DNA from: Octopus vulgaris
Lineage: Eukaryota
Reading direction: 5' to 3'
Length of the DNA stretch: 64,000 bases
Assembly (NCBI GenBank): GCA_951406725.2
Contig: OX597826.1
Span: 44,516,001 to 44,580,000 of the forward strand
The notes below the pieces were generated by a model that saw nothing but the letters and a program-made list of their open reading frames with translations, ran no database searches and had not been told where the DNA came from. Made by a program: the position numbers and the translations under genes. This document shows positions 1 to 64,000 of this stretch, one piece after another; position 1 is the stretch's first letter, and each line of letters begins with the position of its first letter.

Positions 1-35
1 AGTGGATTTGGTAGACGGCAGCTGAAAGACACCCG

Positions 36-79
<44 letters not shown>

Positions 80-357
80 GTGTGTGTCTGTGCTTGTGTG
101 TGCGTGTGAGGATTTATGTTTGCGTGTGTGGGTGTGTCTTTGTGTCTGTGTTTGTCCGTCAACCATCACTTGATAACCGATGTTGCTTAGTTTACGTCTT
201 CGTAACTTAACAGTTGGGAAGAAAACCGATAAAATACGTCGTAGGCTTATGAAGAATAAGCCCCGGGGTCGATTTCTTCAACTAAAAAAAAACCTTCGAG
301 GCTATGCTCCAGTGCAATAGCAGTCAAATGATTGAAACAAGTAAAACGAATAAAAGA
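1..357 (+). mobile_element. SINE family B copy (5' end cut by window edge)
   Basis: Matches the copy at 36147-36572: AGTGGATTTGGTAGAC, internal (TA)n(TG)n, and 3' end CAGTCAAATGA-TGAAACAAGTAAAA. Confidence 0.85.
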
Positions 358-620
358 CTTCACCTATCTACTTCCCACGATTGCAATCCTATGAACTATT
401 ATGCGTAGAGGTGATTGAAAAAGACACCAACCGTTCTACCTGTAATACGAAGGGTGAGATCGTGCCCAAGATCAACGAGGTGCCTGAAATTCTTCCTAGG
501 GATGTAGTGAGGAAGCCATAAGCTGTTTCAGTCGCCGTCTGAGACTGTAGTGAAAGTTAAGGGCGGCTTCTTTCAGTAAACTGTTATCTCCCAGCCGTAA
601 TCTAATTGACATTGTCTGAT
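358..620 (+). pseudogene. 3' fragment of a Tc1/mariner-superfamily (maT/DD37D-like) transposase
   Basis: Frameshifted translation SHDCNPMNYYA / VIEKDTNRSTCNTKGEIVPKINEVPEILPRDVV / FSRRLRL*VKVKGGFFQ* resembles the SPDLNPLDY..W ... RLEAVVEAEGGYFE* C-terminus. Confidence 0.65.
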
Positions 621-681
621 ATTTTGAAATAGTATTACTTTTGCAACACGAACACGCTATGTACACACACACACACATATA

Positions 682-730
<49 letters not shown>

Positions 731-737
<7 letters not shown>

Positions 738-917
738 GTACTCTATTTTTTGTTATTTAAGAAAAATATCCAGTTCCTTGGGTTTGTGTCTATGTTTTCG
801 TTTCTCATTGAGTTCGACGCTTTTTTGGTGTCCTGTACTCATATATGCGTGTATATATACATGTAGAGGTAGGTACGTACATATATGTATATATATATGC
901 ATATGTTTTAATTATTA

Positions 918-930
<13 letters not shown>
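731..930 (+). repeat. Unclassified interspersed repeat (same family as 27383-27610)
   Basis: Shares ATGTC(C/T)TGTACTCT...TATGTTTTCGTTTCTCATTG...TGTCCTGTAC(T/C)CATATATGC with 27446-27600. Confidence 0.7.
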
Positions 931-954
<24 letters not shown>

Positions 955-956
955 CA

Positions 957-1082
957 TAGAATGTCAGTTAGATTGCGGCTGTGAGATAACAGTTTACTGA
1001 AAGTAGCCGCCCTCAACTTCCACCAGTCTCAGACGGTGACTGAAACTACTGCATCCCTGAGAAAATCTTCGGACACCTCCCA
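957..1082 (-). pseudogene. Second, inverted copy of the same transposase 3' end
   Basis: Reverse complement aligns with 477-615 and encodes FSHRLRLVEVEGGYFQ*. Confidence 0.65.
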
Positions 1083-1286
1083 TATATGTAAATGTATATA
1101 TATATATATATATTACTGCAAGAAAGTTAGGGTTGTGGGTCCAATCCACTAAGGGATAATATCTATCCAATATACTGTTGGTATAATACCCAATTATTAA
1201 AACACAAGTTTTTTTTTTATTGCATTGCAATTTACTTACCTAGTGTATTAAATGGGTGAAGGTAAAGATATATTTTACCATTAATT

Positions 1287-1493
1287 TATATTGCAAATAA
1301 GAAAATGGAGAAGCACACTAGTTGTTTCATCAACTTTAGGACATTAAAATGTTAAATTATTTATTTATTGTATTCTTATTTTATATGCATAGAATAATAT
1401 GCTATATGTATGTATGTTATTATAATTATCATTTTAATAAATAAATTAAAGTTGATGAACCAACTATTGTGCTTCTCCATTTTCTTATTTGCA

Positions 1494-1498
<5 letters not shown>
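1287..1498. mobile_element. MITE-like element with ~51-bp terminal inverted repeats
   Basis: 1287-1337 matches the reverse complement of 1448-1498 with 2 mismatches. The spacer is AT-rich and the ends are TA. Confidence 0.75.
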
Positions 1499-1529
<31 letters not shown>

Positions 1530-1754
1530 TAGTATGTTTGCCCGTTTCTTTGTGCGCTTGCTTCTAAAAAACGGCGTCATGCGTTACTTCACTTTATGTG
1601 TAGGCGTTATAGAGTGATGCAATAGAGATCGATAAGTTGTTTACTAATCTGAAATAATTACAGGGCTTATTTGATTGTGTAAAAAAAAAATCGAATAGGT
1701 TACTGCAGCCTAGCCATAGTTCAACCAAACATCATTAAAGTAAAAATATTTGTT

Positions 1755-2189
1755 TCACACTGTGGTACAAAGTGAGCAATTTTTTAGCGGCAAGTGGTCA
1801 GTTGATTACATCGACAATCATGACCAACAGGTACTTATATTATCGAAACGACGGAAAGCACCGTTGACCCCGCTAAAGTTTGAACTCAGAAGAATCATCA
1901 CTGAGATTTTGTGCGACTGTCTAATAATTCTGCTAGCTTTCTTTCAAGTTTTGTTAGAAAGTCAGCAATTTTAGCGGTGGCGGTTGGGAATTGGTGTGGG
2001 GAGGTTGGGTTAGTCAATACTATCGACTCTAGCACTTGGCTGATGCTACGTTTTATCGACCGTGTAGGGATGAAAGCCAAAGTTGATTCCGGTGGAATTT
2101 GAATTCAGATCGTAACGACTTGAAATGCTACGGAGCAGTTTTTTTTTATTCATTCCGATTACAATAACGGTTCTGCCAGCTCACCGCCT
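1755..2189 (-). mobile_element. Two tandem degenerate SINE family A copies
   Basis: TTTGAACTCAGAA / GAATTTGAATTCAGA B-box complements and 5' end TTCTGCCAGCTCACCGCCT. Confidence 0.65.
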
Positions 2190-2789
2190 CACAATAAAAG
2201 TAATAAAAAAAAATACATACACAAAACCACGACAGTCACAGAATTGTGATATCGATTTTAAAATTCTGATTTAGCTGATCCCGGTTAGCTTCGGCATGCA
2301 TACCATCCTTTATATGGTAATTCAATACAACATTAATGATAATTCTATGCAACGAATGCTACCAGCTGAGAGGTTTCATGAAAATGAAGTAGGAGAATTA
2401 TGACACTTCGAATTTTAATGACGTATAAAAGTTGGTTTCAATTTCGAAGAGTAGTTCTGTTCTTTATTTTTATTTTTTAAATTATAAAATAGCTTCGAGG
2501 AATTTCGAAGACAAGATTATGAAGCGTAGTCGGGTTAGTACTAGAGGTGAAGCTGTTAATAACAGAAAAACAAACCGAAAAGTGATATCACAAGTATTTT
2601 CTCTGAAGATTTAGTTTATATTTACACAAGACGACAAACAGCAGACACAATTCATACATATGAAATCAAACATTGTAATTTGAATAATAATATCAAATGT
2701 TATTCCATTGAATTTATAAGATACGCGTACATAGCAATATTACCTGTTTCTGAATATTGATCAGTCGGTCAGGTACAGCGCATCGATGA

Positions 2790-2965
2790 AAAGTATCCAT
2801 GCGGTTAAGATGCTCCATTTGCAATCATGTTGTTTCAGGTTCATTCTCACTGAGCGGCACTTTCGGCACCTTGATTTCTACTATAACCACTGACTGCTCT
2901 TCAATACGTTGTCACTACATTTGTGAATATGGTTGATAAAAATTCAGTGGAAGCCCGTCAGATAT
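2790..2965 (+). mobile_element. Degenerate SINE family B 5' half
   Basis: GGTTAAGATGCT...GGTTCATTCTCACTG...GGAAGCCCGTC resembles the family B head. Confidence 0.5.
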
Positions 2966-3359
2966 AAATAAACAAAAGCTCTACTGTATTGGACCATGAG
3001 GATCACGGCGATGAGCATTGTTAGCGATGTTTCTTCTTGTATTAATGTCTCATTTGTGGGACTTTACATGAAAGTAACTAGGGCATATGTTGTAAGGTAT
3101 AACATATGGTAGGGTGGCATATGTATGGGCACTGAAGTTCTAACAACATATTCCTGAAAACTACGTCTGTATTCCGGGTGCCCACCACCACCACCAACAT
3201 TCTGTCTGCACGACCACATTCCACGACTGAAATATTTACTCGAATAAAAGAGTAAGAATATGTTAATTTACATATTTCTGTAAATTTATAGATATGTTCA
3301 TAAGTTTCATTATCTTATATAGCATCCTTGACCTCTACGACCTTTGTATTAATACGCAT

Positions 3360-3575
3360 GTACATCCCGACAAATGCTTAGCGGCATTACATCCGTTTTA
3401 ACGCTTTGTTGAGGTCGACTTTGCCAAAGTCAAATTCTGCCGAGGTCGACTTTGCTTTTATCCCTTTGGGTCGGATAAAATAAGCACCAGTCAAGTACTG
3501 GGGTCAGTGTAATCGACTGGACCCTTCCCCCTGATCTTCAGAATTTTGTACCCGCAGTAGAAGAAATTATTATCT
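3360..3575 (+). mobile_element. Degenerate SINE family A copy with short internal duplication
   Basis: AAATGCTTAGCGGCATT...GAGGTCGACTTTGC (twice)...ATAAAATAAGCACCAG. Confidence 0.65.
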
Positions 3576-4234
3576 ATATTGTTTATGATGTTATTACCTT
3601 CAGAAAACATTCTATTATCGCTCGGTATAGTTTGCATTCATCTTCGCCCAAGTTTTACAGTACAGCCAGCCTTCATTTCGAAGCGTGTTTGGCCCTATAG
3701 CTTGTCCCATGCATCCGCTAATTGGTTTATATGCTTATATATGTATAACCACCCACTTGATACTCCAAGCTTTCACGCAGCTGAATATCCAGAGAGAAAA
3801 ATTATGTTACGCCATTTTATTTGACTGATGAAATACCAGCTTAATGGTAACGCAGCTGGAGGGACAGATATCTGTACCAACAATGTATTGTTGAATAGAC
3901 TGCAACGATGTGTCATAAAGTGTACTATTTGAGAACTGCAACAACGTGTCAATGTGTCATAAAGTTCACTGTTTCAGGACGCATCGGAATGTAAAGTTTT
4001 CATATTACTAAAATAGCTTATAAGTGAAAAGATGTGTTACAGATATAATCTACAAATACACAAAAAAGCTACCTATGTTGTTACTACCATTATACTCAAA
4101 GCCAGCACCGGCAGGAACAATATTTCTGAATAGATTAGATAACCAGGAATCAGTCATTTCTCTTGATATAATTCCTTTTTTTCAAGACCAAAGTTTTGTG
4201 GAATTGTCGCTATATCTTTTGTCCGCTCCATCCA

Positions 4235-4400
4235 TTGGACTGCAGCTAAGCTGGAACATGATACGCGTTTCCCTATCGTTTCGGTCTTCCAAATTCACTC
4301 AAAAGGCATTGCTTGGCCCCGGATTATAGTAGAAGAAATTGCTCTAAGGTGCTACGCAGTGAGACTGGCTACGAATCTAGGTGGTTGCAAAGCGAGGTTA
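4235..4400 (-). mobile_element. Degenerate SINE family B 5' half
   Basis: CCAAATTCACTCAAAAGGCATTGCTTGGCCCCGGATTATAGTAGAAGA matches 18744-18790. Confidence 0.55.
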
Positions 4401-5409
4401 AAAAATTCCTCATTATTGCAATCAAATTTGTCTGTGTTTATGAGAACATTTCTGGAAACAATTACCACTTATTTACATATTACGCAGTTGTCCTAATATA
4501 TTTTCATAGGATTATAATTGTCTGAAGAATTAGCGATAAGCTGCAGGTTTTCATTTGTTATGTACACCAAACGAGCAGCAAAGTAAAATAATCAACCTTT
4601 CAGTCACTTTGTATTAACTATACAAATCCTAAACTCCGCAAAGGTATCGCCTCACTGATTCTAATGACGCTCAATAAGCATCTTAATGAACATAACTTCA
4701 TTTGCAAATGCATATAAGCAAATGACCTTATCCCATTTATATATAACAGCATTTCTGTAAGTTATTACCCGTTAAGTATTATATCCAAGGATAAAAATGT
4801 TCCTGTAGTTGAATTCTCTATCTGTTTGTGTAAAACTACAACCCTTTAAGTGAAGCAATCAAATCAGCAAACGTACAGTTAAGTTATAGGAAGCAATAGA
4901 AATGACGAACCACTGAAATGGAGTTTATTTTCAGTATTGATTAATAACTGGACAACGTTACGAAAATAAAAGAAGCCTTTCTTTAGCTTGTCCTTTCCAT
5001 ATATATAATTGGCAGAATTCACACTAAAAATAGGGTTTTAACATAAGCCATACTTATCCTAACTATGGTAACGATTGAATTTTCGTCAGAAAAGGAAAGA
5101 AATTGAAATCAGATGAAAAAGTGATTAAGGATACCATCTTGTTATAAGCACATACATCTTTAAAAATAGAAAGTGCACACGATTATGACAGAAGCTTTTG
5201 ACTTTAGTTCTTACGGGTAGTCATCCATATTTCAAATAACGTGTACAGCCACAAAGTAAAAATAGTTTCAGTTATAAGAGTTGGTTTATATTTAGGTTTC
5301 TAATTTCGTTGTTTATAGTGTGATGGCGAAAGATTTACCAAGGGTACAATCGGAATAAATATTTGATGCTTTCTTTACTTAGTGAGAGAGAAAGAGAGAG
5401 AAGGAGTGA

Positions 5410-5460
<51 letters not shown>

Positions 5461-5569
5461 CAGGTGAACTTAAATATTAGTGCATGGTGTTTTATTTCTT
5501 GAGTCTCAAAAGGAAGAGATTTGAAATCCAGGTACCAGGGCAAATAAAGTATTCTATGAATTCCTTGTT

Positions 5570-6285
5570 AAGAGCTCCCGCGGCTTACAGTGCTCACGGT
5601 GCCTCTAAAAGGCGGTGAAATCCATTGTTGTATCTCCACGTCACATTAATGTGGATGTTTCCTCTAGACAAGTGGCAGGTTGTAAGCGACCTCAGCTGTG
5701 ATTAACGCAGCACAGGGCTGAACGAACGACGCGATATGAAGACTAGTTCTTGACATCTCCTTTTGGGAGGAGTTAACTGGTGGAGCTGGGAGCCATGAAA
5801 CACCATAGAAGGAGGAATCTTCAATTTTAATTCCTTACTAGATGGGTCTCATGAGCACGGGTAGCGAATGTCTAAGGGAAAGAAACCCTTGACAGAAAAA
5901 TAACTTTTTTTTTTCAGGTTTTGAAGTTTGAGCATTGGGTTAATCACCTGATCTTGAAAAACTTCTGTGTACAGAAACTTTAGGTTTTCAGAAGAACCCA
6001 CACTACATGGAAAAGGCAATGGGTCCTAGCCTGAAAAAAGAAGGAATCGTGAAGTGTTTGAGTGAAAACCGAGAGAATGACAACCATGATATGGGCCACT
6101 GAAGGAAGGAGAAAGAGCAGAATACTCAAAAACACCTGGAAGACTGTTGATATGGGGAATGTAGAACAAGGTACAAACTGCAACCATCGACAGCATGGGG
6201 AGAGTTAGTGGGATGGAGGAAGAGAGAGGAAGAGATGGAGGGAGAGGTTTTATGTGTCGCTTGGCACAGAGTGGAGAGGCAGAAG
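5570..6285 (+). mobile_element. Degraded, internally deleted RTE-like LINE derivative
   Basis: WATEGRRKSRILKNTW ... WGE ... VLCVAWHRVE resembles the RTE C-terminus (W.PEGKRKRGRPKNTW...ALC). The upstream part looks non-coding. Confidence 0.4.
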
Positions 6286-6761
6286 ATTCTATCCAACGCT
6301 TGAACGATTCAGCAAATTCGTCGTCTTAGATTTAAGCTGAATAAACTAACGAAAAGTAAAAAGGGTGAGTAGGACTTTACTTAACATATTGATTTAATCT
6401 ATTTTCGTTGAAACTTTAGCTTATCTAATTAGCATATTACTATTACATGTGAAAGCACGTGATCATAAGGTCTTCGGTTCAATTCCAGCACTGAGCTGTA
6501 TCGCTGTATTCTTGAGCAATGCACTTCATTTTTCGTTTTTCCTACCTTTTCAGCTGAACATGAATACCAGTCGATTGCTGGCGTTCTCTCCCCAGCTATC
6601 ATATCGTGGGTGCTCTGCTAGGTCAATTGTTGAATGTCCAAACTGGTCATTATATCTAATTGCAACAATATACATACATTAAAACAGAGAAAGCATGGTA
6701 AAAGTTACTCTTATCAAGCCGTAAACACTCTGATAGCTCACACGGGATTACTGGATTTACT

Positions 6762-6989
6762 AATATTGGTGTAAATTTTGGGTACAAAGCCTGCAACTTC
6801 GGGGGAGGTGATGAGTCGAGTAGATCGACCCCAGTGCTCAACTAGTACATATTTTAAGTGCCCTCCACCTCGAAAAGGATGAAAGGCAAAGCCGACCTCG
6901 TCAGTATTTGAACTCAAAATGAGAGTACAGACGAAATGCCGCTAATCATTTTGCCTGGCGTGCTAAAGATTCTGCCAGCTCGCCGCCTT
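6762..6989 (-). mobile_element. SINE family A copy
   Basis: AAAGGATGAAAGGCAAAGCCGACCTCG...TTTGAACTCA...TCTGCCAGCTCGCCGCCTT. Confidence 0.8.
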
Positions 6990-7275
6990 CAACTGGCTCT
7001 ACTATTATTACTTAGAGTTTGTTTTATAAAGCCCCTACTGTTTATTAGATCTCACGTTGATTTTAATTTTCTTGAGTGATTTAGAAAAATAAACGTTCCT
7101 GTTTAGTTCTTTGAAGGTTGAAAACTCCGTCTTTTTTTTAATCAGAGGAATGATAAGATCTTTTAAGATATTGTCTGTTCTGTCATTTTCTAATAGTTTG
7201 TTTAGATCAGTGAACAGACATGTCAGACTACTGAACAAATTTAGAGTTGTTTTCGACTACATTTTCCTTGATTCG

Positions 7276-7676
7276 TTTATTCTTTTATTTGCGTTAGTTA
7301 TTTGGCTGCGGCCATTATGGAGCACCACCTTGGAAGATTTAGCTGTTGAAATCGCCCTCGGTATTTATTTTTAAGTCTGGTACGTATTTTAGCGGTTCTT
7401 TTTTTCTGCCAAAAACACTAAGTAATAGGCACATTACCAGACTACACACAAACAACAGTTGCCAAGCGGTAAAGGAAAAACGTCAACGCAACGACCAACA
7501 CACACTCACATAGATATATACATATGACAAAAAGAGTTGGCTGTATTCATTTACAAAATCTTTTCACAAGCTTTTAGTTGGTCCAGGGCAATAGTTGTAG
7601 AACACGCCTCAATGTGGATCAGAACTCAAAACTACTTAATTGCAAAATAAAATTCCTAGCCACATATCCATGCTAG
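7276..7676 (-). mobile_element. Diverged SINE family B copy
   Basis: GCTGCGGCCATTATGGAGCACCACCTT...TTGCCAAGCGGT...CACAAGCTTTTAGTTGGTCCAGGGC, colinear with 18469-18878. Confidence 0.6.
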
Positions 7677-7859
7677 TGTATCTTTTTGTTTTCATAATAA
7701 CAATAATTTCCTAAAATTTCCTTTCGCGAACATCCTGACCTGTTTGAATCTTTCAAAGAAAGTAACTTTATTTAAATGATAGATATCGCTTTTTCGAACT
7801 TCTGCCAAGCTTTATTTAATTTACTCAACACACACACACAGATATATATACTGCAATTG

Positions 7860-9000
7860 AAATAGTCTCTCAAGTAACCACTATTTAACAGCTCAAAGCA
7901 ATATCAGACTGCTAATTCGCAAGCCTTTCATTCAAAAGGCCCTTTATTTAAAATACAGTAGACAATCATAAGAAAGAGGTATTTTTAACAACTTGATTTT
8001 ACTGTTATTTAGATATTTCCATCAATTCGGTATTGTTAGCTCTTCCCGACTAGTTCTATTTTAACAATCTACTTTTTCGAAATTTCCTCATATGAAAGGT
8101 TCTCCTCACAAACAATTATTTTTCTTCTTTTACTGTGTTTGCGCAATTTGCTAATAGAGTTTGATCACATTGCTTCAGTCGCAATTTGGCGTTTCATTGT
8201 GCTCGCATTTCTTCTCTAATCAAATTTTCTTTCGTACTTTCCCCCGTAATGTTTACACAGCGTCTTCCAAGCTACTATATGATCTATTCTTGTCTGTGAA
8301 ATGAATCACGAGTGCTGTGCAAAAAGAAGTAAATTGTCATCTTAGTGTCTACTGAAGCGAATAAAATTCTCAGTAATTGTAGTTATAGTGCACACTGATA
8401 TTTCTCTTCAAATAGAAGAAATTATTATTCCCTGCTTTAATGTCAACGCTGATGTATCAAATAGATAGTTTCTCATCTTTTGCTTACAAGTATTTCCTCT
8501 ATTTTAATTTATCACTTTTATCTCTGACTTCAAATTCTCACACAAATGAAGACAGTAAATTCTCGCAAACCATCTCTACAAATTGTAAGCAACCTGCTGT
8601 TAACCTGTGAATGTTGACAAAGATTAGAGAATTAAATTTGGCATAGAATGATGGCGGTTTTTGTGCACAATCATTCCTTAACAAGGTATTCTGTGAAGCA
8701 AAGTCAATAACTTGTTTTCAGCCCTCGTACGTGCAGTCTCCATTTCCTGTTATCTAAGTAAATAGTTTATTAGATACACCTTGATAAATAAGCAAATTAT
8801 CTAAAAGAATCTCATAAGTTTTTTTATCTTCTTCTAAATAATGTAATATATTGTTATATACCAAGCAAGAAGTTGTTTGTTGAATGAGTATGCTGAAATT
8901 CTCTAAATTATAGTTTGCATTCATGCAACTACAATTCTTGTAGCAATAAGTATTTTTTCAATGGGTCTTGACGATTTTTAGTTTCTTTTTAGGGCAACCA
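7860..9000 (-). pseudogene. Possible highly degraded hAT-family transposase remnant
   Basis: Only weak minus-strand resemblances (C..C...YNLE; SVDT...LLLF; NITGE) to hAT motifs YNLKRH, DESTD..QL.IF and TTGEDI, with many stops. Confidence 0.3.
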
Positions 9001-9600
9001 CTCAGTAGAGAAGCTGTAAGAAAAGTGGATTTATTGGATTTAATACAACACCAGTTCTTTTCACTTCAATAGATATTTATATTTGTAAATACGTTCGCGA
9101 AACAAAGACATACAAGACAAAAATCCATTGTAGTAATTTAATTTTTAAAACGTTCCACTATAAATACTAATAGCCATTTTCTTTTTAAATACACAAAAAT
9201 AAAATCAATAAATCAGCCATAATACATTACTGTGACTTAGGCGAGAGAACATGTACGTAGTCACTGAAACTGCGAAAAATGGTAGCCAAATCTATAAAAC
9301 ACACCGCACCTTCTTAAATAGGAGAAAGAAACTATTATAAAATATTGTCATAGAAATCTTTAAAAAGAAGAGATAGTCACAGCTGAAATGTTTGTGATGA
9401 TGGGCCTGCTCCATGAGGGTTGAACTATGATGAAGCAGCAGTGATTTAGCTTAACGCCTAAACCGGAGGGCTGTCAATTAAAGTAATTATAATCAAACTT
9501 GAAATTAATTGAGCCAATCCTAATATTGTAAGGCATTATTCGATTCACTACACCACTTGTAACTTTCTCACTATATCAGATATTATTATGTAGTTAGAAC

Positions 9601-10012
9601 AAGGCTGCGTGCTGGCAGAATTGTTAGCACATCAACCAACATGCTTTCCAGTATTTCGTCCGCGTTTTGAGTTCAAATTTTGCGGTGGACGACTTTAACT
9701 TTTATCATTTCGAAATCGATAAAAAAAGTACCAGTTAATCGACTTACATCATACCCCGAAATTGTTGTCCTTGCGCTAACCAAATATAGTTAAAGTATGG
9801 CTGCGAGCTGGCAGAAGCTTTAGCACGCGGGGGAAAATGCTTAACGGCATTTCATGCATCTTTACTGTTCTGAGTTAAAATTCTGCCGAAGTCAACTTTA
9901 GCTTCCATCATTTTGGAGTCGATAAAATAAGTACCACTTGAACGCTGGCGTCGATCTCATCGACTTACCATCTCCCTTGAAATTGCTGGCCTTGTACCAA
10001 AATTTGAAATCA
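9601..10012 (+). mobile_element. Two tandem SINE family A copies (9601-9785, 9798-10012)
   Basis: Each begins GGCTGCG(T/A)GCTGGCAGAA and contains GAGTT(C/A)AAATT and TCGATAAAA..AGTACCA. Confidence 0.75.
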
Positions 10013-10124
10013 AAATCTAATTGCAGTTAGTTAAAATGTTTTAAAACTGTTAATGAATTACTATAGTGTGGTAGGCTAATACACGTTTCATTACATGACC
10101 TGCTATTTGCTTTAAAGAATCATT

Positions 10125-10326
10125 TCTACTATAGGTACAAGACTTGAAGTTTAGGGTTAAGGGCTAGTCGATCACATGAACCCAATTGCTTAAACGGTAC
10201 TTAGCTAATTGATCCAAAAAGGAGGGAAGGCAAATTCGACCTCAACAGAATTTGAAATTAAGACGGGCAGAATGGCGCTTAGCATTTTGTCTGGCGTGCT
10301 AAGGATTCTATCAGCTGGCCGTCACC
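10125..10326 (-). mobile_element. Diverged SINE family A copy
   Basis: GAAGGCAAATTCGACCTCAACAGAATTTGAA...TGGCGTGCTAAGGATTCTATCAGCT. Confidence 0.65.
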
Positions 10327-10744
10327 TATTTGGTTTCAGTAATGACTAGTAATGTGTGCTCAAATTCAATATTCTTATTGGCTGAATGGCTATGCGTACA
10401 GGGCAGTACTCCAACTCTGTCGAAATCTCTTGATGGTACTGAATGCTGGTCTAACACGCAGTTTAATGCTGATCTCACACATGCTGTTCGATAAACAACG
10501 TAATTATTGATGAGATTTAAAATCAAATCAATCAGGATTAAAAGTCTCTACAAGATAGAATTTGCATTTTCTAAAGATTTTCAATCAAAACGGACCTTTT
10601 ATCCTCAAACAAGTTAAAGAACATTTCCTGAAGCGTTACATAATACATACACCACCACACATATATTCAAAAGCATTTACTATATTACATTCCAATAAAA
10701 ATTAAATCTTAAATATTGGCGATGTTTCTGTTTTTTGTTTTTTA

Positions 10745-11100
10745 GGCGTACTATGCTTGAATGGTTAAGCAGTTCACTTCACCAAATGACGAGATCCGGG
10801 ATTCGATTCCAGTCTGGGACAATCTGGGCAAAGTTATTTTCTTTTGCCTCGAGTCATCACTTACTTTACGAGTGTGATCAGATTGTCGGGAAGTGAACAG
10901 AAACTCATTAGGTGCATTGTGCACGTAATTCAAAATGTTATGGCTTACCGTGCACTATGTCACCCTGATTCTGCCAGAGAATAAGGGTACATACGTTCGT
11001 GGAAAACTCAGTCACTTATACATTCATTCAGGAAGAAGTAATTTGCTTGATCCAAGAACTTGAATCTCATCTCTGAGTGACGGAGATCGATTAACATCAT
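10745..11100 (+). mobile_element. Degenerate tRNA-derived SINE of another family
   Basis: A-box-like TGCTTGAATGGTTAA and B-box-like GGATTCGATTCC, followed by CTGGGCAA. Confidence 0.4.
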
Positions 11101-11589
11101 TATAGTTTGATTGCTTGTGTTGAATGTGAGATATTTATGTCCCATTTTCGATCCAAAGAGATATATTCAATAAATAAGAACTGTGTAAACTGTTCTATAA
11201 TTGTCAACTCATATCTGTGAATTTCAAGAAATAATTCTTAACGGTCCAAGTTACTTGTTTTGGGATATATTTCCGGGAGAAGTTATTTGATATTTTCTCA
11301 ACGTATTTTTCTGCAAATAAATAAGTTTATCACCCGCCCTCTAAAAACATAAAACCAAAATAACAATCAAAGTTAAAAGATTGTATGAAATTAAAGATAA
11401 AATAACCATAGAAAATAACATTAAATAACTATATTGTGCTGGAAAGAAAGTCCGATAACATCTTTTACACGATCAACGTGGGTGCTTACAGTAAATAAGC
11501 ACTAATGTTTTTACATTCAAGCATATTTTTCTTTCATTGCATTTTACCTTGTACTACAGAGGTTAAATTCGCATCGATTTTACTCTTTT

Positions 11590-12548
11590 AAAATGAGTCT
11601 AGATTATATTAGTCCCATATGAAACACATCATGTTGTATGAATTCAAATATAACTTTTCAGCAAAGGAAGTGGTAACAAAAATCCGTTCTCTCTATGTAA
11701 ATGAAATTTTAAGTGTCCACGCCAACGATGCTTTTAGGCACTTTCGCTCGGGAATGCTTTTATCTTAAAGATTCACCTGGTCCTCGATGATCAAATTCTG
11801 TCAATATTGACTTTCTGAAAACCGTAGTTGAAGAAAATCCAAAGCAAACTGCCTGAGAATTAACAAGACAACCCAAGTCACACGTCGATCATAAAACATT
11901 TTCACGAACTGGGAAAAGTGTTTCAACTGGGTTAATGAATTCCACAACGTCTGAATGCTTCTCTGCTTAACCAAAGAGTTGCTTTCTACTTATCATTGAG
12001 AGGAGATCTGCTACTGAACATTTCCTGAGTGGAATCATCACAAGTAATGAAAGGGAGTTCTCTATAATCATATGGAACGAAAATTACAATGGTTAGCGCC
12101 TAGTGAAAATGGAGAGCACATGCCCAAATCAGGACTACACCAGAAAAAAGTGATGCTCTGTGTCTGGTGGGATATAAAGTAGGTTGTCTATCATGAGCTG
12201 TTAAACCAAAACGAATGAGATAATACAGAAGAATGTTGTCGGGAACTGGAAGCACTGCACAAAAATTTGCAGGTAAAGTATCCATCATTGGTTGACCATA
12301 CAAGGCTCGTACTCTGACACAACAATGTAAGACTACAAATGACCTAAACTGCTCAGATAAAGATTATGGCACTGAATACAGAAGTTTTGCCTCATCCTCT
12401 TTATACTCCTGACCGTGCTCTATCTATTATCTATTCAGGTGATAGTTAAATTTGTTTGAGGAACGTAGCTTATTAATTGCGAAGAGGTTAAGAACAATAT
12501 TGAAAGTTTCTATACCACGAAAACTTAAGCACTTTACGCCCGAGACAT
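11590..12548 (+). pseudogene. Degraded mariner (DD34D) transposase
   Basis: Fragments HIMLYEFKYNFSAKE, KTVVEENPKQTA*EL, LGKVFQLG**IPQRL (WVPHEL), IITSNE, HQKKVMLCVWWD, HNNVRL (HDNARPH) and EVLPHPLYTPD, with multiple stops and frameshifts. Confidence 0.85.
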
Positions 12549-12822
12549 ATTATCCTGATAAATTATATATCAATTTAGACCAAAGAAGCACTAATTTCTT
12601 GCTCGTTTTGAAAGGCGGCAAGACTTTAATTCCAACCTAATAAAATTTCAAACAAAGAAGAGAAAATTTAATAAAGAATAGATTCAATAATGTAGGAACA
12701 ACACGCGGAATACAATTGAGGATGTAATATGAAATATGCACGGAAAGAAAATATAGAAGCAGTACGAGTTACTTTTGATAATAAAATGAAAAATATTGCT
12801 CATGCTATTATTTAACACTGTG

Positions 12823-13690
12823 AAGACGGTGAGCTGGCAGAAACGTTAGCACGCCGGGCGAAATGCGAGCCGTATTTCGTCTGCCGTTACGTTCTGAGTT
12901 CAAATTCCGCCGAGGTCGACTTTGCCTTTCATCCTTTCGGGGTCGATAAATTAAGTACCAGTTACGCACTGAGGTCGATGTAATCGACTTAATACCTATG
13001 TCTGTCCTTGCTTGTCCCCTCTGTGTTTAGCCCCTTGCAGGTAATAAAGTAATAGGTATATTTATTTTGATATGATATATTTGGCTCTCACTTTGTAGTG
13101 GATGATGGCTTTGTAGTGGATGATACGTTCTGAGTTCAAATTCCGCCGAGGTCGACTTTGCCTTTCATCCTTTCGGGGTCGATAAATTAGGTACCAGTTA
13201 CGTACTGAGGTCGAAGTAATCGACTTAATCCATTTGTCTGTCCTTGTTTGTCCTCTCTCTAAGTTTGTGGGTAGTAAAGAAATAGGTATTTCTTCTGAGT
13301 TCTGAGTTCAAATTACGCCAAGGTCGACTTTGCCTTTCATCCTTTCGGAGTCGATAAATTAAGTACCAGTTAGGCACTGGGGTCGATGCAATCGACTTAA
13401 TCCGTTTATCTGTCCTTGTTTGTCCCTTGTGTGTTTAGCCTCTTGTGGGCAATAAAGAATTAAGAATCGTTAGTACGCCGGGAAAAATGCTTAGTGGTAT
13501 TTCGTTCTTCTTTACGTTTTGAGCTCAAATCCCGCCGAGGTCAACTTTGCGTTTCATTCTTAGGGGGATGAATTAAGTACTAGTGTAATCCTTTCGAGGA
13601 TAAAGAGATACTAGTGAAAAACTGAGGTTGATGTAATCGACTAGTCTTCTCCCAACAAATTTTAGGCCTTGTGCTTTTAATAGAAATTAC
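12823..13690 (+). mobile_element. Composite of four head-to-tail SINE family A units
   Basis: Units at ~12823-13060, 13125-13290, 13293-13463 and 13464-13690 each carry GAG(T/C)TCAAAT..CGCC.AGGTC.ACTTTGC. The array is flanked by direct repeat TATTTAACAC (12809-12818, 13691-13700). Confidence 0.88.
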
Positions 13691-14463
13691 TATTTAACAC
13701 AAGCTAAACACTGATTAAGCACACCTATGATCAAGTCAATTCCTGTTCTGAACACTCCTCCTTTGGATGTTTTCTAATGAAAATATACTTTAAATACTTG
13801 GGAATGATGTAAGTTTAATCTAGCAGCTATCTCTTGCAGTATAAGCGACCACATAAAGGAACGTTCCTCGTTGTTGCTGCTGCTGTTATTGTTAAAGCGC
13901 CGTATTGCTAGAAACAGCCATGTCAATATTCTTTTGCTTAGATACCACATGAAAAAAGCAGTAAATATGTGTGGGTTATGTTGTCTAACTCAAATACTTA
14001 ATATTGCTATATATAATCAAAAATAAATGCTTCTAAATGTTTTTGACGTAGACATTGCATAAAATAAATATTATTTATGGTTATTATACTTATTCATGCT
14101 TATACTTTTAACATAGATACACTCCCTCTACTTAGCATCAATTTTCACTTTTCAGTATGAAAGGATTTGAGTTATCATCATCGGTATGGATCCTCAACAT
14201 TTGTTTTCCCCCACCTTTTCTCCAGCAATGTTCGTTTATCTGCGAATGGGCTTTGTTATGTTGGAAGACAACCAGAGGAATGAAATTACTTTGTGTTTTA
14301 CGAAATAACGTTCGTCCTTAACTTTAATCTTCTGAAAGCGTTAGAGGTAATATTTTAGTTCTACTGGGATATAGTTGATTCTCCGTCATAAATATTGATT
14401 GTGTCTCTTAGTTTGTCACAGCAATAACATTACACTATAGCTACCACAGATCGTCAAATAGAA

Positions 14464-14600
14464 TGCAGGTATGGCTATGAGGTTAAGAAGCTCACTTTGC
14501 AACCAGGCTGACTCGGTTTAAATCCCACTATGCTGCACCTTGAGTGAGTGACTTCCCTTTGGTAGAACGAAACTGCTGGAAGTCTATCGTATATATATAT
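14464..14600 (+). mobile_element. Truncated SINE family B head
   Basis: GCAGGTATGGCTATGAGGTTAAGAAGCT...GGTTTAAATCCCACT...TTTGGTAGA. Confidence 0.55.
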
Positions 14601-15145
14601 ACGACAGTTATATAAGTTTGTGTTTGGGCATCTGTTGTGCATCAATAGAAAATTGAAAAAATTGGAGTCAACAAGGAGTACGACTGAACACTGAACATTT
14701 ATTTTTCAATCGCAACCATCGTTTCTACGCAATGTAGTTATCCAGGGGTAAAAGTATATGATTTCGTAAGCGTTTCCCTGTATTATGAGATCTAGTTGTG
14801 TTTCCTCAGGTGATATGTAAACATTGTCACCGTAAGCTCAAATTCTCGGCTTCAAGAACACCCTTTCCGTCTGTCGCGGCCTGAATTTATTAGTATTCAC
14901 TGAGTTCATCAAAGTGTGTTGTTGCTGAAGGAACGTTGACAAACTGCTTTGAAAGTATAGATGTAGTAAGATGGTCATTCTGCTACTGTTAAAGCGGTTG
15001 TTGTTTTAAATAGATTGGAATTTGCTTTCTGTATACTGTACATTTGTTCTTCATGGTTGGTTACACATGCGACTGCTCTTAGCTGACTTTTAGGAATCGG
15101 CCTAGACATACATAAACGCATACACACAGATACATACGCAGACAC

Positions 15146-15147
<2 letters not shown>

Positions 15148-15176
<29 letters not shown>

Positions 15177-15217
15177 TGTATGTATGTATGTATGTATGTA
15201 TGTATGTATGTATGTAT
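15148..15217. repeat. (ATGT)n microsatellite
   Basis: Perfect tetranucleotide tract that resumes at 15799-15840 after the RTE fragment. Confidence 0.95.
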
Positions 15218-15800
15218 GTTGTTATCGTCACTGAAGGCTTCCTTAAGAGATGATTTCATCTCTCCTGACACATGGGAAGGCAGAGCTATTGATCGTAGCA
15301 GGTGGAGAAGGATTGTGGACGAGGGGACAGCTACTTTTGAGAAATCTCGAGTTGCACATGAGAAAGTAAAGAGGATGTCAGGAAGGGCATCGCAGTTACA
15401 CTTCCAGATGAGAAGGGTCTTCCTATGATGCTGACATGCAGTCTCTGTGCAAGACCCTGCCTCAGTAAAGCTGGACTCAAGAGTCATCTTCGTAGTCATA
15501 AAGAGAGACAGATGAGTGACAACCTGGCCACTGGTGGTGGTGTAACACACCATACTAATCCTTTCTGTCAGGCATGTAGAAGAGAGTGTAATTCGGCAGA
15601 AGGCCTTAAACGACATGCAAAGGTATATAAAGCCCAGTTACAACTACAGCCGGCTATTACTGGCAAAGGTTTTAGCTGTCAATTCTTTACAAGACATTGT
15701 AGATATTTGGCTGGGCTAAAAAGTCACATTCGATCACAGCACCAATAACAGTTAAGCTTCGTGCAATGGCCATACTCGATAATGAGGGGGCAGCCATCAT
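15218..15800 (+). mobile_element. 5'-truncated RTE-clade LINE 3' end with three C2H2 zinc fingers
   Basis: LKASLRDDFISPDTWEGRAIDRSRWRRIVDEGTATFE is a typical RTE C-terminus. After a frameshift at ~15372 come CSLCARPCLSKAGLKSHLRSH, CQACRRECNSAEGLKRHAKVY and CQFFTRHCRYLAGLKSHIRSQH. A short 3' UTR runs into (ATGT)n. Confidence 0.82.
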
Positions 15801-16515
15801 GTATGTATGTATGTTTGTATGTATGTATGTATGTATGTATATATATATATATATATGGAAGAGGGCTGGTGATCTTGAGTGTGAGTGTGTGTGTGGATGT
15901 GTAGGTGTGAAAATGTGGGGATGGTAAGTGGCCAGTGCTAGTGTGTGCGTGGTGGTGTGTTGTGATGTGATGTGTTGTGTTTGTTTGTACCTTCTCGAGC
16001 CATGCCTGACTCATAAGTACCGGTTTCCAACGATCTAATCAAGAAAAATAGTTAAAGAATATAAGGTATTAAAATGATGCATTGAAAGTACAATGCACGA
16101 TATTTTAAGCATTTCGTCATATGATTGACTAAAACTTTCCGTCAGGTGATATTCTACTGTCTGAGAAATATTATAATGATAGCTGGAGTTTCAGAGTTAG
16201 TTGCTCGTCAGTCAAGAAATAACTACTTATCACGGTCTATACTTGGTTATTCGTATCTTCAATCAGGGCATGGACTTCACTAAAATTTCATATAAATCCT
16301 AGTACGCCATGAACAGAATATATTCCTGATATCCATGCGATAATGAAGCTAGCAAACAAAGCTAAACTGTTGTCTTGATTAACGATAATATTCATAATAT
16401 ATGCAGCATAGCTAGCTCTTCTTGAGCGAGATCTAAAAAATTTGATCTTAAATAGGAAGTGACGCATAATATATTTCTCTCACCTGATAAAAGAATAAGT
16501 TATGATATTGTTTAG

Positions 16516-16583
<68 letters not shown>

Positions 16584-17696
16584 AAACGAAGAAAGAATGA
16601 TGAATGAAAAGAAAATATAAGCTCCTTAACTATGTTTACGAAAGTAATATTCTTGTTTTGAAGTTTAGAATTTCACATAATCGAAACCAGAGTCGACAGC
16701 TATTACAAGTACACACACACACATACACACTCACACACACACAAACACAAACACATACACACACACACACAAACACACACATACACACTCACACACGCTC
16801 ACATCTACAGACACTTACAAACACGCACACATACGTAGCCCACACATGAACACACAAGCACTCCAACACGCATATCATATTCTATTATTTATAATGGTAT
16901 ATGCATATATCCCATCACCGAGTGCATATTTTTATATGAGACACAAAGATTAACTGATATGAATTCACGCACACACGCCATTAAATTGTATTATTTATTA
17001 TGGTATATACGAATATCTCATATCTGAATTGTATATTTTATACTAGAGGAGACAAAGATAAGAAGATATGCACTTACAGAAGTGCACCCCAATGATGTGA
17101 TGTACATATATTATTATTTCTTGTATTAAATTGAAAAGCTAGAAAGAAACATTTCAACGTTCTTTTGTATTCCAACTGAGACTCACTTGGAAATTCTCGA
17201 AATGTATAAATCTGATTTTATTTACTTGTCACATTTTGTACATGGGCTCGCCTGCTCCACTAAGGAAACGGCTTATAAATATGCAGTAGATGCTGCTTGT
17301 TCGTAATCGACATCAATATAAAATAAGTTTGGTAAATAAGTTCTAAGAAGCCGATTGAAGAAATCTTGGTCACTTAACTTGCAGAATAAATCACACAAAC
17401 ACAGATTAAGCAGTCGAGGCAATCATTTATAAGAACAAAAGATAAATATTTATCAAGTAAAACGTTTTTAATCAACGTGAATCACGAAAGGAATATATAT
17501 TTCCTCAACTGAATTTGCATAACTGTTCAAGTTAAACGTTTTCTCTAAATTGAATGGATAGAAAATTATTTTAATAACTTAAGAAAATATTAAACGTTGT
17601 TTACCAACAGTTTATTAACACGTTTACATGTGTGTATGCAATGGAGAGACAGTGTGTGTACGTGTGTGTTTGTATGTGAGCATGTATATTCATACG

Positions 17697-17727
<31 letters not shown>

Positions 17728-18468
17728 AATGTTTTCTATCTATGTCTATATTAAATATGATAGAATGGAAACACTCGCATAAGCATAGGCTATTTGCTGA
17801 AGTGATTGTTAAAGCATTATTTATCATGTTCGTAAACTAATATATAAATTGCATATTTTTACTGAATAATTTGAAAGCTTTGCTTTTAATTCCTCTTTAC
17901 AAATAAAGCTGAACACACAATTTTAATCTTATTAATTATAATTTCATAACTCCCAGCGTCAATAAACAGCGCAAAATGAAATAAGAAGTTTTATTTAAAA
18001 TACATTTTAGTGAAGAAAGAATGCAGTATCCATAGCACTTTACAGAGCCTCCTAGAACGCTCGGGGGTTGGCAGGAAGGTGTTTTCAAGTCGGATACCTG
18101 TCTCAATTACTACTAATTAAGGACACTCCGCTAAACGGCACAACACATACCAGTTGGTGATGTAGAAGTAACAAATAATTTTATCAGTTATGTTGGCAAT
18201 AATAAGCTTTGAAATCAGATGGAAAAGACCAGAACAGCTATCATAAAGCACCCAGCTGTACGGAATTACAGTCCTAGAAACATTTTAACTCAGTGATCAG
18301 GGATTAGAAGCAGACACTACCATGGATTCTATTCGTCATTCTAACGACTCTATCAGTTCACTGGCTCTAACAAAGAAAAAAAAACGAAAACAAAAAGGAA
18401 AAAAAGGAAAACCGATTGTTAAACAAAGCATTCTCTAACATTTTGCTATGACTGCGCGGAAATTTACT

Positions 18469-18878
18469 TACTCTTTACTCTTTTACTCTTTTACTTGTTT
18501 CAGTCATTTGACTGCGGCCATGCTGGAGAACCACCTTTAATCGAGCAACTCGACACCGGGACTTATTCTTTTGTAAGCCCAGTACTTATTCTATCGGTCT
18601 CTTTTGCCGAACCGCTAAGTGACGGGGACATAAACACACCAGCATCGGTTGTCAAGCAATGCTAGGGGGCAATCACAGACACACAAACACACACACGCAT
18701 ATATATACATATATACAACGGGCTTCTTTCAGTTTCCGTCTACCAAATCCACTCACAAGGCATTGGTTGGCCCGAGGCTATAGTAGAAGACACTTGCCCA
18801 AGGTGCCACGTAGTGGGACTGAACCCGGAACCATGTGGTTGGTAAACAAGCTACTTACCACACAGCCACTCCTGCGCC
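18469..18878 (-). mobile_element. Full-length SINE family B (tRNA-derived)
   Basis: Minus strand begins GGCGCAGGAG, with A box TGGCTGTGTGG, B box GGTTCAGTCCC, internal (TA)/(TG) tract and tail (AAAAGAGT)n. Confidence 0.92.
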
Positions 18879-19614
18879 TACTTGCGTGCAAAGTTTGTCT
18901 TTCTTGGCAAAGTAAGGGTGCATCTAACATAACAACCGTCGCACAAGTTTCTTCAGTTGAGGAAATTAGATTTCATCTTGATAACCTTGTACTCGCACAT
19001 TTCTACCTTTCACTATTTGTAAAACGTGTGCACGCGAACAAGCGCACATCTGTATTGCTAATGATGTGCTCATTCGTTCTGGTGATGTTGTAGAGATTTA
19101 TACTCATGTGACAAAGAGTTTGATCAAATTATCCATTGTATGATTTATCTGAATTCGCTGGAACGAAACATATTCCGTAATTTTGATTTTTATATTAACT
19201 TATGAATGGTTTTATTCTTAGTTTAAAAACATCAATTATCAAATTATTCTAGAGTGTTGCGAGTCAGTTATAGTTTCGGTTAAGTCAAGCACATAAGAAA
19301 TATAAACTGGAGAAATACTTTTCAAAACGATACGAAAAATTTTGAACATTTAAGATACACGTAAATGCATTAATGGAAATTTACCGACGATAAAACATAC
19401 AGGACAAAACATTATTTGATTATTTAGTTATCACGTAGACAAAGGTTTGGAATAAATATACATCATGTTGTTGGATAATCCATTGAGAGAAAATTTGAAT
19501 TGTAGTTTGAGACTAAATATATTTTGACACGATATTTTACTTCCGAATTTTATTTGGATTTATGTATATAGAAAAATTGCGGCGGGTAATGACAGTCTTT
19601 GGTAATGTGATTTA

Positions 19615-19620
19615 TATACA

Positions 19621-19654
<34 letters not shown>

Positions 19655-19659
19655 CATAC

Positions 19660-19731
<72 letters not shown>

Positions 19732-19765
19732 TTATATATATATATACATATATACATACATATGT
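19615..19765. repeat. (TACA)n-(TA)n compound microsatellite
   Basis: Direct reading. Confidence 0.95.
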
Positions 19766-20039
19766 GTATCTGTCTATGTTATTTTATTGTTGATGCATAT
19801 TGGCAACAACACAATATCTTGGCAAATTCAGCGAAAGGAGAATATTAATTATTGATTATCTAACATTTGGAAATCGTGTTCAATGTGATAGAATATTCTA
19901 AAGAATTTATATAAAAACGTTTCCAAATATTTGAATGTATCTGTTACATTAGTCTTTCATTCATAAGGTGAGAGCTGTCAATGACCCTTCACAAGTCTTC
20001 TTCGATTAATTGTAGGGGGATGAAAGAAGGTACCTAAAA

Positions 20040-20820
20040 TTTGGGTCCAAGTCTGGACGCTTGCAACTGAATGGACTCCGCTAAAGACACCCAAGATATC
20101 AGGTGGTGGTGTTGACCAGGACTGTTTCGTTTCAGCAGCCTCATTGAAAAAAATTCAAAGATTGAAAACATATAATATAAAATAATATTAATCAATCTAT
20201 TTCTACCGATTAATTGATTGATTGTAAGAGCGGCTGCTTCTGTAAGTTCCAGGAATCTAGAGGAGAGAAGAAATTGGTGAATGGTTACATAAGATATCAG
20301 TAATATAACTTGTTCAGAAATCAGCTCTTGTTGCATCTACTCTAGGGCAAATAGAACCGATCGTTAAATGCTAGTTGAGCGATAAGTTAACTGAATGATT
20401 ATTATAATTGGCTCATTGGAAGTTTGAATTGCTCCTAGACCTTGAAAAGTCAAATATTTCAAGAAATCATTTATAACTGCAAGTTATTGATTTCTCTTTC
20501 ATAGCAAGCAGCAATAAATCAATAACAGCAGTGAGATTCAAGGAAGAAATATTTCATGTATAAATTTTCCCGGACATTTTCTGTGTAAATGGCAACCCAC
20601 TGAAATACAAATCAAATTTTCTTCACTTGATGGAGTCCATCTAGCAAAAGGACAATCATTTCCTCAACTATCATGTCTAAATAGAGAAAGTTATTTTAGT
20701 TAGTTGATGGTTGTTAGGATTGCCATTAGTCATTTCTTTGATAAAATTTCATTCTTCCTAAACAAGCTGATCATTTCAAATGAATTCTTTGTAACAGCAG
20801 ACTAAAATTTATTTAAACTT
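20040..20820 (-). pseudogene. Possible degraded hAT transposase C-terminal remnant
   Basis: Weak resemblances MQQELISEQ, SRFLELTEAA and PDI..SLAESIQLQAS to hAT dimerisation-region motifs. Confidence 0.3.
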
Positions 20821-21444
20821 AATTTTGAGCAACAACTTTTATAAATTTTTCGAGTGGTGAAAAGTTGTAAACTTTGAAGGATGATAATTTAAATACATAA
20901 AAATATGAAGAACGATAAAAGGTCAGAAGAGTTAACGCTATATATTGCTTAGTAAGGAAGATTCCATTTCGACCTCGAGAGACACTGTTGAGTGATATTT
21001 ATCTGGAGAAACATTGAGATTACGTAAGTGATAAATATCAAACAGTATAAGAAAACCAGAAATGTTAAAATATAATATTCTAAACTGGAGATATTGGTTC
21101 AATTTGGGTTAATTTTTATTTTTTCGGATTCTATTATATACGTTCTCACTTATCATCGAATATTTACAAATATAACACGTATACTCCTGAGAAAAAAATC
21201 TATTTTTACTTTAGGCAATATATATATTACGTTGCACTCTGTCTACACTAACTCCCTGATACGTAACATACTACTCTTAAACTTTCTATCCAAACCTCAT
21301 AGGATTGTGTAACATTTACATCATGTTTTTGAGAAAAAAATCTAATAAATCATTAATAGCATTATGACAATAGCTGGAAAAATGGCCGAGCTGTCAAAAT
21401 CGTTAAAGACTGATAAAATGCTATGCATATTTCTTCTCGGTAAA

Positions 21445-21680
21445 GGCGCGTGCGCTAGTGGTTAGCGTGTTGCAGTCATGATTGCAGGATCGGGGTTTCG
21501 ATTTCCAGACCAAGTCGTGAGTTGTCTTCTTGAGTAAAATTCTTTATTTTAGATTGTTCCATTTCACTCAGGTGTAAATGAGTAAGATTGCGACTGACAA
21601 GCGTCTCGTTCAAGCGGAATGTTGTAATCTCGATCACTTATACGCCATCGGCCTTGTGACTCTTAAGACCCGCAACAGAA
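21445..21680 (+). mobile_element. Degenerate tRNA-derived SINE (family C)
   Basis: GGCGCGTG-GCTAGTGGTTAG A box, GTTTCGATTTCC B box, then TTCTTGAGTAAAA...CACTCAGGTGTAAATGAGTA. The head is related to 49625 and ~6450. Confidence 0.55.
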
Positions 21681-22125
21681 ATTCAGTCGGGTCTACCTGA
21701 AGAAGAAGAAAAATTTACCACATTAAAAGACTCACTGATGCACTGTCTTTTGCCCTTCGTCAAAATCCAACGGGAACAAAATAAAGAATATCTCTAAGAC
21801 AATAAACTATTTCAAAGATATCTTAAATAAATTACGACCATCTTTTCCTTTACTTGATGAAGTCATTGCTTTGTGGCCATGCTGGGGCTATCTAGAAAAA
21901 AATTGATAACACGCTAGGTTCTACCGGTATTTGAACCAACGTAAAAAAAACAAAAACAGGGACTAGTTCATTGCTTTCGACAGGTAAAATTTGTTGTATT
22001 ATTAGCTTATTGCATACATGATATATTAACAAATATATAGCTAGAGGGAGATTTCGGAGATTTTGAGATGCCGGCTAAACAACGTTATGTTAGATTGTTT
22101 GTCCCACTTTTAGGACATACGTTCG

Positions 22126-22159
<34 letters not shown>

Positions 22160-22241
22160 CGAGTATAAATATACATACGATAATAGTATTATAAGTATTC
22201 ATATAAACATATATATAAGTGTATATGTATGTATGTATATG

Positions 22242-22285
<44 letters not shown>

Positions 22286-24606
22286 TGTATGTATGTATAT
22301 GTATGTATATATATATTTATATATATGTATATATATATATAATGATTGATAGGTATATGTGTGTGTGTGTCTGTCTGTGTTTGTGTGTATTTGTGTATTA
22401 AGGCTGCAATTAGTTTCATGTTAAGGAAAACATGTTAATATCTGAAAGAATTATTCAAACCAATCGCACGGAGTATGATGTTTGTTTCCATTTGGAATGG
22501 AATACGAAAAATCTCGGGAATTCACAAAAAACACTCGTAAAGAAAACAGCAAACCATTGGCCCTACTATAGGATGACACCTTTTGAGTGATTATTTCCCC
22601 CGGATATTTCTTTTGAGGAAAAACCAAGTTGGATTGTAAATTCGTTTGCATTATATTATATACTGTGTACATATGATCTTCTACTGTGTGTGTGCTGAGA
22701 GAGTTCATCAAGGGAGAAAGTATCTTGTATGTGGGAAATTCGTATGTTGTATATATTCAATGTTCACATCCAGAGAAATAACCTATATCGTTGGGGATGG
22801 TGGAGTGGGTGGCGGTTCTTCTTTGAAATGTCAGACTATCGGAAAGACGGGCAACTCATTCAGGGAAAGAAACACACAACAGGATGAAAGAAATTTTATC
22901 CACCAATGGGTGTTGAACACTCATTCTCATTGTTCGACTAGAACTCTCACACATACTCACCTTGTCTCTGATGACTGAATACCCAGTGTACGGACATGCT
23001 AGCCTATCACTTGGGATATCCCAGAAACAGCTGAACGACTGCAAATTCCCCTCACCCTAAATTATTGTAAATGATTTGAGATAACTTGTCCTGCCTTGGT
23101 TTTGTTGTCATTTCCGCTAATATATATATATATATATATCTTAATAAATCGTTTGAATGAATTTAATATATATTATTTCTCTCTTTTTAATGGGGCTCAG
23201 GAACAAAATGTTGATGTAAGATGCAGGCGGTATCACTACATTAAGATGAGTCATATTGCTGATGATATTTTCAGGAAAATATCTCAAAAGGATTTCGAGA
23301 ACACACTTTGCAGTGACGTCACAATACTACTCAGAATGCTAGTATGCTACTCACAGTGACTAATTTATAATTTGTCTGCAGATTCTGTAACACCTGTGCA
23401 TGATTCTAATAGGCTATGTCATTAACTGGAAAGTGTGTTATTTATCTCAACAGTGAAAATTGCTCTTTGTTTTTATTGTTGATTGAACCAACAAAGATAA
23501 AGAGTTAATTCGCTGGCTGTGATTGCAGTGAGGACTTTATCTAAAGCGTTATCCAGACTCCTTCACAATCTAAATAAATACATGTGAATATAACGTAAAC
23601 GATAGAAAAAATGTTAGGAGCAGAAGAATATTTTCTGCGAGACTAGGCTCAGATAACTATGCAATTATGTTTCCACTCGTAAGACATGATATGCATAATC
23701 AAACGAAATAAATTGTTTCAGTGAAATCAGATCTGCAATGAATTCGCATGGAATATATAGATTCTCCGGCATATCTACATCACATTCCATTCGTTTTTAC
23801 TGCGAAAAGATAAACAATATACGACTTGAAAGAAATTGATATATGCGCGGTGAGAAAAATATGTTTATTTACCAATATCATTTCGCAGACAAATCTACAC
23901 TAAGTTGGTTGAAGATAAAACCTCATTCAGAACGCTTTCAATGACACCCACGTAGCATCTTATATATACGAACGACGCGCGCGTATATATACATATTTAA
24001 ATATATATATATATATATAAATATATACACATACATGCATACATATATGTATATATACATGTGTGTGTATGTGTGTATGTATGTATGTATGTATGTATGT
24101 ATGTACGTATGTCTGTCTGTAAGTATATATATATATATGCACGCATAAGCATGCATACCATATAAATCCTTATACACATACACACATATACGTATGTATA
24201 GCTAAATCTGATTATTTACTTATGGATATGTATGTGTTTGTATACATAATAAATATATGTATATGTATGTATACATGGATATATATATATATATGTGTGT
24301 GTGTGTGTATCATGGATAGAGCGCACACATACACAAATCCATAAATAAATATTCATATTAGCTATAAATATATGTGTGTATGTGATTGTGCGTGTGATTG
24401 TGTGTGTGTGTATAAATATTCGGTGCTTCTGCACGTATATATATATATATACATTTAAAAAATTGATATCTACACACGCACTGACAGTGTATGTACATGT
24501 TAGCCTTAATACACACAAATGCTGGAGTCACCGCCGTCTCTTGTAAACTCTGTTGTAAACTCTTGTAAACTCTGTTACTTGTCAAAATACACGCACATAC
24601 ACATAC

Positions 24607-24650
<44 letters not shown>

Positions 24651-25097
24651 GAGAGGAAAAGAAAGAGGCAAGCAAGACAGAGTAATGAAGAAGACAGAGA
24701 GACAAGCAGAGACAGAGATTTATATGTTGATGTCATTGTTCCGTTTCATGCTTGCTTTTCTATACGAAGACCACACACAACATTTAAAGTGTTGTCAAAT
24801 CTTGCTCATACCCACCGTGTAATAGAAAAACATGCCAGTAAGAATCCAGCAGCGAACATATAAACATATTATCAACATGAAAATGGACGTCCGTTAAACA
24901 GATGGTCTCTGTATTATTTTTTCGGCGGCTTTTTTCTTCATTTTGTAAAAAAAAAAAAAGTTTAAAAAAAAGCGTAAACGGTACGTTTTTGCTCTTGACC
25001 TTAACAATATATAGAACGTACTCAGATCTGTAAAGAGAGTATGAGTTCATCCATTGTAAACCAGTTTCCCCTTTCGATGTAATAAAAACAATCTCTT

Positions 25098-25098
<1 letters not shown>

Positions 25099-25164
<66 letters not shown>

Positions 25165-25192
25165 ATAATATACATACATATACATATATATG

Positions 25193-25276
<84 letters not shown>

Positions 25277-25330
25277 CATATATATACATATATATATATA
25301 CGCATATATTATACATATATATATATATAT

Positions 25331-25368
<38 letters not shown>

Positions 25369-25450
25369 GTTGATGTCATACATACATAAACACATGCACA
25401 CACATATATATATGTGTGTATATATTCATATATACATATATGCATACACA
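25099..25450. repeat. Long interrupted (TA)n microsatellite
   Basis: Direct reading. Confidence 0.95.
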
Positions 25451-25697
25451 CAGGTGCGTATATTATACGTGCAAAAAGGAGCGCATGTTTTTATTGCATA
25501 TACTCTATCTATAAAGGAATGGATTTAGACGTGTCTAGGTATAACTAATTTTCTTTTGATGGCGATTTAATGATTGGATGAAAGTACTGCAAAAGCAACA
25601 CTGGTACTTGCTTAGACCATAACCATGGGATAAACGTCCAGTGGCGAGAAAGATAGTATATCTCTGTGGAATAGCTTTTTCGAAATCTAAGTACGCA

Positions 25698-25730
<33 letters not shown>

Positions 25731-26624
25731 TCACGTATGTATTGGATAAGAAAATGACCGTCCCCAAATATAACTACATATATATGCGTATGTGAGTGTG
25801 TGTGTGTGTGTTTGTTTATGTATACATATGTATCGAATGTATAAGTGTTTATATATGTATATATACTGCTGTCGTGTGTTTGTACTCAGATAATTCTCAG
25901 GTGCCACCTAAAAAAACAGACAATAGAAAAAGGAGAATTTTAATGAGAAACGTGATATTGGCTATTTTCATTTATTCTTTAACGCTAGAAATTTTATTAC
26001 TTCTTCATCAATTATTTACAAAGGAACTAAACTACAAGTGATCTTGTTTTTATGAGTTTCTCTTTTTCTGATAGAAATCTTATTCCCACCTTTTATATAT
26101 GTATATATATATATATATATATGAATGCATATATGTGTGTATGTGTGTACATATATTTATGTATATGTAAGGTCATTTATGGCAACCCTGTCTCAATTGT
26201 TTATCTAACGTAGTCTCAGCATAGTTTCATCTTCATGTAAGCTACACACGAATGTCGCCCTGTGAGTGGTTTGCATTTGGTAGGGGAGATAATTTTTTTG
26301 TTGTTGTTCTTTTATGTACCCTTTTATGCACTGAAGTATGGTTTTTGTGTCTAACTATAAAGCGAATGACAAAGCTGCAGCAAAAATATAAAAATCAAAA
26401 GAAGCAAATATTTACACGGGAAGGGTGAAAGATGGAAGACATTAAAAAAACATCAATCATTGTTTCATTAGAACATTATCTATTAGAACATAGAACATTT
26501 TTTTTCTTCTTTTAAACACAAAAAATGTATTATTCTTATGAAGTCGATAATGTATATGATCATATACATATACAAACAAACACAAACACCCACACACAGA
26601 TATGTGTATGTACGCACGAGTCTA

Positions 26625-26668
26625 TCTATACATGTATATATATATATAAATATACACGTATATAAGTT

Positions 26669-26727
<59 letters not shown>

Positions 26728-26735
26728 GTATATAT

Positions 26736-26812
<77 letters not shown>

Positions 26813-26885
26813 TGTGTATATATATTTATATGTTTATATGCGTGTGTGTATTAATGCATGCATGTATGTATATATATGTATAGTT
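26625..26885. repeat. Interrupted (TA)n microsatellite
   Basis: Direct reading. Confidence 0.95.
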
Positions 26886-27176
26886 ATGTAGACTTACTGT
26901 AAAGAGAATCTCTCATCACGTTGTGTCATTTTAACCGCGTTAAAGAGTTAAAAGGTTGCCACCGCAAGGGCAGGAGTTTGTGAGCAAAATGACATTAGTA
27001 TAGCTATATAAAACAGCTGTCTTTGTCCATTTTTACAGACATTATAATGGTTACAATGGTTGCTCGAGTTTGAATACATCGTGACAGACCTGGAACATTG
27101 TTATTGACAAATAGTAAGAAAAAACAATGGAAATAGGAATAGTGCGTGTTTTGCTTTGGTAAAATGACCCAACGTG

Positions 27177-27221
<45 letters not shown>

Positions 27222-27382
27222 TATATGCCAATAAATACACAAATATATGCGTATATATATGTGTGAGTGCGTGTGTCTATATATTTATACGTATATTCAC
27301 GGATGTCTAAGTATATATATAAATATAGACACATATATATATATATATAAATGTGTGCGTATACTTTTATAAATATATATAC

Positions 27383-27603
27383 ATACCTTCGAAACGCGGA
27401 GTAGATGAAACAGGGACAACTGAACAAAGGGAATATTCATTGTTGTATGTCTTGTACTCTTTGTTTTCGTTGTTTGAAAAAAATGTTCGTTTCCATGTTT
27501 TTGTTTTTATGTTTTCGTTTCTCATTGTGTTTTTGATGTCCTGTACCCATATATGCATCTATATATACATATGTAGGTATGTACATATATGTATTCATAT
27601 ATT

Positions 27604-27610
<7 letters not shown>
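27383..27610 (+). repeat. Unclassified interspersed repeat, possibly derived from a Penelope-like terminal repeat
   Basis: Homologous to 731-930. Starts CCTTCGAAACGCGGAGTAG. The class assignment is inference. Confidence 0.6.
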
Positions 27611-27653
<43 letters not shown>

Positions 27654-28227
27654 CACACATACATGCATACATGCACACACCCACTCATGCATACGCCGCA
27701 CGCGCGCACACGCACATATTTATACGTATATATATATGTGTATGTATGTCAAGTTGGGCATACTGTCAAGTTAAGCAACATAGAGCAAGCTTACTCCGAC
27801 CGAAACTGAAACTATAAATATTAATTATTAAATAAAAATGTAGATATTTCCAGTTCATTTATAAAAATGTGAATTTAATGTATATAATTGAGTGTATAAT
27901 TCAGTAAATGGCTAATATTTTGATCTTAAACAGATACAATTCTTGATTCCTTTCAATTTTAATGTATATTATAATCGTATGTATATTGAGCACATATGAA
28001 ATGATAATATCCGGTGAACAAAATAATAACGGTCTATCCTCAGTGTCATGACGGTGTTAGGTGCGTGTGCGTATGTATATTACTTGTATGTATGTTGGCC
28101 TTTAATTGAGTTAATCTTAAATTTTATTTCATTTGTGTTTGCCTTGAATAAAAATATATGCGTGTATACGTTTGTTAGTGCATATGTGTTATTTATGTAT
28201 GTATATGCTCATATATGTATATGTAGA

Positions 28228-28647
28228 GGCACAGGCGTAGCTGAGTGGTTAAGAAGCTTGCTTTTTAGGTATATGATTTTTCGGTTCGTTCTCGCTATGA
28301 GACACCTTGAGCAAGTGTTTTCTGCTATAGCTTCGGGCTGATTAAATACTTGTGAGGGCCATTAGTGTAAGGAAACTGAATAAAACACGTCGAATAGATA
28401 GTCACGCATGCAGGCACATACACACATACACACACATGTACAGAAACACACACACACAGACACACACACATGCATATGCTTGTTTTTGCATGTCTTCGTA
28501 ACCTAGCGGATAGGCAAACACTTTCGAGAGAATAAGCACCAGGCTAGCAAAATAGGTAATGGTGCGTATTTGCTCGACTAAACCATTCAAAATGCTGCCC
28601 TAGCATTGCTGTTGTCCCATGACTGAAACAAAATATAAAATAAAGAT
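28228..28647 (+). mobile_element. Diverged full-length SINE family B
   Basis: GGCACAGGCGTAGCTGAGTGGTTAAGAAGCTTG...GCAAGTGTTTTCTGCTATAGC...TTGCTCGACTAAA...ATGACTGAAACA. Confidence 0.75.
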
Positions 28648-29030
28648 ACATGTGCGCATACATATATGTGTTTGTATGTACGTCAAAAGTAAAAGTTTGA
28701 CAGGTAAGCCATACTCAGGTAGCAATACAGTGTTAACATTTACACACAAACAATGCAGATGGATATTGTCATAAAAACCTAATAGTCTTTGATCGCAACA
28801 AATTCACACATGAATGCTAACTTATTGGCTAACAATATATAAAAAGAAAGTACTTTAGAGGGGAGGTTTACCTGAGCTTAACCATGAATCTAAGAAACAA
28901 CACAGAAGTCGAGTATATTCTTTTAGATGAAATTGAAATGTCAAAAACAAAAACGCAATAAAACCAGTATATTCGTGTAATGAAACATGTACAGAAGTAA
29001 AGTAGTTACTCAAATATACAAATATAATAT

Positions 29031-29074
<44 letters not shown>

Positions 29075-29539
29075 TTTAGCTTAGTTGAAATATGTTTGAG
29101 ACATATTTCAACTGCACTTATTCTGAATGACAGCAATTTCAATTTCACGTTGTGACCTACTATTTTCGAATGCGGGTTACAGAAATTATGTAGAGGCTGC
29201 ATGGGTTTTGTGTAGTCTAAATGTTCTCCTCCGAAATTTACCATTATCTTCTTTTCGGAATTCCATTTGAGATTCGTACTTTTATGTCGTACTATTATAA
29301 ACATTCCTCACAAACAGTCGCGACTTGATTGTCGTTCATAATTGAGGAAATATTTTAGTTACATAAAGGTGATTTTTGTACCATTATTTTTATATTTTAA
29401 TTATATTGGTATTACTATTATTATTGCAGTATTCTAAAATTTGATGATTGTACTCTGCTTATGAGATATTCCTTTGTATGAGAAGCTTTTGGATTGTGTA
29501 AATGAATTCTACTCATTACTACATCACTGTGGAGAGAAA

Positions 29540-29890
29540 TATCGTTAATCTCAGATTTTAGATTTCCTGTTAATCTGATATGGATAATTAGCATATTTTA
29601 TGGGATGTTTCATTGTATTGTCTGTGTATAGTATTAATAAATCCAAACAGCACGACACATTTTTACTAGTAGATTTAAAGGTTGTTGCATGCAAATTCGT
29701 TGCCTTTGGGTGTCGACCACATGCAGAATTGGAACACGTGTTTCTGTAGGAGGAATTCTTATCGTTCAAGTAACATTTAAGGTCTGAAAATCACATGTTT
29801 GCTTCTGACGTAATAATACTCAGGATAATTTATTCAGTATGTTCATGATACATGTTAAAGACGGTTGAGTCAAATTTGAATGAGATTCGC
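29540..29890 (-). pseudogene. Possible Penelope-like linker/GIY-YIG remnant
   Basis: SACGRHPKATNLHATTFKST..NVSCCLDLLI weakly resembles the Cys-rich linker preceding the PLE GIY-YIG domain. Confidence 0.25.
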
Positions 29891-32510
29891 TTGCAAATTA
29901 TAGCAGGGTAGCCTGTCTGTCTCTTTGCCTGTCTGTCTATCTATCTACCTACCTATCTATCTATTTAGCTCTTATATATGTGTATGTATATATTATACAT
30001 AATTATATGTATATATTTACATATTTTATTGGAAACACCCACACATCCACCTACACATACATACTTACATATACATACATATACATACGAATACATATAC
30101 ATAGACACGTGTAAGCGTCTGTGTGTGAGTATGTATCTATCTATATTGTTAAAGTAAGTCTAAGTCTCACCTCTCAGTTAAAACTTATCTTCACTGAATT
30201 AATCTGTATGTGCGCCCGTGCCCGCACACGTATACGCACGCACACGCATGCACACACATACACACACGTACTCATATACACATATATTTATATGTCATAC
30301 ACGTACAAATCACATAAATATAATACGTATTTAAATTACATATGTGTGCGAATATTTGTACATGCACTGCTTCTGTTTGACACTGTGCCACTGTTCATGA
30401 TATTACTATCCTTGCAAATAATGCGACAATTTCTACCCCTACCCAAGTAGTTCTTCAGTTCGTAATCAGAAATATAACATATGCATACTCCAGCAATGAA
30501 TGAAAAATTGTCAATGTGACATCAATGTTACAGATGCAGATACTTGGAATCTATATTCTCACCGGTATAACTTTCTTAAATAAATTAAATTTGAAGACTA
30601 AGATGCAAATCAAATAACGAACATAAAAATCATACACTTCATAATATCATATCTATACTGCCAGACGAAATACAATTAATTATTTAGTTACCTCCTCTTA
30701 AGTTTCTGTATTCTAATTTCTCAGGGTGTTAGTGGCACAGTCTATCGCGTCGATGCTGTTGACAAAATAATGAGATAAAATAAATAAACAACTTCACATG
30801 TGTGATCTGTTTTAATTTCAGAAAGTTTTAGCAATTCAAAATCATCCCGAGTTGACGGGAAAAGACCACTATGTAGAAAGAAACATAGGCTGGGAACAGT
30901 GAATCGTGGCGTGTAAGCCAAAACTGGAGATGTGGATTATGTCACAAATGAGAGAAATGGGAAGCTGAAACGAAAATGAGATTACTACACGAAGATGATG
31001 CAAAAAAAAAATGTATACCCTTCCCACCTTTTGCTTAATTTACGAATTAAGCAACATTTATGAGGTGCCGCAAATGCTGAAAGTAAAGGTAAAGAATGTG
31101 CTACTGGAAATAGTGTCTATTAGTTGTGGGGAAAGTCTAGCAATGAAGAATAATTCCTCGGTCTGCAGAAGTGATTTAGTTTCCGATTCCAGTTTCTCGT
31201 TACACAGGAAACCCTGGAGAAGATCATTCTGAAAGAAATGCACTTGATGTACAGCACACAAATGAGTGCTTTTGTGCTAGAAAGACGATTGAAGCATGAT
31301 GTTTTAGTAGTTTTTACCAGTGACCTTGTGTCCTGCTCTCTATATCTCAGTTACAACAACAGCAGTAATAGAAGCAAGAAGTATAACACCAGCAACCAAA
31401 GTTTATCAACTCCAAGAGAAACAACATATATAAGCAGGATCATAACCAACCAAAGGAAACTCGTTTGAAATCCAAACACTTCCAAGAACCAAATCAGTAT
31501 ATTTATTCAGTCCCTTCTAACTTTTCTTGAAACAAAGAGGGAAACCAGTCGAGAAAAAGAATGAATAAGATTGACTCCATCACCTTCGAGGACTAAAATA
31601 TTCACATGACACAAGTCACAGATGCGCGAGAAGAGAAGCTAAATATCCTTACTAGAAACCATCTACTAGCACAACAGGAAAAAACAGCAACAACAACAAA
31701 ACAACAACACGAGCGAGTCACAATCAGAAGACAAACCATAATTATAAAAAAACAATCTTGGTAAAAACCAAAAGAAGCAATTAGAGCAGAATTACTGACA
31801 AGTACAAGCACACAACTACATCTAAACCTAAAACAAGTCAAGGCAACCCTGCAGTGTTGGGAGTATGAAAAGCGACCGTAGACGGAAAACACAAGGAACA
31901 CGATGATACAAACATGGGAAAGAGACCATACATAAAACATCCCACTCTCTCCTATAAACACCACGAATACAGTTCTGATGAAGACCACACCAGAAGTCTA
32001 CAGAGACTTTCGGGGAATGTTCTAAGAAAAGGTGTGACCTGTTAACAAAGAACAGCTAAAGAAATACTGCAGGGGGTCCTGTGGGAATACAGAGAATGTA
32101 GATTGTTCAGTTTATTATCTTTTTTTTAAGGAAAGCTGTGTTTTCCGCTTTTTGCTTTCTGTGTCTACGAGGATGTATTAAATTTAAGTTGCGAAAATAC
32201 AGCTCGCCTGGTGTCGATATCGAAGTAAATGGGCGTGCTTGACTATCCTCATTGTGTGAAGGTATAAGTCATAAGGACTAATATATCTAAAAACATCTAT
32301 AGCCATAGAACTGTACACACACATTCTCCTTCTGAACAATAACAGGATCTACGTTACAGTCAGTCGGCAATAATTGTGTGGATTGGTAGTGTTATGACAA
32401 TCTTGAAAAAGGATGATTTTACTGCACCCAAATGATACCAAGGTGGTCTCTGGCAGAAACAGAACAGAGAGCAGTGCATTCTTACGTATTAGTGTATCTC
32501 TCTCTCTCTC

Positions 32511-32545
<35 letters not shown>

Positions 32546-33236
32546 GTGTTTGTGTGTGTGTGTGATGGAACCTCGATCGATAATGAATATGACCTCTGTT
32601 ACTGTCTGGCAAAGCGGTGATGGCTTTTTAACCCCCAACTGATGATATGAAGCTTTTTTTTTTTTACCCCAACCATTATATAAATGTCTGTTCTCAGTTA
32701 AATGCAATGCAGAATAATGTGGATTAGCATTGTGTACAAACATGTATCTCTTCCGACCACCTTAACTGCGTTTGATTGGCAACATTTATTTCAAGATTGA
32801 TTGATATATTTTCTATCAGTAGTCGATAACATTTTGATTACCATACTTTGACTCTTATACTCGTGTGTGGTTAAGAAAACCAGTTTTCTAGTTGAAGATC
32901 TGAAGGGATTTTTATATCTATGGTGTTTCTATTCCGTGTTTCTTATTCCAGTTTTGCGTATTTAGTGCTTATCTCTTCAAAATGCTTCGGGCATTAAATA
33001 AATTGGAGCTCATTAATGCTCTATCAAATGTAATTATTTCTCATCTATCCGCATGAATATTACTATTACCAATTAACATACAGAGCAGATTTAAGGCAGT
33101 TTCTCTACTTTAACTCCGTTTGAAATGTGAGGGGAAGGAGATAAAAGTAATGGAACACCATACAAATTCATACAAAATCATACAAATCGCGAATATTTAT
33201 AAAATCTAAAACATTTGCACGTACACATATATGCAT

Positions 33237-33275
<39 letters not shown>

Positions 33276-36146
33276 TACAAGTACATAGAAACGAAAAATA
33301 GTTAGGAGACATTAATTGCTGCTACTATAATGCTGAATCCGGAGGAAAAATAATTGTAGGTGAAATCCGTAGTGGAGTAAGAGAAAAGATACATTCTTTT
33401 ATACTTGTTTGGATGGAAGAATTTAAAATAGAAATAGAAATGAGATTAAGTTTATTTATCCGTGAGTATTTAACTGTGATATATGGTAATTCCTTGAGCA
33501 GTAAAATGAGTGAGAAGGGATTGGTTTCGTAAATTGAAAACTCTAGTTATAGGTTTGTAGCTTGCTTGACTGTTAACGCGAATGTCAATATGGGTTCATA
33601 CAGAAGCTTTCATCCGAATAGCCCCTGATTTCTATTAGTTATAGAGAAATGTAGGTGACGAGGGTTTGTCTTTGCGGTTTGATATGAGAGTGTTGCTGAT
33701 GATGAAGGGGGACCAATGCAAAATACAGAATAGTGACTTTTAAAGAAAATGGGGTATTAATTATAAAATGCGGATGAGATCGAGTAATCGGGAGGTTATG
33801 CACGTTTTTGTTTCACTTAAAAGATAGTAGAGGGAGGTGAACTGATTATTCAGGATGATAATTACAGCTCGTGGTAGAAAAGATGCTGGCTAGTTAACTG
33901 ATGGGGTTTCATGCATTTAATAGCCCTTGCAATGTGAAAGTAGCTTTCACATTCTGATGCGTGAGCAGAACTGAACAGTACAGGTGGAGAGAATCGATTG
34001 AGAAGTTTATGTGATATATGAGTGATGTTCCGGTAGACGTTGCTGCGGTCATTGAGCATGATATAGGTAGTGGGACGCATGAGATGTCGGGGATATTATG
34101 TGAGAACAAGACGAATATCTCATAAGAAAAGAGTTGGGGAAATATAGTGAAAGGTTGGCTATCGATGATTTTGATCTGTGATTTCATGCAGACGTGAATG
34201 TTTCTTCACTTGTACATTAGAGAGTGTGGCTTCTGTAATTGATGAAATGGCGGCTGAAATATTTGGTTGACAGAGAGTAATGTTTTAGTATTCTGACATT
34301 ATTATAAATTTTTATTGCTATCATTTTTTGTTATTGGCTTTGTTTTGTTGCTACAGTAATACATTTTACTTCAAACGAGATTAAAAAGCAAAGGAAACTG
34401 TTAAATCAAACATATGATTGAAAGTACATCATAAAAGTTGCTGTTATAATGCATCTGTTTAAGATGTAACTGATGGCTGAGTTCAAAGGCATTTTTAGAA
34501 AGATATATAGGTTTGAAGTTTTAAGACAGCCATGTTGCAATTTCAAATAATTTCAGCTCAAATATGAATACAGATTTTTAAAATGTAGTTGTATTTGAAA
34601 AAGAAATACAAAACGTTTTTAATCATTATAAAATATGTGGGAAATATGAAGAAAAAATAGGAAATCGTAGGCGAAATAGAAATTGAACTCTAGTAGAGAG
34701 TGAAAAAGCCATAAAAGTGATAAACTATAATGCAATAATGAGAACAAAGAGACATGTAGTTACTGTTTTATTCATGTGTATGGAAAGTTCTTTATTTTTT
34801 TAATGTCAACACACAATAAAACTACACATTTAAAGAGTTTTCGGTCCTAAGAAGGTCTGAATTTATAGATATTTTGATCGTTAGTTCAGAGCGGAATCTC
34901 TTAACGGTCCAGTTGATATTTCAAAAAAAAAAAAAAAAATCAATATTGAATATTTTCATTGTCGTTAAACCGTATATTGGCCTCTTTGCAGATCTACCCT
35001 AATTATCGGTCACTATGGTTACAAAATGCATTTCAAGGGTACTCTGTGATGCATCCTCAGAGATGCTCCAAGAGTCGTAAGAGGGTTTACAACACTTTTA
35101 AATATCAGAGCCCGTTGCCCAGGTAATTCGGAATGGATCCGATGTTATAATTCCATAGGTTCACTTTAGTGCCCGTTTTACTATCAATTACCCATTTATC
35201 TGAAAATGCAAATAGATATATTTCATGATAACACACTTAAAACCCTCAGCCCAATTAATTTGGGGTGGGGTGGATGATGCATGACTGTAGATTTACTTTA
35301 GTGCAACTCTCTGAATCTTACCTGCATGTTGATCTGAGAATTCAATTACATATCTTATGATATACATTCCTAGTCCCTTTGACTCGAGGGTGGAGGATGT
35401 ATTGCCGTAGATTTACATTAATAGTCATTTCCTAATGGTATTTACTTATTGATTTTATAATACTATTACATTTGACATTATAGTACACATAGACAAACTG
35501 CGGTTATTACTGTCGGCGGGAAGATGAAGGCGGATGAAACATTAGATCAGCGTTCCAACAAAATTCTTATAACCAATTCAACTATACACAGGAAGGAAAC
35601 TATATTTCATGAAGTGACGATATCGAAAATAAATATTCCGGAAACCAAATATTGTTTACATATCACAAAGGTTTATAGAATTTTCATGATTATTTAACAT
35701 AGCTTGAATCTGCACTCTTTGCACATCGCTAGGTTAGCTCCTGCGGAGGGCTAATTATACTCCTGCGATCCAAGACTAGCGACAGCTAAACAGAATGACT
35801 ATATGCCCCGTTGGTGTTTGATCAGAGATTAAGGACGGATGAGAATTGATTCTGTAATGCAATCATTTTATAGCTCCAGTCCCAATTTGAATTCCAACTG
35901 TTGGCCAATTTGTCTCCACGTTCTTATTTCGACGTACAATAAACGAAGCGAATGTCATTTATCTCCCCCTTGATCTCTGACGTCACTTCACAAACGCCAA
36001 CCAAGTTGACGTGAATCAGTCAAGCTTTACCTGCTAGAGATAGCAACTCAAATGCTTCTAAATCAGATCTCAATGCTGAATGTTCATGAAGCATATGAAG
36101 GGCAGATTTTCAATCCCGGAATCATCCTGATTCCAAAAAGGTATAA

Positions 36147-36315
36147 GGCGCAGGTGTTGCTGTATGGTAAGTAGCTTACTTACCAACCACATGGTTCCGG
36201 GTTTCTTCCCACTGCGTTGCACCTTGGGCAAGTATCTTCTACTAGAGCCTTGGGCCGACCAAAGCCTTGTGAGTGGATTTGGTAGACAGAAACTGAAAGA
36301 AGCCCGTCGTATATA

Positions 36316-36366
<51 letters not shown>

Positions 36367-36572
36367 TTGTCTTTGTCCCCCCAACATCGCTTGACAACCA
36401 ATGCTGATGTGTTTACGTCCCCGTAACTTAGCGGTTCGAAAAAAGAGACCGATAAAATAAGTACTAGGCTTACAAAGAATAAGTCCTGGAGTCGATTTGC
36501 TCGACTAAAGGCGGTGCTCCAGTATAGCCGCAGTCAAATGACTGAATCAAGTAAAAGAGAAAAAAGAGAGAG
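36147..36572 (+). mobile_element. Full-length SINE family B
   Basis: GGCGCAGGTGTTGCTGTATGGTAAGTAGCTT head, internal (TA)n(TG)n, and 3' GCAGTCAAATGACTGAATCAAGTAAAAGAG. Confidence 0.92.
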
Positions 36573-37326
36573 GAAATGTAGGGGTCCCAAACGGACAGGC
36601 CAAATGTCGCTTTTATTGTTATAGATTAAAAGTGTTTAGCAAAATATTGAATAATGCCTATGGCTTTCATAGTCCCTATGACGAAGGTGACATAGATCTG
36701 GTAGCATAATCAGACGGAGTTGGCTTAAAAATTAGTGGAGTTCCGACTAATTAGTATAAGGAAGTATTACAAAATTCTGTGGAGATAGTATACCGTTTAG
36801 TCAGAATACGCTGGTTATGCAATACATCATAAAATATGATCGCATCACAGACAGAAAAAATAGTGAACGGAAATGTGTTAACATTTTGGCGAGAGATTCA
36901 ACTGAAAGTTTGAACAAAAACATACAACACAAGCGGTAACCAGTTTCTTAAACGCGCATACATAATCACAAATAAAATTTAGTGTCCAACTAACAAACAC
37001 TATTTCGTTATTAAAATCACTACCTAAACACAATACTTTTGTTATATTGATAAGCGTTTTGAACTAGTGCAGCAAAGTCTTCCAAAAATTTTAACACTGT
37101 ATGTTGGTTTAGCTCTTACTATTGCCACAAGAATGAAAGCATATTTTTAATATTGTTTTGAAAATGTACTTTTTTGTGGGAAACATCAACCATTATCTAA
37201 TAAAACTATCAAGGTAAACAGGAGTTAGTATTTCTTCTATAAATAAAATAGTTTTGAGGAAATAATGCAAGAGTGATGATAAAATCAGGTACACTTACAC
37301 ATAATATTATGTTACACCTAAATATA

Positions 37327-37370
<44 letters not shown>

Positions 37371-37376
37371 TAATGC

Positions 37377-37785
37377 ATATACTAATGTATATGCTTTGTA
37401 TATTTTCCGGTGGCTGTATGGCGTAGTAGTGGAGTTTATAACTCTCATTTCGCCGGTGTTATAACACATTAGAGCCATGGACAGGCGAGATAACTCACCC
37501 TCAATCCCTTCTGGGAGTGATGGACTTCGATGTTTCGCTATTTTTAGCTTATCAATACCACAAGCGATGAGCATATACGTCGTTGGACTGGCCAGCTGAC
37601 TCGCCTTCAACCCAAGGGGGGAGCCACAACAATTGCGAAATATCGATGTCCAAATGACATTGAGGGTGCGTTATCTCGCCTATCCATGGCTCAAGGGTGT
37701 TTCAGCACCAGCGAAATGAGAGTTATATACTCCGCCACGCCATTGCAGCCACCGGAAAATACAGAAAACATATACATTAGTATAT
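37377..37785. mobile_element. Foldback/MITE element with long (~160 bp) imperfect terminal inverted repeats
   Basis: Left arm ATATACTAATGTATATG..TTTTCCGGTGGCTG..ATAACTCTCATTTCGC..GAGCCATGGA.AGGCGAGATAAC.CACCCTCAAT is mirrored at 37635-37785. Confidence 0.82.
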
Positions 37786-37872
37786 GTATTTAACAATATT
37801 GATCATACTTGAGATACCTTTCCCTCATATGTATGCAATTTCCGGGTATGCCCAGCTCATGATTTTAAAAGC

Positions 37873-38100
37873 CATGAGCATATAACTTGTTGAACTGGCC
37901 AGCTGATTCGCCTTCTACTCAGGCAGTGTTGATAAGCCACAAAAATAGCGAAACAACGATGTCCATCACTCCCAAATAGGATTGATGGTGAGTTATCACG
38001 CCTGTCCATGACTCTAAGGTGTTTTAATACCGGCAAAATGAGAGCTATATAATCTGCTCCGCCATTGCAGCCACCGGAAAATACACAAAACATATACATT
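37873..38100. mobile_element. Partial tandem copy (core plus right arm) of the 37377-37785 element
   Basis: ATGAGCATATA..ACTGGCCAGCTGA.TCGCCTTC core and right arm ending GCAGCCACCGGAAAATAC..AAACATATACATT. Confidence 0.8.
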
Positions 38101-38149
38101 GCAGAAATTTGTAGAAAAAACAAGTTTGCTAATATTTTATAAATACAAC

Positions 38150-38370
38150 TAATAGTTTTATTCATCAAGGCATGCACCCATATTGCCAATACACTTTTGC
38201 CAACCCGGAACTGTAAAAGCCTGGCAATCTAGAGTCAATAAAATCTTGGAAGGCCTGTTTTACAGCATCGAAGAAATTAACTCTTTTTCCTACCAAAAAT
38301 CCAAATTCTGGAAGAAGTGGTATTCAGCGGGGGCAAGATCAGTTGAGTATGGTGGATGATGGAGAACACA
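38150..38370 (-). pseudogene. Mariner transposase C-terminal fragment
   Basis: Minus strand encodes LHHPPYSTDLAPAEYHFFQNLD / FFDAVKQAFQDFIDSR / WQKCIGNMGA. Confidence 0.8.
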
Positions 38371-38394
38371 CAATGAGCTCACTGTAAGTCGATA

Positions 38395-39335
38395 GTTTGA
38401 GAAGTTTCGGTCTAGTGACTTTGCTGTTAAAAATCAGCTCCGTGGTAGATTTGAGACCAAGGTGGATAATGATGAGGTGGAAACTGTAACGGATACATCT
38501 CACACTATGCATGAGTTAGCAGCAAGGTTTGATATTTCGATTCCAACTGTATTAGACCATCTGAAACAGATCGGCCAGGTAAAGAAGCTGGACGAGTGGA
38601 TACCACACAAACTGAACGAACATCAAATGACATTTTGTCTTGAACTTTGCTGTTCTTTGCTGTCACTGCATAAAAGAAAACCATTTTTACATCGTATTGC
38701 AACATGTGATGAAAACTGGATTATTTTCAAAAATAGCGCGGTTGGATAGAGACGAAGTGGCAAAAGACAATCCAATAAAGAATATTCATCATAAAAAGCT
38801 AATGATGTCTGGTAGGCAGTCCAGCGTTGGGGGATCCACTATAGCTTCATGAGACCTGGTAAGTTAATTACAGCGGATGTATACATCAACCAACTGGATG
38901 AAATGATGAATGAACTTGCAATTAAACAACCTATCTCGGTTGTTTCATTCTATTGCAAGACAATGTTCGACCACATGTTGTGCAAAGAAGGCTGTCAAAG
39001 TTATAGCAACTGAACTTGGAAGTACTCTGTCATCCATTCTATTCACCAGACCTTGCATCATTTGAATATCACAATTTCCAGGCATTAGGCAACATTTATG
39101 CAAGGAAAAAACTTCAAATCTGAAGAATATGCAAAAACAGCGTTTCGTGATTTCATCACCTCTTACTCTCCAGAATTGTTTGCTACCGGCATAAATATGC
39201 TACAGGTAAAATGGCAAAATTGTGTTGATAATTTAGGTGCATACTTTAATTAACTGCATTGCCTTTTTTTGATGAGATAAAATAAAATGAACTTTCATTT
39301 CAAAATTGGACATTTCATTTCCTAATGATCTGATA
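38395..39335 (+). pseudogene. Degraded mariner (DD34D) transposase with 3' flank
   Basis: ELAARFDISIPTVLDHLKQIGQVKKLDEWIPHKL, FLHRIATCDENWI, LQDNVRPH, HPFYSPDLA and KWQNCVDNLGAYFN*. Confidence 0.88.
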
Positions 39336-39984
39336 TACGTCTGTATATGAAATTAATGTAAGAAAAAGGGAACAGAAATTACGGAATCAGGTTTATTACC
39401 TTACGCCTGTTTCTGCTATAAGAAGCTAGGTCCTCATACCTAAGTATGTGCGCATCGCCTTATATTGTCTACGGAATCTTTAAAAGGGAGTCTATTTTTA
39501 TTTGTTTAAACATTGAGATTAGAGTTACATATGTATACGATACATACGATACAGTTACGTATGTATATACATGCATATATATTTGTATATTTGATTATTT
39601 GTTTAGAAATGCTATTCTTCGTTACCTTGAACTCAAAATAATACTACAGCCACAATAAACCTTCGATGCAGCAAAGATTAAATCTTGATTATGCAAAAAT
39701 AAATAAATAAAAATAACACACAATCGATGTATTTGATAAATTTAGTGATTTTTCACGATCTTTATTCAATACTTCCTCTCTGATCAAACTTGACACAATA
39801 TGGCTGAAAGCAATTTGTGCTTATTATTGGTTTAGGATACTTCAAATCAATAATTCAAAATCATGTGTATATATGTGCACGCACATACCTAAATATATGT
39901 GCGTGTGTGTGCGTGTATGCGTGAGTGTGCGGATATATGTATATACATATATATATACATATGTGTACACTCACATATATGTGC

Positions 39985-40255
<271 letters not shown>

Positions 40256-40896
40256 TACATGCGCATACGTATCTTGTATATTATTTTCAGAATGCACCTC
40301 GTCATCACGTTCATAGTTTACAAAGCATAGTTTTATATCCTCTCCAACATTAAAGACAAAGTATTATCGTTTATCACTTGCCGCCTACTGCTGCCGGCAA
40401 AACAGAACTGTTTCTAAAAAGTGATCTATATTTATTATTTACTTAGATGAAACTTATTATATAGTTGATGAGATTAATACGTTTAATGGGCTTTCGGCAA
40501 TGATGAGACAGGAAGATGCTCTTGTAATATGCAGCTTTGGAATGGAAGAATTAGAAGTATGTAAAGTAATATTTGCTATAATAACATTGGCATATACATG
40601 CATAAATATATACACACTTGTGTATAAGTAGTAATCCTACAAAACTAACATCATTCATTTCATCTTCGAAATGGTTTTCGTTTCAGCATTTAGAAGCATA
40701 TTTACTGTTAAGCAGAAAAACTGCGCTAGATTATTTAGCAAGGACAAGCATGAAACAATAACAGCAGGGGAATTGCGTGTTTGTATATGTATATACATGC
40801 GTACATACATGCGTAAATAAAAAGCCAACACTTCCTTTTGTCGGCTCATTGCCTGACAAGCGGTACAATGTCCACATATTTCTTTCTTACTTTCCT

Positions 40897-40934
<38 letters not shown>

Positions 40935-40987
40935 ACTCTCTCTTTTTCTCTCACTGTTCTTGTAGCTCATCCGACGAAAAAGTAGTT

Positions 40988-41375
40988 TCTTTCATCTTTA
41001 ATCTTTTTTTCTTGTTTTAGTGATGTGACTGCAGTCATGCTGGGGCACCGCCATGAAAGTTTTTACTCGAACATATCGACACCAGGACTTATTTCTTGTA
41101 AATCTAATACTTGTACTCTCGTTCTCCTGGCCAAATGGTTAAATTACGGGAACGTAAACACACCAGTTATCCAGCGGTGGTGGGGAACAAGCATAGAAAC
41201 AAAGACACACACACACATACACACACACACACACACATAAGACAGGCTTCTTTCAGTTTCCGTCGAACAAATCCACTCACAAGGCTTTGGTCGGCCCGAG
41301 GCTAAAGTAGAAGACACTTGCCCAATATGCCACTCAGTGGGACTGAACCCGGAACCATGTGCTCGGAATAAAAAT
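40988..41375 (-). mobile_element. SINE family B copy
   Basis: GACTGCAGTCATGCTGGGGCACCGCC...ATCCACTCACAAGGCTTTGGTCGGCCCGAGGC...GGGACTGAACCCGGAACCATGTG. Confidence 0.85.
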
Positions 41376-41619
41376 TCTGAGTGTGCTCTACTTCTATATT
41401 TTCTAAGAAAGATTTTTCTTCATATTTTTGCATTGTTCCCTGTAGCTTATTTAAAACAGTAAAAGATTCTTAATGATTAATATTGTTAGATTTCCACAGC
41501 CCCATGGGTGATGATGCTGCGTAACACTGTCTCTTTATATTAGGGAGTGTCAATGTGATGAATAAAGTTATTCTAATTTTATTCTTTAGTAAACGAGACA
41601 GATCTTCAGAATTTTCGAA

Positions 41620-41665
<46 letters not shown>

Positions 41666-42464
41666 AACTGATTACATCGGGTTAAGTTTCAGGAATTTGT
41701 GTGATACATTATCAGAAATATATACTTTTTATCTATTATGCAAAAACTTTATACATTACCCGAGAAGAGTTAAAGTGAATTTTAAAAACTTATATTCCCA
41801 ACAATGATCATGTTATTTAAATCATACCGAAAATGGAATTGTTCTGAGTCAATTATCTGATATAAATTCGATAGCCAATTGCTAGTTAGTATTGTTGCTG
41901 TGAAGTAAATGTAGGTTTTGAAAAATGGAATTAGCTCGTGTTTCAATCTTGACAACCGAGGTATTTTTTTAATGACATGTACTTCAATCTCATACGGCCT
42001 AATTAACATTAGTTAATGACTTGTAAGCCATTTACGTTTTTTTCTGTAATTAAAATTTAATTCACAGACATTTTTCCAATTTCGAATAAGTTGTTCAATA
42101 TGGAATAAGTGCAATTCTCTCTCTTTCTCTCTTGTTAGCAGATCGATCTCGGAGGAATAATCCTAGAGCCGAAATTTTAAGTAGAAGACAATATAAATTA
42201 ATAATTAAAGAAAACTTATATTTTTGAATAGCGCAAAAGAAGAGGAATAGGATGCAATGTAACATCTTATTGCACGCCTAAAACAATGTGACGCTGGCTG
42301 GGTATTGATTTTTCAAATGCTAAAACTAGAAATTTCATGTTTAATAAGAAATAGCTCGTAAATATATATATATTTTTTTTTCTCAGTAATGATCTCATGT
42401 TAACTTCATAAGTTCGCAACATATATTACAGGAATATTTGAGTGAAAAAGAAAATTATATATCT

Positions 42465-42655
<191 letters not shown>

Positions 42656-43563
42656 GAAAACCCTTTTGTCAGCAACTACATGCATGTACGAATCTAAAAT
42701 AATTCTTAATGATATAAAAGATAATTATTACAGATAGATATATTGTAATTCCTATAACACATCCAGAAAGAAATTTCCTATTATGATTTAGCTTTGAGTT
42801 GTAAAAATATCTAAAAGCCCGCTAATTAATGAAAATCAAATTATTCTTTCCGATGGGGAAATTGTGTTTTAGCATAGCAGATTTGAACATTTTACATGTG
42901 TCAACGAACACTGCTATAACCATTCTTTGTAACAACTTTCCAACTCACTGATTCTTCGCTAAACTTATTTTACATGATTACCATAATTATATATGCTTTC
43001 GTTTTCATGAATAATTTATTAGCTACTACATAGAATGATTTACAATGATTTACAATGATCATTGTATGATTATTGCAAAATCAAAATCATCCTTTTTAAC
43101 TCTCTCTCTCTCTCTCTGTATTTTGCCTTATTTATAATTTCGGAAAATCTTTTTTCACCAATTGTTTTCCATCTTCTCATAGGCAATTGTTCCAGGATAT
43201 CTCTGCTATACATAACCCTTATTTCATCTCAATATTTGTCTTTGGAATAACAGAAAAACTACATAAAGACATTAGAACTGTGATTAAGATAGACATAGAC
43301 GTTAACGTTACTTTTCCTTTTAATTCACGATGATGTGAGAGCATAGAAGAATAGGTGTGCGAAGAAACACACATTTTCATCTGATCATAATTTCTCTACA
43401 AGAATAGTCGATATAAATATTGGTTGTTTCGTTGGTTCATATCTCCATTTAAGTTTCTCTTCATATAGAGAGATGGGTAAAAAGGTAAAAGAAATAAAGT
43501 GATTTAACGTGTTTCCGGATGATTGCTTATTCTAAGCTTGAGAGTACAAAATGATTAAAAGAA

Positions 43564-43617
<54 letters not shown>

Positions 43618-43964
43618 ACACACACATACACACACACACACACACACGCGCAAACCAATACAAACATAGATATGCAGTGAAGGGGACAAGATCATACAGT
43701 CAGAAGAGGAAGACAAGAGGAAGTAAACGACAGAATATTTATAGAGGGGAGTATACAAATAGAGAAAAACTTGTTTCCTGTTGATAAAATGCAACAGGGA
43801 TTAGCATATTCACGTTCAATACCACCGGAACATATTTAGAGTGAATATATGCATCGTTGTTTTATAACATTTAATTTTACTTGAAGGTGATAAATAATTT
43901 TCTTCTTTGAAACTTAGTATTATTTAATCATTTTGTATAAGAACCAAGACCTTCATAAAAATTA

Positions 43965-44124
43965 GGCGCAGGTGTGCCTGTATGGTAAGAAGCTTGCCTC
44001 CCAACCACATGGTTGCGGGTTCAGTCACACAACGTGACACCTTGGGCACCTTCTGCAATGGTCAAGGGCCGACCAAAACCTTACGAGTGGATTTGGTAGA
44101 CGAAAACTGAATGAAGTCCGTCCT
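43965..44124 (+). mobile_element. SINE family B 5' half
   Basis: GGCGCAGGTGTGCCTGTATGGTAAGAAGCTT...GGGTTCAGTCAC...GAGTGGATTTGGTAGACG, ending at the internal microsatellite. Confidence 0.82.
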
Positions 44125-44225
44125 ATGTATATACATACATATATATATGCATTTCAAAATGTAACCCCATATAAATCATTGGCGATTTTATTCCTCCGAA
44201 TTCCCTTTCTATTAGACTTTCCTCT

Positions 44226-44260
44226 GTTTCCGAAGAAGAGCTCTGCTCGAAACGTGAAAC
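44226..44260 (+). ncRNA. Minimal type I hammerhead-ribozyme-like motif (variant core, probably inactive copy)
   Basis: GTTT-CCGAAGA-A-GAGC-TCT-GCTC-GAAACGTG-AAAC, with stem I GTTT/AAAC and stem II GAGC/GCTC. Confidence 0.45.
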
Positions 44261-44284
44261 CATGTTTCTTTGCTTCACTTCCTG

Positions 44285-44464
44285 AAATATTTGGGGCCAG
44301 TCGATTAGATGGACACCAGTATACAACTGGTACATAATATATCGACCCCGAAAGGATAAAATGCAAAGTCGCCTCGGCTGAATTTGAACTCAGAACGTAA
44401 AGACAGACGAAATACGGCTAAGCATTTTACCCGGCATGCTAACGTCTCTGCCAGCTCGCCGCTG
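44285..44464 (-). mobile_element. SINE family A copy
   Basis: ATCGACCCCGAAAGGAT...GAATTTGAACTCAGAACGTAA...TCTGCCAGCTCGCCGC. Confidence 0.85.
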
Positions 44465-46094
44465 ATAAAACGATGGTTTAATCGCGCAAGCGAGTGATAC
44501 CTGCTAGCAAGTACAATATCTTAACTCACTGTCGTATGTGCCTATGTATTCACGAGACACATAAATATATTCTCAGCTCTCTCACACTTGCGCGAGCGGA
44601 ACATGGATAATACAGAAACAGAAACACGCTGCACCAGCATAGGTTTGGCACCCTTTTGCTGCCAAACTGGCTGAAACACTACGAAATTATACCAAGTATC
44701 TTATTCAATACAACGTACTACCTCATCCAAAAATCGAAAGTACGACCTTATAATGGTGGATCCACGCCTTTATCTCTAACACTACTAGCCTTCACGCTAT
44801 ATATTTTATGCGGAAACTAAATCCTTCTTTTTGGTTTTCAACATGTATCTATTTTATCTGTTTCTTTTTCTTTTCTATAATTCCTACGTTATTTGCACGC
44901 TCAGGGAAAACTTTCAAGGAATTGTTTGCTCTCATCGTATATAACGCAAAATAATGAGGTACAGCCCGGCATGACACCAGCACTCTAGTTTTTATTCGTT
45001 GATTCCAAGTTATTAAACCCTGGCAAAATTTATTATCATAATGCCTAATTGGTGAAATGTAGTAGGAATGAGTCACATTCATGATCGCGCCAAGAAATAA
45101 GTTGTAAAATCAGTACACCCAACAGAATAACGAAATACCGTAGTTATATTGACATTCTTGTATCTTACCTCCATGTGTAGCGTTCACACAAGTGCAGTAT
45201 CATAATCTATGGCAGCTCGAGCTTGCTTGACAATTAATTATTTGAATTAGATAAGATAAATTCCTATAAATGTGAAGCACAAGTGTTTATTACGGACAAT
45301 AATAACAGAACAATGTTGTTATGGTTTATTTTACGATAGAAACGTGTCCAACTTTTTACGATGCGCAGCAAAGCAGCTATGTACAGTAGAAAACAATATA
45401 AACCATCGTCAGCTGTCTATTATATGACTAAATGAATCTGCCTGAATGTGAATAAACATAATTGAATTAGTAAATGAAACGTCAAGAATTCCAGAAGAGA
45501 TGAAAATCTATTAATTTTAGGAATCTTTATTAGAGAATTCTCGGTGGTTTTTAGCTATCCCTTTATTGAAATTGGCTATTCTGTTTACAAGAAGAAAAAT
45601 AACCGAATAGGAAATATAATTGGGTGTCAGTTTAGCAGTTACAACTATCTCATATAATTGGAATCAGAAGATAGTTTCCTATCTATTCCTATTTTCAAAA
45701 ATAGAAATTATTATCTCGCCTAGTCAGAGAACTAACATACACATGATAATCTTTTGAGTTTTGAGGAACATTTTCTTTGAGAAAATGTCAGAAATTCAAA
45801 CCATTTGAGAATTGACATTGATGTTTCATCAGCAGAGACATGAAGTGTATAATTTTGTAAGGTTAAAAGGGTATACATCGCGTGTTGGCACCGCATTCAG
45901 ACATTCAATACAGATATGGGCTTATATGAGACTATTTTCTCCATGGCATCTTTGTTAGCGAGGTTTATCCATCTTTGTCAATTATGCTGCAAAACGTACA
46001 GCGTTTTATGAATATTTTCTGTATCATTTGATTTTAGCTCGTAACAGAAAATTAACAAACCAATCATTGTTATAAACGTTGGAAGGGGTGTCAA

Positions 46095-47140
46095 CCACGG
46101 CAAAGTAATGCTTAGCAACATGTCTGTCTTTACGTTCTGAGCTCAAATTCCGCCAAGGTTGATTTTGCCTTTCATCCTTTCAGAATCGATAAAATAAATA
46201 CCATCTAAGCACTGAGGTCAAAATAGTCGATTTAGTTCTCCAAAATTGCTGGCCCTGTGTCAAAATTTCAAGCCAATATATGTATTTAGGGGAACATTAT
46301 AATACAACTATAAAATTATATACCCTGAAAATTAAATTATGATTTCAAAATTGTTGAAATTAGCAAGGCATGGAATGTTAGGTTACTACTCTCCGTCGTG
46401 TAGAAAAGATACCTATTTATATCTCAAATGTAACCATTTGAGACCAAATGATAAGCGCAAAATTAATTCGTTTCATAAATAAAGAGCAGGTGTCTAATCA
46501 CTCGATTCTGATTTCGAATTTCGTTCGCAAGATCAAATTTATTATTTTAATATATATAACTTTGGGAATAGCTACTTTAATTCTACGTATGCAAAATGTT
46601 CTTTAAATATACAACATGCCTAAAACATCATCATCATCATCATCATCATTATTATTATTATTATTCATTTCGTCTGTCTTTACGTTCTGAGTTCAAATTC
46701 CACTGAAGTCAACTTTGTCTCGCATCCTTTTGGGGTTGTTAAATTAAGTACCTGTGAAAAACTGGGGTTGATATAATTGACTAGTCTCCTCCCACAAATT
46801 TTCAGGCCTTGTGCCTTTAGTAGAAAGGATTATTATTATTATTATCCTCCAAAAAATCCGGAGTCAACTTTGTTCTTGTTCCTTTCAAGCCAATAAAATG
46901 AAAAACCAGTCAAGTATTGCGGTCGATGATATCGATATGTCTCTCCTAAACACTGCTTGTCTTGCTAAAATCACAAGCCATGCAGCATCTCATCCGATTT
47001 TACGACCTGACTTCAAATGCCGCTGGAGTCGTTTTTTCATCTCTTCATTTCGGCGTCGATAAAATAAGTACCAGTTGAACACTGGGGACTAATCCCTTCC
47101 ACCAGACTTGTTAGCGTTGTGCCAAAATTTGAAGCCAAAT
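46095..47140 (+). mobile_element. Cluster of partial SINE family A copies (~46095-46280, 46665-46845, 46855-46975, 47000-47140)
   Basis: Repeated TTACGTTCTGAG(C/T)TCAAATTCC and GATAAAATAA(G/A)TACCA blocks. Confidence 0.7.
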
Positions 47141-47220
47141 ATTATTATTATTATTATTGAGTGAGAGAGCAGTTCATGCCATCAAAGTGACACTGGGTAA
47201 ATATACGAAGCAATATACCC

Positions 47221-47221
47221 A

Positions 47222-47303
<82 letters not shown>

Positions 47304-47362
47304 TTATTATTATTATTATCATTATTATTATTATTATTATTATTACTATTATTAACATTATT
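47221..47362. repeat. (ATT)n microsatellite (also 47140-47157, 47853-47908)
   Basis: Direct reading. Confidence 0.95.
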
Positions 47363-47364
47363 AT

Positions 47365-47830
47365 TTCTCATCACAGATTTTGTTGGGGCTGCTGGTGTCT
47401 TACATTCGTAGCGAGCTTGCTACATGCAGCCTACGGTACAATGCTACCCATTCATTTCAGCAATCTAATGCTTTCCTGATTATTCTGGCCGTGCCAATGA
47501 GGCAAACCTTTTTTAACAGCTCTACTGGGCACTCTATTCCAATTTCCTTTATACTCTTCTTGATGCCTTGTGACACAATTCCTAAGGACCTAACAATAAT
47601 TGGCACTATCTTCACCTTCTCCAGTTTCCGTAGCCGGGCTATTTCGTAATTAAGGGGTTGGATCTATCTAACTTTTCGTCTTCCTTCTTGACTATTCATG
47701 GGGCAAAGGGGCATGCAACATCAACTATATAGCATATGTGGTGCACCTTATCGGCCACCACTATGCTCTAGCACCACATCTGTTTGGATTTGGAAATCCC
47801 AGAGGATTTTGCTTAGTCATCACCAACTCT
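47365..47830 (-). mobile_element. Dong/R4-clade LINE 3' end (restriction-like endonuclease domain)
   Basis: Minus strand encodes KILWDFQIQTD / CYIVDVACPF / EDEKLD / YEIARL..VKIVPIIVRSLG...LLKKVCLIGTARIIRKALDC*, running into (TAA)n. Confidence 0.85.
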
Positions 47831-47850
47831 GTTACTCTCTGCGGTTTGTG

Positions 47851-47909
<59 letters not shown>

Positions 47910-47931
47910 GTTGTTGTTGTTGTTGTTGTTA

Positions 47932-48270
47932 CTTTTAATCTCCACGTTTGTTACAATCACTTCCCGAGTCATACCCATCTTTCTAAGGCGAGTGAAGGAT
48001 AAGAGAGGTTACAGTATGACTGAAAGCTTGGGAAATCGAACTGGCATGGGCAGTAGCGAAATATCTTCATGTAATACATTACAGACATTTAAATGGATAG
48101 AATTTGTCTAAGGATGTGGTTAGTACTTGTCAGTATAATATTTTGGATTTCTCTGAGATATGGTTCTCTTGGGATCTTATCTAAATATTTCTGACATCCC
48201 CTTTTTCATCATTCGTAGGTCAGATACAATAACAGGAACAATTCTCGTTTAAAAATGTCACACATTTGTG
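47932..48270 (-). mobile_element. Second, different Dong/R4-clade LINE 3' end
   Basis: Minus strand encodes RIVPVIVSDLRMMKKG / KYLDKIPREPYLREIQNIILTSTNHILRQILSI*, followed by a ~155-bp 3' UTR into (CAA)n(TAA)n. Confidence 0.75.
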
Positions 48271-48279
48271 TTCAAACTA

Positions 48280-48415
48280 CACCGAAATCGACTTCGACTT
48301 TCATCCTTTCCGGGTGAATAAATTAAGTATCATTTGCTTACTGGCGTCGATCAAATCGACAGGCCTCCTCCCCGAAAAATTTCGGGCCTTGTGCCTAGAA
48401 TAAAAAAGAATATTT
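48280..48415 (+). mobile_element. SINE family A 3' portion
   Basis: TCGACTTCGACTTTCATCCTTTCCGGG...TTAAGTA...GTCGATCAAATCGAC. Confidence 0.7.
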
Positions 48416-48742
48416 ATCATACGAACGCCGGCTATATTATGATTAAATGACATTAATGTTTTACTGCGTTTTGACTAAATTTCAGTAAGAACGATTCAAG
48501 TGTGTATTATAAGAACACATTTACGATATTTTCAAGAAGAAATTTATAAAGTATATAAAGAAGAAGGAATATAGAAGAGAAAGCAATATTCTTCTTTCCA
48601 TATTCCTTGTTAACAAATAATTCATGCTGCATATTATAAGAGAAAACATCAAAATGCACATGCGATGATTAATGACATTTCTCTCTAAAGAGAAATTTTC
48701 TAAAGTATATTAATTACTATTCCAATACGGGCGACAATAATT

Positions 48743-49030
48743 ATGTCATATATATATATGTATATATATTTATATCTGTGGATAGTGACATATGTATATG
48801 TGTGTGTATATATACATATATATGTTTGTATATATATTATATGTATATATATTTATAAATATATATGTATGTATATATATACATACATATATCTATATAT
48901 GTATATACATATATACACACACACATATATATATATATATATGTGTGTTTGTATATATATATATACATATAGCATATATACATACATATATATACACACA
49001 CACACACAACACCCACATATATATATATAC

Positions 49031-49061
<31 letters not shown>

Positions 49062-49081
49062 TGTATGTATGTATATGTATG

Positions 49082-49112
<31 letters not shown>

Positions 49113-49155
49113 ATATATATATATATATATATATATCATGTATGTATGTATGTAA
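48743..49155. repeat. Low-complexity TA/CA/ATGT/TATC compound microsatellite
   Basis: Direct reading. Confidence 0.9.
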
Positions 49156-49551
49156 ACTCAGTTTTTAAACGTGTGTGTATTTGACGATAGAAACTCTTAG
49201 TGGATGTATTTATATAAATGCCTCTATCTATTGCGAGATAAATATATGTCTGTGTATGCGTACCTTTTTACATACAGCGATTAATAACTACGTATACCTG
49301 CAAAACAACGTCAGATACGAATTAAAAAAGGATAACAGTTTTCAGATATATACAAAAGCCTCAGAACAAAATGTAATCCACTCTATATATTTCGAATTCT
49401 AAAGTACAATTAATAACTCAATGAACCCAAAAAGCCTCGATGCCTCAATTACCATATAATTACCACATATCTCGCCTTTTCGTTCTGAGTGTAATCAGCT
49501 AAATGCGTAGCTGAAATACAGCCATTATATGAAATGGTAAAATACACATAT

Positions 49552-49609
<58 letters not shown>

Positions 49610-49624
49610 ACACAAACACATGAT

Positions 49625-49870
49625 GCGCATGGTCTAGTAGTTAAGGTGTTGCACTCACCGATTGCTACATCGCGATTTCAATTCCTTGACTAGGTTTTGC
49701 GTTGTGTTCATGAGCAAAACATTTCATCTCACGTTGTTTTGCGATCACTTCGACACCTGACCCGTGGCACAAATTGCCCCTGTTCAGACAACGTCGATTT
49801 GATGGGAGAGTGGGCAAATGTGTGGCACGAACATTTGATCACTATAAACAATTCATTTGTGCGGGTCGTA
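49625..49870 (+). mobile_element. tRNA-derived SINE with a head related to 21445
   Basis: GCGCATGGTCTAGTAGTTAAGGTGTTGCACTCA...TTTCAATTCC...TTGTGTTCATGAGCAAAACATTTCAT. Confidence 0.55.
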
Positions 49871-50182
49871 ACACACACACACACACATACACACACACAC
49901 ACACATACACACACACACACATGCATATACATATATATATATGTATATATGTATACAGTGATACTCGGTTTACCTACCATTATAAATAATATCAAATATT
50001 CTTTCTCAAACCTTTCATAATGTGATACAAGTCTTTGGTGTAGCATTTGCATGCGGTTGAAGAGGGCTTTTAAACTATCTGTTATGTCGATTATGCATTG
50101 ATGTAAGAATAAGTTGTTTTATAAAGATCGAAACATGTGTACCGCGACATCCTTTGTGTCCTGTTTTTCATTTTATTTCATT

Positions 50183-50222
<40 letters not shown>

Positions 50223-50721
50223 CTCTCTCTTTGATTCCTTTGCCCCCTTATTTTTTTTCTGTCTCTTCTCTACTCTCACGTGACCTGATGGTTAACTGGC
50301 CTTTCCGCTGGTGACCGCTGCTGTGATTACACGGCTTCTTTCTTCGTCTGCCGAAAAGGCATTTATTTCAAAATACGCTCGTTAAGATAGTTCAATTGTC
50401 TAAAGTCGTAAGACACCCGCTGTTTTTGTCCCGTTATTACCATTCTTGTTTTTTGTATTTATATTCGTGTGGCATCGTCCGATTTTCTGTCCTTGTTTCG
50501 TATACATTCGATCCTTTTTCCAAGAAATCTAATGCTCGCAGCTTAGTTTTTCCTTGGGGCTGGCCGGATCTGAGCGATATCAGGATTAATCAGCCGAAAT
50601 TTGCTAGGACTATCCGGTTCCTGACTGAAGATTAGAGGCTTCGAATGACCCGTCCGTTCTTTGCGTCGTATCTTTGTGTTTGTTGCGTTCTTGTCCCATT
50701 TTGTATTTTTTATATATGATT

Positions 50722-50748
<27 letters not shown>

Positions 50749-50752
<4 letters not shown>

Positions 50753-51131
50753 GATGTAAGTAGCTTGCTTACAAACCACACGGTTCCGGGTTCAGTCCCA
50801 CTGAGTGGTATCTTGGGCAAGTATCCTCTACAATAGTATCGGACCGACAAAAGCCTTCTGAGTGGATTTGGTTAACGGTAACTGAAAGAAGCCTGTCATC
50901 TGTGTGTGTGTGTGTATGTGCCTGTGTTTGTCCCTGCACCATCGCGTGACAACCGAACAACCAATGTTGGTGTGTTTACGTCCCCGAAAACTAGCGGTTC
51001 GGCAAAAAAGACGATAGTATAAGTACTAGGCTTACAATGAGTAAGTCCCGAGGTTGACTTGTTCGACTAAACGCGGTACCCCAGCATGGCTGCAGTCAAA
51101 TGACTGAATCAAATAAAAGAATAAATGAAAT
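50749..51131 (+). mobile_element. SINE family B copy
   Basis: GTAAGTAGCTTGCTTAC...GGTTCCGGGTTCAGTCCCACTG...GCAGTCAAATGACTGAATC. Confidence 0.88.
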
Positions 51132-51133
51132 AC

Positions 51134-51228
<95 letters not shown>

Positions 51229-51248
51229 TAAACACACACACACACACG

Positions 51249-51296
<48 letters not shown>

Positions 51297-51419
51297 TTGA
51301 AATCTTTAGTGAACAAATTGACCCTGGTGTTTTTTTGGTGTAGTGGTGTACGGAAATACATACACTCACACACAAACGCACGCAGGCACACATATACACA
51401 GACTCAGGAACGTACAGAG

Positions 51420-51573
51420 TATTTGTCTGCTAACTTCGCCCACAAGTGATTGGTCGGCCCGAAACTATAATGCCTAATGAGGCACTTTGTTCATATTCCC
51501 ACTCAGCGGAACTGAACTCAAAAGTATGTAGTATCAAAGTGAACTACTTAAGTAGAAAGTCGTGACTGCGCCT
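51420..51573 (-). mobile_element. Degenerate SINE family B head
   Basis: TTGGTCGGCCCGAAACTATA...CACTCAGCGGAACTGAACTC...CTGCGCC. Confidence 0.5.
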
Positions 51574-52042
51574 ACAAAGACAAGAAAAATTTAAATACAT
51601 TACATCGTACAATTCACAGGCCTTACAAAAGAGACAATGTAACATATATGCCTTGTATGATATAGTAAGGGTGTCGCATATAACTTTGACTTACAATAAA
51701 AATCTAATTAATGGCCACGCTTTTGTATAAGTAGTGTAAATTTAGCTTAAATTATTCAGTGAGAAATATGTTGTAAATGGAATAACTTTCGATTAAGAGA
51801 AATTAAACAATAATTATATAAACTGGCATATATTAAACATTATAATAATATTATTAATACTATTTACGTTACCCAAAAGAAATGAATATCGAATCAGGCG
51901 AGAAATCAATATTATTTATTTCATCTCAATGTAGAATGTTATTGCTGTATTACAAAATTTATCTTTGGAAACAGCTTGTAGAATATTTTTCTATAGCACT
52001 TTTCCCCCTCCTATCTTTCTGTCTGTTTATATTTATATATAT

Positions 52043-52093
<51 letters not shown>

Positions 52094-52096
52094 GTA

Positions 52097-52128
<32 letters not shown>

Positions 52129-52374
52129 TGTGTATATATATGTATATATAGATATAAATAGACAGATAGATGTGTGTGTCTGTGTGCGTCCACACACATA
52201 CGCTCACACATACACACAAACACATCTATGCATGTACGCATATGGGTTCCAATTCTAAGGAATTGAAAATATAGGGAGTGTATGAGAGGGAAAAAGACAC
52301 ATAACATTGGTAAGCCAATATTAACAAACTGACATACAATTTAAAAGTAGGGGTAAAAATTTAATGTATTTATT

Positions 52375-52720
<346 letters not shown>

Positions 52721-53033
52721 GTTGGATTGTTGAAGTGGACGGACGTCTATTTGTTTCTCTCCCAAGTCAGTAGCAAGCTACACAGCTTCAAAACCTAACT
52801 GACCTTAAATATATATATATTTGTAACCACGTGTTTGCCTACAAACCCGTAAGTACGTTTTCATTTAACTACAAATTGTTATATACACCTGTTTTTCTTT
52901 TAATATCCTCAAACAACCAAATAATCAAAAACTCACACCCTTAATATATATATATATACACTTCTTTAACTCCCAAGAAAGAATATATATATTTTCAAAA
53001 ATCAAAAGGAAAACAAACAAAAGAAAAACAAAC

Positions 53034-54263
53034 ATGACTAACTTGCAGGCCTGCAACAGACGAAATTGGTCTGATAACGAAATTGATGTTTTAATAAACA
53101 CATGGTTCTCTCTTTCCCAAACAGAAAATCTAAATGTTTTGTGTTTGAATGAGATTGCCGAAAAAACATCACAAGTGGTCAACACACGATCCGTCAAACA
53201 GATTCGTAGCAAACTGAAACATATCGAAGTATCTTTCAAACTGACAAAAGGCCATTATGAAAAGCTTCTTCATATTTTCACAGTTCAAGAACAGCAACAG
53301 CTAGAAAATCAGCAGCCACAACAACAACAACAACAGAATGAGCCACTCCTGGTTCCCAGCACAATGGCTGACCCTAACATCGGTCAAGCACAACAACAAC
53401 AACAACAGCCACAGCAACAAGAACAACAACAGCCACTCCTCAACTCTAGCTTACTAGATGATTCACTAAATGCCAGTATCTTTGCACCGCTCTCACGGCA
53501 ACCACCACAATTATCATCATCATCATCACCACCGCTGCCACCATCGTCTTCTATCACCAAAAATACCAACAGAAAACCAAATAAGAAACCACTGCCCACT
53601 TCCCCCACATCACCACCTCAATACTACTGCAGTAACAAAAACTTAAAGAAGCATAGGATGCAGAATGCGCCCCCCACGGCACAAACAAGAAATCCCCAAA
53701 TATGCCGCTATTCACTGCGCCAGAGACTCTGCACAAATAGTGACTGCATCTTCACGCATCTACCCGGCACTAGATGCACTACCGGCCAAGGCCAAAGCAC
53801 GCATCCCACAATAACATCAACACCACCAAATAGTAAATCGAAATTCAAAACACACACAACTCGGAGTCTCAAAATCTGCCGGTATTCCCAACGTGAGAGA
53901 ACATGTCTGCTGAGTGACTGTCCCTTCACTCATCTTCCAGGGACCCGACGCACAAACAGAAACGGGGCTTCAAGCCAACACACAAACCTGAATAAAAATA
54001 AAAATAGAAACACACCATGCTGCAGTAATGCTGGTCCAGTCTTTTCAGGAAGACACAAAAACAACAACAACAAAAGTGGAAACTACAACCCTATCCAACA
54101 GTGCAACCACACCTCCAGCCAAAAACTGCTCCCTAAGCAGGAAAATTCTTTTTTAGCCATGTTGAACATGGCAAAAGAGATACACAAAAACATTGTAGCC
54201 ATCACTCAACACCATCCTATGCTATTACCCCAGTGCACCAATTCCCCACATTGCTGCCACTAA
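53034..54263 (+). CDS. LINE ORF1 protein (409 aa): N-terminal Myb/SANT (trihelix)-like domain, polyQ/Pro-Ser linker, two CCCH-type zinc fingers
   Basis: ATG-initiated ORF. NWSDNEIDVLINTW...IAEK...RSVKQIRSKLKHI resembles Myb/SANT-like helices. Two C-x8-C-x4-C-x3-H motifs are each followed by LPGTR (53703-53774, 53877-53948). Confidence 0.85.
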   Translation: MTNLQACNRRNWSDNEIDVLINTWFSLSQTENLNVLCLNEIAEKTSQVVNTRSVKQIRSKLKHIEVSFKLTKGHYEKLLHIFTVQEQQQLENQQPQQQQQQNEPLLVPSTMADPNIGQAQQQQQQPQQQEQQQPLLNSSLLDDSLNASIFAPLSRQPPQLSSSSSPPLPPSSSITKNTNRKPNKKPLPTSPTSPPQYYCSNKNLKKHRMQNAPPTAQTRNPQICRYSLRQRLCTNSDCIFTHLPGTRCTTGQGQSTHPTITSTPPNSKSKFKTHTTRSLKICRYSQRERTCLLSDCPFTHLPGTRRTNRNGASSQHTNLNKNKNRNTPCCSNAGPVFSGRHKNNNNKSGNYNPIQQCNHTSSQKLLPKQENSFLAMLNMAKEIHKNIVAITQHHPMLLPQCTNSPHCCH

Positions 54264-57200
54264 CACACACAAAAAAATCCAAGCCCCCTGCAACAGTCAA
54301 AACCAGCCGCTACACTAACCTCCACATTCCTACTCAATGCACAAGGTGTCAGCCCTTCCATCAATGCACAAAAATGGAAGGTCCAATTCATTGAAGACTG
54401 GGTTGGTAACCATTCACACCACATCCCTTTCTTCATTCTCACTGAGACCCACCTTGACAACTCCCACTTGGAAGCCGAAGTGAGAGTGAAGAATTTCACA
54501 ACCATCCGCGCGGATCGTATCGGCAGGAGGAAGGGTGGAACTGCCATTTTCCTGCATGATTCATTTACGGCAGATGGAAATAGTATATTCTCCAACGGCT
54601 ACTGTGAATCAGTCACCGTGCACAACAAAGCCAATGACCTGACAGTAATTGGGCTCTATAGGCCGCCCCAAACACCCATACTGTGCTTTAAAGAATGCCT
54701 CAACAGCATTAAGTGCTTTATTCAACAGTGCCATTCTAGCAACATACTCATGATGGGAGACTTCAATCTACCCTGTGTTGAGTGGACTACAAACTGTTTG
54801 AAACCAAGCACTCCCGCCTCAACCGCTGACAAAGAAGCAGCAGAGTCACTTTTCGACTTTACGAATGAGTTTTTCTTGTCCCAACTTGTCCTTGCACCAA
54901 CAAGACATCAGAACATTTTGGACCTAGTGTTTAGTAACCACACTAACACTATACATAACGTTACAGTGGAAAAAACCCTTCTTTCAGACCATGACATGGT
55001 TCTCTGTAACATGAAATTCCACCAGCCGAAAGCTAATCCTAGTGACCTTCCTCCAGCCCACCCATTTGACAACATGGATCTCCATAATGCCAACTGGGAT
55101 GCAATCAGGAACGAGCTATCACATGTTGACTGGTCCTTTACACATACACACATCTCCACCAACCATAAAACATCTTGGCAGATCTTTGTAGACACCGTCA
55201 CAGACATATGTGCAAAACACTCCCCACCAAGACCTGTGAACAAAAAGTGCAGAATCCCCCAAAACAGAAAAACCATTATCAGAAAAATAAAAAGAACAAA
55301 CAAAAAAATTAACAAACTAAAGTACTGCCAACAGCAACACACACATTCGACGGCTATCGCACTGCTTGAATCCAAAAAATATAACCTCCAACAATGCATG
55401 AAGACCCTCATCAATAACCAAAGATCAGCTGAGGAGAAGTGGGCCATTGAAAAAATCAAACTCAACCCCAAAGTGTTCTTTTCATTTGCGAGGAAACGCA
55501 GGGTCACTGTCTCCACTGTAGGCCCTCTAATTGACGAAACTGGCACTCTCCAAGATAATGCCAAATCCATGGCCGAGATACTGCAGAAACAATACTGCTC
55601 TGTTTTCAGCAATCCTGATATGGCCGATCTGGGCTGTATCAGTGATGTCAACCCCCAACACACTATATCGGACATAACGTTTAGTGCCCCTGATGTCTTA
55701 GCGGCGATAAACGAAATAAAACACAATTCAGCAGTAGGCCCCGATAGGTTCCCTGCTTGTGTCCTGAAGGTGTGTCGACACCAACTTGCATCTCCCCTTG
55801 CTAATCTGTGGAGAAACTCACTGGATGCTGGCTATATTCCAAAAAACCTTCTGTCCCAGTCTGTTGTCCCAGTTTTCAAAAAGGGAAACAAGTCCCTTGC
55901 AGTGAATTACCGTCCGATCTCACTCACCTCTCATATCATCAAGGTATTTGAGAGGGTGGTGAGATCTCGAATAACCCAATTTCTGGAAAGCAACAGACGG
56001 CTGATCTCCAACCAACATGGGTTCCGTAATGGAAGGGACTGCCTAACGCAGCTCCTGCATCACTTTGAGGACATTTTGAGAGCTTTGGGAGAGGGCTCCA
56101 ACACCGATGTCATCTACCTTGATTTCAGTAAGGCCTTCGACAGGGTCGATCACAAGATCCTATTGAAAAAACTATCCAACATTGGTGTCTCTGGAAAGTT
56201 ACTGAAATGGATCAAGTGTTTCCTGACAGACAGATCTCAACATGTTGTAGTTGAAGGGGTAAAATCAAGCCCAGCCAAAGTCAGTAGTGGCGTTCCGCAA
56301 GGCACTGTGCTGGGCCCACTTCTTTTCATCATTTACATTAATGACATTAATGACATCATCAAGCACAGCAACATAAAAATCTTTGCAGATGACTCCAAGC
56401 TACAGAAGGTCATAAATGAGGCGAGTGACCGGACATGCCTTCAGTCAGATCTACTGGCTGTTATCCAATGGGCAGAAAAAAACAATATGCTGCTGAACGA
56501 GGATAAATTTGAGCTAATCCACTTTGGAAAAGAGGATGCCCTGAAACTCCCATACTCCCTTCCTTCAGGTGAAATTCTCGCGGCGTCCAACAACATCAGA
56601 GACCTGGGAGTAATTGTGGACAACAACATAAGCTGGGCCACTCATATAAACACCAAAGTTGACATGGCCCGCAGAATGTGTTCCTGGATTCTCAGAACTT
56701 TCCAGTCGAGAGATATCTACACCATTATCCTTCTCTTCTCCACTTTTGCCCGACCCCACCTTGAATACTGTTGTCCACTGTGGTCTCCCCACACAATACA
56801 AGGTATCATAAAAGTTGAAGCACCTCAAAGGGCAATCACAAAAAAGATAGATGGCATGACAGGCCTCGACTATTGGGGTCGACTAGAAAAGCTAAAACTC
56901 TATTCTCTCCAACGTCGTCGTGAGCGCTACATCATCTGCATGATGTGGAAAATATTCCATCAGCATTGCCCAAATGATGTTGGCATCACCTTTAAGGTAC
57001 ATCCAAGGCTTGGGCCCCGTGCCATCCGCCCAAAACAAAAATCGCACTCTCATCTCATAATAACAATACGGCACAATTATTTCACCTCAATTGGCCCCGC
57101 TCTCTTTAACATTACACCAAAACACATTAAAACAGAAACTGACCCTATAGGGTTCAAGAAGTCTTTGGACAGATTCCTTCAAGAAATCCCGGATAAACCC

Positions 57201-57269
57201 CCTACACCCGGATATGTCTCTGTAAACAATAACTCTCTACTTGAGTGGGCCATAGTGCCCAAATTCTGA
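54264..57269 (+). CDS. LINE ORF2: apurinic-like endonuclease plus reverse transcriptase (open for 1001 codons after the ORF1 stop; no AUG before the first APE motifs)
   Basis: APE motifs LNAQG, LTETHL, YRPP, GDFNLP, LDLVF, SDH. RT motifs NYRPISLTS, QHGFR, YLDFSKAFD, GVPQGTVLGPLLF, FADD, DLGV. CR1-like C-terminus RPHLEYCCPLWSP...SLQRRR. The ORF track start (TTG at 54468) lies downstream of LNAQG and LTETHL. Confidence 0.93.
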   Translation, partial: HTQKNPSPLQQSKPAATLTSTFLLNAQGVSPSINAQKWKVQFIEDWVGNHSHHIPFFILTETHLDNSHLEAEVRVKNFTTIRADRIGRRKGGTAIFLHDSFTADGNSIFSNGYCESVTVHNKANDLTVIGLYRPPQTPILCFKECLNSIKCFIQQCHSSNILMMGDFNLPCVEWTTNCLKPSTPASTADKEAAESLFDFTNEFFLSQLVLAPTRHQNILDLVFSNHTNTIHNVTVEKTLLSDHDMVLCNMKFHQPKANPSDLPPAHPFDNMDLHNANWDAIRNELSHVDWSFTHTHISTNHKTSWQIFVDTVTDICAKHSPPRPVNKKCRIPQNRKTIIRKIKRTNKKINKLKYCQQQHTHSTAIALLESKKYNLQQCMKTLINNQRSAEEKWAIEKIKLNPKVFFSFARKRRVTVSTVGPLIDETGTLQDNAKSMAEILQKQYCSVFSNPDMADLGCISDVNPQHTISDITFSAPDVLAAINEIKHNSAVGPDRFPACVLKVCRHQLASPLANLWRNSLDAGYIPKNLLSQSVVPVFKKGNKSLAVNYRPISLTSHIIKVFERVVRSRITQFLESNRRLISNQHGFRNGRDCLTQLLHHFEDILRALGEGSNTDVIYLDFSKAFDRVDHKILLKKLSNIGVSGKLLKWIKCFLTDRSQHVVVEGVKSSPAKVSSGVPQGTVLGPLLFIIYINDINDIIKHSNIKIFADDSKLQKVINEASDRTCLQSDLLAVIQWAEKNNMLLNEDKFELIHFGKEDALKLPYSLPSGEILAASNNIRDLGVIVDNNISWATHINTKVDMARRMCSWILRTFQSRDIYTIILLFSTFARPHLEYCCPLWSPHTIQGIIKVEAPQRAITKKIDGMTGLDYWGRLEKLKLYSLQRRRERYIICMMWKIFHQHCPNDVGITFKVHPRLGPRAIRPKQKSHSHLIITIRHNYFTSIGPALFNITPKHIKTETDPIGFKKSLDRFLQEIPDKPPTPGYVSVNNNSLLEWAIVPKF

Positions 57270-57380
57270 CTTGAAAGACTTCACCAGGTGGTGCTATTAA
57301 GTTAGACATGGCCTGGGCCAATAATGGCCGAAACCTATCAAAGTATCAAAGTATATATATATATATATATATGTTTGTAT

Positions 57381-57611
57381 AAGGCGGCGAGCTGGCAGAA
57401 ATGTTAGCACGCCGGGCGAAATGCGTAGCCGTATTTCGTCTGCCGTTACGTTCTGAGTTCAAATTTCGCCGATGTCGATTTTGCTTTTCATCCTTTCGGA
57501 GTCGATTAAATAAGTACTAGTTACGTACTGGAGTCGATATAATCGACCTAATCCGTTTGTCTGTCCTTGTTTGTCCCTTGAATGTTTAGCCCCTTGTGGG
57601 CAAATAAGACA
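57381..57611 (+). mobile_element. Full-length SINE family A
   Basis: AAGGCGGCGAGCTGGCAGAAA head, B box GAGTTCAAATT, core TTTCATCCTTTCGGAGTCGAT.AAATAAGTAC, and 3' TTTAGCCCCTTGTGGGC. Confidence 0.92.
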
Positions 57612-57934
57612 TATATATATACCTATTTGTATGTGTTTGTATTCAACTTTATGATGCGGTGCTTAAGCATGAAAAATAACCATAAAAATCTGAGCTGACT
57701 ATAGTACGTCTTGATTAGGTGGGAAGCTATAGTATATACAGTATATATATAAATATATATAGTAGACTTCTATTGTGGGCGATTTTGCTGTTTATATTAT
57801 ACCGTATACATACAATGAACAATCTTCCTTCATAACGATTCAAAATCTGGTAAGGACAAAACTTGTTCAAGTGTTTCAAATTCAAGTGTTTCAAGTTTCA
57901 TATTTATTTGTCTGTGTATGTACATACATACGTA

Positions 57935-57987
<53 letters not shown>

Positions 57988-57991
57988 AAAA

Positions 57992-58037
<46 letters not shown>

Positions 58038-58038
58038 C

Positions 58039-58095
<57 letters not shown>

Positions 58096-58180
58096 TACAA
58101 AAAAAAATAACAAAAGACGAAGATGGATTTGTAAAAAATCAAACAGATGTATTAGGTTAACACTCGGGAAGTGAGAAAGT

Positions 58181-58216
58181 CTTTTACGTTTCGAGCCTGT
58201 GCTCTTCGACAGAAAG
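58181..58216 (-). ncRNA. Minimal type I hammerhead-ribozyme-like motif within a short repeat (~58150-58262)
   Basis: Minus strand reads CTTT-CTGTCGA-A-GAGC-ACAG-GCTC-GAAACGTA-AAAG, with stem I CTTT/AAAG, stem II GAGC/GCTC and a GUA triplet. Confidence 0.5.
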
Positions 58217-58641
58217 GAACACAAAAATAAACAAGGAGAGAAAATAGAAAAAAGGTTTATATACACTCATACACTCACAAACACAAATACATACATGCAT
58301 AGATACATACATATGTGAATACATACATATGTAATAAAACTGGAATAAGAAAGAGGGTTAATTTCAAGACATTAATATTTAATTCAAGGTTAACATATGT
58401 TTAAGAAATGGAACTAACAAGGTGTTTATGCTCGTGGTCAGAAACAAATGTGGACACACAACGTCTCTCTCCCGTTTGGCTACATCAAAGACCATTTCCC
58501 TTCCGCTCGTGCACACTCGCGCGCACATACACACTGACGCAGACAAGCACGCAAACATATATATAAATATAACATATATTTACTTGTACATATATGGATA
58601 CACATACATATATATAAACATACATATATGGACACAGATAA

Positions 58642-58850
<209 letters not shown>

Positions 58851-59785
58851 TGTGTGTGTGTGTTATGTACATTATTAAATCTTAAAGTAAATTGCCTAGA
58901 CTCATTAAATATCCCGATTGAATCCGATGAACTAGTCGATACTTTGGGAATAAGAGGGCGCATTTAATCGGTCGACTTTCTTTTACATTCGGGAAAATCT
59001 CATCGATATGCAAAGTAGCAGAGTACCAGGATTAGAATGATTTTATTCATAGACATTGCCTACGAGCCAATGCCCTGTGGAATTAAATTTGCGAATTGGT
59101 TAATTTCCAGTGAGCTTTGACTTTTGATTCACTTATTTTCTTGTCACATTTTTGTGTCTATATTTATTTTGAAATGTCGTCCAGCACGCAAATACTCCCA
59201 TGTATACATACATATATACGTACATACATATATACATACATACATACATATATATATATATATGTATTGAATGTATGTATGTATGTATGTATGTATGTAT
59301 GTATGTATGTTGTACACACACACACATATATATATATATACACGTATATGTGTGTATATAAATTTTAAAGAGATTTCTTGTGTAAGGGAGGAACAATGCA
59401 AGGAAATAATAGACTAAAAGAGAAAAGAAAAGAAAACAGAAGTTCTAGATTTCCGTTATATTTCTATATTTCGGGATATAGGATCCTTTTTTCTGAACAT
59501 TTCGAGAAGTTTGGGATGGAATCGGCCCGCCTTGTCAAGAAACTGAGACCAGTCATAAACAACAGGAATGGACTACAATAAGGGACTACTGGAAGGAAAC
59601 TGGTTTCTATATCAGCACTAGTCTGAAGATGACACCTTCCTTCATCACCCCCACACATCTGAGCAACGGCCTTTTCCATCCCTCGCTTTTCCAAATCCAT
59701 AGCCCATACATTACTAATGAACACGATATCTGGGACTATAAAATCTGCAAGAAATTCTTAATATGTATGCATGTGTATATGTATG

Positions 59786-59948
59786 TTTGACAGACGAAAC
59801 AGCTCCAGTCAAACTCCCCGGCCGACTCTGTTCTCGACTAAAGGTCGCGTATCGGTGCGTCGGCGCCCGCAAAGGCGCTCGACATGCACCGCGAGCTTTG
59901 CACCTGTTAATGGACCACCGCTCGGTGACGGTTCGATCCCTTCGCCAT
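59786..59948 (-). pseudogene. 28S rRNA-derived fragment (conserved core segment plus preceding GC-rich expansion segment)
   Basis: Minus strand ACAGAGTCGGCCGGGGAGTTTGACTGGAGCTGTTTCGTCTGTCAAA closely resembles the conserved LSU sequence GGGGAGTTTGACTGGGGCGGTACATCTGTCAAA. It is preceded by CGCGACC, GGTGCAAAGC and a GC-rich hairpin. Confidence 0.8.
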
Positions 59949-60441
59949 CAACATGGATTCAAAAACTATAGAAACTCTTGCTTCGGATCGAACTGGATGG
60001 CAAGCAAATGTGTGGAATGAAAACTGTTGAGGAAGCCAAGACTCGAGAGACATATAAAGAAGAACGTTGCAATCGAGAAGGTGAATCCAAGTAATCTTTT
60101 TGAGTGCACAATTTGTGACAGACCATGCTTTTCTTTTGCTGGGTTCAAATTTCATTTGTGGATCCATAAAGAACGAACCCCTACCAACTATTCTGCATAT
60201 ATATCTGTACACACCTTCCAATGGCGTGTATGCCATAAGGTCTGCAAATCTAACGGAGGCTTCAAGAGGCATTTTAAGACCCAAAAAGATAAGGACTTAA
60301 TTGCAGCTCTAAATCGGATATGCAATCTCTGTGAGTGTCTTTTCAACACATTGTCTGGTTTATAAAGCCACATCTGACGCCTTGATGGACCTCAGGTGTA
60401 GGTATAGAAGGTGATCAGACTTAAGTAGTAGACAACCACCA
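59949..60441 (+). mobile_element. 5'-truncated RTE-clade LINE 3' end with three degenerate C2H2 fingers
   Basis: NMDSKTIETLASDRTGW, then CTICDRPCFSFAGFKFHLWIH, WRVCHKVCKSNGGFKRHFKT and CNLCECLFNTLSGL*SHI. Ends CAACCACC-(ATGT)n, like the 15218-15800 copy. Confidence 0.78.
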
Positions 60442-60590
60442 TGTATGTATGTACACACATACGCGCGCACACACACATACACACAAGCAAACACACACAT
60501 AGAAAACATGTGCTTTTCTATTTAAACTTTTCCTCTCTCCTTTTCTCCTTTTGTTTCCCTATATATATATATATATTTACGTATACATTT

Positions 60591-60824
60591 TTCTTTTCTT
60601 TTTTTCTTTTATCTTTTATTCCGTCATTTGACTGCGGCTATGTTGGAGTACTGCCTTTAGTCGAGCAAATCGACCCCAGCACTTCATCGTTGTAAGCCTA
60701 GTACTTATTCTATCGGTTTCTCTTGCCGAACAGCTAAGTGACGGGGACGTAAACACACCAGCATCGGCTGTCAAGTGATGTTAGGGTGACAAACACAGAC
60801 ACACACACACACACACACACACAT

Positions 60825-60874
<50 letters not shown>

Positions 60875-61033
60875 GACGGGCTTCTTTCAGTTTACGTCTA
60901 CCAGATCCACTCACAAGGCTTTGGTCGGCCCGAGGTTATAGTAGAAGACACTTGCCCAAGGTGCCATGCAGTAGGACTGAACCTGGAACCATGTGGCTGG
61001 TAAGCAAGCTACTTACCACACAGTCACTCCTGC
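60591..61033 (-). mobile_element. Full-length SINE family B
   Basis: Colinear with 18469-18878, including the internal (CA)n(TA)n tract. Confidence 0.92.
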
Positions 61034-61394
61034 ATGTATATAAATGTGTATTTAAAGAGACGGAAAGAGAGGGAGAGCGATAAAGTGAGAAAGAGAGAAA
61101 ATTTTTCCCTTAAAATATCAGGTTAATTATGTTGTTGACACGATTCCATGATTTTCAAGATAAGTGCGTCATAGAACTGCCGGACGCTTCTGCGGTTGTT
61201 GTCACGATTGCAGCTGAAATTTCAAAGTTGCTGCTTATCGTTGTGAGATTCTGCCGTCAGTTGAAGTAGCGGTTGGTTAGCTGATGCTGGTTATGAGATG
61301 CGCTGGTTATATATCGTATGAATGAGAATTGAGCTAAATATGAAGGGGGGATCAAGCCAATGAAGCGTCATTGTATGAACACACGGTCTTGACG

Positions 61395-61865
61395 GATTTC
61401 ACAATTTCAAAGACCTAATTAATAAGATGATTAAGAGAATACAATTCTAAGTGGAATATAGTGAAAACGAATTAAAGTACCTAGATATTTTAATCATCAG
61501 AAAAGTCACAAACACCGAAGCCATCATCCACTACAAAGTGAGAGCCAAATATATCATATCAAAATAAATATACCTATTACTTTATTACCCGCAAGGGGCT
61601 AAACACAGAGGGGACAAGCAAGGACAGACATAGGTATTAAGTCGATTACATCGACCTCAGTGCGTAACTGGTACTTAATTTATCGACCCCGAAAGGATGA
61701 AAGGCAAAGTCGACCTCGGCGGAATTTGAACTCACAACGTAACGGCAGACGAAATACCGCTAAGCATTTCGCCCGGCGTGCTAACGTTTCTGCCAGCTCG
61801 CCGCCTTATCAAAATGAATATACCGTTTAATGTATCACGCAGAATATGCTTCAATATTTCGAGGA
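61395..61865 (+). pseudogene. Penelope-like RT C-terminal remnant interrupted by a SINE
   Basis: FKDLINKMIKRIQF*VEYSENELKYLDILIIRKVTNTEAIIHYK ... KMNIPFNVSRRIC matches the PLE pattern IQFTME....LPFLD...YRK...NIPF..ARRIC. Confidence 0.7.
61575..61806 (-). mobile_element. Young full-length SINE family A with 18-bp TSD
   Basis: Near-identical to 12823-13060. TSD is TATCAAAAT(A/G)AATATACC at 61557-61574 and 61807-61824. Confidence 0.93.
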
Positions 61866-62007
61866 TAGATTATCCTGAAACTGGAGAATTGGCCCTCATG
61901 CTAATAATGTTGGGAATGAAACTGAAGACAGTCAGTTAGAAGTGGGGGAGATGATTAATTTAGGTTGAGATATGCGAAATGCTGAATCAGAAACTAAAAA
62001 AATATAT

Positions 62008-62215
62008 GGTTTCAAATTTTGGCCTAAGGCCAACTATTTTAGCAGAAAGGAAGAAAATTCGATTAGTTGGACACCATTGCTCAACTGGTACTTATTTTAT
62101 GGAGCCTGAAAGGGTGAGTGGTGGAATTGACTCAGCGGTATTTGAACTCAGAATGTAAGAAATGTGTATAACCATTATGCCTGTCGCTCTCACGATTTTC
62201 TCAGTTGGCTATCTT
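62008..62215 (-). mobile_element. Degenerate SINE family A copy
   Basis: CAACTGGTACTTATTTTAT...GTATTTGAACTCAGAATGTAA. Confidence 0.6.
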
Positions 62216-62259
62216 TCACTAAGCAATGATAGGCACTCTGATGGCTTCTGTTTTTTTTT

Positions 62260-62560
62260 AATTTTTTTTATCACTACTACAAAAGAATTTAATACTGTTG
62301 CAGCATAGGCAAAAACTTCATAATGCTTCGACATCGAGCCTTTTAAAATACACTATACACCCACCCAAAACTCCTTTACTTAATAACTGTGTTCCTTTTT
62401 AGACCACGTTCCAAACTACTTACTCCGTCTTTCTTTCACAAAACCACCACTTTCATGGAATTCGTCTCGTAAGGTTTTCCTAATGACTCCGAACTGAACA
62501 TTTTAAAGCATGCCAATCTCATAAGTCTGGAGGACATTCAGATGTCACATGTGCAGCATC
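62260..62560 (+). pseudogene. Possible degraded CR1/Jockey-like LINE 3' end
   Basis: SFFHKTT ... FPNDSELNIFK resembles SFFPRT..LWN.LP..VFP..YNL..FK. Confidence 0.35.
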
Positions 62561-62659
62561 TTCCCCTTAAAGCGAATGAAAATGTGATAAAATAATATGA
62601 CTATGCATGAAATGTCCGATTTTCTTTTATTAAATGCAATATTTTGGACTATTATATTA

Positions 62660-62915
62660 GAAACAGCATTTTCTATTTATATAACATGTTCTGATATATA
62701 CCACAGGGAAGTAATATAAAAGGGAATAAAGTATTAAGCTTCTGTATTTCTTGGAGCAAACATTTCACGGAGGCTGAATTACATGAATACGCTAAAGTTG
62801 TTTCTAATGTTGGCATTTTTATATCAGCCAAAATCTTATAAGATGATGTATTTTCCACTGAAAGCATTGAAATGATTTCTGTGAACGATAACCTTCTTTT
62901 ACATCCCGGCAAATG
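62660..62915 (-). pseudogene. Possible Penelope GIY-YIG remnant
   Basis: PGCKRR near the start and LFPF near the end weakly fit the PLE endonuclease pattern C.GC...YIG ... IFPF. Confidence 0.25.
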
Positions 62916-62940
62916 TCTAGATCGAAACAGAAAAAAAAAG

Positions 62941-62979
<39 letters not shown>

Positions 62980-64000
62980 TACGTTTCTGACTATTTGGCA
63001 TTACCCATTCAGCTTCTTTTTTTGAATAGGCACGTATTGGAAATGTATCTAATAAAAGAGGTTATCTAATTTAATGTTGTAAACGTGACCAACACAAATA
63101 AGCAGGGAGATTATGTCGATGATGTAAGTTTTAAAGTAAGCTAGGTATGTAAAAACTGATGTGTTTGGTCACATACAAAGTATAGGGTCAGAGGGGTGAA
63201 CCACATTCCTCGCTCTATAAGACTAATTGATATGGTATCATACTTACTGGTAAGACATACAGAAAAGTCACTTTGAACATGTGTGTATTACTTGGAACAA
63301 ACATTTCTTGTCGTCAAAATGAAATGATAATATGGAATATCTTTGTAATATATTTTTCTTCCGCTCAAATTCCCAGAAGGCACATTATTTTCTCTTAAAA
63401 GCAATGAGGTGCTCTCTATGAATAATACTAATTAGAATATTAGATAATGGGTCTTTGTTTAAATTTATACATTGAGGAATGATCTCGTTTCCAGCTTGAC
63501 TGAATCATTTACATGATATATAAGTGTAACATATTTATATAGATCTGTTATGGTTGGCGGGTAATAATGCAAAGAGTAGCGAAATATTACCATTAAAAAA
63601 CGTGAGTTTGGCATCACAATCATGGTGTGTGGAACTTCAACAATGAAATATATATTGTCTGTGCTTCAATAATAATAATCTTATGTAGATGTAGAAAATT
63701 CTGTCCTTTTGGCATATTACTACAAAATTATATATTTAAATAAAAGTAGAAAATTAAATTATATAAACTTAAGCAGTTTTATGCATAAGAAAAATCAATG
63801 AGTGGGGTTAAAGATGTTGGTGATTATTTAATACTGGTACAGACCCATTACTCTTGAGTAGATATAAAACATCATAAATATGTCTGGATGTCATCTTGAT
63901 TAGCTATAAACCTTCAATGTTTCCATTGATAAATCATTAATAGTTGACGCAACACTCGGCTAAGCACACGGAAAATTAATAAAGATTTGGAAAAGAATTT

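What the first reader, a model, noticed from the sequence alone, without database searches (positions are those of the whole stretch)
54134..54470. LINE ORF2 has no AUG; candidate -1 ribosomal frameshift or stop readthrough joins ORF1 to ORF2
Seen: ORF1 and ORF2 share one reading frame, separated only by TAA at 54261-54263. The first APE motifs (FLLNAQG, FILTETHL) lie between that stop and the TTG at 54468, with no in-frame ATG before them. Seen: a correctly phased slippery heptamer T TTT TTA (54149-54155) is followed by a 7-bp hairpin GCCATGT-TGA-ACATGGC (54156-54172). The -1 frame opens at a TAA just upstream (54134-54136), reads through the ORF1 stop and stays open to TGA at 54392-54394. 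Removing one A from the A7 run at 54271-54277 would make this -1 frame continuous with ORF2. Established: U_UUU_UUA is the HIV-1 gag-pol slippery site, whereas the best-studied LINEs use reinitiation or coupling. Inference: the family makes a gag-pol-like ORF1-ORF2 fusion by -1 frameshifting, and this copy or the assembly has a 1-nt homopolymer error. Alternatives are UAA readthrough (1411-aa fusion) or non-AUG reinitiation. Caveat: the hairpin abuts the heptamer instead of following the usual 5-9-nt spacer.
Basis: partly seen in the sequence, partly recalled or inferred. Interest (0 to 1): 0.8.

Follow-up and report, generated by a model that had tools for sequence, protein, structure and literature searches.

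The report
LINE retrotransposons with retrovirus-style frameshift sites
In this family of jumping genes (LINE retrotransposons) the enzyme gene has no start codon of its own and overlaps the first gene one base back, and very distant relatives keep a ribosome-slipping sequence at the same spot, so the enzyme is likely made by a retrovirus-like frameshift rather than by the restart known from human L1.

Summary
All coordinates check out. The in-frame TAA is a quirk of this copy: only 5 of 356 genomic copies have A7, and 29 of 29 others fetched plus four sequencing runs have A6. In the family, ORF2 lies in the -1 frame, overlaps ORF1 by 127 nt and has no ATG until the catalytic GDFN motif. A phased slippery heptamer sits at the homologous site in all seven well-preserved lineages of this clade whose junction I could read, down to 30% identity. 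It is T_TTT_TTA in families A, B, C and two metagenome contigs, A_AAT_TTT in D and T_TTT_TTG in E; background is 0.46% per codon. Families B, C, E and L061 have an upstream ATG, so restart is not excluded. Best reading: -1 programmed frameshifting giving a predicted ~1,410-aa ORF1-ORF2 fusion (about 0.78), untested at the bench. A review states this for Dictyostelium TRE elements; ten searches found no report for animal CR1-type LINEs. This scan noted similar sites before in other genomes.

The parts
52740..57353 (+). Full-length, young LINE copy (family A) set between (TA)n microsatellites; 5' limit approximate
   Evidence: Copies align from 52740 on at about 99% identity; 916 candidate places; 3' end compared
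53034..54263 (+). ORF1, 409 aa: Myb/SANT-like N-terminus, Q/P-rich linker, two CCCH-type fingers, C-terminal predicted amphipathic helix
   Evidence: PF13837 E 1.8e-5 (below its cut-off) and PF14608 E 0.07; second finger and helix read from the sequence
54134..54136 (+). TAA that opens the -1 (ORF2) frame, 4 codons before the heptamer
54149..54155 (+). Slippery heptamer T_TTT_TTA, phased to ORF1 codons TCT TTT TTA; predicted -1 shift site
   Evidence: homologous heptamers
54156..54172 (+).
   Evidence: 57% of cells paired across A, C, G, H; two pairs broken in 15 of 16 and 13 of 16 rows
54163..54204 (+). Candidate weak 3' stem at 7-nt spacer (TGA-3 nt-TGGC with GCCA-TCA); uncertain
   Evidence: 85% of cells paired, one compensatory pair; z -2.9 in copy L004, -2.3 in the window; RNAalifold finds no consensus
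54137..54263 (+). 127-nt ORF1/ORF2 overlap, open in both the 0 and -1 frames
54251..54256 (+). TTG CTG in the -1 frame just before the ORF1 stop; the CTG matches an ATG in family C (candidate restart site of the rival model)
   Evidence: sequence
54261..54263 (+). ORF1 stop TAA; in frame with ORF2 only in this copy
54271..54277 (+). A7 run; the family has A6, so this copy carries a one-base insertion that cuts the -1 frame off from ORF2
54264..57269 (+). ORF2 frame in this copy: APE endonuclease (first motif LLNAQG, Asn at 54336-38) and reverse transcriptase (about 55884-56612); first ATG at 54750
   Evidence: PF03372, PF14529, PF00078 E 1.7e-30; L1 endonuclease match E 0.013
57336..57353 (+). 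3' tail of short tandem repeats (TATCAAAG x2), no poly(A)
   Evidence: sequence; longer arrays in other copies

Best explanation
This LINE family has an AUG-less ORF2 that overlaps ORF1 in the -1 frame, and it likely expresses ORF2 by -1 programmed ribosomal frameshifting at T_TTT_TTA (54149-55), which would give a predicted ~1,410-aa ORF1-endonuclease-RT fusion. Shown: the frame layout, the absence of an ATG, the conserved phased heptamer, and that the window copy has an extra A. Inferred: most ribosomes finish ORF1, including its conserved C-terminal helix. A minority slip back one base, swap that helix for a T/S/P-rich linker and run on into ORF2, which would set a low fixed ORF2:ORF1 ratio as in gag-pol. 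The stimulator is probably weak and not the abutting hairpin. The window copy itself would stop at TGA 54392.
For: (1) The family has ORF2 in -1, with the first ATG 200 codons after the heptamer, in copies L002-L030. (2) All seven well-preserved lineages of a clade with SH-aLRT 97 (quick tree) have ORF2 in -1 and a phased heptamer at the start of the same ORF1 helix. A: 29 of 29 others. B: 16 of 28 fetched. C: 24 of 31. D: A_AAT_TTT in 92 of 96 genome-wide. E: T_TTT_TTG in 7 of 11. Also L061 and L062. Many misses are copies truncated before the site; others carry point or indel changes. (3) ORF2 identity between the deep branches is 29-42%. (4) In D the heptamer has moved one codon and changed type while the Leu became Val, so protein conservation of Phe-Leu does not explain it. 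(5) Chance that synonymous codons form a heptamer: A 0.026, D 0.10, E 0.025, L061 0.092, L062 0.007; background 0.46% per codon. (6) The -1 frame opens 1-21 codons before the heptamer and stays open 45-159 codons to the catalytic Asn. Chance of no stop under synonymous resampling is 0.012 for L061 and 0.029 for L062. (7) A, D and L062 have no ATG before the Asn, and in D the ORF1 stop lies inside the first APE motif. (8) L062 and L061 fold stem-loops at a 6-nt spacer. (9) More distant LINEs F, L064, L071, L073 and L076 have -1 overlaps with other X_XXY_YYZ heptamers, three of the types being among the shiftiest listed in PMC5009743. (10) Relatives with PHD, APE and RT in one protein exist (P0078, P0094), so a fusion is a plausible product.
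Against: No protein, ribosome-profiling or reporter evidence. No conserved 3' stimulator: B and C fold weakly (z about +0.6 to -0.8, one C copy -2.4), L061's stem-loop has z 0.1, and RNAalifold gives nothing. B, C, E and L061 carry an in-frame ATG before the Asn, and in C and E it lies 7-10 nt before the ORF1 stop. The open -1 frame is unremarkable in A, D and E alone (P 0.21, 0.12, 0.47). E ends in G, outside the usual Z-not-G rule (recalled). The heptamers are probably inherited from one ancestor and the first was picked by eye, so the per-lineage chances are not independent. Phe-Leu is also conserved in the ORF1 protein. In old family G only 9 of 20 copies keep the exact heptamer, as expected for decayed copies. 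Of 9 metagenome loci with the APE start readable, 6 fit, L068 has a same-frame stop and L072 and L074 were unclear.
Confidence: 0.78

Rival explanations
1. Termination-reinitiation: ribosomes finish ORF1 and restart at an AUG (B, C, E, L061) or a near-cognate codon (CUG/UUG at 54251-56 in A, GUG in D) close to the stop, making a free ORF2 protein as in L1 or SART1.
For: ATG 7 nt before the ORF1 stop in C with CTG at the same place in A; ATG 10 nt before the stop in E with GTG there in D. L1 ORF2 tolerates sense codons in place of AUG (passage in PMC1965478; PMC5009743).
Against: It does not explain the conserved phased heptamer 32-144 codons before the stop, nor the long open -1 frames of L061 and L062. 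Candidate starts lie at different offsets (-4, -14, -20, -26, -32, -52, or none). In B and L061 the ATG is far from the stop. It could coexist with frameshifting.
Confidence: 0.14
2. Splicing or a deleted transcript joins ORF1 to ORF2; TTTTTTAG would be a 3' splice acceptor rather than a shift site.
For: TTTTTTAG reads as an acceptor in A, C, G, L061 and L062. One contig in run X6 (RNA only guessed) joins about 53810 to 54158, in frame with ORF2.
Against: The AG is absent in B, H, D and E while the heptamer stays. The X6 join has no GT donor and misses the AG by one base. The two GTRAG donors upstream do not give the ORF2 frame. X1 spans 53900-54700 unspliced and no GT-AG joint is listed.
Confidence: 0.04
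3. Transcriptional slippage on the U6 run adds one base to a fraction of transcripts and gives the same fusion.
For: Homopolymer runs here are length-unstable in genomic copies.
Against: A_AAT_TTT, G_GGA_AAC and T_TTA_AAC are not long single-base runs, yet they occupy the same role.
Confidence: 0.03
4. UAA readthrough gives a 1411-aa fusion, or this is one ORF with a nonsense mutation.
For: Only the window copy's layout. Same-frame stops do occur in other LINEs (L068).
Against: 351 of 356 copies are not A7, and in A6 copies the frame beyond the TAA is not ORF2.
Confidence: 0.01

Closest known systems
Retroviral gag-pol -1 frameshifting (HIV-1 U_UUU_UUA; PMC5009743, passages)
   Same: Same heptamer, a -1 overlap, a downstream ORF without its own start, and a structural-protein C-terminus swapped for a trans-frame linker.
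   Different: The host is a non-LTR element with no protease, so the fusion would probably stay uncut. No conserved strong stem-loop or pseudoknot was found.
Dictyostelium TRE5-A and TRE3-A (PMC5911963, figure legend seen)
   Same: APE-type LINEs stated to require a -1 frameshift for ORF2.
   Different: Amoebozoan tRNA-gene-targeting elements. I saw only the review's statement, with no shift site or experiment. Here the site is identified and conserved over deep branches.
Human L1 ORF2 and Bombyx SART1 (restart or coupling; L1 from PMC5009743 and PMC1965478 passages, SART1 recalled)
   Same: Two-ORF LINE with low ORF2 output and tolerance of a missing AUG.
   Different: They make a free ORF2 protein from separated or stop-start ORFs, with no long -1 overlap or slippery heptamer.
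Drosophila HeT-A gag frameshift (PMC5009743, PMC5443660 passages) and Paramecium LINE groups 1-3 (PMC5405496 passages)
   Same: Recoding proposed in non-LTR elements.
   Different: HeT-A shifts within gag and has no RT. The Paramecium cases are +1 or readthrough, inferred from layout only.
CR1/L2-group LINEs (Jockey superfamily; PMC4120745, PMC10294476 passages)
   Same: APE plus RT without RNase H, a short tandem-repeat tail, and PHD-bearing ORF1 in relatives.
   Different: Neither paper's main text contains the word frameshift. The SANT plus CCCH ORF1 was not matched to a described type, and the clade was not fixed by a reference phylogeny.

Membership tests
Canonical eukaryotic -1 programmed frameshift element | Downstream ORF overlaps the upstream ORF in the -1 frame | tested here: met
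   Family copies; not met in the window copy, which has an extra A
Canonical eukaryotic -1 programmed frameshift element | X_XXY_YYZ heptamer in the correct phase within the overlap, conserved | tested here: met
Canonical eukaryotic -1 programmed frameshift element | 3' stem-loop or pseudoknot 5-9 nt downstream | tested here: inconclusive
   Present in L062 (z -2.2) and as an alternative stem in A (z -2.9); weak in B and C; no consensus; pseudoknots not searched systematically
Canonical eukaryotic -1 programmed frameshift element | Trans-frame product at a set efficiency that depends on the heptamer | not testable with these tools
   Needs reporters, ribosome profiling or mass spectrometry
CR1/L2-group LINE (Jockey superfamily) | ORF2 with APE and RT, no RNase H | tested here: met
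   Pfam scan
CR1/L2-group LINE (Jockey superfamily) | 3' end of short tandem repeats rather than poly(A) (feature recalled) | tested here: met
CR1/L2-group LINE (Jockey superfamily) | RT groups with named CR1 or L2 reference elements | not tested
   No reference set was at hand; the tree holds unnamed relatives only, so the label CR1-type is a resemblance
Stop-restart LINEs (SART1/L1 type) | Conserved start codon at or next to the ORF1 stop | tested here: inconclusive
   ATG near the stop in C and E, near-cognate codons in A and D, none near it in B or L061, no ATG in L062
Stop-readthrough fusion | ORF1 and ORF2 in one frame across a single stop in the family | tested here: not met

The most novel reading that the evidence does not exclude
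Gag-pol-style -1 frameshifting is the ancestral and widespread way CR1-group LINEs express ORF2. [quoted passage not shown] Their active enzyme is then an uncut ORF1-ORF2 fusion that is built into the RNP through its ORF1 part.
Probability: 0.55. Interest if true: 0.85.

Novelty: new variant of a known kind. Interest (0 to 1): 0.72.

Why it matters
How LINEs translate ORF2 is an open question that has been studied almost only in L1 and SART1, where a free ORF2 protein is made by restart. A conserved frameshift site in a broad invertebrate clade would show a second, retrovirus-like solution and make it testable with a short cassette. It would change what the active enzyme is (a fusion of about 1,410 aa). 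It would also mean that ATG-based annotation truncates these ORF2s: a rough motif count put the called start at or after the first catalytic Asn in 34 of 60 homologous proteins. Intact, mobile families of hundreds of copies could then be scored as dead.

Tried and rejected
Readthrough and single-ORF readings were rejected on copy counts. An A7 subfamily was rejected. The abutting hairpin was rejected as a conserved stimulator, and RNAalifold gave no structure. Scans of viral and prokaryotic contigs found no relatives. No RNA holder was listed among the sequencing runs, so expression is open. The X6 junction motif had no match in G000. The zero probabilities for D and L073 in the last column were a script error, redone. 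D's upstream stop density is unusable because the copy is truncated into (TA)n. One C copy and L076 were mislocated and ignored there; L076 was refolded and is missing from the tree. The careful tree did not finish, so a quick tree is cited. The G4 form of family F looked like a natural in-frame fusion, but it sits in a chimera with a stop upstream and often a short ORF2, so it is not used as evidence. The Petrosino octopus LINE paper (passages) concerns a single-ORF RTE element, not this one. Seven of the 16 metagenome loci did not reach a readable APE start by the tblastn match and were not counted.
Full report
Observation. The window holds a full-length LINE from about 52740 to 57353. ORF1 (53034-54263, 409 aa) has a Myb/SANT-like region and CCCH-type fingers, and the ORF2 frame encodes an APE endonuclease and a reverse transcriptase. 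The first ATG in the ORF2 frame is at 54750, at the GDFN motif, past residues that align with the L1 endonuclease ETH and IY motifs. A protein started there would lack most of the active site (inference from that alignment).

The window copy is atypical. A search of the own genome (G000, 2.8 Gb) gave 916 candidates. Of 40 scored, all 39 others were one base shorter than the query. In 29 of 29 fetched copies the missing base is one A of the run at 54271-77. Genome-wide, 5 of 356 exact-flank matches have A7. The other four do not share this copy's private alleles, so A7 is a recurrent homopolymer slip or error. Four runs from three coded organisms all show A6. In the A6 copies the -1 frame opens 4 codons before the heptamer and continues into the APE domain, with the first ATG at codon 200. 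Readthrough is therefore excluded for the family. These copies are about 99% identical, so they cannot test conservation.

Diverged relatives. Motif and protein searches in G000 found families B (237 motif matches, control 0), C (262), D and E, older G and H and a distant F. A metagenome scan gave 16 loci. A quick tree of the APE region puts A, B, C, D, E, L061 and L062 in one clade (SH-aLRT 97) with most of the database homologues. Identities are A-C 70%, A-B 57%, D-E 60%, L061-L062 42%, and 29-36% between the other branches. All seven have ORF2 in the -1 frame and a phased heptamer at the start of the same predicted ORF1 helix. T_TTT_TTA occurs in B (16 of 28 fetched; 6 lacked the downstream anchor), C (24 of 31; 4 lacked it), L061 and L062. 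A_AAT_TTT occurs in D (21 of 39 fetched, 13 lacking the anchor; 92 of 96 genome-wide). T_TTT_TTG occurs in E (7 of 11). The decayed families G (9 of 20 exact) and H keep the T run.

Is it chance or protein constraint? Phased heptamers occur at 35 of 7548 background codons. Given the ORF1 amino acids, the chance that codons form a heptamer is 0.026 (A), 0.10 (D), 0.025 (E), 0.092 (L061) and 0.007 (L062). These values are not independent, because the site is probably inherited. The point is that it persisted while ORF2 diverged to 30%. Phe-Leu is conserved in the ORF1 protein, but in D the sequence is Asn-Phe-Val and the heptamer has moved one codon and changed type. The -1 frame opens 1-21 codons before the site and stays open 45-159 codons to the catalytic Asn. 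Under synonymous resampling this is unlikely for L061 (0.012) and L062 (0.029) but ordinary for A, D and E (0.21, 0.12, 0.47).

Beyond the clade. Family F ends ORF1 with G_GGA_AAC directly before TAA (40 of 70 matches exact, 24 with an extra G, 6 other variants). Of 9 metagenome loci with a readable APE start, 6 have a -1 overlap with a phased heptamer: L061, L062, L064 (T_TTA_AAC), L071 (A_AAA_AAC then TAA), L073 (A_AAT_TTC) and L076 (A_AAA_AAC). L068 has ORF1 and ORF2 in one frame across a TGA, and L072 and L074 are unclear. [quoted passage not shown]

Stimulator. This is the weak part. I chose that stem by eye from these sequences, and RNAalifold finds no consensus. L062 has an 8-bp hairpin at 6 nt (z -2.2), L061 a long stem with z 0.1, and B and C fold weakly. 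A low-efficiency shift would fit the low ORF2 need of LINEs (inference).

Rivals. Restart remains possible. C and E have an ATG 7-10 nt before the ORF1 stop, with CTG (A) or GTG (D) at the same place, and B and L061 have ATGs further up; A, D and L062 have none. Restart does not account for the heptamer or the long overlaps. TTTTTTAG also resembles a splice acceptor, but the AG is missing in B, D, E and H, and no suitable donor gives the ORF2 frame. One contig of run X6 joins about 53810 to 54158 in frame, without GT-AG ends. It has no match in G000 and is most likely a deleted copy; it stays unexplained.

Mechanism. Shown: the layout, the missing AUG, the conserved phased heptamer and the copy-specific extra A. 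Inferred: tandem tRNA slippage, a fusion of about 374 + 1037 residues, replacement of the ORF1 C-terminal helix by a linker, and a low fixed ratio. Single proteins with PHD, APE and RT exist among relatives.

Comparison with what is known. It works like retroviral gag-pol -1 frameshifting: two defining features are met, one is inconclusive and one is not testable. A review's figure legend says Dictyostelium TRE5-A and TRE3-A require a -1 frameshift (PMC5911963). Passages of two other Dictyostelium papers gave no site or test. The 2016 recoding review mentions only HeT-A, TART and L1 among non-LTR elements in the first 300,000 characters held. Paramecium LINEs are proposed to use +1 shifting or readthrough. 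Ten literature searches (listings, plus passages of ten papers) found no report for animal CR1-type LINEs. The library lacks most subscription journals and Repbase reports, and no supplements were read. The CR1-type label rests on architecture, not on a reference tree. The host was guessed to be a cephalopod from genome size and microsatellite content, which is untested. This scan's notes record similar junctions in other genomes; I did not check them, and my reading was set before I saw them.

Verdict. Novelty: new variant of a known kind. Interest 0.72.

Noticed in passing
L171, L173-L175, L183-L187, L189, L190 (G000); 24 of 70 matches: Multi-copy form of family F with GGGGAAAC, which puts the ORF1 tail in frame with ORF2. 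In the three such copies read upstream (L173, L185, L190) it is a chimera: an RTE-type RT and zinc-finger region joined at a short microhomology to the F ORF1 tail and ORF2. Many have short ORF2 frames (about 364 aa), so it is probably non-autonomous.
   Followed up: partly
L068:2043-2050; also L066: Related LINEs with ORF1 and ORF2 in one frame across a single TGA followed by CTG and no ATG before the APE motif: a candidate leaky-stop readthrough junction.
   Followed up: no
window 53810 joined to 54158 (run X6, record 20): A contig at depth 14 (collinear form 11-18) skips 347 nt and fuses ORF1 codon 259 in frame to ORF2, without splice-site ends; not found in G000.
   Followed up: partly
window 52357-52720 and 57352-57372; most fetched loci: Copies of families A-E sit mostly inside (TA)n microsatellites, which suggests targeting of TA repeats.
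   Followed up: no
window 54150-54210: The ORF1 segment right after the shift site is a conserved amphipathic helix (F-L-x5-K-E-I/L) in A-E, G, L061 and L062; it would be absent from the fusion protein.
   Followed up: partly
   Followed up: no
window 53034-57269: The window copy differs from the main young subfamily at about 35-40 shared positions in 52740-56100 and seems to belong to a separate or older branch of family A.
   Followed up: no
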